Positions 1 through 64,000 of a stretch of DNA of 64,000 nt are shown here, in pieces. The translations under genes were made by a program, and so were the position numbers. The stretch lies in NCBI RefSeq assembly GCF_000150275.1, contig NW_002060957.1:1290445-1354444 (forward strand), in the 5' to 3' direction. Positions within the stretch are counted from its first letter, which is position 1, and each line of letters starts with the position of its first letter. The notes under the pieces are model-generated. The model worked only from the letters and a program-made list of their open reading frames with translations. It did no database searches and was not told where the DNA came from. Source of the stretch: Trichoplax adhaerens (Eukaryota > Animalia > Placozoa).

Positions 1-1584
1 TAATTCAGTGAATGATTCCAAAGTGTATCGTACTAACTATTGCAGAAGAGTATATAAACGCAATATATCGTGTAATAACGTTAATTCTTAAAGTTAGTAT
101 TTAACGTATAATACGAGGCGTCTAGTCTTTGCGTAGTCTGCTAGTAAAGCAAAAGTGTTCCTGATAGTGCAGATATCGTTCCTTGATATGTGGCTCAAGG
201 AATTGGCATATTGATCGTACTTTACGTTATCTGGTTACGAAGCTGTTTGTGATAATGGTATACTTTTATAACCGAGAGTTTATCCTCGATCTTTATTATA
301 CGGTAGCTTTCAAATAGTGATCACAAATCAGCTTTAATCAGTCGAAATTTTTCTAAATTTTTTTTTGTAATTTGGAACCACCATCGTTAATCACATGTTG
401 CCATATTTCCTTTGAAAGGAAAGATCGGTAAGAATATTGCATTCGATTTCATTTCAAGTTGAAATGATTGAAACAGAGTTAATTTACTAACAGTTAAAGC
501 GCTAGTATAGCAATAGTACAACATCTTGGGGCGATAAAGAACACCGATTTGAAATCTGTTATTCTTATTTAGAGCAGCCATTGTGCAACCATTGACTAAA
601 GAAAGGTTTATGTTGATACAAATAATAAATTAGCGGGTCTCATTCAAATACTTCTTCATTAATTAGGTAGTTTTTCTTTAAGATTTCGCTACAGATGCGT
701 AATCTCTTTTGTTTCTCTGTTGTCCAAATTAGAATAGTGCGAATCTCCATTAGTAATCATTGCGGGCATTTCTTCAGTTTAATAATAAGTGCACTGTCTA
801 TTCTAATATTTTTTTGATATCATTTTACAAAGCACAGTCAAAAGTCTAGACAACTGGCCGTGTGAGATTTTATTAATTTCCTATTTTGTACACTGACAGC
901 AGGCATTATGTAAGATAATAAAATTATCCATGTGCCTTGTATTGAATGAGATCTTGCAATGTGCTAGGGTAGTATAAAGGAACAAACACTGCATATAAAT
1001 TTTATAATTAAGTACGGTATTATGCGATAAAGAATGATCAGAAAATGAACATTCATGTTATTGACTTTTAGAAATTTGCTTAATGATAATACTCCATAAT
1101 TTACAATGCAACAGAGAACCAATACTCTTTCTAGTTATAATAATTCTTATTTGGCCCAATATCTTCTGATTCCATTTTTATTTATACTTTATTATATTGT
1201 CACACTTTATAGAGAAGGAAATTTTAGAATAGCTTCCATTCACAATTGTTATATGATGAGATGCGGTTTTCACACGTAGGATTCGATGTTGAAACTCCTA
1301 GTTGATTATAGTAACAATGGCTTACTTACGATGCCCATTTGATAATTTTTATGCTAAGTAAGGCATTAAATACTAACAAATGTAATGCTCTCAACACTAT
1401 TTGTAATCTTTAGCCATTTTTAATGTAATCAGTAAGGGAATCCTCTTCATCTTATCGTCTTGCATAACTATTATAATTTATATAAAATGTAGCTGTAATC
1501 TGCTTATGACTATCGAATCAATTTTATATGAATGATACTTTTCTAAATTCATGTTATTCTACCTTATTAGTATAAACAGATCAG

Positions 1585-4500
1585 ATGCCGAATCTATTTA
1601 AGTGGATGACTAGGTCAGCAACTCGCAGTAAAAGCCAGCAGCATTCCTTCGTGGAACAAATTGCTGAAAAATTTAATGGAGTTCGTAAGTATTGCGTGCT
1701 TATCTCTAGTAAAAGTTAGTTCTATTCTGTATTGATCTAAAAGATGATGTCTTATTATGTAAATGTTATGATAAGTAGTGTAAGATTATTTTATGGAAAA
1801 ATGAATCTTTCCTTTATAAATATTGTAATCAATTCATACTTTTCGAAAATATTTTGTCGGGATGGTTTGTATTTCGTAAATTAATTTTATCCGTGTATGT
1901 GTGTAATGTATTTAATAGTTCATTGGCACTATTAATCTTTGTGTAATATTGATTAGTGCAACTTACCCTTTACTGCATGCAATGAAGTGTTATATGGACT
2001 AGGCTACGCTAGTTTTATATTACATTATTTTGTGTAGACTCATACCAATATCACAAATCTCACTCTAAAGTATTCTAAATTAAACTAGCAATTAATCATA
2101 TGTGATAAGATAAATTGTACCCTAGATTCCTAAAATTACTAAATCAATAATATTAAAATCGCAGTTTTGGGTATAAATTATATCTTTCTACGGCATGCAG
2201 AACATAACTTAAAAAATCCACTACGACAGATCTGTAAATTAAATTAGAACCTGCATTGAAACGTTTCGGGTACATAAAGTATTCGATAATAAAGCAACAT
2301 AACTGCTGATTTATTTTATGATTAAAAATTCGCTACCAGATTTATCATAATTGAAGCATGAATACTATACTAATATATCGCCTAAATTGCAATCTTATAT
2401 AATTTTTAACAAAAAAATATTCCTGGCAGATATCGTTCGATTCTGACCCTAGTACAGTAGTCAAATTCACAATATCCTTAACCTTCATAACAGATTTATG
2501 TTATTTTGCATTATTTGACGTATAAAGTAAGAATATTCAATTTTGCAAGTTTTACAACGCAGGAGTTTTCATTGCATAATATGATCGTAATTGGAGCTCT
2601 ATTAACATTGCAATTGTGTTGGCATTGCAGACAGTAACTTCGTATTGGGAAGTACTAAAGAAAATAATCCAATTGTCTACTGTACGGATGGATTCTGTGA
2701 ATTAACTCAATATAATCCGCAAGAAATCATTCGACGAAATGGAAATTGCAATTTTCTGTATGGGGTTAAAACTCCACAGGATCATATTGACGCAATCCGG
2801 ACAGCACTGGACGAACAGACTGAATTTCAAGTTAAAACTATCTTTTATAAAAAGGACGGTATGTTTCTATTTCTTTATGGCAGGGTGGTAATGATATCAT
2901 AAGCATGGAAATTCAACTCTGCATTAATGATTTGATAAGTGTAAACAACTTTCATTCTAGGATCGCCATTCGACTGTTTATTCGATATTTTACCTATTAA
3001 GAACGATGATGATAAAGTAGTCATGTTTGTTGCCTCTCATAAAGATTTATTAAATCAATCATTTGATGAATCAGGTAGGAAAGAGTATATCTATATGCTA
3101 AATGCATTTAAGATAATTAGAATTAGATTGTGCCAAATAAATAGGAACATTTCTCAGATTAATAGCGTGATTTTATTTTACAGTAAATGGCACTCTGTAG
3201 CATTTTAAAGCATTTTATAATAAAGCGCATAAAATATTCCGGTTAATTACGATATCTTATTATTTTCCTATAAAATACTAGATGGAGAGCTAAATAAGAA
3301 TAATAGAGAATCAAAGCGTACCGTTAGTACCCTACGTCGAAGAAACAGTCGGGCTGTCCTTTATCACCTTTCTGAACAACTTTCATTTAATGGACAGACT
3401 AAAACGGAAACGGATAAAATAACTGAAGTAAGGCTTAATGTTTGATGATTATCTTCACTTTTAAGTTGGATAACCCATATGCAACAATGCTATATTTTTA
3501 ATAATATCTGATAATGTAAAATAGAAGATTAAGAAATAAAAATGAATGGTGAATCTTACACATTCCCAACAATTCGGAGATGGCAAATTTTAAGTATTTT
3601 CTTTGTTATCTTTCATTAGAGACTAGTTTTAACCGCGAAGAATGCTAATGATGTAAAAGTTAAGCACGTTCAAAGGCCTATTTTCCTAATACTACATTAT
3701 AGTCGATTAAAATTAGCTTGGGACTGGAGTATCATCGCCTTGACATTTTTTATTGCAATTATGGTTCCGCTTTTCGTCGCATTTAAAATCTATAGTTTAC
3801 CGGTAGTCATCCTACCTCAAATATGCTTCATTATAGATATTCTACTTAATTTTCGAACTACTTATATCGATAGTCATGGCCATATTGTATATCAAAGTAA
3901 AAGAATAGCCGCTAATTATATGAAAACTTGGCTCATTATCGATCTTACGGCCTCTATCCCGTTAGAACTTATTATCGACTACGAAAATGCATCGCTATCT
4001 CTTCCGGTGAGTGGCTGTATAGAGCAAATTGAGATAATTCATTAAAGATTTTATTACTGTTAATTACCAAGCTTAGCCTGCACAAGTTCGACTCATAGTC
4101 TAGTAAAGGTCTAAAATGGCATTCAAATGTCAGTTATGCCATATCTTCCCAATCACATTAATAAAATAGTATAGTCTATAGGCCTTTATATAGTATTTAA
4201 ATCATTCACTGCGCTACATACGGTATTAGATTTGTCTCGATTTTGCTTTTTCAAATTGTATATTTTTTTGTCTAATTTTGAATCATTGTCTTGACAGATT
4301 CGATGCATAGCCTTATTGAAATTGCTTCGACTCCTCCATCTAATTCACTTTATGGCCTATTGCGATCGTAAATTCGAATATAACGCTGCAGTTTTAGCCT
4401 TGCTATTACTATCGTTTGCAACATTAGCTCATTGGCTTGCATGTATCTGGTATATTATTGGAAATCAAGAGCTTATGAATAATCAGCGCCTTGGTTGGTT

Positions 4501-7500
4501 ATACGAGCTATCGTTATCGCTCAATGAACCGTATTATAACAGTACATCGGGTGGACCATCGCTGCAGGATAAATATGTTACCGCATTATATTTTACTTTA
4601 AGCAGTCTTACTACGGTGGGATTTGGCAATGTTTCTGGTAATACCACAGCGGAGAAAGTGTTTGCCGTCATAACTATGATTATTGGATGTAAGCTATTAG
4701 ATTATCCCGTAGCAAATGTTCATCTTAGATGTTATGCTGATATTTTCGATATCAATTACGCTAATTTTTTCTTTCTTATTCATATAGCTTTGATGTATGC
4801 AGTAATATTTGGTAATGTAACTGCAATTATTCAGCGAATCTATTCAGCTAGATCGAAATTTCGATCGCGAATGTATGATATCCGGCAGTTTTGTCATGCT
4901 TATCATTTGCCAAAGCAGTTAAAATATCGCTTAGAGGACTTTACTTACACCGATTGGTCCGTCACTAATGGCATTAACAAAGAAGAGGTAAAAATCGATT
5001 CGGCTTTTTATATACTTAGTTTTGAATTATGTGCTCTAAAATCGCTACATTCTGAAATACAGTATTTAATTTTGTTTATTTTTGTTTTTGGGTTGCTATC
5101 AGATAGATAGAATGATTAAGTAATTTTTTATTTTTGTATATCAATTTTTAAACGCACCAAAATTGAATTATCTGCCAAGTTTTGCAGACGTAGAATTAAT
5201 TTGATCCCATGTTCTATCAATTAGGTTTTAAAAACATTACCTGTTGAGCTGCAAACTGATATCTGCCAGTACTTACATCGAGAATTTCTTGGCTTGTCGC
5301 TTTTCCAATCAGTCAGCAATGGCTGTATGAGAAATCTTTCCAGCCGAATTCAAACAAGTTACTGTGCTCCAAGTGAGATTGTCATCTATGAAGGAGAGTT
5401 GTATCATCCTCTATATTTTGTCGCTAGTGGAACACTGCAGGTCTTTCGAAATGATGTTGTCGTAGCGATATTAGGTACGTCAAATTATTCATGAATTGTG
5501 CCGACTTAAGCCTTTCGGTGAATCAAATTACCGTTTCACCTATCGTTGTCAATTAGCTATGGAATGTAAAAATTAACGATTCAGCTAAAAATATTGCTGT
5601 AGTACGTTAATTAAAGAGTGAAAGAGTATGATTGCTCTGCATTAATTTCTGCCATCTGTGTTCAGATATCGCTCCTTTAACTGTATATGGTTGTATACCT
5701 CAGGCTACAGTAATATTGACGTTGTATGAAATATGAGTTTTGATATACCGGCGTTATCAATAATAACATATTCACGGAAATTAATATTACCGTATTATAT
5801 TTACAGCACGAATTCAGTCTTCAAATTTGATGCCAGTAGATGTAAGATTTTCACCTAGATGTACTGAGTGCATATTTGCAACATGTTTTACGAAATGAAT
5901 CGGCTAGATTATGCTTTCCATCATATAGTGGTCATTCGATCGAAATCGGCCATTTATACATTTAAATTAATGTTCATCAAGGCCGCATCGTAGATTGTAT
6001 CTGAATTGTATAAGTTTTCGCCTTATTCTATTTCTTATTTGATTAATTAGGTCACGGTGATTTAATTGGGGAATTCCCACTTCAAAGTACAAGTTCCCAT
6101 CTTCCAAAGTCTACTGGAACCGTTAAGGCCTTGACATATTGTGATTTACGCTACATTAATCATTTCGATTTAAAACAAGTTACTGAATCCTATCCTGAAC
6201 TTGGACAAGTGCTACAAAATGAGTGGAATTTGGCATATAATTTGGGAGAAGATGATGTACCGGTGAGCAAATATAAATAAATATGAATACCGAAATTGAA
6301 TTACTAGCCTTGAAGATGCTGATCAGTTTGTGCTACCAAGTAATAGTATTTCAAGCTATAGCATGGAGTTGAGCTACAATGGATGATGTTCGTAGTTAAG
6401 ATTGCAAGATGCACAGTTATCTATTCATGATAGATGTACATAATCCTTAGTAGAAGGATTAATTTATGTCATAAGTTAGTACGAACCGAAAGTTCTCGTC
6501 ACATTATTTTTCAAATATTTTGCCACTAGCATCTCAAAATCTCAAGCAAATAGACTATATATATCTTTTCTTATTCGATAAACTTCGTAACATTAATACT
6601 ATCTTAGAGAGAGACAATATGCGAGTTATACAAGTACTATAATTCTATCCTCAAAAATTTTTGTAAGATTTTCTCTATCCTTACCTAGACATTATAAATA
6701 GCTATAATGAAATTTCATCCGATATTTGCGTCAATTTTAAAGTCTTAACCCAAATATATACGTATTCTATGATGTTAACATGTTTGTAATTAGTTTCAAA
6801 CGTTCATATATTATATTTTTTCCAATAAATGCTTTATACTAATAACTATCTTTGCGCAAATAGTTGACCATACCTAAGCAATATAACAATAATGATCCAG
6901 ATGATGGTCGCCGAATGCCTTCTACGCCTAGATCTGCAAGTTTTAAAAGAATGTCATGGAGAAAGAAAAAACAGTGGAGAAGTGTAGGTAGCATTGGGGA
7001 AGATTCCATGGTACAGCCAGCAGAGAAACATGATGATGGCTCTAGCGATGAAGGTAAGACATTGAAGTATGCCTATTTTTTCCAGAATGCAAAGACCTAC
7101 GTATGTATCTGCATGGATAGGAAAGCAGTAGAAGCTACGATAAACACAATTTATTTTACGGCTTGCATGTAGAATGAAATATTCTATTATCGTACGCTTA
7201 TACCAATTGCTCTGCTTGGATGCCTATATTATCCATGCTATTTAATTTAATATTTTTAAATTAATAGAAGTGAATAAAAATAATTTAATTAGTCGAAAGC
7301 TATACCGTAGTAAAGTAGCACTAACATAATCGTATATATAAGATTGAATATCAATTGGCGGTAATAATTTATTATGGTACTTAAGGAGCATTTATAAAAT
7401 TAATTACACTTTTATAACTAGTTTCCTATTTACTCCGATCCTATCACCAGTTACGAGGTTACTGTATCGTGATAGAAAGTTTAAATTCGATTGCATTTCT

Positions 7501-8340
7501 TAAATGATTTTATTCAAATGCTAACGCCATAGATACGAATTTTGATTGCATGTAGTGTTTGAGAAGATATTAAATATTAAATTTTACTATCTAGATAATC
7601 ACAACGAGAAAAATGCATCTGCTTCCATAAAAATTCGATCCAATCCTTTTGAACGCTTAAGCGCTCGTAGGAAGGACATTATCAAAGGTGGTCTTCGCTT
7701 TAATCGAAGTAAAGCTGCTAGCAAGCCCAAGTCTGTAACTAGTTCGCCTTTACTAGCTGGCAAAATGAAGAGAAGCGCCAGTTCGGTTGGTATCTCCAGT
7801 ACCGATGATACCATATTATCAAGAGGAAGAGCTCGAAGACCTAGTGATCCGTATTTAATGCATCATTTGCATGAAGGAAATAATGGGAATAAATGTGCTA
7901 TTAGTAAGTTTTCAATCTTAGCTGAATCAGATAATAACTTGCTCAGTGTCGAGCAACGATTTGAAGATGCTATGCAATCATTAAAAGCACGCTCACACGG
8001 TGGATCGGGTGAGGAGCTAGAAAATAACGAGGTCGCCCTTTCATTCTCAGTTGGTCTATCCAATGGAGCAATAAACGGCCATGATAGTACTAATAATAGT
8101 ATGGATAAGGAATGTAGGCTCAAAAAAACTACTAGTCAAGCAAGCTTGTCGGCCAAAGAAAAGCAAGAAATTCAAGGTGAAAATATGGAAACGATACAAG
8201 AACAACTTCTTGCTACTTGGGATACAGTTATTAAAATGAATGAAAAAATAAGTCTCATGTCGGATGAAATAATTTTAGTAGCGAAAGATATAAAGGATTT
8301 AAAGGACATAGTTTCTGCTGAGAAGCAGACCATACTATAG
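1585..8340 (+). CDS. EAG-superfamily (Elk/Kv12, KCNH3/4/8-like) voltage-gated K+ channel. Exons approx. 1585-1684, 2631-2858, 2961-3074, 3282-3427, 3620-4006, 4298-4688, 4788-4987, 5225-5474, 6051-6262, 6864-7053, 7595-8340
   Basis: PAS-cap/PAS (HSNFVLG..PIVYCTDGFCELT), Elk signature RRRNSRAVLYHLS, S2 DILLNFRTTY, pore LYFTLSSLTTVGFGNVS, C-linker/CNBHD with LAYNL, predicted C-terminal coiled coil. All junctions are GT-AG with consistent phase. Confidence 0.95.
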
Positions 8341-9268
8341 AATGATGTATAGTCCAACCTTGGATATTTTTCTTCACTTTATCGATACTTGTAAATATAA
8401 ACATAATAATGTTGGATTGATTTCAATTAACTGTGCATGCAACGCTTTGAATATATTCCTAAGCAATCAGCTAATTGAGGTGGTACAGCGAATACCATTT
8501 GATTCTATATAAGATGATCGATAGCAATACGTACATGCCATATTTCTGATATGCACTAACTTTAATGATTTTTATTTAAGTAGACCATGTTTGTTTGCCA
8601 CATTTAGTTAATTTATAATCTTCATACTGACATTTCGATTTTTGATAATTTATCGGTCCTATTTTTCCAAACCTTAGTAAAATTCAACTTGTTCTGCACT
8701 ACTGTATATATAAAGTAAACTAATTATTAATGATTGATTAACTTGGGATTGTAGGCAAGGGTATAATACACCCTCGATATATATTATGTAAAGGGTGGAC
8801 AAACTTGCGACTTTCCTGAAAATGAATTAGAGATGATTAATAAAACTCTTTGTCGTCTATCACTGCTTGTTATACGTCATTTGCGAAAGCATAATATACT
8901 TGCTTAGTGCACAGAAAGTAGCTTTGAGTAATAGCGTTACTGATTCAAGTCAAACAATAGAAGTCGACTCTCTACAGAAGATACCTGGTAATAGTCAACA
9001 TGTTCTTCTTTTAATCTATTTAGAAATGCATAATGAATGCATATGCAGCGTAAGCTATTGGAGAATGCAGGATCCTTTATTGGTCAGCATAGTAAAAATT
9101 TTTTGACAAATAACGAAACGACCTTCCTGTCATCTTATTATATACATATATATATATATAGAACAGCTTCCCTTCTTAATCATTTAACTATCTCTGTGAT
9201 CTTCCCATTGCAAGATGTAAATGTCCAAGAGTGATATCTAGCCTATGTACTTCAGTTCAGTAAAAATT

Positions 9269-12200
9269 TCAATCGTTTAATTCCAAATTTTCTAGATCCT
9301 CATCTATGTCATCCATAAATAAATCTTCTTCTATTAATAAGCTTCCACTATTAGCAGTGGCGTTATCGCTACTGCCAGCGACGGCAGCATTTCCATCATC
9401 TGTAACGTTGGAGTAACCTGCAGCCTCTCCTAATTTGTTATCATCGCCATCATCAGCAGCGTTTCCTTCCTTACTTTTACTAGCACCTGTAACAGAGGGT
9501 TTATTACATTACGACACTGTATTTTTCATAGTTTCAGAGACATCCACGCATGGCAACTCAAAACTGGTTAATCTAGTAAGGATATCATAATGGATTACCC
9601 TTTGATGTCGTCTTCTTCGACGTTGGCTCATCATCTGTAGCTGCGGCAAGTAATTCTTCAAAGGTTAAATCAATGTATTTTACGTTACTTGTCTCATCTG
9701 TTTCTGCCTTTCGCTCGAAAACTGCCTCTTCTTCGTCATCGTCGGCTTCTTCAACAAGGCTAGGTTGAAATTGAAAAACTTCTCTGCCACTTATCTACAG
9801 CGCACCATTAGAGCAAATACAGTATTATAAATTGAGTAAAATAGTACTAACATCTGACATAATTTTTGTTCATGCAACATTTTTTTGATGTTATAAAGGC
9901 GATATAACAAGGTAACAGTCACTAACTCCAATGCTTCGTCCGGCTTTTAGTTCGGCTTTTTTCTTCTTCGTATCTGCTTCTTCTTTCTTTCGTTTCGCTT
10001 CCAACTAGTATAAGAGATAAAGTGAAGCATTAAATAATATCCATTATACACATCGAAATACTAAGTTGTCGATATTATGTTATGATAAGATCAATTACCC
10101 TATTCTTCTTCCAAACTATGAAAGTTTCATACGTAACTTTGGTTAGCTCTGAACCTAGATTCGCCCTCTAAACAGTGTAGTTTAATTGAACTTTATTGTG
10201 AGACAGTCATTTTCAACATTGTTGAATTTCACTTTAATTTCACATCAATCATTAATTAGAACGAACCTTTGTTTCTATAAGTTCTTCTAGTGATGTGGTT
10301 TCATCTACTTCATCCTTCTTTGAATTTTTTTTAAGCACAAATCCAGGTGGAAGTGCATGTCGATACATACATTTGTTTCCGCCATTAGGGCATGCCCAAA
10401 ACCAACCATACAGACCTTTTTCAATAGCTTCTAGAAAGTACTTGCAAACCTAACATGTGTATAGTTACCAATTCAATAAGGTAAAAGTCCAACACAGAAT
10501 TGGGTAATCACTGCGATACATTAGTAGAGTAACAACGTACGATTTCAGTTTTAGGTTTGGCTTTTTCACTACCGTGCTTCTTGTTTACAACCTCCTCTAA
10601 CTTTTCTTGATCCCATTTGTCCATTGTGTCTATGTGAATCAATATTAAATTTGATAAGGCAATTTTTAAATTGACCATTAGTGATATATTGAAATTATTT
10701 GACGCTAAATGATTTTAGAAAATCAGTTTTAATAACCATCTTTTAAGTCGTCTTCATCTCTTGAGTCAATATATACACTCCTTTTCTCAGTTTTTCGATC
10801 CAAGGACATATCATGAGAAAATTTGCATTTATCACCTTTACTACAATTTCCTTGCTTGTAAAAGGCACACAAAAGCGACTTTGGGTCTGCTCCTAAGTAT
10901 TCAAATAGATGGTGATATGATAAGACACCTGATTCATGCTCATCATCCGTCTTGTTGTTCAACCACAACAGGGCAAAAATTGCTAACGCTGTTGCCATAG
11001 CTAAAAGATACCTGCAGAAGCTTTTTGACTGACAGGTCTAAATAACTTCTCCATTTCATCTCTTTCTTTTTGTGCTTCGCTTTTCTTTTTCTAATATGGA
11101 AACAACAGTTGTTAGCCTATTGCTTTACAGGTATTTTTGAGTTCAACTTTGTAAACTACCTAATACAGCTATTGTATATTATTTCTACAATACTCGCATG
11201 ACAAGCAGTGACAGAAATTGAATAAAAAGGAGTTGTAAAGAGATTTGGTAATCATGGCAAGTTCTTTCGATCAGAAAAGCCCAAGTCTAGACTATTGATA
11301 CAATCACTTTGCCATGTTATACTTACTTTATCCTCAAACTTTTGCTGTTCAGCCTGTTCAAGTCATAAAGCACAATATTATATTAGCATTCATCAATCCG
11401 TCAATTTAACTGCAGTAATCTAAACATGTCAATAGGTCATTGAACTGTCTGACCTTGTTTGGACCTTGTTGTCCATATTTAACCTATAGATAAGTATACA
11501 TCAATGGAAGACGCATGTTAATCGAACTTTTGTATGAAAACACATGCAGTATAGTCATGAAGACTCTTCAATTATTATTAGTTTTCAACTGCTCGTATAA
11601 AAGTTGGTAGTTTGGTAGTCAACCATTGGATGGATTGAAATCAGTCGCAATGACTTTCCGATTATAATGTCCTGTATCATCTATAACGTCCTATTGATGG
11701 TGGTGTACATTAACTTACCTGATTGGATAAGTGCTTAACGTACTCTTGCTGCTTTTTACCTTTTTTATTTTTTAAACCGAACGTTTTGTCCTAGAAGCAT
11801 ATTATACCGTTCATTAGTACATTGTTAACGTTAAATTACGTGTTACTCGATCTATTCCTACGAATGTTTTTAATGCAGATAATGATCGAATCGATTCTAG
11901 TGTAGACATTTCCATCATTTCTCAACCGAAATTCTCTACCTATGCCTACAGTTGGATCGAGCTACCTATTGCTCATGGTTAAGATAGTACTTTACGTGCA
12001 TCTACTCGTATTGAGTTTGATCGATGCCATACTCATGTCCGCTATTAGTAGACTTGCAACCATTTGGTAGATGATTTACATAACTAGTCAAGACTGAAGA
12101 GCGATGACGAGTAACTTATTGAATTTAAAGTTGTACACATGGTAGACTAATCGATCGTCAAGCTCGAATTGGAATTATCATGGATGGTCAAGCGATCCAT

Positions 12201-12547
12201 CGATTCTGTAGATGCTACAACACTTCATTGTACAATCCATCAAGACGAGATTGTCGACCGAATTAGTATACCGTAAGCATGATGTTTGCCATTGCTGGTA
12301 GGAGACTCGTCTACGTAGTACGCATCATGCGCCCACTTTAACGTAATGTAGTCGTATCTTGTCATCCTATCAAAGTGTCCATTATTGATAAGATATTAAG
12401 ACGGCTTATCATTTGCTATCGATACTATCATGATAGAATCGATGGCAATCAAGTTATTGGAGTGAAAGGAGAGACCTCGACAATTTTCTCTTTCTTCTTT
12501 TGCACGGTTTTCTGACTTGGCGCCGATGCCTTTTTCTTTGGAGGCAT
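9269..12547 (-). CDS. ZC3H15: Zinc finger CCCH domain-containing protein 15 (DFRP1/Tma46 homologue), multi-exon
   Basis: Exon 1 (12547-12476) [24 protein letters not shown]; next exon [15 protein letters not shown]; fingers [19 protein letters not shown] and [23 protein letters not shown]; acidic C-terminus with stop at 9269-9271. Confidence 0.95.
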
Positions 12548-14743
12548 AATGGATCAAGTTGTGTTGATGATCTTGGCAAAATGAAAGTTGTCTATGGCGA
12601 TAGCCTTCAATTCCTACCAGATAATGCTCTATAATGGGAAAGAAGCCAAGCTGAATAGCCACTTTGCACTCTTCTTCGCTGGATATTGGGTTGCCAACGA
12701 CGATGATGGTGGACAAGTCCTACCTAAAAGAGCCAAATCGGGCATGGGTTGGATCCGATCGGCTTCTACAATGTACAGTACTGCGAGCGGCCACAGTCTT
12801 TATTGAGACAAGTCGATCGCATGTTTACAACTGTTGTAACAGACCATCGTCTGAACAGTCACAGTATGGACATGACCGCGGACTTTTCCTTCTGGCTACA
12901 AAGTGTACTGGACTGTCATAGACTATTCCCTTTTTCTATGGTACTGTAGAGCCTGAGGCACAAAGTGATGTCACCCCTCGTCCTGCTGTCCTTCCGATTT
13001 ATACTGTGATGCTTTCCGAAAAAGGGAAAAAAATCTTACTAAAACTAACGTAAAACTACTATCCTTTATAGCAATGTGGAGCTGGAGAGCTAAACTATTT
13101 ATACAAGTTGATAGAATTACGCTACTCGTAATGCTGATTATAAAATATCCATTTCCAAGACAAAATCGCCTACAGTACAAAGTGAAATTGTTTGCCCAAA
13201 CTGGTACTGTACACTACTCGATTGCGTTTGGCGATGGACGGAAGGACGCCAGGAAGACGGGTGCCATCATCACCCTACTGTAATGAACAAACTACTGTAT
13301 ACTAGTGTGTATAGTATGACTGGGCGAGATGCCGTAGTCACCATCCTTAGCAAGTGCCACAGACTCGGATGGACGGATATTCTCGGAGCAAGATCCGATA
13401 GAGAAGGTGGTAGTGAATGACATCAGACGTATCTTGTGGGTCTGTTTTCTTCATCACTACTACTCATTTCGAAAGATGAATATCATTTTAGAACTGCATT
13501 CAACACAATAGGATTCAATAGTGACCAATCTAGTCTCTTCCTACCGACGCCATGACCAAAAGAAGTCATCAACTGTGAATGAGTAAAAAAGCTGTGGCCA
13601 AAATTGTCGGCCATTTTTGGTACAGTACACAGTATTACTATCTACTGTACACGCTTGGCCTATATTGCAGTCGATGTGGCTGTCGTTGCTGCAGTCTGTA
13701 AGCAATCCATGGAAGGGATGATTGAGGAGTCTTCTACCCTGATTGTACAGTACATACCCTACAGTACCAACACTGTGCACTGTAGTGCTTGAGGACGGTC
13801 AGTTTCGCGGCAAAAATGCCCACCATCAAAGCCTCTATGAATCCAAGTGTTTCCCTCTATCACTGATATTACCCCTGGCTGATGATTGCGTAGTCTACCT
13901 AACATTTCCACTCATCACGTTTTACATGGGTCGCACACGTGCCATTAGACCGAACCGGACCGGACCGGACCAAACCGCTCCACAAGCCAGCAGACTATAG
14001 TACTGACAGCGAAACGTCACACTAGACCTCAACTCAGTACTGCTGACACTGCAATAGGAATACTGCTAGTAGAGCAGAGCTTGTCATTGCTGCGGCCAGT
14101 CAAACTAAATAGGAATTGGTTGGCGGACAAGCTGACTGAAATTTATTCACATTCTGCGCAAAGTTGGTGGGTAAGTTGAATAAGAAAGTAGAATAACGTG
14201 ATGTAGGATGTGGAGATCCTTTAGTATTGGCAGGAAAAGACTCAGGATCTTTCTCCTTCTTCTTGATAGAACAATTGGCATGAATTTTCTACGGGTGAAA
14301 ATTCATGACATGATTGAAATTCTTTCAATTCACTGCAAAATTCATCTCAGGATGAAAGTTTCTATCAGTGCTTCATGGCTAGACCATGCAATGGAGTCAA
14401 TACTGTAGACTCTTGTTGAGCCATCCTTGATGATGACTCAACAAGAATGGTAGTCAATCCATTAACAGCGAGATTGCTTGTATCGTCGTCATTGACTGTA
14501 GCCATTTGTAGCCATATTAAAATTGCTTCCACCACTGGGTTACTGCGCCATGTGCGAGTCACTCCAGTCTACGTACGTCGTACGGCTCAACGACTCCACT
14601 CGATCCAAACGACTGTTGCTAGGATCGCTTTCCTTGCAGTCATTACGGTGGATAGGTTGAATAATAGCGTAGATGGAAGGCTTTAATACGGTCTAAGCTT
14701 GTTCTTTCAACTCCAATTTCTTCTATTATCCTTCACAGAAAGC

Positions 14744-17700
14744 ATGGCAGATAGGAAAGGGGAAGAATCGAGTGAAGAAGAGCCTACCATCGCCGAAGAT
14801 GTCGTTGTCACCAAGTACAAAATGGCTGGTGATATGGCCAATCGTAAGTAGACAAGCTGTATTGACCTTAAAAGATCATATCATTTCGTATCGAAATAAG
14901 ATTGCACTTGGACGCCAAATCATTCTACTTTGCTACCATCATCCAATTTCGCTACGCTAGCCTAGTGGATTGTACTGGAAAGGAGGCTGTGATGTTCCCA
15001 TTAGTATATTCAATTCATTGTCATACAGCAGCCGGGAATGATAATCGTCAAGGCATGCTCACCTTGGATATGCTCAATTCTTCAAATATCATACACTAAA
15101 GCAAGCTATTCAGCCAGTTGTCTCCATCATCATAACTGGTAGAACCGTTTTACTAGGTTACAATAAATCAGAAGTAGTGATGAAACGATGACACTCGTGG
15201 TTGTCTCCATCATCATAACTGGTAGAACCGTTTCAGTAGGTTACAATAAATCAAAAGTGAAACGATTACACTCGTGCTTTTATTGCTTGTGTCTTTTCCG
15301 AAATTGTTTCAACATAGTAATCTGCGTAATTCATTAAATATTAATTCTTTCTACATGCAGTCAGAACCATGTCAAATGCAAAGTATCAATAGAAAAGAAA
15401 ATAGCGGGTTATCCGATTGTCTTAGTAACGGAATGGTGGATTGACATTAAACGTTAAAAGTAATTTGCTTTGAAAATATTCCATGCTGATAGTATGCATT
15501 ATTCCAATTTGATAGGTATATTAGGCATACTGATCGACAACGCTACTGTTGGTGCCACTGCTAAAAGTTTATGTGAAATGGGAGATAAAATGATTTTGGA
15601 AGAGACCAGTAAAGTATACAAGAAGGAGAAAGAGCTCAAGAAGGGTAAGCTGAGCATAATTGTTGACCACACTTTCAAAATACATAGGTGTGTACACGTT
15701 ACTGGAATAAATAAACAGTCTTAGCTACTAGGTAATGGAAAATAATGGATGACTGTTGAAATCATAGCTAAAATCACGACGTTATAATAAGATTAATTGA
15801 AGATAGAGCAGCTTTGAGTTGAATAGTTTACTAAAAATAATTCTGAGAATGCTTTTTCACCTTATTATTGGGTATTGAGTATAATGGAATTGATTAAATG
15901 AAAGAAATCGAAAATGATCATCTTTATTTTATTAGGTATTGCTTTCCCTACGTGTGTATCGGTCAACCATTGCATCTGCCATTTTAGTCCCCTTAATAGT
16001 GACCCTGAATTAGAATTGAATGATGGAGATGTTGTGAAATTGTAAGTTGATTACTGTGCTAAAGGTCCGTTCATAGGTTGCGGCACGGTACTTTGTCAGC
16101 TCATCAGACATGGTCTCATCTTAGCCATAAACTAAGGATTGTCTACGTTCTTTTGACGGGCAAAGTACATCGCCCCATCATATGAACAAGTCTTAAGACA
16201 GCAACATAGAAACTGCAAACTTAATATAGTGCTTGTAGTATACGATATATGCTAATTATGTGATAGTGATTACCCTAATTAAAGGGTTGCTATTAGATAA
16301 AAAATTGAACATGAACACAATTGCTTGCATCTCCAAAGTGATTTAGGCGTTCATATTGATGGATTTATCGCGGTTGTTGGTCATACAATTGTTGTAGGCT
16401 CATCCAAAGTAAGTAAATTGGATCGATACACTAAAATCCATGCAATGTTGTGAACCTGATTTTTGGCGCGTATGACATCATGATAATGTAAATTCTTATC
16501 ACCGACTATAGGAGAAAAAAGTTTCCGGTCGTAAAGCAGATGTTATCGTGGCTGCTTACACTGCTGCGGAAGCAGCTTTAAGGCTTGTCAAACCTGGCAA
16601 TGAGGTAATTGACGTTTGCATTGCACAGTAGAAATTGGCCGACGAAATTGCTAGTACTTCATGATTCTGATAACTTTTTGTTTAAAATCGTAGAACCAAG
16701 TTGTAACGGACGCAATTCAAAAAGTAGCCGAATCTTTCGAATGTAAGCCTATCGAAGGTATGTACCGTAAAAGAGAATTAAAAATAAACAATTATGAAAC
16801 TGTTTAAGGATCGTCGATTTTAAAAAGTGTTCTGTAATTCAATTTTAGCAATGCTAGAAAAGTGACACAGATTAACTTGGTAATTGCTTTTAATGTTTCT
16901 AATGCAGGAATGATGTCCCATCAATTAAAAAAATATGTTATAGATGGAGAAAAGTCGATAATTCTAAATCCATCGGAAGCTCAAAGGTATTGCTAATTTA
17001 AGCTTTGAAAGTACTTTAATATGTAGGAATAGATGCATGCAATATATGTAAAGGCTAATAGACGTATAATCCGTTTTACGTAATATGTAGGAAAGAGCAT
17101 GAAACCTGTGAGTTTGAAGTAAATGAAGTTTACACTGTTGATGTCCTAATAAGTACTGCTGATGGAAAGGTATATGGATAAAGGATGAATAATATCGCGA
17201 AAGAATATATTGTAACGTTTGGATATGATTGATGATTGTTTTAGAGTAAAGAAATGGATAATAGAACAACTGTATATAAAAAAACCAACTTACAGTACAG
17301 CCTAAAAATGAAAGCATCAAGAGGTAATAAAGAGTGCTGTTTTATAATAGCAGTTTACGTGTACATACGCAAGCTGCCTGTTACTGGCTCAAGTTATATC
17401 ACCGTCTTTAAAGTTGATGGAAACGATGAATAATCCTTTGAGCTTTCTCACGATTTCTTGCTTATGAATTTTAGTTTTCTTCAGTGAAGTATCAAACAAA
17501 TTTACGGCTATGCCTTTTACTCTTAGGTACGTTCTGTAGGGTGTATTTGTTGTAGTAATACTATTTATGTTACTACTGTAGTCGTTCATCTGCTCGATAC
17601 TATATGATTGCTAGTATTTGAAAGCAATGCATAAAATTGTATTTTCTCAAGTTGTTCAGTTGATGATATTCTATTGGGTGCGGTTTTGATTAGAGCTTTT

Positions 17701-18386
17701 GACGACGAAACAAAGGCGCGTATGGGTGTCGTAGAATGCGTCAAGCATGGCTTGTTGGAACCGTTCAATGTATTGTGGGAGAAGGAAGGTAGTACTCTTT
17801 CTGATAAAATAGTTGTTTTTGTCTGTTGGGTCGGCATGGATTATATGAAGTCAACAACTAATACGACTTTTCATTATTTACGTTTACCACAGGTGACTTT
17901 GTCGCTCAGTTTAAATTCACGGTTCTGCTGATGCCTAGTGGGCCAATGAGGTGGTTATAGTTTCCTTTGTATTCGATGATTACATAATTAACATTGCACT
18001 GTATTAAGAGAGCTTTCCAATGTACTTCTTAATGATTGAATGTATTTTGTATGCTTGTAGAATTACTGGTGGCACTTTCGATCCAGAAGTGTACGAATCA
18101 GAACATGTTGTTAAAGATGAAGAAATCAAGGTATATTTTGTCTACAAATTTAGCTTTATACCACGACTAGGATACTTATATAAACTATTTTATTTCAGTC
18201 ATTATTATCTCAGTCTGCGAGTCGTAAGGGGAAAAAGAAAAAGAAGAAGGTGAGAATCTTTAAGTTCTACATATAGATTAGACATCGATTTCCATCGCTC
18301 CGGTTCGATTTGTTAGGACTCAGAAACATATTAATTGTACACTTCCATATTAGGCTACAAAAGGCGGTAACGCCAGCGAATCCTGA
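14744..18386 (+). CDS. PA2G4: Proliferation-associated protein 2G4 (EBP1), multi-exon
   Basis: [78 protein letters not shown], Lys-rich C-terminus; stop TGA at 18384-18386. Confidence 0.96.
15117..15276. repeat. Two-copy tandem duplication (~80 bp) in PA2G4 intron 1
   Basis: gttgtctccatcatcataactggtagaaccgttt...ggttacaataaatca...cactcgtg occurs twice back to back. Confidence 0.85.
16054..16209 (+). ncRNA. Candidate intronic structured RNA (long hairpin followed by ACA; possible H/ACA-type snoRNA)
   Basis: Nested complementary blocks ctgt/acag, gttcata/tatgaac, gtactttgtc/ggcaaagtac, agaca/tgtct and tcttag/ctaagg, then ACA at 16204-16206. Host gene is ribosome-associated. Confidence 0.45.
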
Positions 18387-19456
18387 ATATCGAATTTGCT
18401 GAAAGTGATTGATAGGACATGTGAAGCACAACTTGTCGCATGGCTTTTCAACCTGGTGTTAAAAGCAACGAATTTATTTCATTTTGTAGATGGTATTATT
18501 AGTATTATTTGAAATTAGTAAAGTTCTCGTATTGGACCTGTACCACATCTACAAAGATTGCTTTCGAATAAAACTGTAAACAATTCTAACGGGTAGTTGT
18601 TGTGTAACCATGCTTGTCTTTTCCTTGTCTTGCTAATGATATAATGAAGTACAATGGTGATCAAAGTTCTGTATGAAGATGATGCACGAAATAGTCGTTT
18701 TGTGTTAACAATACTCTAGTTTGATACTTGTTTTGAATCCATGGGCATGCAGTTTTCGACTAGGCCTAGCAAAACTATTTCGTGCATAAACTTGTGATAC
18801 CTATTGCACTGTACGTATTGAAATGGCCATGATCCATTGTAAAGTGTAAATGGCACTTTTGGGTAGAGAGTAAAACTGTGAGTGTACAGTACAGCTCCCT
18901 CCCTAAACATCGTGTGCGAGTTTCTGAGCTACCCTACATGAGAGAAATTTCTGTCTAGATTGGCCAAAGTAGCACGTTTAAGGCAACGGTTTAATAAAGA
19001 TGATAGAGTGGGAATATCCTTATATAATGCCATCAACTTTCGCCAAATTCTGAATCGATATAGGACGTGGACATGTAGCTCCTCTGCCATGACCACCTAC
19101 TATCGATAGCACCGCGCACTTTAAATGGCTTTCGATGACAAGAGTTTGCACTCGGTGTTTTAGCGGTGATGGAATGACGTAGTCGTCCTATACACGGACT
19201 CTATGGTGGTACTTTATGCAGTGGGTGTGCGCCATACTGTACGGTAGAAAGCGAATTGATAATCAATGGATTGATTACAAATAGATGCGCGCTGTCAAAT
19301 TAATCGTTAGACTAGCTGGCGCTATTGCCACTTTTCCCTTCAAATCGACGCATAAACTTGCCAAGAAGAGATTGGCCGTGAAAGACAGCAAGGAAAAGCT
19401 GCAAGTCCAAGGGTCTACGGTTGGCCGAGTTGTTTTTCTACTAACTATCGCATGCG

Positions 19457-22304
19457 ATGGATTTGATGGAATCAACCGCGTGTACAGCAACGAGTATTCA
19501 TTCCATTCCATTAAGCATGGAGTTACCATGTGAGCCACAAGTGATCCAGGAGGTAACATGTACAAGTTCTAGCCCCAAAATGATGATGGATGAAAACGAT
19601 GCACAGGAATGCCACGAGAGCGATTCAGTTGAGTCATTACCTAGTGAAAATAAAGAGAGTGAAATGGACGACAGTAGCCAATTAGCTGTTGATGCCAGCT
19701 TAGAGCACGATGAAAGTATGGTGGTGTATCCTTTCGATGGATTTGAGTCCAAATTAGTCAACGTGCTAACTCAAAATCGCTTGACTAGGAAACATCAATC
19801 AGTCTGCCTTGCTTGCCAAACGGACTATTCAACATGGTCTAATCTAGCATGGCGCTATCCTAATTTAAAATTAGAATATCAGTATGATATCAAGTTAGGC
19901 TACGGTGAAATTTGGTTTCATGCGCCATTGCCTTCAGCTTTATATCGTAAATTGATCAATTACTTTGGCTATACATTAGTCAGTAGAATTTGCCACAAGA
20001 ATATCTCTCTCAATCGCTTCCGATATTATGGCGTTGGACCTTGCGATATTCTCGTCCATGGACAGCCAGATAAATTGAAAACGAGATGGCCTGATCGAGG
20101 TTTCGAACCAATTGGTTTAAAGGTTGGAGTAAATCGAGTTCTACCGCGATCAGTTCGCCCGCATACATTCGAACGTTATGGTACAACACCATTGCCCACC
20201 TTAGTCTTGGAAATTGCCTATTCCCTTGAAAACGAAGATAGTTTGATCCAGGAATTAATGAATTGGGTCCATCATTCTTCCGTTCAAATTGCTGTTGGCA
20301 TTGTGGTCATCAAACCTGATGATGATACTATGATATGGCCAATGAATGCATACGTTGTCAGAAATACCACAAAAGCATTGGAAAAATTTTCAACCTTGGA
20401 TCCTGCTCATTCCATCATGCAATTCAAGATAGAAGATCTTTTTTATGGAATGGATCTGCCTTTCTGTGATGAGGTAAGCTGTGATCGTCTTCCCTAGAAC
20501 TACTTTCCTACAGGTCCACAGCGAGTGATAATAACCAACATGTACACAGTACAGTAGAGCGCATTAGTCATAAATATTGGCTACAAAAATCGAACAAGTT
20601 ATCCTAGGAGAATGCTATGCATCGTTAATCGACTGACTTTGAACGCACTGTGCACGTGAAGACATTTAGAAATTGTAAAACATCAACTACTTTTGAGATT
20701 GATTACAAAAAATTCATATCATAAAATAAACTTTACGCGCTATAAAGTAACGCTAATTGCTACGAATTTATTCACAAATGATGAATGTGGTAAAATGTGC
20801 GTTAGGATGCGCTAATGAGTAACGTTAATATAATCGCTACAAGTTTACTTGCAAAAGATGAAAATCGAAAACGACCGGCATACGTTGTTCGCTATGGCTA
20901 GTCAGTCGCTACGACCTTACTGTAAATACGAGTGTGATTATATCAACTAGTGATGACTAACTGCTACTCACTAATGACAAAAAATGAATGTCAGAAAGCG
21001 AACAACAAGCGTTGTTAGCCAGCTGCCACGAGCTGATTCCAAAAATGTAAATACGGCATACTGTTAGTCGACACGAGTCGGATAATAGGATTAGCAGATG
21101 ACTGAAAAGTATCTGTACTTTATTAACGCAAGCTAAGCATGATAGCAAAATTTTCTTACCGTCGCTTGTGCAAGTTTACTTCAATAATTGAGTCTAATAA
21201 TAAAGATGCTTTTTAATTATAACACGGTATACATACTTTGCATATAGAAGTATGGACTACGAAAAGGAAGCAAAACTCTCTTGCCTTTCCTTTCTGTAGT
21301 CCTTGAGCTAGTATCGTTTTCCACAGCTCGGCTTTGTGCTAATGGATAGTAATAGATCTAAACGTTAGGATAGTTGCGCATGGGTTACTCTTGAAGCTTG
21401 AGTCGATAGCGTGATTTCAATTAAAGCTAACATCTCGTCTTGAGCTAGCGATATTGCTAATGATGCTGCAGCTCATGAGTGAACATCAATGATGCCAATT
21501 TAGTAATCCATGAATGAAATCATAGGCGCATATATCGATACCTCCTAAGGTGCCTGTTATGACTACTACATAGCATTTGCGGCTCGTAACTGCTAGTAGT
21601 ATTTAGAATTAATGGGTAATTTGCAGCTGATTGTAACTCATGCAAAAACTTTACTGTAGTTTAACGCTGCAAGTAATGCAAATACAAATGCCTCGTACCC
21701 TTTATACTGTATTGGCTTATTAAAGAATAAAATCGAATGGCATTAGGTCTGTATTTGCTATTACTGCAAAGTAAAATGATGAACAGCTAAATGCGGGTTT
21801 AGGAGCATTCTATGCGGCAATGGCATGAAGATGGTAGGAGCCGTGGTTGAATAATAAATATTATTACGAGTATTGCTCAACCCTCACTTTAATAAGGAAC
21901 GAACTTAAAATTACACTTGTATATTGTACAAGGTCAGGTTTAGTTTGAAACTTAATAATCGTTCTCTATGTGTACCTTCAACTTGTCAGATGCTAAAATT
22001 ATAGTAACTGTTCATATCACAGACTTGAAACTTTAATTTGCTATATAGTTTTTCTATGCAGGTATAGTACTTCAACATGATTAATTAAATCCTCTTCTAA
22101 ATTTTTTATTGTATTGATCAATGATGATGATTATAGGAGGAAAAAATTGAAATTGACTTAATTCATGATATCCAGCTACTATGTTGTGATAGCATGGAAG
22201 ATGATGTGATCGTACCACAGCCTCTCAAGAAATTACGTCTGGAATCATTGGATACTTCACCCTCAAGTGCATCTAAATCTGTCCTATCCAGTTGTGATCA
22301 ATAA
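19457..22304 (+). CDS. Uma2/Crinkler-type PD-(D/E)xK restriction-endonuclease-fold protein; exons 19457-20473 and 22137-22304 (~394 aa)
   Basis: Motifs WPDRGF and PTLVLEIAYS..L.QELMNWV..VQIAVGI. Donor gag|gtaagc at 20473/4 joins in phase 0 to ttatag|EEKIEIDLIHDIQ...PLKKLRL...DQ*. Confidence 0.7.
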
Positions 22305-23575
22305 ATTTCTTTTCTGCCGCCGGTTATGTCATTACTCTCTTCAGTTCAGTAATTGCTTTTGTAGTTTTATATGTAGAAATCAATGGTAGCTTGTAATTAT
22401 AAATAAAGATAGTCTGTGTAATATTGTTGCAAGCCAATATCAGTCAGGCTGTTACTCCTTTAAGGACATTTTTATTAATTTGACGTTCGAGTTGTATTAT
22501 CTAATCTAGTTATATCCCATTCAAAGTTGACAAATTTAATGTTCTATTCATTCAGTTAGCATTTTAAATCTTTTATTGCAGACTTAAAATTGGTGATAGT
22601 GACAGCAATGATGCTTTAATTCAATGGCCTCACCTTGACGGCAAGAAAAAAAGTTACAGCATGTTAACAAACTTCGTTCATAGCTATAGTTACTTGAATT
22701 TCTTATATTTTCTTGTTCTACATTTAATAACAACGATTTGACATCCATTGCACAAGACGTGATGATCACTCTATAGAATAAATAAAAAGAGATGTTGCAA
22801 GTATAATTGTGCTATGTAATTACACTTTCAATTTATACGACACTTATTAACATACTAGCTGACAAATAATATTTTCAGTAAGTATGGAAAATAGTTGTCA
22901 AAAGTTCAATTTTACTAGCGTTAATGTACAACGACGACGTTAACTCATGGAAGGCAGACATCAAATTAAATTCGACCATAAATACGATCAAATCTTCTTT
23001 TAACTATGCACCATTTCAATATTGATTATCGTCATAAGAATCTTTAGAAAGTCGATAAAGGGCTAAAGCAGTAAATTGCATGATAAAATTGTTTAAATAG
23101 CAAATTATCCACAAGAATATTTTCAGTATAGGACATAAGCTTATAAATTCGTCTGCAACAATATTATTTCTCTAAAAAAGGAGATCGGTAAGAATTAAAA
23201 TAGCATTATAAGAATGTAACTACGGAGGTAAAGCTAACATTTGTTCTCTATATCCTGAATGAAATGATAATTGCCCTTGAAAAGAGGATATTTAAAGTTT
23301 CAAGAGTATACATACAGTGTACTACTATAAGGACACGCAGATATACGAAAAGCAATTATATTACAGAAGCATGCATTTTAGAGGTAACTTACCTAATGCT
23401 AGTAGAACATTTGCTCATTTTTTATAATTTAACGATAATAAAACTTTTCGTATGTTAAATAACTATAGAATATTTGTGTAATCGGTAACTCTAGTATCAG
23501 TTAGGCAATAAGCTTTAACATCGATCGAAGGAATAGGTTTGAAGTCAGATCAATTGATACCGTAGTAGATTAAAA

Positions 23576-26500
23576 TTAAGTAGTAGTGGGTGCTTTCCAA
23601 TTACATTTTCTTCCAGTTTCATAGCATGCAATTAACTTTTGCCTGAAATTACCCATTTTAATAGTATTGGTATATTTATCATACAAATCGAGAGCAGTGA
23701 CAGCATCTTCAATGCTATCATGAGTTTCCGTCTGAATATTACGATTCAAAAAATACCACGCTAGGAACCGTAGGGACAAATAACGTTGTCGTTCAAGATG
23801 GTATATTTCCACCGTATCGATAACTTGCTCATTAGGTACCTATTTTGACATTAGGATAGGCGGCATTTGATATAATTTTAATACTACATACATGAACTAT
23901 TAGTTATGGAAGTGAACGCTTTTAATTACAACGCCTGATCAACTTACTTTAATATTGATAACCCTAAAATCTTTACGCAAGCCATGTCCAACAAATATTA
24001 CACCTCTATCTATGAGACAGAGTAATTTTCGATAGCTCGCCTTCAAAGTGGTGAGATACTTGGTTGATACCATCGGATCTAAGTCTCCAGGGCGAATACC
24101 AGAAAATTCAGTGAGGTAATCGACAACCTGTGGAGAAAATGTTGGCAATAAGCTATGATTGCTACCGGAATAAATCTGATATAATATACAATAAATGTTC
24201 AGAAAATCATCGATATCGTAATAATTAAGATATTTATAGTAATCTATTTTTGGTATCATAGGTGCATTATGGAGAACTTTTAACGAAATGTATTAGTATC
24301 AATAAATAACATGACAAACCTGTTCGCTTGTTGAAATATAATCATCAATAAAAGCTGTTCCACGTTTCGGTCCTGATCCGTAAATGACCGAAATTCTAGC
24401 TACACTCATTTGACTTGGTTTTATAGTTGATCTTGTACCATCAGAATGAATTTCAGCTTCGTCCTATCCATACGTAATAAGCAATTTTTTATTGATGTTT
24501 TAAAGTAATTATCAGTGACTATATATGATAACTAGTAATAAAATTAGGAAAATTATCATTCGTAATGTCTACATTAATGTTGACCTGATTTAATGATACA
24601 AATTCAGTATCAAGGCCGACGAGATCTCCTTTGCCTGGTAGGTCTTCCTCTAGCGGCGTTACAAACGAAGACGTGCTGATTTCGGGATTTTTATTTAGTG
24701 ATTTATCCGCAAGGATGATCTGAGGGTCGTCACGTAGGTGTACTAATTGTAAAATTAAAGGGAAATTTGCGACTTTGAGTTAAGTAAGAAGAATTTTCAC
24801 AGAAAAATTGATCCATATTTTACCTCCACCTTCGAAATTTTGAAATACGCTAGCTTTAATAAAATATAAAATACAAGGTATTTGCCAATCAAGACTAAAG
24901 CTTGAGGAATCGACCTAATCAATGGTGAATAATTATCCAGGTCAGGAATTGTTAATTATTCGTTATTGAATTGACTTGCAAAATGAAAATATTTGATACC
25001 GGCGGGATAGGCGTGATAGAGAAATCATTGATGAGATACCAAGTCGTGTGCCGTACGCCCTAATGCAGCAGAGGAGAGTTTAACTTNNNNNNNNNNNNNN
25101 NNNNNNNNNNNNNNNNNNNNNNNNNNNNNNNNNNNNTCTTATTTGACAATATTAGCAAACAAATAATAGATGTTGCTCTCATCTTCCGGTTCTGTTTCTT
25201 TCTGTTAGGAAAATGCGTGATAAAGGAATATTCAGAGTTTATAAGTTTTGACTTGAACTTTGTAATAATAGTACTAAAATCATGTTAGTATATTAAAATC
25301 ATGGGGTATCTGGTCTCTCTTCAACCATACTTTGGAGTCGATTGCGTTCATAACTAGTTCGTCATCTACGATCTGAGCCTGGATTTTATTGGGTAGCCAG
25401 TGCCTGCTAGGTTAAATCATGTAGAATAATAGTAAACATACCGGAATCGATAATTCATTATGAGCTCTATTGTGTTCAGCCTTTACTGCTAACTTATCAT
25501 CAGCTATTTCAAATGTGCAGTAGCAGTTACTTAAGTAATATACATTTTAAATATCCTTCTCCTAATAAGACTTCCTGTAAGAAGTACCAACAATCAAATA
25601 ACGGTGAATTCAGATCATAATAAAATATATCTATGATGTCTTACCGAGGTACTTCTTCAGCGCTATCGCCTTCTTGGGTAACTTTCCGATTATTCCATAC
25701 CTGTATACAACAATATCAGATACATAGTTGAAACCTAATATGGCATATTCTGTCGTTAAGTATTAAAATTACAGCTACCATGTCCTGATATTTCCAAAAG
25801 TGAATGCCTTCTTCATTATCAACTTGGCAATTAATTGCAAGTATATCAGGCAGATTTTTAACTAATCTTGTTTGAGTGCTTGGCTGATATTTCTGACATC
25901 GTTCGCACCAAGCAAAAACATTTTGTGTTTTTGACATACTAGATAGTAGGACTGAGCAAAAGGAATGGGTTTTTATTTCATTGGAATTAGCCTGCTTGTC
26001 TTTATTGGGTTGCGATGATTTACTTGGATAAGTAAGTGTATAAAGTAATGTAGAAGATGTTCTAATATCTTTATTTTCACAGCCGCATTTGGTAATAATT
26101 TCCAATTTACTTTCATACAACTTCAAGAACCACGCTCCATCATTGTCTGTAGCTTCAGACTTGTCATCCTTTTTGTAGGTGTCTCTAGATAGCTGTTGTA
26201 ATACAAACAGATGCCAACTTTGAATTAGATGTGCTAAATTTGCATTTTTATAAGCTTCTTCGGTGTCCGGCAATATCAAGCCTAATCCAGCGGCTTCAGG
26301 TATTGCTCGAAATGCACGAAGAAAGTTATTAGCCTAGAATGGAATCAAATCCTCGTTATGTTACGGTCGATAATTAAGATAATCGCTAAATTCAAGACTA
26401 AGAATCAACCTGGCACGGCTGTCCTTTCGAATAATCTAACATTCGGAAAAGAAATCCTAATTCACACGCGAAACAAGGCTCTTTGTCGCATGAATGGTTT

Positions 26501-29500
26501 TGCAATCCGATACACATGGGCCGTAAGAAGTATAGCACCTGCAATGGAAATTGCAGTGATTAGGTAGTTGCTTTGAACTATATTGATTGGGAATAAAAGT
26601 TCGATTGCTGTGTAGAGTGATCATTACCTGCAGCATAGAGTTACAATATGCGTTGGGTATATCAGTCTCCAAACCAGCAAAATTGGTTCGATTGTATGAC
26701 TCAAAGTTAAAATCTTCTAAGCCTATCCAAATAAAGCAAATCATGCTCAGAGTTATTTCGGAAATAGGAGGTAAAATTTTTACTGTAACGTGAGCATCTT
26801 TCAATTCTAGCGTAATTTTTAACTTACCAAGTTTGGAGTACTTCATAGCTACACGATGATAACGCTTTGGTATTTCACCATAATATTCACTTAACGCATC
26901 TAATTTATGTAATGACGTAACATTACGAAAGAGATCTATATATACTTATGCCATTGTAACAGGTGTGGATTTTCAAACCTTGCTCCTCATCAGACTCATT
27001 ATTGTCCATAATATTGTCATCTAATTCATTGGCATTAGTAGCGCGAATTGTGTAGGGCATCTAATAACAAAGAGATTCAATCTTTACATCTTTGCATTAT
27101 CTGTAACCATAACGTTTAAATTAAAATTAAATTAAACATGCCTGATTGCGTTTGTAATTGACCGGTGCCGGAGCATATCCGATAAAATTATTCATTTTCA
27201 TGCTTTCTAAAATTTTCGGATCTATGGGTGCTAAGCGCCTTTAAATTATTTTTTAAGTAATTGCTATTAGACAATTTAAGTTGAAATGAAAAACTAACAA
27301 GATGAAAGAGATGATAAGTTACATCTTCTAAATAAAATTCAAATCTTGCTTACCAAGTTCACGCACTTTTAACGAAATGAATGATCTAACTAAATTGTCC
27401 ATGTTAAACTATAAACTATATAACGCTAACCTGTCTTTCACTTCTGTCAATTCATTGGACCAATCAGATAACAGCCTACCGCTACTATATACAGTAATAT
27501 AAATAATCATTGTTAAAATGCACTTTAGAATTTGGGTAGTTTCAAAGATGTGAACAAAATACAAACTTGTCATAAGTGTAATCCATAGGCACCGTAGACA
27601 ATCGTACAAAAGGATCGTTAATATCGAGGTATGGCAGCCGATTTTCCTATACATTGTTAATACATTACATGACAACTATAAAATGATTTTTACGACTATA
27701 AATGACCAATATAAGATCGTAGCATCTCAAACACAAGTATTGATAGCCACAATATTGATTAGAATTTATTACATCAGCTGCAAATTCAGTTGGTTGTCCA
27801 AAATTATTCATCATAGCATCTTCTCGATTAGTCCAGACATGCAGATACCCTTTAACATTTGCATCACATGAAAATATTAACATATACTAGTATAATTTTG
27901 CTAAGTTAAAATTTGAAGACTACGATCACAATTAGTCATTACACTTGATACAATGATTTAACATAACGGCATTACTCGTGTAAATTGGTTAAGCCATTGC
28001 AAACTTATTATGTCGTTTAATAAGCTGGCCCTACCTTCACTATCGCCGAAAGCAAATACTTGGGCGGATGGCGATACATCAAAAGCAAGTGGGTAGCCAG
28101 TAGATTCGATTTGTTGAACAATTAGGCTAGATGGCGTTAGCGGAACTCCTGGTTCACAAATTTGAAATTGGCCAGTCTAAAACAAAGCATATCGAATTAT
28201 TATTATTATAGTAGGTTAATGATGGCTTTATTACATATAATGACAGTGGCTAAAGAAATTGTTACTTACATGGGAAACCACGGCCAACCGGGAAGTATAG
28301 TTTGGCATAAATTTTAACAAAGTAGGATCGAAGTGAACCTAAAAATAATACAAGACTGTTACAGGACAGTATCTTGGACATTCTCGATATGTGCAGTCGC
28401 CAACATAAATATCATCGCCATACAGCCTCTATGCTTACTTGTATCGGATTTAGTGCTCTCATTGATCGTAAATCATACATCATCAGAAATCGATCGCAAT
28501 TTAAATGACTATGTCTAATAATTGAAATTGTTAATTTAGTGTGCATCGTTTTGATTCATAATTAAGTGATAAGACTTTATAATAATGGTAACGTCTATGG
28601 TGAACCTTGTTGAAAAGCCGCATGTTACGAGAAAATTATCGCTAACATCAATATCAGAAATAGAACCAGAATGAGCATCAATAGCGTTGATGCACTGAAG
28701 CGTTGAAGGATCATGTAATGTCACCTATCACAAATTCACAATTTCAATTATTTCTTGACGGTATTAAATATAGCATACATTACAAGGTTAATTCAATTTT
28801 AAGGTAATATAAATCAAGCTGGGTAAAAATTGATGCTACGCGTAGATAGATACCTTTCCGGTAGTAGTTCCACAGCAAACATAACCAGATTTGTTGGAAT
28901 AACGCAATACGGCATTAGAGCATTCAGTACTAGCCTAAATAATAAAGATGTTTATAATATCATTGTGTGATATCAGTTCCAATTTATGACTTAACTTAAG
29001 ATACTCTTCATTGTACCTCTACTGAAAAGTATATTTATATCAGACTAAAATGAAAATCAGTGGTACGAAGAGAGGGGTGAATAAATTAACAGATAATTTA
29101 CTGGTATAAATTTTAAACTACTGAACAAGAGTGATTAAGCAAGTTGAATTCGGAATTAAATTAACATGTATATGTAGAAATTTTATATCAAGATCAGTAC
29201 AATATTCTGGCTTTACAAGTTACCTGTTTAGTGATTTTAGCTGATCTAAGATCGACTTGTGTTAGCAAGTTATTTTCGCCAGAGATGTAGGTTTTATCAT
29301 GATTGGGATTGAGACACATACACTGCATATAATACAGCGAGGATTCATCTCTGCAATATCAAGAAATCATGTATTAATAAGGAAGAAACTAATACCATAG
29401 ATAGGCTGCTTTTGCAAGATTATAATTTGCCCTGGCTCAACCAGATTTAATTTGCAACAAATCTTTTATTGGCATTTAGGAAATGCGCGTTAACCAATTA

Positions 29501-30737
29501 AGTTTGTATTCTTGCTATGACTACGATAAAACATTGGCGTGATGGAAAAAATGAAGAGGTTTCTATTAAAGGGAGAAATTCTTGCTTACCTGATGGTAAA
29601 ATCAATAGAGCCACCCCTATTGACTAATTTCAGTTCTTCACCTGATAATGATAGGATACCACGATTTATAGAGAGCAGTTGCTTGATAAATGAATTTTGT
29701 ATATAGCGAGATGAATATCGGAGCAACTGTAAGGAATGATAGGATCCTACAAATCCCTACAATTATATTGAAGAAATAACATACCATGGTGTAAATAATT
29801 AATATCAGAATGGATAAGATATGTCGGCAGAGTAGATGGCAGCTTGGAATAGAATGATTTCTGTTGTTTAGTCTACCAGCATGTTTCAACAGTAGACCGT
29901 ATCAAATGATCTTTATTATTGTACTGTAGTTATATTTATTCTCTCGACAAAGATGCCTAAAGTCAATTTTAGCTAGTAGGTTATACTGTATCTTATCAGC
30001 AGATGGTTAGCGGCTTGTTATACCGTAGGAGTAGTACACGGTTAGAGAAATGATATAATCCATAAGACTATGACTAGCAGAAGATAAACTGCTGTGGCCA
30101 TATACTGTATATTATCATGCGATATCATTGACTCTAGCTACAATTAATTATTATAGCAACAAAGTTGAAGCAAATGCAAGACTAGTCACGAAAGATTCAT
30201 CCTTTGGATAGATCTTGTTTACTGTCGTATCAATGAGCGTATCTAGTACTCTTTTCTACTAGAAATGAATCTTGTTATTTCATCTTTCAGCAATTCTGTT
30301 CCCTTAGCTAGGTATTGTAAGCAAGAAGTAAAGAAAGTATCGCCATCCTGAATATAACCATCTACAGTAGTTGATCAATCAATAATATGAATTACAGTAT
30401 AAACATTGTTCAAGGCAGGCGTGTGGTGGGAAGATTGATCAACACGCCAATTTGTACTGTTGATTGCTATTGAAAGATGTCATATCCATTCTTTTCATTT
30501 GGTTATGATCAAGTTATGGATGAAATTATAAAAGAGATCATGACTACCATCAAGAAAGTATTGGAAGACTGAATAACTAGGACGAAAGATGGATCGATGG
30601 ATTACTCATTAACCATTGCTCACCGATGCATTCGCTGCCCATAATAATTCTTCGCTTGCATCGAAGCAAACAGCACTGGTGCTAAATTTATCGGCTTCCA
30701 CTGTAGGGATCGTGCTTAAATACTCAAAACCAGCCAT
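23576..30737 (-). CDS. PAN2: PAN2 poly(A) deadenylase catalytic subunit (WD40, pseudo-UCH, DEDD exonuclease), multi-exon
   Basis: N-terminus [12 protein letters not shown]; UCH-like [19 protein letters not shown]; Exo I VGLDTEFV, Exo [17 protein letters not shown], Exo [11 protein letters not shown]. Confidence 0.95.
25087..25136. other. Assembly gap (50 N) inside PAN2
   Basis: Run of n characters; PAN2 coding sequence may be missing here. Confidence 0.99.
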
Positions 30738-31940
30738 CTAGCTTGGTTAATCTTTCTTCCTGGTTGCCAGCTTGTACTTAATATCGCATTCTATTGGCGA
30801 TGATGAAGAATATCCACCATGCACTTTTAACCGATTAATGACGTTAGTTGAATGATGGCAGAGCAAAACAACGTCCAACGAGCTGCATCCCTTTGTCGTC
30901 AGAAGGACGACCGGACATCCATCGTCCGTCTTGTTGATAGAGCACTCTACGGTACGGTGGTACAGACTGCAGAGTGTACACTGTAGACTGTAGACTGTAG
31001 CATGGCAGAAGTTTTCTTGCATGGCCAGTGGGAATGAAGAGGTCGAAGAAAGTTGGAGAAAGAGAGAGGGAGGTGGAAATAAACCTTCTATCTTACATCT
31101 CTAGGAAGAGAAGAGACAACGTGCAATACTTTAAACTTAAACTATACCGTTAAGAGGCATTTTTGAATGAGCGTTTGGAAGGCGTAACATCTTGAAAGAT
31201 TCCCCTTTCTATCGTGTATCGTACTTTGGAAAAATGTCCATAGTCAAAGTACTGTTGCAAACACTTCTCTTTCTTATTACGCCAGTATGGACAAATTGGC
31301 CATGGTCGATTCTGGCGTCACAACACTTCTCCTACAACAAATATGGCATGAAAATGGCGTTGGCATACTAGTACTCCTGATTGAGAAAACAGCGATAGTA
31401 GTCCAATGACTAAAGGACTCTTGTTCAACCCTATAAGCCTTCGTCAATAGCGACATTAATGGCGATAGAACATACAAATTACCATATCAAGGGGGCAGGA
31501 AAATGACGTCCGCCTGTGCTAGTTGGTGCCGATCATTTTGACAACAAAAACTGCTCGATTGGCAGTGGACCTACGAGTGCGACGTCATCGGATGCATTGG
31601 ATATTCCACTTTTTGCATCAATTTGTACAAAATGGATCGCAAGTGGATAGTTTTAATAGGTACAGATAGCTCTTGACTTATCTGGTATACGAAGGTTCAT
31701 CACGATTGGACTTCTTGAAGTGTTTTACGATTCAAATACATGAAAGAAAACGGATCCCATGAGTCTTAGCCGTACAGACGGTCATAAGAGAGACTACTAA
31801 AAACGGATCAAGATCCACGCGTCTCGTAATCGTCTTAGCGATTTCGAGATACTAAATCAACACAATATTTCCTTTCGAGCAGGCTTTCATGATGCCCTAC
31901 TTGCCTAAGCAAATGGGCCAAGTTTGAACGAAATGAAGAG

Positions 31941-31985
31941 TCGCAACTCCCTACTCTTCGGAGTCAGAAGAATAGGGAGTTGCGA
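31941..31985. repeat. Inverted repeat (19-bp arms, 1 mismatch, 7-nt loop)
   Basis: tcgcaactccctactcttc-ggagtca-gaagaatagggagttgcga. Confidence 0.85.
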
Positions 31986-34847
31986 AAAACCTCCATTGAT
32001 TTTGCTAAGAATTGGCACATCAATTTGGATAAATACCTGCAAGATATAGTGTATAAACATAGACATTTCAGCGGGATTTCACGAAAGGTCTAGCAGTCCT
32101 TCGGACTGGACCGTACAGCATGCGCTAGAAATAAGGTCACCCAAGTGGATCATAATGACTTTAAGATCGTAAAGCATTAAGTACGGCGACATGGATATAT
32201 CAACCGCTGTTGCCTTGCAACGAATAATCAGATTAAGAATAAATAGAGAAACTGTAACTAGCATGAATAATGTATGCTGTCAAGTGCTAGTGCCATTTGC
32301 GATTATTGCTTTATGTTGTGATAATACGATGTAATCCTTCTGTTGAAGAGATTTAATCTGAAATGGGATAGAGAGACTGGATTGATCAACTATGACTGGA
32401 ATTGCTTCAAATACTTTCGCTAACTCAGTAGTTTCATCATACAGAGACTATAGTGATGCAATGTTAAAGTTCTTCACCGCGTTATAAGGGCCTATTTTAT
32501 TCTTTTATTTCCAAATTCATTACCCTACACTATATACAACATTGCTGTTTGCGATATTAAAATCTCCAGAACATGATCTTACTGCTTACAAAATTTGGAA
32601 ATAAAGTTTGGACGCATCTTTCATACAGAACTAAATAAGATGTGTCCAGACTTTCCGGGCACCCTCAGTAACATTTAGAGTGTACGCTATCGAACCCATA
32701 CTCCCGTTTAAGTCTGATGATTTGCCCATTTTAAGATTGGATACGATTGCACTACATAGAAGCTGGTTAAATGGGTGGTAGTTGATCATCAGTCGTTAAT
32801 GCACTCTGGTGTCATTTTTTGCCGCCAGTAAATATATTTATCATTTCAATGCTTTGCAAGAATAAGGAAATGGCGACCATCCATATACCAAGCATACAAT
32901 GCACATTCAGTAAATGAGGTGTTGTAAGCTCGGTGAGATCGGCTAATTCAGCAGATAGATCTATGTTAGCCATGGTAGGTTAAGACTCAACTTAAGAGTA
33001 TCGATGTGCGAAAAAAATAGAGAAGGATAACAGCAGAATGGATATATTTAGAAAAGGTTTTATTCAAACAGGATCATGTATATTACAAAGCCTGACCAAC
33101 GTGTAAGAGTTGGAAGCAGAAAAGTAAATAATGTCCGTATAACGACTAATTATTTATACCAATGAAATAGCGCTATAATTACAAAAACAACTTATATCGT
33201 CCTATAGTACTATAACATTTTATCTACTATACAATGAGTCAAAGAAAAATATTTCGACGATATCGTATCCCATTATCCTTGTTTTCACGTATCGCTAGCC
33301 ATATAGTGCAGCAAGTAATGTAGGGGATATAAATGATTTGATGATGTTACACTTTTATATATTGAAAGCATGCATGGGCCAGCAAGTACTTCGATTTGAA
33401 GACCTAATTATAGTATTTGCTGATTGCTCAGGGTACTCCGACTAAAGTTTTAGACACACTTACGATTTTAATTCTTTATTCAGTTGTTATAGCTAACTGT
33501 ACGGGAAATCGCATATAATTACAGCTTTGCGTTGTGTGATCAGCTTCTAACTAACCGAGACGGTAACAACCGCAGTTTGAGCTAAAATAGCTAGCGGTAA
33601 AGTAGAATATACACATGGATAGAAGAAGTTGTCTGTAGGATCAAACGTAGACTAGTATTAATTGCATTACTACAGAAACAATGATTAAAAGATTAAATTT
33701 TGCTTTATGTCAAGTTGCCTAGAAGTTTTGCTGAATTAACGAGAATAAAGATTACGTAATTTATATGATCTCCTTGTGTCAAAGCCGGAGTCGTGACACA
33801 CCCTTAACTAATTCTGTTTAGCAGCACTATGGAAGCTCACGACCAAGTATTACAATGCGATCATAAAATTGGATTAACATTTTAAATCCTCGAGCGTTCA
33901 TAACTTTGATAGCTCATACGAGAATAATCTTTTGGATCTTTGGCTATTGATCGTCAAATGAATAAAAATACTCAATTGGGCTAAAGTTATGAGCACTATT
34001 TGTTCATAAGGTTAGGGGGAATAGGACTAGTAATGCATAAAATATCATCGTATGAAAGCCGTTTCTTATGGATATTGCGTCATTGGCAATAGAAACTAGT
34101 TCAGGCCTTGTCAGGATTAGCCTGAAACATTTGATCTTCAGAATATTGTGCAGAAGCTATTTAATATTAATGGGATACGAATAAAAGTAGAGAGAGCGTA
34201 ATTAAAGCTTATGAGGAATAAGCAAGCTACCCAAAAACTGAGCAAACAATGCATCTTAATGTGTTCATATCATATTTTGCTTACAAGAGATCATATGATA
34301 TTATGGCTGCTGTTAGAAAGTTTAGGAAATGCGTGAACAAATGCATATTCGAAAAACAACCTTTTCTACCTGGAATACTAACAGCCTTATCCTACCATTT
34401 CAAGGAAATATAGCAGTCACGATCATGAAACTAGGCCTACCTAACATGACTAGAACCTCAATCACGTATATTATTTATACGTTATGTTATACATACATAC
34501 ATACTTAGAGGTACAAACAATCATTAAATTCTATTTTGAGTTGCAAATTGGCTGTGTCGTATCTAAATTATTTAAGTAAACAACGAAAATACTTGAAAAG
34601 TTCCAACGTATGAAGAGACTTTGCGAGAAAAATTAACTATACTTAGTTGTTATATATGTACATAATCAAGGATTGCTTGACAAATTAAATTATCATATCA
34701 TTCATACAATTTGTTTTTGAATCCCTTCTTTCTCGCTAGAACTAATAATACTGGGCTTTATGCAATGGGATAATGGCACTGTATGATGCTGAATTAACAC
34801 TTATTGAAACTTGCAATGAATAATGTTGTCGAATAAAATGAATGCCA

Positions 34848-35165
34848 GTACAGTGTCTTACATTGTTTACGTCGTTCCGTGTTAGTTCCTATGGAAATTA
34901 ATCTTATTTCAGTGCTTAACTACATCTTATTGAGCCTATCAATAAATCGCGTTATCCAATTAAATGAATGTGAGCATGGCGTCTAACATTTTTTACGTCA
35001 TTTCAAGTTAGTCCCGAGAGAATTAATCCTATTTCAGAGCTCAATTAAATCTTACTGGAAACATAAATAAATCATGTTGTTGGATGGCGTGATTGCCGGC
35101 ACAGTGTCTTACATTATTTACGTAGTTCCAGACTATTCCCCAAGGAGATTAATCCTGTTTCCGTC
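34848..35165. repeat. Three diverged ~125-bp tandem units upstream of the neuropeptide promoter
   Basis: Recurring gtct(t/a)acatt..TTTACGT..ATTAATC at ~125-bp spacing (34866/34992/35117 and 34897/35022/35148). Confidence 0.7.
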
Positions 35166-35272
35166 TTGATTATTAATTTGGCAAGAATATAGCCACAAAT
35201 AAAAGACAAAGTAATTCTGAACATTATAGCTCTACATCCACTAGTTTTATTGTTTCTGAAAAGTAATTAACG

Positions 35273-35325
35273 TATAAAAGCCTTCACAACTTATTTTCAC
35301 TCTTACATCAAGTTTTTTTCGCCAG
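35273..35325 (+). promoter_or_regulatory. TATA box and short non-coding first exon of the neuropeptide gene
   Basis: TATAAAAG at 35273-35280, strong donor ccag|gtaaga at 35325/6, acceptor taacag at 35536 just upstream of ATG 35557. Confidence 0.6.
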
Positions 35326-35556
35326 GTAAGACTAATGGGCAAAAAATCGATCACTTTCTGAAAACTCCACTCTTATACTTTAAGCTGTATTTTTTTAATA
35401 TTGGCATCATCATTATCCGTAACTTAAGGTTCTATCTTTCTTAGCAGCAGGGCTAAACTCTAACCATATTATTTGCTTACGAATACAACTTTATTTTACG
35501 TAAACTTATTTAGCGTTCTTTATTTTATCCTAACAGAACGAACCTTCAAAATCAAA

Positions 35557-38500
35557 ATGAGGTCAATTATTCTTATTTGCTTGTTATTCCTTTTCGCTGC
35601 AAAAGTGAATTCTGAATCGTTTGATTCAGATGACAAAAGAGATCTATTCTCAGATGAACACCAACGAAACAATGATGAAAACGTTGTAGAAGATGGTGCT
35701 TCCATAAGCAGACAGTTTGCCTCAGAAAACGACGAAGACAACAATGAGGATCAGGTATATTCATAATCAATAAAATTAATATCGTCTTGAAGGAAATTTA
35801 CTTCTCCGGACAGACATTATATCACTAGAATAAGGTGAAGACCATGGAGTGAACGCCTATATCGAAATTTCTTAATTAGACTGTACGATGTTTAATTTAC
35901 GGCATAACTAGATATGATTTAAATACATTATTGATAGTCAAATAAGATGACAAGATAGCTAGTCAATTCTATTGATTGGCCAGTACATATTCGCAATGTA
36001 AAGCAATAACTATCGAGATCTAATGAAAATGTCTTCATCATTATTAGCAAGTCTTACAAAACAGCTTTGCAACAAGATTTGCAACAAGATAACATAATGC
36101 GCAATCAATCAGTCAATTCCCTGAACCACGTATCAGGGAGCAATATCTACTCATTCAGGAATACTCTTCCTATACCAGTAGACTACAGAAAGACTTAGAC
36201 GCCTCGTATCTTACGTTAAGCACTAATCATAATAACTAACTTTACTTTACGATTTATCGCATTTATATACTCTGTTACAATAGCAAAGACATCTTAGTTA
36301 GTAATGTTGGCGTTGAAACTTGATAATGAATCAAAAGCTAATTTTATCTACTGCTACCTAATGAAGACAACAGTATTTACGAACATAGACCTCAAATGAC
36401 TAATAAAAAGTTATCAGATTACAATATGTTCTATTACGGAACATTTCTACGATAATCTACTATCTACCATAAGTAAATTACTATTACAGTGATTTGAATT
36501 TATAAGAAGATTATTCTCGATTCCCTAATCAAATTACTAGTTTCAGTAGGCTGTATATATCACCATAAAAACTATTGCTATATTTAAATATCACATATCT
36601 AAACTAGAAACCCTTCATAAAAGGGTAAATCAACAAAAGTATCCTAACATAGATGTTTCTACTATAATCTCGATATTACAGTGTATAACACTGTAACAGT
36701 GTCACAAACCAGCTTCGTGACAAGGATTACGTAAAATAAATCTCTAAATTACTATGGTCTTCCAGAATTCAGTATCCCTTAACTACCTCATAAGAATTTA
36801 GACGCCTTTGATTCTACGTTAAAACAACTATACAATTGAGAACTGCTTTATTCAACTATCTCACGGGTTTATATACCCTTCTACAGTAGCTAACATTCAC
36901 AAGTCATCTTATAAAAATACTTGGGTGAGAACATCTACTAACTAGTTTTTCACAGTCGGACTACAATATGCCCATTCACAGAATCATTTCAGTACACATT
37001 ACAGTACAGCAATAAATTTACTGTAACACATTTATAATTAGGGTAATTCCTATTGTAAGTGACTAGTTGTAATATAATATCACTACATTATATTAACCAA
37101 ATTTAGATATCTATTTCTTCACGGTAGTTCGTACCGTGACAAACAGTAAGTGACTAAAGTAGATAGAGAAGGATATACATTGGCGGATTGCATTTTATCA
37201 GATTATGAATTAAGGTATGCCACTGTCACAAGCTAGCTGTGAATGCAACGCGCGATCGTACTCTAGAGCTCTAGCTAACCTATGGACTAGTCTAATGTAA
37301 TACTGAATACCGTAGTTTAACCTTAACGACAACCTAAGTAGCACGTCTTAGCTGGTTTATGTTATAATAAAACTTTATTAACACAGTAAAGACCTTGACA
37401 ACCAAGACTAACATAGACTCGAGTCAGTGACACTAGATCAGATCGGAAGAACAATCACTGCTAACTGACTATTCAGAACCCCTGAGCATATAGAGAACAG
37501 CGGCTCCTTCTATACTCTCATTCTAGTATCCTAGTACATACTAGATGAACTTTAGCATAGAATCAATATACTATAGTATAAGCGATGCCTATATTTTAGG
37601 CTGCTGCATACGAATTTAAAATTCGTAAGACAATAACTTATAAAGGTGTTGTTAGCAAACTAAACAAATTTGCCTAATAAACGCTCTAATTGCTTGAAAA
37701 ATTGCGATTTCATCATGTTCCTTCATAAAGTGTATTTGGTACTACAGTATAGTATAGTAAATAAAGGCATCTAATAGCAAATATCATTGTTGAACGCTTA
37801 GCTTGCAATTCAGCGCAAAAGAAACAGCATAAATTAGTCATTAATTTGCGATATTTAATTCATATTAGATGACAGAATTATTTACTACAATATTGAGATT
37901 TAGGTGATTTTCGTGTTTGAATAGAAAGCTTAATACTACTTTGAAAGCCTGGTAGGCAAAAATATACTCTCATGAGCATGTTGATACTACAGTGTTTAAA
38001 TGCTTTTTGCGACAGATTTATAAAGACAAATAGCACTACGCGTGATTTCTTTATGAAATTCGGCAGATTATGCGTAGTAGAAATACTGTTATACGTAGGT
38101 ATGTCAAAATTAAACCCAACTGTCATATTTAAAATTTTTAATATAGCCCTTAAAAGACATCTAATAAATCGACGATCATCATTATTTTTATATGAGTGTA
38201 TCTGCGATACCATGGACATAAGATATTGGTAAAAGAAAATATACATATTTGGTTAAATTTCTACTTATCGGCAAAAATTTATGTTTATTTAATTATCCTA
38301 AAATTAAATAATATGCACACGCAATTATATTACAAGATATAGTGCCTATAGATAATGATACTGCGTACCTTTAGATTAACATGAAAAACAAATTAATATG
38401 TATGGCTATTCACGAGTATCGTATACTATAGTGAATTTTACAGCAATAAGAATAAGTTTTATTTCATTAATATTGTTATATTTGATATATACTTTAATCT

Positions 38501-40882
38501 ATTATTGCATAATAATTTGCAATATTACAATTCCGAAAAGATGATACTAAAAATAACTAATCAATTATAAAAAACTCTTCACTTTAGATACCTCCTTTGG
38601 GAAAATCTTTCGAACTTCCTGTAAGTAAATAGATAGCGCTACTATAATTATAGACAATGTGTCTGCACTACTATGGGCATAGCTATGTCATCTGCACTAC
38701 TATGTGTAACAACTATTCTCAAAATTATTATTAATAAATTACTTATTATAAAATTTCTTGACTTTAGGAACACAGACGCGGAAAGTCTTTCGAATTTCCT
38801 GTAAGTCTATAGATATCGATACTATAGCCTGCAATAATACTATTCTTAAAGGCAATACTATTAAACAGCTCCTTATAAAACTTCTTGACTTTAGGAACAC
38901 AGACGCGGAAAGTCTTTCGAATTTCCTGTAAGTCTATAGATATCGATACTATAGTCTGCAATGATACTATTTTAAAGGCAATACTATTAAACGGCTCCTT
39001 ATAAAACTTCTTGACTTTAGGAACGCAGACGCGGAAAGTCTTTCGAACTTCCTGTAAGTCTATAGATATCGATACTATAGTCTGCAATGATACTATTTTA
39101 AAGGCAATACTATTAAACGGCTCCTTATAAAACTTCTTGACTTTAGGAACGCAGACGCGGAAAGTCTTTCGAACTTCCTGTAAGTCTATAGATATCGATA
39201 CTATAGTCTGCAATGATACTATTTTAAAGGCAATACTATTAAACAGCTCCTTATAAAACTTCTTGACTTTAGGAACGCAGACGCGGAAAGTCTTTCGAAC
39301 TTCCTGTAAGTCTATAGATATCGATACTATAGTCTGCAATGATACTATTTTAAAGGCAATACTATTAAACGGCTCCTTATAAAACTTCTTGACTTTAGGA
39401 ACGCAGACGCGGAAAGTCTTTCGAACTTCCTGTAAGTCTATAGATATCGATACTATAGCCTGCAATAATACTATTCTTAAAGGCAATACTATTAAATGAC
39501 TTCTTATAAAATTTCTTGACTTTAGGAACGCAGACGCGGAAAGTCTTTCGAATTTCCTGTACGTCTATAGATATCGATACTATAGCCTGCAATAATACTA
39601 TTTTAAAGGCAATACTATTAAACGGCTCCATATAAAATTTCTTGACTTTAGGAACACAGACGCGGAAAGTCTTTCGAATTTCCAGTACGTTAGTAGATAT
39701 CGAAATATTGATCTGCGATAGTACTATTGTCAAAGCGATATTAGTTTATCAAAAATTATAAAAATTTTTGCAATATGAACAATTTTTTGTAAATATTTCT
39801 ATCGATACAATTATGGAATTTGTGTAGTTTTACTGTTGGCCATTAAATCCCTACAAAATCAAGTGATTGATATCCGCATTCTCAAATAATATTAGTGCAA
39901 TACTAATTGTGATAAATTTCTATGTTTCAGGAACGCAGACGCTGGAAATAATTAAATTAGGTTAAATCTTCCGTATGTTACATAGGTAAGAATTTTGTAT
40001 TAATTAGCTAGCGTAGAATATAAACCGATATTCTTACAAATTTATTTACCAACTCCAAACATTTATAAATATCACACGAGTAATATCATCTGTGGAATAT
40101 CATTACAGCAGACATATTTTAGATAAAGATTTCAAAATATTTGACAGTAATATTCTAACAATCCGAGCATTAAACCGCAAATATTATGATGTTTTATATT
40201 TCTACGACACCTCAGACTTATTTGTGAGAATTTTCTATAAACCATTGCGGTGTCAGGAATCGACGTAAATTAATTCCGATGAATAACAATTATATCTAAT
40301 TATCTATCCAAATAGCAATTATCATAAATCAACACTATTTAATTGCGATAAGTAACAACTATATCTGCTCGTCTATTCAACTACTACAGCTGCCCATTAT
40401 TAATCGTTATACAATACAGTTCAACAACACATACAACATTCTGCTTCATATTCGCGCACTTAGTCGATTTTTGATAGTAGACTGTTATCCTAAATGCATT
40501 AGAAATGCCGGATAGCCATATTTGAAAACAAATCTAATGACTCACTAATAATGATAACTTCTTTACAAAAGGAAGGCCGAAGATGTAGCGCTAAGGAAAA
40601 AAAGAACTTTGATCTAATCTTCAATAATTTGAATAGTGTAGTATTAAGTCATTGTTAGTAAATATTAAACCACTCAACCATCTTAAACTTTAATTAACGA
40701 TACTGATCATATCTCAACGTGGGTGTGTAGCTTAGAAGTTTAAATTATGCTCCTCTAATTTGTACTGTAGTTTGAGTCCTTTACTAATTTTTTCTAATTA
40801 ACGATAGCTAAATGTATTGTTCCAATTTGGTAATTTGTTTCGTGATGTATTAGCAAGGCGTGAAGGAGAAATAAAACAATAA
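35557..40882 (+). CDS. ELPE-type neuropeptide precursor. Exons: 35557-35754; nine 33-nt microexons (38588-38620, 38768-38800, 38895-38927, 39021-39053, 39147-39179, 39273-39305, 39399-39431, 39526-39558, 39652-39684); last exon 40808-40882 (~189 aa)
   Basis: Signal peptide MRSIILICLLFLFAAKVNS and acidic propeptide with KR. Spliced repeats IPPLGKSFELP / EHRRGKSFEFP / ERRRGKSFELP give GKSFE(L/F)PE(H) peptides flanked by RR/RRR. Terminal exon LNVLFQFGNLFRDVLARREGEIKQ*. As I recall, GKSFELPE is a described placozoan peptide. Confidence 0.9.
38740..39720. repeat. Near-identical 126/127-bp tandem repeat (~8 units), each one microexon plus one intron
   Basis: Unit ...cttgactttag|gaac(a/g)cagacgcggaaagtctttcgaa(c/t)ttcc(t/a)|gta(a/c)gt... 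with exon-start spacings 127,126,126,126,126,127,126. Confidence 0.97.
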
Positions 40883-41944
40883 TATCATACAAGCTAGAAA
40901 TCGATGTGAATAAAAATATCTATCTATTTTTCATTAAATAGCTAAGTTTAATACAAACATCATTAACTAAATCACTGTAGAATTACTTAGAAATTGCTAA
41001 AGCAAGTTTATAAATTATCAAGTAATCAAGCTGGATTAATTTAGCACTGAAGAAATATGGATCTCATGGTATGTTTAAATTTTATTCAGAGACATATCAA
41101 AGACAACCAATTTCGTGGCAAAAATAGCCTTCTATTCTTAGATCAGTTACCATGTCATATCAATCTATAGTAAAACAGAAGCTATGGACGGCTATATTTC
41201 AGTAGAATCTAGAAATGCAAAACCAAGTAATAGAATAAGTAGAAAGAATAAAGAAAATATATATTATAGGCCATAACAATATAGCGGAAAGTATCTGAAA
41301 AATCGATTTGTAACGAACAACTGACGACAGAATAATTTAAATCAGTTCTAACGATGAAATCAAAATTTTGAAGTGAATATAATCGTATCACAGTATCAAG
41401 GCTGCAGTTATTACGAGTAATCGTCAGCTCTCGATATAATAAAAATTTTATTTAGTAGATCTTAAGTTAACATCAATAGTATTTATGTGAGATCTTTCGA
41501 GTATCAATCAGTAAATGCCAATATTGATACCATTAACTGATAATAGAAAAGATGCCTTAGCCTTATCAAATACGTACAGGTAATACACGAAATTTGTTTA
41601 AAATAGCTAATCTCAAAGCTAGTAATAGCTATGTTTTGGTAGCTATTGTCTTGTTTGCCTTTAGATAACTTAATTTACGATATTCAAGGGGGAAAATTAG
41701 CCCTTATTTTATCGATTTCTCTTGTTTTCACTTCCATTAGGGTTGGTTATAGGCAAGTTTAATTACGAGATAAGTGCAAGGACTAATTTGATAATATACC
41801 CGTTTGAGAACGAAGTTCAGTAAATTTATGAAATAGTCGGTTTGCAAAATGCCCAGTCAATTCATGAAATACTTATTCAGTTCGCGAAAATGCGTACTTA
41901 ATGACAAAGTTAGCTTTATATACTTGCCCATACTATAATAATTA

Positions 41945-42150
41945 TTAACAAGTAAATCAGAGAATTGTTTTTCTTCATTGACTGCCAATTTATTGCAATA
42001 ATCTAAACGATCAAAAAATATACGAGCGTTATGACCGCTAAATCAGTGCAAGAATATTGCCAAGTAAATCAGAAAATGTATACTTTTTTTTGATTAAATA
42101 ATAATAACTGAGTGCCAAATTAATGCAGTAATTCGAATAATCAATAAATA
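41945..42150. repeat. Two diverged ~110-bp tandem units
   Basis: caagtaaatcaga...tgccaa(t/a)tt.atgca.taat recurs at ~41950 and ~42062. Confidence 0.5.
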
Positions 42151-44459
42151 TGTAACTTTACAATTATTGAATTGAGAATGTTCTAATTATAAAACTAATA
42201 ATTGATTTTTACAAATTCTCTGATTAATATGACATTCACTGTTACAATTAACATTAGCCATAAAGCATTTGCATCAGTTAGTAAAACAAGATGTATGATA
42301 GTAGTAAATTAACATGAAGTATCGTGATTGGAATAAACAACTTACTGAATCATATAGCTGGCCATATATGGAAACATGAATAAATAAAGGAACACTAAAT
42401 CGGATAAATATTTTTCTTTGACTCATTGTATAGTAGCTAAAATTTTATAGTAATACAGTACGATATAGATTGTTTTTGAAATCATAGTTATATTTCATTG
42501 GTATAAATACTTAGTCGTTGTGCCAAGATTACTTACTTCTCTACTTTTTAACATGCAGAATCACCTCTTGCATAAAAGTTCTTCTAAACTGTCACACATC
42601 ACTAGTGATAAAGTAAGTCTAAACACGCCAAACCTGACGAAGAACGCCTCTCACTGACTTAAAGAGGCGAGATTAGCTTTATCACCAAATAGATCAATTC
42701 CAACGACCAAATGCCATAGTATAATTATAGTGTCACTGATAGTGTAGACGAGGCAGTCAGATAATGACTACTGTTTATTACTCAAGAAATCATGATAACC
42801 AAGATTATAGTCTAGATAGTTCGATAGCAATTGACAAACTAGTTGACTAACTAACTAAAAATTATTATCTGTTTTTTCGCACATCAATACTCTTAATCTG
42901 CCTTGGCTAACGTAGGTCTATCTACGGAATTAGCCAATCTCAATGGACCTACAATACCTCATATATGTACATTGTATGCTTGATGTGTGGCTAAAAAAAG
43001 CCTCAAGTCCGCATAATTATTTTAGAATTTAACACGCGTTTTGATTGCAACTAATATGTGTTTAATCTAGTGAACATCTTTTAGTCTAAAGAAATTTTAA
43101 AATCAATAGTCAGGTTGACTTACCTTATAGCTATATCTTAAGCAGACATTGCTTAAGCTTTTCGTCATCTATAAGGAGTGACAAAATATCCATTTTGTCA
43201 TGATGGAGATTTAGATTGGATATTTCTTTAACAGCTTGCAATGAAAACGGTATTACACGATAACAAGCATATCAATCTTGATTCAAAATTTGCTTCTATT
43301 TCTTGTATCGTAGTATATAACGTATGCGAAATTCTACAACCATCTACCGATTTCAAAAGACTTAACCAGACCTATAATAAAGCTGCTGATTTCTTTGCAC
43401 TGAAACTGTAGTAGAAAGTAGTAAGTTGACATTATAATCATACTGAATTTTTTGTATAACTGTGATAGTAGCAAATTACTATGACCGTTGATGAGCCTGA
43501 AATTTCAACGCGCAGTTTAAAATTTCTAAATATTCTATTTTATTGGTCTTTAGCTTGACTACGTAACAAATATAAAAATAAATAAATCAATTTTCTATCA
43601 ATCATTTTAGAAATGGCAAAATGGAATAAATATCAAGCTTAATCGTTGCTGTCATTTCGGTACGTTTATCATTTTTAGTCAAAAAGTTTTGTATCTACAA
43701 GCTGGGATTACGACTCTAACGCGCCAAAAAACGGAGTCTACTCCACATTTGCTGGGTTAACAGAACAAATAGAAAAAATTTGCATTCCTAGAAATACTTC
43801 TAGTACTATTATGAAATTGAAATCCTACTCAAGCGAAAGCGTAGGTACTTTCTCTGTTTCCAGGACTTACCGCAAGCTACCGTGCTCTTATAGTTTTAAA
43901 TTTCTGCCCATTCTGAAACTAGTTCCTAATTCTAAGCTAGGTGGGATAAAGGTATTTACGCCTGATTATCCTTGCTTTAACTGTCTTGTTCTATAAAATA
44001 GATCATATTTCAAGTCTATATATAATTCAAATATGAAAATCCTATCAAGGATAGAAAAACTGTACAATTTGATAGTGTATTATGATATTGAAATTTCAAT
44101 TATTCATGCAAGCTCTATCTAATGATCATATTACAATCATGACAAGTAAAGCATAAACCTGCTTCGACTGCTTAAGATTACCAAGTCTATCTAGCCGACT
44201 GAAGTAACTCGTGGTTAAAACTAAATTTCTTAATATATATATTATCCAGCAGACGTAATATGACTTAAATTAAAGTAATATAACAATGAACCGTGATTAC
44301 TTTAAATTACGCCCAACGTTGATGCGCAGAATTCTTGCCCTATTTGCAATGGCCATTATAATGATGTAATTTTGAGTGATTGTAGCATCGAATCTCGCCA
44401 TTTTATAAAGTAACGGAAACATAGATACTTTGATGGTATTGACAGATAGTCATGAGTCA

Positions 44460-44840
44460 ACTCAACAAAAGATTTATTTATTTACTTCCATTTTAGTAGC
44501 AGAAAAATCAACATTGTGATTTGACCTGTGCCTAACAAGCCATAGGGAGCAGATGATGTTAATTTACGGGTTGGTTTTAAGATTATCAATGTGTTTCACT
44601 GATTTCGTTGATAGAATTAAAATAGTAGTCGAAATTCTTTGACTTACGTTTTACAGATAATAATTAGCCAAATCAATGAAAGATTTATTCATTCAGATCC
44701 TTTTAGGGAGAAGAAAATTCAGTATCGTGATTTAGCTTTGTGTCTACGAAAACCATGGGGAGAAGAAATGTTGATTTACAGATTGGCTTAACATTATCGG
44801 TGTATTAGGCTGATTTGGCTGATAGTATCAAAGTAGAAAC
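44460..44840. repeat. Two diverged ~210-bp tandem units
   Basis: aaagatttatt..tt..tcc.ttttag..agaaaa.tca..at.gtgattt...ccat.ggg..aga..atgtt.atttac..ttgg recurs at ~44468 and ~44679. Confidence 0.6.
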
Positions 44841-46394
44841 ATCGCTACAGCTAAATAAATAAACAAATACGGATAGCAAATGATCACTCGATGCAGTTAG
44901 TCATACACCTAGATAACTTCTGCCTCGTTTATTGTTACCAAGACATCGAATTTTTGATGTAACGGAGAGATTTTAGTATAGCGTCTACGTGATTCAATGT
45001 AATACGAATCGATGGTATCTCGTGATTGATAAGGTAGAAATGGATGATGTAAATGTTGCCCTTCAAAAACTATTCTTGACGACAAAATGTCATTCTTGAA
45101 AATAAATAAATGAATGATCACTAATTCTGCTTGATGTCTTCTTAGCAAATAGCTGAAGTTATGTTAATCTATCGCTAATACTTAATAACTAGCTCAGATA
45201 TACGCATGCAACATCTTTAGCTAAATCCTGAAACAGGAGAGAAAATTTTAAATTGAAATGGCTTATCACCATATCTTTATATCGGTTGATATTTTTAAGT
45301 GATTATATCTCGAATTTTAAAGCAACTATTCCGTATCTGTGTGTCTAGGTGATATGGAAGAAAATTCATTTCCTCAAAGTTTTACCGCACCAAACTATAA
45401 ACTATTCCTTTGCCTTTAGTATCAGTAACGTCTTTAAACATCTTTTCATGATTTTACTCGTATTTTTTTGCCTTGCTATCAACAGAATAAATATTCATTT
45501 CTGCAAACTACATCAAGCAGAGTGGAATACTATCGTATGATCATACGATTGATCAATTATTAAATAAACATCTACGGTCAATTATGACGTTATAAAGACG
45601 TTATGACGTCGTTATAAACTATAATGTTAATATGGTAGTCACTGGATGGAACTGTATCAGGTTTATAAGTATGTTATGGTGGAATTACTTGTATTAATCA
45701 TCTATTACTCCCATTCTACGTATGTCATACATTACTGCAATAACAAATGTTAACATACCGAAACGAATTCTAGTTATTCTAAAGTAATCATACAATAAAA
45801 GGAAATTTTATTTCTGCCCGGATTAAGAGCCTGAATTAAAATGATTGTTTTCTTCTTGGTAGAGGATTGATCTTAATGAGGCCATACTATCGTCACTGCG
45901 AAAATGACTCAATGCTATCAGTAAGTAACTGGATCAAAACTGTAGTAGATTGCAGATCTACTCTCGTTAAGAAGTTGAAATGAACTTTATCCGGGAAATA
46001 CGCTATCATGACAGGGTGTCCAATCATTTAAACGACCGTCATGAGTCCGAAAAGGATAGCAAAGGTTGATAATTAATTTGCACTGAAAGACACTCTCAAA
46101 TTGTGTCTTATGAATTAATGTAGTTAAGATATATAAAATGAACTTTACACCTTGGATGTTGACGAACGGTAGGTACATATAAGAGCCCGGTGGTCATTGA
46201 CATTAATCGATAGGAATGCTCCCAAACTAAAGACCACCATTAGTAGAATAGAAAAGCTGCGGTCAACAATTGATCCTATAGCTATCACACTATGATTTTA
46301 TTAATATATCATAATCGGATATTGGAACATGGTCATCCGATTTTCTGAGCAGGAAATGTTACCTTTCATGTACGAGTATAGCAGGTTTACATTC

Positions 46395-47010
46395 AACTTT
46401 ACACTAAGTCAGTGGACCCTAATTGTAATCTTCTTCGTAAGATAAAACTATAAACTCTTGGGCTTTTAGTTTTACTGCCATAAATAGCGTGAATTGTAAG
46501 TTCACCCTATATGACAAAGTTAGTAAACCCCAATTTTAATCCTCACCTCCGTAAGATCAAACTATCAACTCAGACTTCAGACTTGCTACGATCATAAGTT
46601 CAGCATTTCATGCTTACCAGTAGTTAGAAGACCATAATTCTAATCCTCGCCTCCGTAAGATAAAACTATAAACTCTTTGACTTCAAACTTGCTACCATGA
46701 TAAGTTCAGCCTTTAGCGCTAAGTCAGAGGACCTTAATTTTAATCTTTGCGTCCGTAAGATAAAACTATAAACACTTCGACTTCAATCTTACTACCATTA
46801 TAACTTCATCACTTAGGGCTAAATTAATGGACCCTAATTTTAATCCTCGCCTCTATACGATAAAACTATAAACTCTTTGATTTCAGTATAAGTGCCATCA
46901 CAACTTCACCCCTAAGCCTTCAGTTAAACCTAATTTTAAGCCTCGCTTTCGTCAGCTAAAATTATAAACCCTTGGACTTTAGCAGTACAGCCGTTACAAG
47001 TTCATCATTC
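46395..47010. repeat. Diverged ~100-bp minisatellite, ~6 units
   Basis: Recurring core accctaattttaatcctcgcctccgtaagataaaactataaactctttgacttca. Confidence 0.85.
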
Positions 47011-47908
47011 AGCAAATAAAATAAATACTACAGTAAGGCTTCAAAAGATAAAAATAATTGCAGACGATAGAATATAAAATTCCTTTTATCCATGGAAGGT
47101 GTTACTAACTAAACAAGCGATTAAAAGGAGTTGTGGCAACAAGAACGCGTGCCACATCACCCTATCCTAATACTATACGTTGCATGGCCAACCCTTTTCT
47201 TCGACACCAAATGATCCCTTCCATTTGAATACAGTACAGTAAATCGAATGATTTAAATTTCTGTGCACAATGTTTCTGTTTACCTTGAGTAATAGAGATA
47301 TGACAATCACGAATAATCAACGACCGTTGCCATATCCAGTTCAAAGATATTACCCTTACTCGCAACCAAGCAGGGAAATGTTGCTGTCATGACTGTATAA
47401 GCTGTTAGATTGAATTGGAGAAGTATAATTATTGATCCAATTCTGCATCCACGTCGTTTAAGGGATAATAGAATACAAAAGAAGAATCTATTTTCTATTC
47501 ATCCATATTAATGGCCTCCTATCTTGACGTGAAGAACCAATCGAATGTTATTGATGTTTTCTCGTCTTGTTTTCATTAACGCAGTTGCTGAGCTCTATGT
47601 TTAATTACGCAACCTCAGATTGGACTTTGATATTGTATTTAAAATATACAGTCGTTAAATTATTGTCTTCAATCAAGTGTGGGAAGTCCAAGTGTACTAT
47701 GTTGGCAAAAAGAATGGATAGATGCAATTTTTAATTGGTAGGTTAGACTTTCATTGTCATTATCGACTTGATAAAAGTTAGTTTAATCGTTGTAAAATAT
47801 CTTTTGAATGATACTCTTCCTTCAGGCTAATTGAAAAAGGGAAAGGGAAGAATCGCGTTGAATGGTAAAGTTAGAGTAGAATTGAAGACTGGCTCACTGT
47901 TGCAAAAA

Positions 47909-50900
47909 ATGGCAATATTACCGGATAACATTAATGTCGATAGTGTACTGGATGAAATTGTACAGTCGATGAAGAATGTACATCTATTGGATAAAACGAA
48001 ACAGTTAGTTTATCAATTAGATAGTAAATCGACCATCGATAAGATAATTGATCCTTTATCTGTGGCCACAAAAATCATTCAAATTGTTCAAAATCATTAT
48101 CAGACGATTGGATTTGAATGGCTATATCCATTACTTCAGTTTGCTCGAGAGAACGTTATTTTTTCAAATTTGAATGACATCATTGGCCAAGAAAATCAAC
48201 AACGAATCCTCTCTACAATTGGCTGTGTTGAAAATTTGAAAGAGAAAATGCTCAAATTAATTAAGGACTGGAATGAGACAGAAAGTTACAAAATGACGGA
48301 TAATCTTCCACCCTATCCAATTTATGCTGAATTAGATATCCTATATCAACTCTTGCATGCTATATTAAATCAAGATCCAACGGGTCTTTTCCAAAAAATA
48401 CATAATGTATACAATAAGTGCTTTGATATTATTGAATCTGTTTTGATTTATGATTGCCAACGATTAATTGCTTTGGTTCAGGAATTAAAAGCTTGGATAA
48501 CTACCGATCTATCTTATGTAAGCCATTATATCTATTTAGATATTATGAATAAAATTATCGGCTGCAGCTATTGCAGTTTTAATCAAAGAGAATTTACCTA
48601 TTCTGGTGGTCAAATTTATTACCTAGATGGCTCTGTTTTTGTCATGGAACCGTATTACTCGATCTGGAATGTTGTTCAGAAGACTACAAGTTGGAAATCA
48701 TCCACTTTCCAATCCAATATTATTCTACAGAAAGGAATAACCGATACCATTAAAATATTTCAATCCATCAAATTACCCATTAAAATTAAAGACCAAATTA
48801 AAGTCGATTTAGCCAACATGATGAGTCAGTTGAGTCATCCCTATCTCGACTATTTAATATGGTATCATCGGCAGCCACTAGCAGAAATAGTTCACGATGA
48901 TTTATTAGCCAAGCTAACACTACTGGAGTTATCCCCTAAATATTCAGGGATGGCAGTTCAATTATCTGAACTCGAATTCATTCCACTTTTAACTCAACTA
49001 CCAACCATCATCAATTTACCTTCATCAAAAGAAACTTTAATACAACGCCATCATTACTTCAATCAAATCTATCACGAGATGGACGTGCAAGGTCATCATT
49101 CAATGGTCTTGTCTGGTCTAGCTGGGGTTGGGAAATCATCATTAGCTCTTCATTATGCTCGATCACATACAATCCATTACAATTGCATACATTGGTTTCA
49201 TGCCGAGACAGAATTATCCTTGCAACATGATTTCATAAAATTAGCCAAGGCAATCCTGAGAAATAAACAACGATTCCATTTAGAAAAAAAACCCCAATTG
49301 GATTCCATTCGCGATTGTCTAGATCAATTTACGGAGAATTCTGAATTGCTACAGTCCGTTGGCGATAATCATATTATTATTGCATCACAATTAAAAACTT
49401 GTGATGAACAACGGATTGATCTGATCAATAAGCTTGTCCAGGCTACCTTGGATTTTATACTTGGCCACTATTGCTTTTTACTGATTTATGATAATGCTGA
49501 CCAAGAAGAAATCGTCCGACGCTATATGCCTCAAAGACAAGGTCACGGTCTTGTACTGCTGACATCTCGGTATGCTAACTGGGGCGATGTGGAAAAGATT
49601 AACATTGATTTATTCCAACGCCAAGAATCCATTGATTATTTGCTACAACGAACCAATTCAGAGGATAAAGAATCTGCTGATTTAGTTGCCAATCGAATTT
49701 GTGATTTACCTTTAGCCTTGTCGCAAGCTGTCGCTTATATTCAACGTACTGGTATTTCACTAAGTGGATATCATGCACGATTAATGGCAGAAGAAAATGA
49801 TATTGCTCAAGATAGTTACTCATCTGCATATTATAAAAAATATCAGCAAGTCGACTCTGGACAAATTAAATTAAGCCAACAACTGACGCCGTTGACAACA
49901 TGGTCCTCTACCTTTTCTCAATTAGTTACTAATAATCCCTCTATTCAATCCATGTTTATGCTAATTGCTTATATTCAAGTAGACCAGTTAACAGATAACT
50001 TATTATTCGAATTTTGCCAACTACAAGATCCCAACACAAAAAGAGAAGATTATAACAATGCCATCTGTGGCTTAAATCATTATCATGTTTTACATGGCTG
50101 CCCAGAGGGTAGTTTACCTAGCTATAAAACGAATAAATTAATCCAAATGGCTATACGCAATCATATCTTAGAAATTGTTTCAACTCAGTTAGGACATTCA
50201 TTAGGCGATTGGATATACGTCCAAGATATAATCTTATGCCGAATTTTAGTCTATTTTGTTGATAAGCTAAGTAATGATGAATGGATCGAATCCGATGACC
50301 AGACTGTTGGCCAAAGTTTAAACTTAATTTATCATGCTGATCAACTTCGGCAACATTTATTAAATAGCGAATTACTATCCCATCAACGCTTGATGTTAGA
50401 AGAAAAAATGACTAAAATGTACACGACAATCACCAATCCATTATCTCAACTGGAGATGAATATTATGGCCAAGATTGAAACTTTTAAAATGGCGCGTAAG
50501 TGCTTCTATTCGTGTTTGTGCATCCACATTTTTCGTTACTTTCAAAAATTTCGGTTGTAAATCATTTTATTTTCGCCTCTATACTCGTTGTTGATTCATG
50601 CCTCATGCATACTACCTTGGTGTTTTATTCCCCCCTCCATACTCATCATTGATTTATGCCCTATACATATTATCTTGACTTACCGGAAACCAACAGCAGA
50701 GTATTTAAATGTTTACTTTTAATACTGATTATTTTCAACATGATCGTAGTCGGGTTTTTTTTATCAGATCTTGCTACCTAGCATTCGTATAAGTAACATT
50801 TTACGAATAGTTTACGGCAGGATAATTAAATCAATTAGCATATTTACATATTGCATATCACAGAATGAGTAACAATTCCCGAGTTTATGTTCATTACAGT

Positions 50901-53900
50901 AGAAAATTTTCGCCATTCAAGTGCAGGTTTGAATAAGCCTTACATGATTAAAATTAATTACTTATCGCAGATTCACAAAATTACTTAAGCTTGCAATAAA
51001 TGTGGCCTACTGTAGAGAGTTCCGTTTAGAATATATTTTTATGGCGAACTAACTATTTAAAGCTAATCAAGCAATAATTATGACCTACTGTGGAGAGTTT
51101 CGGATATGATATACGGTATATATAGTATTATGATGGACTAAACGTTTAAATGTAATTTTGTAATAATGATGACTTTCTTTAGACAATTCTGGTTATAACG
51201 TATGACATATAAATTATTACGGTAGATTAATCATTTAAAGCTAGTTTTGCAATAATTTTGGCTTACTATATCGAGAATTTCGGTTATATGCATAATGTAC
51301 GATATATAGTATTATGGTAAACTTAACATTTAAATCTAATCTTGCAATAATTGTGACTTACAGTACAGTATACTTACAGCAGAGAATTCCCATAAAATAT
51401 TCACTTTCGTTAGACCAGTGATCAGTTGTACTCTAATAATGTAATGATTGGTACTAAAAGAGTTATTGCTAATGTTAAAGGATGAATTGTTAACAATCAT
51501 AACAAAATTATTTTAACCATAGTAAATTATAGAAGTGACGAAGATGAAGGCTACGATACTAAATTTGCTGATGATATTGATGTAGATCGAGGTCTGTAAA
51601 ATTTATTCTTTAAATCTAATTTTTATTTTGTATTTAATCTAATAGCCATGTTCATTTGCTAGTTTTAGAAACAGATTTTGCTTTAAACAAAACTTAGTCT
51701 CACCTATCAGATTATTTCGATTTAATATACTAACATTATCTTTTAAAGTTACCGTAGCCATAAAGTACATTATGATTATTGTGATACTTTATATTCGCCT
51801 AATTGACGGCGTTATTAAACTAAATTCAAAACCTTACATTAGATATTATCTGCAGTAAGCGTATAAAGGATATTATCGTTTTAATTCATTCTTCAGATCG
51901 TGATTCATCCATGGAACAAGCGAATGTATCTTACGAGGACAGCCAAGTTTCCAACCATGTTTTGCGGTCTGTAGGAGGTGTTAGTGGTGTTGAAATTGGC
52001 GAAGAAATAAAATTATCCACAGCTGATGATATCCAAGAAAAAAGTGCCTTAAGTTTAAGCCCAGTTCAGCAAGATAGCGATTACTTTAATGACTCTGATG
52101 TGATTCAAGACAGCCCAGGGATAACTAATGAGAGCAATCCAAATCTTCAATTAGCAGCTCAAGACTTGACACATACTACCAATACAGCGGACAGCTCTAC
52201 AATAAACGAAAGCGATCCAGAAAATTCTGCTTTAAATAAATTACACCTATCTGATGATCCCCTATTAATCTTAGAATCAGTTATAAAAGAAGCTGAAGTA
52301 GTGGAGGAGGAGATTACTATAACAAATGAGCCAAATGTTGAGATAAATGAAACAGAAGCCGTTGGCACAATCCCGGAGAAAAATCATGGCCAGAATCATT
52401 CCTCACCGATAAACACCTCTAGAAGTGATGATATAGCCAACGCAGAAGTAGCTGAAGATGCATTAGTAGGTTTTTATGAAGAAGATATCAGATCAAGTAT
52501 TGAAGCTACGGCAGATATAAGCGAAGCCGCTCAAGACAATAATGCAACAACGAAAATGAATGAGAATGGAGATAATCTTTCCATCGCTAAGACCACTTCC
52601 ACATCCACTACAGACCCTAGGCGAGTTTATAGCCAACCTAATGTTAATAATGTTGCTGCAGCTAAATTCTACTATGATCCTGCACCTAATGTAAAGAGGG
52701 ATCGCAGTGTATCGGATCTCCGGTGTACAATTTTTCCAATAATGAAGCCAGGTAGAGTACTGTTTTAATTTGTAGGTTTTAATGCAGAGAATTTCATTTT
52801 TTATTGCTAATATTTTTACCTTTTCGATTCTTTCTTTATTCTACCGACGCTGATAAAAAACGATGATGACTATAGCTGCAACTGGATACCCACAAAAGTC
52901 GATTACTATTTTAGCTAATAAAACTAATTGCTTCAAGTTAAAAGAAGCTCCAGGTGTCCAACTTACAATAACACCATCTTGCTTTCAGATTGATACCAGT
53001 GCTACTATATCTGTATTTTATGCCGATCCACCTTATAATAAAGGCCTGAATAGCGGATGTATTCAAATGGCTCCTATAGTTCGAATAAAATGCGATGATA
53101 TTACTGGGCAACAGTCAACACGATTCCCTTTTTCATTGCAAATTCCCGTGCCTCTTGCTGAAGAAATTTGCCTATATTTGTCAGTCAAGAAAATTAATGA
53201 ATTACCTGTACAAATTTTGCATCGACGCCATGAGCCTGATAGTGAATGGGAATTACTGGATTCTAAATTTACCTACTTTGTTAATGATCATTCGTGCCCA
53301 TGTATTAGTTTTAATATGCATTACTTTGCTGATGTAACATTTGTCTTGGACGATGTTTTATCTACAATGCAACAAATATCGCAGTATACATTTCCAAGTT
53401 TTCAGCAACACATACGATTATGGAGTTATGTCTCTTTGCCAAGAAAAGGGTCCACTCGGTCTATCATGAAGTTGATTATCGCTAAAACTGGGCTGGGACA
53501 TATTAGTATTTTGGATGCTATTGAAAATAATCCCAATTTCATACCATTAGAGGCAACAGGATTAGATGATTTCGTCGTTCGCAATGGATCTTATCGCCTT
53601 CACTTTGTACCTATATCTTCAGCTTGTGGGCTAATAGAAGATTTTCCAGTTTATACTGCTTTCGATTGGAATAACAGAAATTACTTTGCATTTGACATTA
53701 AATGCCGTCTAAAAGATCCAGCATCTAATAATGGTAACTTGGGAAAATTATGTCTTTCCCAAGTCAGCGAGGAACGTACTGTTCACGAATGTAATCTGAT
53801 CATGGTAAGGTCGACCAGTAGAACTCAACAGATTGCCATTTCTTAAAAATTTTTAAACTTTCATACTAGGAAAAGTACTGGTATAGCTCTAATATATTTC

Positions 53901-54529
53901 AATTTTTTTAGCCTCAAGAGGTTACTACTTCGCTGGAATTAATACAATCTCCACCGCCTGAAGTCGAAGGTTTGTCGTGATCTCGTAGTTAATCGGATAT
54001 ACATATGATATATTAATGGGACGTTTTCTGCAGATGATTATAGATCAAATTTATAAATTAAATTCTTTAATAATTTTTCCTTGCAGAAGTTGCAGGTGAA
54101 GATTTAAAGTCCCATTTGGAATTTATTGCCTCCCAAAATATTGACTTGGACAAGTTAGCAGCTAAATTAGATAATGCGGTTAGGCTTAGTGAAGCCGGTC
54201 GTAAACTTAAGACGAAGAGCGATAAAGTCAGAGTCCTCCTAAAGATTTGGAAAGAGAGTAATGAACCTAAAGCTAACCTAAACCAATTAACTAAGGCTCT
54301 AGGTGCTATGAACAAAGGAGATGTTGTCAAAAGAATCGGTAAGTTATAATTTAATTTTGTAGAGTCAGTATTACCGCCAATTGATTTTATCAATTGATCA
54401 AAACTCTTCAAATTAATCTGTAAGCCAACTTGCCTAAGTCTGTAATTTTTCTTTCCATAAATTATAATAGCTGAAACACAAGCCGATCTATTTGCTCGCC
54501 GTAAGAAAGCTAAAGAAACTATTGTGTAA
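47909..54529 (+). CDS. Predicted STAND NB-ARC NTPase joined to an acidic linker, ZU5/UPA-like region and death domain. Exons 47909-50495, 51523-51591, 51897-52751, 52876-53804, 53912-53969, 54087-54338, 54471-54529
   Basis: Walker A GLAGVGKS, Walker B LLIYDNAD, sensor LLTSR and DLPLAL. ZU5-like GVQLTITPSCF..APIVRI..PFSLQIPVP. Death fold with LLKIWKE..ANLNQLTKALGAMNKGDVV. Splice phases are compatible throughout (1,1,1,0,1,1). The domains are clearer than the single-gene joining. Confidence 0.7.
50985..51395. repeat. Diverged ~75-100-bp tandem repeat (4-5 units) in the first intron of the NB-ARC gene
   Basis: Recurring gcaataatt.tg(a/g)c(c/t)tact.t.gaga..ttc.g.t...atatagtatta.g.t..act.a..atttaaa..cta. 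Confidence 0.7.
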
Positions 54530-55588
54530 GAAATGATTAAGTTACTTCTAAACACAAAATGGAGAACTGAAATAGTCAAGAGTGTAAATTTTATGTTAAA
54601 GAATATTTGATTAGATAATATTAGCTTTATCATAAATAATTATATTACCAGATCTGTATGAATTTAAAGAAAGATGATATTTTCAATTTTGTGATCATAT
54701 GCTTGGCTATAATCTACCTAAATTGATCATGATTGCTTTCGATTAGCATGTTTTAGCTTCGTCAATCATCATGTATAATTTATTTCATTATACAGTACAT
54801 TTCACATTTTAGAATTTAATACTTTAATATTATGCATCAAGGCATTCTTGTAAAGGTAAAATCTATTTTCTGATCCTACACTCAAAATAATTTGTAATTG
54901 ATACTTAATAATCTGCGTACGTCATTGATCTCTTGAAACAGTCTATCAAATATGAAATTTTTAATGAAATACAAGGATTATATTTATAATTTTCTTCTTC
55001 GCATCGCATTTATTTCATTAAAATTGTTCAACGTGTTCATTTTCCCTCAAGTAACGAAATACTGAAATTAAGCAAATAAATTAAATTTTGCTATTAATTG
55101 CTATGATAATTGTAAAAATGTAAGTAGCCAGCAAAGTGTATGTTTTGAATCATTCTTTGTTAGCATCAATAGCTGGATAATGTTGATATTTGGCGTGAGA
55201 TTTTAACCGATGACTTCAATTTTCGGCCTGATTTGGTAATTTATAAAGTGCATGTATGCAATTGTTTCACTGCTGCTACTGCAGCCATATTTTCGCAAAT
55301 TCGTATATTTATAAATTGATAATAATAAACGATATTAAATAATACCGAAGTACTGCTCAGATTTATTTTCCACTAATTGAAAATTCTCATAAGACAGCAA
55401 ATATCTCTTATACGAGCATTTCTTTATTGAAAACATTTATAATTTTCGATATTATAAACGCGATACAAATTATAAAGGATTAGTTAGTAAAATTATGCTA
55501 TCAGCGGTATGTTTTCTAGGCTACACACTTTATAATTGAATTGTAGTCATAATGCAAAAACTACTATATATATCACGTCTAAAGCTCG

Positions 55589-55625
55589 ATCCGGCTATTA
55601 TGTATAATTACATTATAGCCGGGAT
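55589..55625. repeat. Imperfect inverted repeat
   Basis: atccggctattatgta-taat-tacattatagccgggat. Confidence 0.6.
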
Positions 55626-56499
55626 TCAGGCTTTAGCCGAGACATATAGACGTATAATGTTATTAAATTATGAAAATGAACTCAAATATTTATCTTGAAG
55701 CCTAACCCTTAGTTACTAAAGGTTGCTAAAGTAAGAATTTTAGCAGCAATTTAGGATGCGCTGTTTTTTCTAGCAACAAAATTATAGATATTATTCATTG
55801 AATAGAAATATCAGGGGCGAAACCATCAGTAATTATAATCCAATTATCCTTATCAAGCCTAGAAAGCATACAATATACTATACAGTAGAAGTAACGCGCA
55901 TGAATTCAATGTGTAATAAAGTTCCGTCTGTGGTAATAGGCAATTACAATCTTTACTTGCGATTAGTTATTACATACTAAGCTAATTTTTTTGGATATAA
56001 ATTAATTATTAGTAACTGCAATACACATTTTTAATTAATATTTAAATAGACCTCGAACGTATTAGAAGTGATCTAGAAATTTTTTAATAATACTATTTAT
56101 AATCTAGTAAAAGAAACTTGTTTTAGAAATAGTAGTATCGATATTTATAATTTTATTATTAACATACCACCGCTGCGAATGTATGCTTTACAACTTGATT
56201 CAAACCAAGTCGTTAGGTTAATATGTTCTTGACTAAAGTTCATGACATTTTAAATACTATTCATTTATACCTTGTTTAATAAAGAACGCTTATCATGATG
56301 CTAATTCTGTTATGCAATCACATCGAACGCTACTATAAATATAATTAGACAAGTAACGTTTTAACTGACATAGTATCAGGTTAATCTTTCTGAAAGCTCA
56401 TCTTGAATATGAAACTGCCTAAATGTTATCGATAGCCATAGTCGGTAGATACAATACCACTATAAGTTCGGATCTATATAATTTAACTATGGACTATAT

Positions 56500-56945
56500 A
56501 TATCAGTCTAAAGCGGATTAGCTACGCTATTAGCATCTGAATGATCTACATTTTTCGTAACTGGATGATCTATACTATTAGAGTATGAGCGATCTGCATC
56601 TTTCGGAAGCAGGATATCCATGTTGTTAATCTATGAATGATTAGCATCGGTCGGAAGTGAATTATTTAGGCCATTAATATACGAACGAATTACTTATTTC
56701 GAAAGTGGATTATTCATGGAATTGGATGGATTATTTATGCTGTTTAGATAGGAATGATCTGCATCTTTCGGAAGCGGATTATTTATACTGTTAGTGTATA
56801 AATGATCTGTATATTTCGAAAACGGATTATCTTTGCTGTTAGCATATGAGTGATCGACATCTTTCGGAAGCGGATTATCCACGGAATTAGCCAATGAATC
56901 ATACACATTATTTAGATATGGATTATTTGTGCCGTTTAGATAGGA
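56500..56945 (-). repeat. 48-bp coding-type tandem repeat (~8-9 diverged units)
   Basis: Recurring tgatc(t/g)(g/a)catctttcggaagcggattat on the + strand. Confidence 0.8.
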
Positions 56946-57490
56946 AATGTCGACTGGAATCAACTGTAGTGATACAATAATATTCATATTATGTAGGCTA
57001 GCACTTGTAGAGTCTAGTCAAATGCAATGACTTATTTCAGGTATTACTCGGATGATCATTCAGTGCCAATGTCATATTTTCAATTTTTTTTATCTTCCTT
57101 AATAATTTACGTTATGAATGCATGATTTTATGTCTCAGAATTAGCTGCTGGATATAGTTCAGTCCAGGCTTGCAATAGCAGTGATCGCTGCTGATACCTT
57201 GGCTAACAATTCCTGACTTTTACATTGTCTCATCTCACTCAGGCGCATATAATTCGGTTCAGTTTTACATGAGTTGGAGTTGTCGGTGGTTTCCGATCCA
57301 TTGGCTAGAGACTTCTTGCCTTTAGATTCTTTGACCATGTTTAGGTTAATAGAATTTAGTTCAAGGTTATAAGGGTTGATGCCGTTACGGATTACTGATG
57401 CTTTTTCTAAAAATTCCTGGCTTCTAGCTCTCTCACCAATAAGTGTTGTAGTTGATACTGTTGGAAATCTCTCATAAGCTGACAATTTCC
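56694..57490 (-). CDS. 3' exons (~57490-57198 and 56963-56694) of a protein with a Tyr-rich 16-aa repeat tail; 5' part unresolved, possibly decaying
   Basis: Donor AAG|gtatca and acceptor ctacag|TTG in phase 0; repeats NPLPKD(V/A)DHSY(A/L)NS. Confidence 0.45.
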
Positions 57491-60400
57491 TCGTTTTAAA
57501 CGAATTTATGGATAAAGATAATAAACTTAATCATAAATCAACATTTATCATTTTATTATTTATTACAATCATAGGTAAGCATAGTTAATTAAGTTTACTT
57601 TTCTGTCAATTGCAATTTGTATACATAATAAATTTGCAAGAGCAATGAAACATCGTGTCAAGACAAGCGAGCAGAATTTTATAGATACCGATTCTGCTTT
57701 CATAATAAGTTATGAGTCCTTAATTAATTACATGGTTAGGGATGATTTAATCGACTATCTATTACAAATGCATGTATTACCTTGCCACGATTGTATTGCT
57801 ACTGGGTAAAAATTAAATTAAATTTTCGGAAGTCCACAGTAAACTGTGAATTTTATGTTAGAAAATCAGTGCCACGTCAATTACTTCATGGATGACGATA
57901 ATGACTTGGTTAATTTAAGCTTTCTTTTCTACTATGATTACATTCTAAGCAGTATGACATTTTGCAGGGCAAACTATGGTACTATAGCTGAAAAGTTGAG
58001 TACAAAATTGGAATACTTTCTAAACGCAGAAAGCTACAAATCTTAGATTTTGGTATTTAATTTACAAGTTGCAATACCTCAGCCTCTAATGAACTAATGT
58101 AGTGGTTTAAGCGCTGTTCTACGATTTTACTACTAATCTTAATGGCGACACTATCATATCATAGATTCACAGCCTGATATGAAACGGAAGTATATCGTTA
58201 CAAAATCAATGCTCGCGATAAACTTTCTTCGATGACTATGAAATCACTACCGCTATCATCAGACCATTTAGACAATGATAGTATACATAAAATAAAATTT
58301 ATTTAGCAAGGATTCACTTGCTTTGCATTTTTAAATCAATAAATTAATTTCAATGTCTTAATAATTCGATTGATTTTTAAATGTTATTACATTCTCATAT
58401 GAAATAAAATACTTTTACTCCTGACTTTAAGTTTCTTACAACTACAACTCTGGCACGCATACTAACCCATTTACTTAGCAATGGAACAATTTCTGAACAA
58501 AGTGATTCTTGCAATAGTTGTGCATTGACTCTTGCCTATGAAATGGAGTCAATATTCTGCGGTAGTAATGATACTGCGCATCTCATAACTTAAACTACAG
58601 TCATGATTAGTTTTACATTATGACAACCATAACGTCTAAAAATTTCTATTTTTAGAAGTGGATGAGTATAAGCATACCATTTAATATTGGTCATGGCAAT
58701 CCGGCAGCATTGCTACCTAAATTATTCTTGCATTTAAATACGGCAAGTCAATTCTATGGCTATTAAATGTAGCAAATCGTTCAGGATCAAGTATAAACTG
58801 TAGTAAAAAGTGTTTTTTATCGCTTTGATTCGCAATTCTTCAACTAGAAATTTAAGCCATGAAAATTGAGCAAATATATGAGACAAACAGTTGTAGGGCA
58901 ACTCTGCATTCAATCTAAAAAATATCGTTTATCAATAGACCATTGCAATGAACGTGTAATAATTTCTTGTTATTACTTACATAATCCTATATTTGACTAT
59001 CAGATACAGCCTTAACTGGCGAATCCCAGTCTTATACTAGAAACAGTAAAATTGTGCCGTTTATCCTATCAGCCATATACTGTACGACCGCAATTAGCTG
59101 ACATCATTACAACTACCTGTAAGGGAAGAATTCTTATTTCTTTCCTTCATAATAAAGATTAAAAAATAGTTAAAATTAAGTGAACAATCGACTATATCAG
59201 CAATGTGATTCAACTTATTTATAACGCAAGATCAAATATTTTTATATAATGTATTACTCAGGAATTAAGAATTACATTAGTGCATTACTTTAAAACAGAA
59301 CTTGAATTGTGTTTTGTATTACTATCTAGAATTGTACTAGCAACCATGTTGAAAGTTGTTACTGCTCTCAATTAGCATTGAAGATAGGAAATGAAACAAA
59401 TAGTTAAATTTATTGTAAAACTAGCTACGTACTACTATGCTCTTGATTTAACGAAAAATCGTGGCTTACATACGTACGCCGTTCATAATCATAACGTAAT
59501 ATTTACAAGTTGCAACGTAAGTTAGTATTAGATTGTAAACAATTAGCCATGTTTATTATAGCGTACAGTAGTTAAACCTTCCACATTTATCATAAGCTTT
59601 ACTTAGTAACTCATAGCTATAGGCTGTAATTTAAGATTTTACATTAGAATACGAATGACTATATACGCATAGGAAGGTGTGGAGTCAATATTGCCGCTAG
59701 AGGCAAAAATAAATATTTAGCCCGTATAATACGAAATATTTTGTTCATGGCACTTTGGTAGGCAAAAATCATGTTTACATAGACATAGCAGCAATTATCA
59801 AATTGGATTATAAGTGATCCTCTGTAAAATGTTGTTAGTAGTAATAATCTAAATAGTTGCTAAATAAGGCAGAATGTCGCGGTGCGGATTGAGACAGCAA
59901 CCGATACGAAGAGCATATAAACAAGCAGCGTTAGATTGTTGCGTAGTTGAATCTAAAACTTGTTCTAGTAGTTTTACTCGGCTACAATAGAACTGTTAGT
60001 GGATTATCTTTGCATATATATCGAACATACTTTTAATTTTCTACGAATTTTGGAATTTCGTAATTGACTATATTACAAATACATGTCTACATCTTCGTAG
60101 CTTTGACAGCTACTGTTTACAGAAATATAGTCAAAATATACAAATTCAAGAAATCAAACGAAGAAATAGCCTGATATTTATTATCTTTACTGCTTAAGTG
60201 AGACTATTATATCTAGCATTATAATTTAATATGCAGTTGCATTTAGAGATGTTGCACATTACTTCAGTTGCAAGCGGTCATAAGGTACGTCTTGTTTACA
60301 GAATGGAAGGAAAGATATCTCGAAACCACGTTATTCTGTATTCGAGTGATTATATTGACGCATACTAGATTATTACGTTTCTTAAATATCCTCAGAGTAT

Positions 60401-61034
60401 ATTGGAAATGCTGTTTAAGTCCTATAATTTAAATGGAAGTAAGTACTAATAGCTTATGATGTGCAATGTTGATTAATTGATCCAAGGTATTTCGATGTTA
60501 GCATATCTTATCGTGTTAAGTACGAGTAAGTATTTTGAACGTATTAGCGTACACTGGTTGTCTAGCTTTTACATAATATCGAATCACAATTATCGATTTT
60601 TTTAGATATAAGATTAAGTGTTACCAAGCTATTAATCTACTGATGAGTGTAGATCAAATAATAACGATAGCAGTATGTATAGGACATTTGATATGGTTTT
60701 TAATAATACAATATATATAGAATTCATGTATTCTGCAAAATAATTGATTTTGCAAATTGGCGGTAACTTTAAATACAACAATTGCGAAATTAAGATTGTA
60801 TACTAGAAGCTTAATTAATAATTTTGAATCTCGTATTCGTTAATTTACGTAAATTAGAAAAGGATATTGGTATGCAGATTTACAAGGGGCTGTTATAGTG
60901 AATTAATCTAGTAACTTTACTAACATACTGATAATCATTTAAACTTTAATTGCACTACAGTCTTGGTAATCAAACTAAAATACAACCTGAAATAATATAC
61001 AAAACCAAATAAAATTTTTTCAGAATAGAAAATT

Positions 61035-62826
61035 TCAAGTAAGGCATAGAATGCCATCATAAATGGGCTCATACGTAACTGGTTCGGGATGATTTGAAGT
61101 AGAATCTGAATTTCTTTCTATATCTGATGAGATCGAATCAGGTAATGGAGGCAAATCTCTCTCAATCATATGTGATGCAGAACTAGTAACATTTTCATTT
61201 GAGCTCTTTGTATTTCTGTAATTTTTCTTTAAAAATAAGGCAATGAGGATAATAATTAAGAGGATAAGAGTAAGTGAACTGATGTATTGCCATTCTAACG
61301 TTGCTTGAGAAGCATATCTAGGCGTACCAGTAGTAGGACATCGAGATTCAGGTAGAAGAGTACTTTCGTTAGTAGTTAGACCTGCTGATTCAGATGAAAA
61401 AGTAATAAATGTTTAGTGCTGCTATAATTATAGAAATAGCAGGTATAAATACTAATGCTAAAATAAAATTATAATTTATGGCTCATTTAGCTAATGCACG
61501 CCTGTAGATTATCTATAGCATTATTATGCACATTAGTTTCTCTGGCAGTTGCTAGTTAATTGGTTCTGTTTTTAAATAACTGGCGCTTATATACTTTCAC
61601 AAAGAACGCAAAACTTTATCACGATGTTCTCAATGCACTAGGTATATTAGAGCTGTGATCTAAGTTGTAATATTTCACTTTGTGATCTCGTATGCATTTA
61701 TATTTAGAGTTGCAGAATGATTGCCTAAATTTACCTTACAATTATAATAATTTGGTTTTACAATACTATACACATATTCTGTTCACTAATTAATTAATAT
61801 TAGATTTAGTAATCTATTGAGCGCTTTTCAATTAAATTCCTTTATCATTTTTGGATTTTGTTGTGTATTTGTAATAGTTACAGTGTAATATTGTTATTAT
61901 TTAATAGATGTACAATTAGAACTTATATTTGCTAAATTAGATTTATTTTTGCTACGAAGCAGTACAAATAATTTGTACACATTTTTGTACTTTGTAATAT
62001 AACAACTAATTATTTTTACAAATTGATAATAAAAATTTTATGAAAGTCCGTTAATAGCGACGAAATTGTTGTCTTCCTAAAATTTTCCTTGCTATCCTAA
62101 CATGATGAAGAAAGTTTGATAATGCTTCGTATGCATTATACAAATTTCATACCTCCCTCATCGTCTGTATTACTTAGCGTGGCTAAATAAAATTCTTGGA
62201 TTGTTGTATTGTCGCTGGTGATATTAGCTTTAGCACTGTTCGCGTACCAAAAATAGACTGTATTAAATCGAAGTTGCTTGAAGCTTATTCTCATAGTAGT
62301 ACTTTTAACGTGAAACTTTCGTATAGAAGTTCGAAAGAAAATAATTGTCACACATTAGTTAGTATCTTGCCCTATAAAAATATATCCATTTTAACAATGC
62401 CGCAGTGTAATGAATAATAGCATTAACTCTGTATGCATACATCATTTTGAAGAAAAAATTTTAGAAAGTAGGGTTAAAAACATCTAAATTTTATTATATT
62501 AGAAACTAGTAACGATCTATTCAGCAAAACATTAGCTATTTGTACTGTATACATTCTTATTTAATGCTAATTCTAATTCAAAAAATCTTGAAAGTAAGCA
62601 ATGCTGTTGATCTCTGCAAGTTTGCTTTTACCTTTCTAGGTGTCGTTGTTGAATCATTTTCCAAAAGGTAGAAATTGTACCAGTAGCTGATTGTACAAGT
62701 AGCCTGTTTGAAGCAAATAAAATCTACGACTTCCTGATTATATCTAATGATAGTAGTACAATTTTTAAGCGGTTGTGGTTTAACTAGAAGAGTGAATAGC
62801 AAAGATATAGTATTAAAGAGTGTCAT
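61035..62826 (-). CDS. Small type I membrane protein: signal-like N-terminus, FN3-like ectodomain, TM helix, signalling tail. Exons 62826-62632, 62315-62153, 61381-61035 (~234 aa)
   Basis: MTLFNTISLLFTLLV; FN3-like QLRFNTVYFWY; TM ISSLTLILLIIILIALFL followed by KK; tail RDLPPLP and YEPIYD. Phases 0 and 1 are compatible; the exon 2 acceptor (aag) is weak. Confidence 0.55.
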
Positions 62827-64000
62827 TAGTAGTTGGTAACAGCTAATTTGTTTCGGACAAAATTCATGGATATAGCAGTTGTTGGATTGGCGAAAGTGAT
62901 ATTTTTAATATTTGTAGTTCACAGTTTAACCGTAATTGAAAAAAGAATTGATTTTAATAACTTTTAGTGGAATTATGATGAAATATGCGGTAATAGACTA
63001 TGTTAAATTTTTAGCTTTATGTTTTAAATTTACTAAAATATTTTAATAGATTTTAGTGGTATTACTGTAGTGTGTTTAATTTTCACTGTAGTCTTGACAT
63101 ATTATTAAAATATGGATATTTTGTATTATACCAAATATAGATAGCTTTACAGTCTATTTCAAATACAGTACACTCAAACATAGCTCGTTATGTTAAGTTA
63201 TTCGCAGCATTTATGGCCTTCGCTGTTTCCTTCAATTATTCACTATTACTGTGTCTGCTTATGGTAAATTTCATATTTAATTCTACAATCCTGCTCTCTG
63301 CGTGTGTTCTTTCTCTTAATCTATAAATACTGGTGATTTCGGTCTCAAATTTATTAGTTGCATTTGTTAGTGTCTGTATCTGCACACATTACTTCACGAC
63401 AGCTTACAGTACATGACTGATCTACCAATAACTACCACAATGCAGCGTTATTATTTTCTACAATAAATATTCCTTTTTCTAGTAAATACTTCGTGTATTT
63501 ATTGTGAAATGTCTAAAGTTTCCACATCAACAGACTCTTCGAACCCTCCATCACAATTACAGTAATCAATGAACTTATTAACATCTAGGAATCCAAAACT
63601 CTCCTACGTGCGATGAAAATATAAAGGATAATACTATTATATGGTGTAAACTGAGTATGCTTCATTGTATCTAAAAATTGTTGAATCTGTTTAGGTGTAC
63701 TTGTTTCTATATCTGATAAACTGATATTGTGATAATCAATATGGTAATAAATTCATAAAATGCTTAATCTATTTTAAGAGATTTATAGATATTTCACAAA
63801 TCTACTTACATGAAATATTCGAAGACTTGTGACTGCAGCGAATTAGCGATGGTGATTTGGCTTGTTTATGATAATGAAATGAAGTTATGATTGTATAAGT
63901 TATATTAAATCCTAACCATTTTGGCAGTAGTTGTAGCGAGCAATTGGTTTGCCTAGTGATATTGCAAATAAATTTGCTGACTAAAGTAAAGCCTGGAGTG

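What the first reader, a model, noticed from the sequence alone, without database searches (positions are those of the whole stretch)
38588..39684. Neuropeptide repeats encoded by a tandem array of 33-nt microexons; every peptide is built across a splice junction
Seen: the apparent 126/127-bp satellite resolves into nine units of ttag|33 nt|gta(a/c)gt, all phase 0: IPPLGKSFELP, EHRRGKSFEFP x2, ERRRGKSFELP x4, ERRRGKSFEFP, EHRRGKSFEFP. The 1-bp length variants fall only in the intron part, as expected if only the exon frame is constrained. Each mature peptide GKSFE(L/F)P-E gets its last residue(s) and cleavage site from the next exon. Known: repetitive neuropeptide precursors usually carry their repeats inside one large exon. 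Inference: here peptide copy number grows by duplication of an exon-plus-intron unit. The peptide is described, but I am not aware of this gene architecture being highlighted.
Basis: partly seen in the sequence, partly recalled or inferred. Interest (0 to 1): 0.9.

Follow-up and report, generated by a model that had tools for sequence, protein, structure and literature searches.

The report
Trichoplax ELPE peptide gene: tandem mini-exon array
This is the known Trichoplax "ELPE" peptide precursor gene: its nine peptide repeats each sit on their own 33-base exon inside a 126-base tandem repeat, a layout that is already in the public gene models and has precedents, but that no paper I could search discusses.

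Summary
At 38588-39684 there are nine 33-nt, phase-0 segments with AG|...|GT borders. Eight of them lie in a 126/127-bp tandem array that is 96% identical. Exon by exon, they match the public Trichoplax adhaerens model TRIADDRAFT_64280 ("expressed protein", 189 aa): signal-peptide exon 35557-35754, then the nine mini-exons in window order. The Trichoplax sp. H2 model also has nine units.

The product is the published ELPE prepropeptide (peptide GKSFELPE). Each peptide takes its last Glu, or Glu-His, and its basic cleavage site from the next exon.

The design is unusual in this genome but not unique. The SIFGamide, WPPF, MFPF and LFNE repeats each lie in one continuous open frame. The LF peptide gene uses the same one-repeat-per-mini-exon array.

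Tandem peptide-encoding exons are already described for the Xenopus caerulein and magainin genes.

The 3' end is unresolved, with three competing terminal readings.

The gene is real, the architecture is confirmed, and novelty is modest. Earlier notes of this scan report other microexon-built peptide genes in this genome.

The parts
35557..35754 (+). Exon 1 coding part (66 aa): signal peptide MRSIILICLLFLFAAKVNS, then an acidic spacer with one KR site; ends in phase 0 before GTATAT
   Evidence: Identical to residues 1-66 of P0002 (H1) and P0001 (H2). A whole-library phmmer search finds only this protein cluster.
35755..38587 (+). Intron 1 (2833 nt), joining exon 1 directly to the first mini-exon in both public models
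   Evidence: It holds only short unsupported ORFs.
38588..38620 (+). Mini-exon 1, IPPLGKSFELP. It has no upstream cleavage site, so the first peptide is N-terminally extended. It is followed by a 147-nt intron, a unit intron with an internal insertion.
   Evidence: The 21 nt coding GKSFELP are 20/21 identical to unit 4; the aligned intron is 83% identical.
38768..38800 (+). Mini-exon 2, EHRRGKSFEFP; intron 94 nt
38895..38927 (+). Mini-exon 3, EHRRGKSFEFP; intron 93 nt
39021..39053 (+). Mini-exon 4, ERRRGKSFELP; intron 93 nt
39147..39179 (+). Mini-exon 5, ERRRGKSFELP; intron 93 nt
39273..39305 (+). Mini-exon 6, ERRRGKSFELP; intron 93 nt
39399..39431 (+). Mini-exon 7, ERRRGKSFELP; intron 94 nt
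39526..39558 (+). Mini-exon 8, ERRRGKSFEFP; donor GTACGT; intron 93 nt
39652..39684 (+). Mini-exon 9, EHRRGKSFEFP; donor GTACGT at 39685. A second possible donor, GTTAGT, lies 4 nt downstream (exon end 39688); used here, it would give the tail of the H2 model.
38746..39703 (+). Tandem array of the exon-plus-intron unit: period 126/127 bp, 7.6 copies, 96% identity, single locus in the genome
39931..39951 (+). Candidate terminal coding exon, a degenerate tenth unit. Its first 12 nt (ERRR) are identical to a unit start; a 1-nt insertion then gives ERRRWK-stop in frame 0. All three frames stop within the exon. ATTAAA lies at 39951; possible donors lie at 39975 (GTATGT) and 39986 (GTAAGA).
   Evidence: The same exon read in another frame gives the H2 model's tail, TQTLEIIKLG.
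40808..40882 (+). Alternative terminal exon used by the public H1 model (LNVLFQ...EIKQ-stop); AATAAA at 40870 and 40909

Best explanation
This is the Trichoplax adhaerens ELPE prepropeptide gene. A signal-peptide exon (35557-35754) is spliced across a 2.8-kb intron to nine symmetric, phase-0, 33-nt exons, and then to a short terminal exon. Each mini-exon encodes the end of one peptide plus its cleavage site (E-R/H-R-R), followed by the first seven residues of the next peptide (GKSFE-L/F-P). Every mature peptide and every processing site is therefore assembled at an exon-exon junction. After signal-peptide removal, cleavage at RRR or HRR and trimming of basic residues should give about four GKSFELPE plus GKSFEFPE and GKSFEFPEH variants per precursor. 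This processing is inferred from standard prohormone chemistry and is not shown. The array arose and is kept homogeneous by tandem duplication, unequal crossing-over or gene conversion of a 126-bp exon-plus-intron unit. Because all exons are interchangeable modules in the same phase, gain, loss or skipping of a unit always leaves a readable precursor. With 93-nt introns, splicing probably works by intron definition (inferred).
For: Nine AG|33 nt|GT units all lie in one frame that continues exon 1. Exon by exon they are identical to public model P0002 = TRIADDRAFT_64280/XP_002116400, which its source names 'expressed protein'. The independent H2 model P0001 also has nine units and an identical exon 1. 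The published synthetic peptide GKSFELPE was predicted from T. adhaerens proneuropeptides and changes behaviour. The prepropeptide is reported from TH1 genomes and transcriptomes and detected by FISH in dorsal epithelial cells. Introns carry an in-frame stop at codon 4. The 126-bp unit is 96% identical and occurs at one locus. The terminal exon is a decayed unit that keeps the ERRR codons. The LF gene in the same genome has the same design.
Against: Transcript support is therefore second-hand, from database names and papers. No transcript-derived protein fragments were found in the protein collections. Najle et al. list the peptide only as 'previously described', with no mass-spectrometry values. 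Within the array, exons are no more conserved than introns (p = 0.73), so constraint cannot be shown from the young units.
Confidence: 0.87

Rival explanations
1. The array is real, but its exons are alternatively included. Skipping of any subset keeps the frame, so the animal would make a family of transcripts that differ in peptide copy number and in the L/F and E/EH variant mix.
For: All nine exons are symmetric, phase 0-0, and interchangeable. Units 8 and 9 have a weaker GTACGT donor. Three competing 3' ends exist among the models. Another first-stage note on this same stretch proposed the same idea.
Against: Both public models include all nine units in order. Splice signals are near-identical and canonical across units. 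Roelants et al. argue that in the Xenopus arrays, with quasi-identical exons, alternative splicing adds little diversity. There is no read evidence either way.
Confidence: 0.2
2. The 126-bp array is a non-coding satellite inside an intron or intergenic DNA, and the mini-exon gene models are gene-predictor artefacts.
For: The units are 96% identical, so the nine 'exons' are not independent observations. Exon and intron variability do not differ. No transcript-derived fragments were found.
Against: The frame continues exactly from a signal-peptide exon 2.8 kb upstream. The diverged unit 1 keeps 20/21 nt of the GKSFELP codons. The H1 model is named 'expressed protein'. The prepropeptide is reported from transcriptomes and seen by FISH and single-cell data. 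The LF gene, whose published peptide also needs a junction, shows the same design.
Confidence: 0.03
3. The repeat encodes a protein on the minus strand: a 240-aa open frame at 38764-39486 made of 42-aa units.
For: One search lists this ORF and a second, 112-aa one on the minus strand.
Against: It is open only because 126 = 3 x 42, and it breaks at the two 127-bp units. It starts with TTG. It has no homologue among 5.8 billion clusters. Its Pfam hits are scattered sub-threshold sums with no significant stretch.
Confidence: 0.01

Closest known systems
Xenopus laevis caerulein and magainin precursor genes (Roelants et al. 2013, PMC3731216)
   Same: [quoted passage not shown] The authors attribute them to unequal crossing-over or gene conversion and see them as a way to boost peptide yield per transcript.
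   Different: Vertebrate skin-gland defence peptides with no sequence relationship to ELPE. I did not check exon sizes, or whether peptides straddle junctions, in that paper. Here the exon is 33 nt, the intron 93 nt, and each peptide and cleavage site is completed by the next exon.
Trichoplax adhaerens LF peptide gene (same genome, C1414 minus strand, about 253,350-254,470)
   Same: Six near-identical 33/36-nt phase-0 exons (DSQ(D)GY(A/P)LFRKD) lie in a ~238-bp tandem exon-plus-intron unit. The published peptide DDSQDGYALF takes its first Asp from the preceding exon.
   Different: Different peptide and longer introns. The junction falls at the N-terminus of the peptide rather than the C-terminus. 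Further diverged ...LFKKE exons follow.
Schistosoma micro-exon genes (MEGs)
   Same: Genes for secreted products made of runs of very short symmetric exons (3-81 bp) after a signal-peptide exon (bioRxiv 10.1101/2023.06.21.545858).
   Different: MEG introns are long (up to 5 kb), the exons are not a homogeneous tandem repeat, and the products are not multi-copy cleaved peptides. There is no homology: the only hits for ELPE are Trichoplax proteins.
Ordinary multi-copy neuropeptide precursors, e.g. Trichoplax SIFGamide, WPPF, MFPF, LFNE
   Same: Signal peptide, then many peptide copies separated by basic cleavage sites.
   Different: In the same genome these repeats sit 42, 48, 36 and 33 nt apart in one uninterrupted open frame, i.e. 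one exon. ELPE has an intron in every repeat.
Fibrillar collagen genes built from 54-bp exon units (textbook knowledge, not tested here)
   Same: A repetitive protein built by tandem duplication of a short, frame-preserving exon plus its intron.
   Different: A structural protein with much older and more diverged units and no peptide processing.

Membership tests
Multi-copy secreted prepropeptide (proneuropeptide-type precursor) | N-terminal signal peptide | tested here: met
   Exon 1 starts MRS + IILICLLFLFAA + KVNS, with small residues at -3/-1. This was read from the sequence; no predictor was available.
Multi-copy secreted prepropeptide (proneuropeptide-type precursor) | Repeated short peptide flanked by di/tribasic cleavage sites | tested here: met
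   Eight RRR or HRR sites separate nine GKSFE(L/F)P cores in P0002 and in the window exons.
Multi-copy secreted prepropeptide (proneuropeptide-type precursor) | Spliced mRNA exists | tested here: inconclusive
   The only support is second-hand: the source name 'expressed protein' and papers reporting transcriptome, FISH and single-cell expression. Read mapping was impossible.
Multi-copy secreted prepropeptide (proneuropeptide-type precursor) | Mature peptide detected; receptor known | not testable with these tools
   Najle et al. list GKSFELPE as 'previously described' with no MS values. Only bath application of synthetic peptide is reported.
Tandem peptide-encoding exon array (Xenopus caerulein/magainin type) | Peptide-coding exon and its intron repeated head to tail within one gene | tested here: met
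   126/127-bp unit, 7.6 copies, 96% identity. Every unit has AG/GT borders.
Tandem peptide-encoding exon array (Xenopus caerulein/magainin type) | Near-zero divergence between units (recent duplication or gene conversion) | tested here: met
   12 variable columns of 127 among units 2-8, in a mosaic pattern of intron variants. H1 and H2 differ only at the H/R site of units 2 and 4.
Schistosome-type micro-exon gene (MEG) | Run of short symmetric exons after a signal-peptide exon | tested here: met
   Nine 33-nt phase-0 exons.
Schistosome-type micro-exon gene (MEG) | Sequence homology to MEG proteins, or protein variation by differential exon use | tested here: not met
   Homology was tested and is absent: the only hits are Trichoplax proteins and there is no Pfam match. 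Differential exon use was not testable without reads. The resemblance is in design only, so ELPE is not a member.

The most novel reading that the evidence does not exclude
Junction-straddling modular mini-exon arrays may be a general placozoan way of building secreted multi-copy peptide genes. ELPE and LF are shown here by sequence; other cases are reported only in earlier scan notes. Under this reading, peptide dose and variant ratio are tuned at the DNA level by unequal crossing-over and at the RNA level by frame-safe exon skipping.
Probability: 0.15. Interest if true: 0.6.

Novelty: new member of a known kind. Interest (0 to 1): 0.4.

Why it matters
Placozoan peptides are used as a model for how peptidergic signalling arose before neurons. 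Knowing that ELPE, and LF, are encoded one repeat per mini-exon has three consequences. It explains how their copy number can change. It warns that intron-blind searches of the genome will miss such peptides: the full LF peptide has no contiguous genomic match. It also makes testable whether exon skipping modulates peptide output. The gene, its peptide and its exon structure are already public, and tandem peptide-encoding exons are known from frogs, so this refines an existing picture and is not a new principle.

Tried and rejected

The H1/H2 comparison is at protein level only.

3. Exons were checked one by one, by reference, against the public model.

4. I looked for transcript-derived protein fragments with the full model and with exon 1. 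Nothing was found beyond the two public models.

5. I tested for exon-specific constraint within the array and found none (2/33 vs 10/94 variable columns, p = 0.73).

6. The 240-aa minus-strand ORF across the array is rejected as a by-product of the 3 x 42 period.

7. An Rfam scan of 35000-41500 found nothing. The inverted repeats found are weak, AT-rich chance matches.

8. The supplement text held for Mayorova et al. lacks the precursor sequence, and no supplement is held for Varoqueaux et al.. Nikitin 2015 is not held.

Full report
**What is in the sequence.** The stretch 38588-39684 holds nine 33-nt segments. Each is preceded by TTTAG and followed by GTAAGT (units 1-7) or GTACGT (units 8 and 9). 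Tandem Repeats Finder reports a 126-bp period, 7.6 copies and 96% matches over 38746-39703. The unit occurs only at this locus in the 105.6-Mb, 1414-contig assembly the window comes from.

Seven of the spacers are 93 or 94 nt. The spacer after unit 1 is 147 nt, a unit intron with an internal insertion. The one after unit 9 is 246 nt; it begins as a decayed unit intron. Every spacer starts GTA AGT CTA TAG in the exon frame, so an unspliced reading stops after three codons.

**What it is.**
- An ATG at 35557 opens a 66-codon exon with a typical signal peptide. It ends in phase 0 at 35754 before GTATAT.
- A whole-library phmmer search with this exon found a single protein cluster. Its two members are Trichoplax sp. 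H2 TrispH2_002981 (177 aa) and T. adhaerens TRIADDRAFT_64280 / XP_002116400, which its source names "expressed protein" (189 aa).
- Checked exon by exon and by reference, the H1 model equals exon 1, then the nine mini-exons in window order, then a terminal exon at 40808-40882.
- The window is therefore T. adhaerens H1, and the mini-exon structure has been in the public annotation all along.

**The product is the published ELPE prepropeptide.**
- Varoqueaux et al. (bioRxiv 10.1101/360925) synthesised "ELPE" (GKSFELPE) from T. adhaerens proneuropeptides. At 20 uM it induced flattening and churning.
- Mayorova et al. [quoted passage not shown] They detect it by FISH in nearly all dorsal epithelial cells, find it only in TH1 and TH2, and doubt that its primary role is to start feeding.
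- Najle et al. 2023 (PMC10580291) map it to TrH2_TrispH2_002981 as "previously described", with no mass-spectrometry values.
- None of these papers contains the words exon, intron or microexon. The only paper in the library that has both "Trichoplax" and "microexon" as a theme concerns the mitochondrial cox1 gene.

**How it most likely works.**
- Each mini-exon encodes E-(R/H)-R-R followed by GKSFE(L/F)P. The C-terminal Glu (or Glu-His) and the basic cleavage site of each peptide therefore come from the next exon. This is shown by the sequence and the gene models.
- Standard prohormone processing would then give about four GKSFELPE plus GKSFEFPE and GKSFEFPEH variants, and an N-terminally extended first peptide. 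This step is inferred, not shown.
- All exons are symmetric, phase-0 modules, so any duplication, deletion or skipping of a unit leaves an intact precursor.
- The 96%-identical units, the mosaic of intron variants among units and a decayed tenth unit at the 3' end support growth and homogenisation by tandem duplication, unequal crossing-over or gene conversion.
- H1 and H2 both have nine units. They differ only at the His/Arg codon of units 2 and 4.

**What is not supported.** Among units 2-8, exons are no less variable than introns (2/33 vs 10/94 columns, Fisher p = 0.73). There is only one indel column, so "indels only in introns" is what chance predicts. The only hint of constraint is that the diverged unit 1 keeps 20 of 21 nt of the GKSFELP codons, against 83% identity in its alignable intron.

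**The 3' end is unresolved.** There are three readings.
- Donor at 39684 joined to the exon at 39931 gives ERRRWK-stop. It would complete the ninth peptide with Glu plus RRR, and the first 12 nt of that exon are identical to a unit start.
- A donor 4 nt downstream (39688|GTTAGT) joined to the same exon reproduces the H2 model's tail, VRTQTLEIIKLG.
- The H1 model skips that exon and uses 40808-40882.

The exon at 39931 has stops in all three frames, so it ends the coding region in whichever frame it is read, if it is included at all.

**Context in the same genome.**
- Degenerate patterns for published peptides show four precursors with the ordinary architecture. Their repeats lie in one uninterrupted open frame: SIFGamide (at least 39 copies, 42-nt spacing), WPPF (48 nt), MFPF (multiples of 36 nt) and LFNE (33 nt).
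- The full LF peptide has no contiguous genomic match.
- Its gene, on C1414 minus strand at about 253,350-254,470, consists of six near-identical 33/36-nt phase-0 exons (DSQ(D)GY(A/P)LFRKD). They lie in a ~238-bp tandem exon-plus-intron unit and are followed by more diverged ...LFKKE exons. The published DDSQDGYALF takes its first Asp from the previous exon.
- ELPE is therefore unusual but not unique.
- Earlier notes of this scan report further microexon-built peptide genes in this genome, some with RNA support. I used them as leads only.

**Precedents elsewhere.** Roelants et al. [quoted passage not shown] They attribute this to unequal crossing-over or gene conversion and see it as a way to boost peptide synthesis. 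Schistosome micro-exon genes share the design of a signal-peptide exon followed by a run of short symmetric exons, but they are not homologous and are not tandem arrays.

**Rivals considered.**
- Exon skipping that generates transcripts with variable copy number cannot be excluded without reads (about 0.2).
- A non-coding satellite with artefactual gene models is very unlikely, given the frame continuity with a signal-peptide exon 2.8 kb upstream, the database and literature expression evidence, and the parallel LF gene.
- The 240-aa minus-strand ORF exists only because 126 = 3 x 42. It breaks at the 127-bp units, has no homologue and has no significant Pfam stretch.
- Rfam finds nothing in 35000-41500.

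**Limits.** Transcript support therefore rests on the source's "expressed protein" label, which I take from my own knowledge of JGI naming to mean EST support, and on the cited papers.

**Verdict.** The gene, the peptide and the exon structure are already public, and the design has a described precedent and a second example in this genome. I file it as a new member of a known kind, of moderate interest mainly as part of a wider pattern of mini-exon-built peptide genes in placozoans.

Noticed in passing
L031/L028 = G000:C1414:~251,100-254,470 (minus strand): The LF peptide gene is built like ELPE: six near-identical 33/36-nt phase-0 exons (DSQ(D)GY(A/P)LFRKD) in a ~238-bp tandem exon-plus-intron unit, followed by more diverged ...LFKKE|gta exons. 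The published LF peptide straddles a junction.
   Followed up: partly
G000:C1401:696468-698296 (L022-L025): The SIFGamide precursor has at least 39 copies of ...ANLKSIFGGKR at exact 42-nt spacing in one open frame that runs off the fetched locus (more than 527 codons). This is the opposite architecture to ELPE in the same genome.
   Followed up: partly
G000:C1024:5497-5652 and G000:C1414:238387-238476: Identical LFNE repeat DNA appears on a small contig and on a large one. This is either a duplicated gene or an unplaced allelic or assembly copy. The C1414 copy lies only about 15 kb from the LF gene.
   Followed up: no
window 38764-39486 (minus strand): A 240-aa TTG-initiated ORF runs through the array only because the period is 3 x 42 nt. 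It breaks at the 127-bp units and has no homologues. An ORF-based annotator could miscall it.
   Followed up: yes
window 39652-39951: The H2 public model's C-terminal tail is reproduced in H1 only by a donor 4 nt downstream of the unit-type donor. The unit-type donor instead gives ERRRWK-stop, which completes the ninth peptide. One of the public 3' ends is probably wrong, or both are used.
   Followed up: partly
P0001 vs P0002, units 2 and 4: In H2 every ...EFP exon is followed by an EHRR exon and every ...ELP exon by ERRR, a perfect match across all 8 junctions. In H1 the His/Arg site instead tracks the Phe/Leu site within the same exon. The His pattern looks shifted by one unit between the two lineages. 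Point mutation or gene conversion could explain it; this is unresolved.
   Followed up: no
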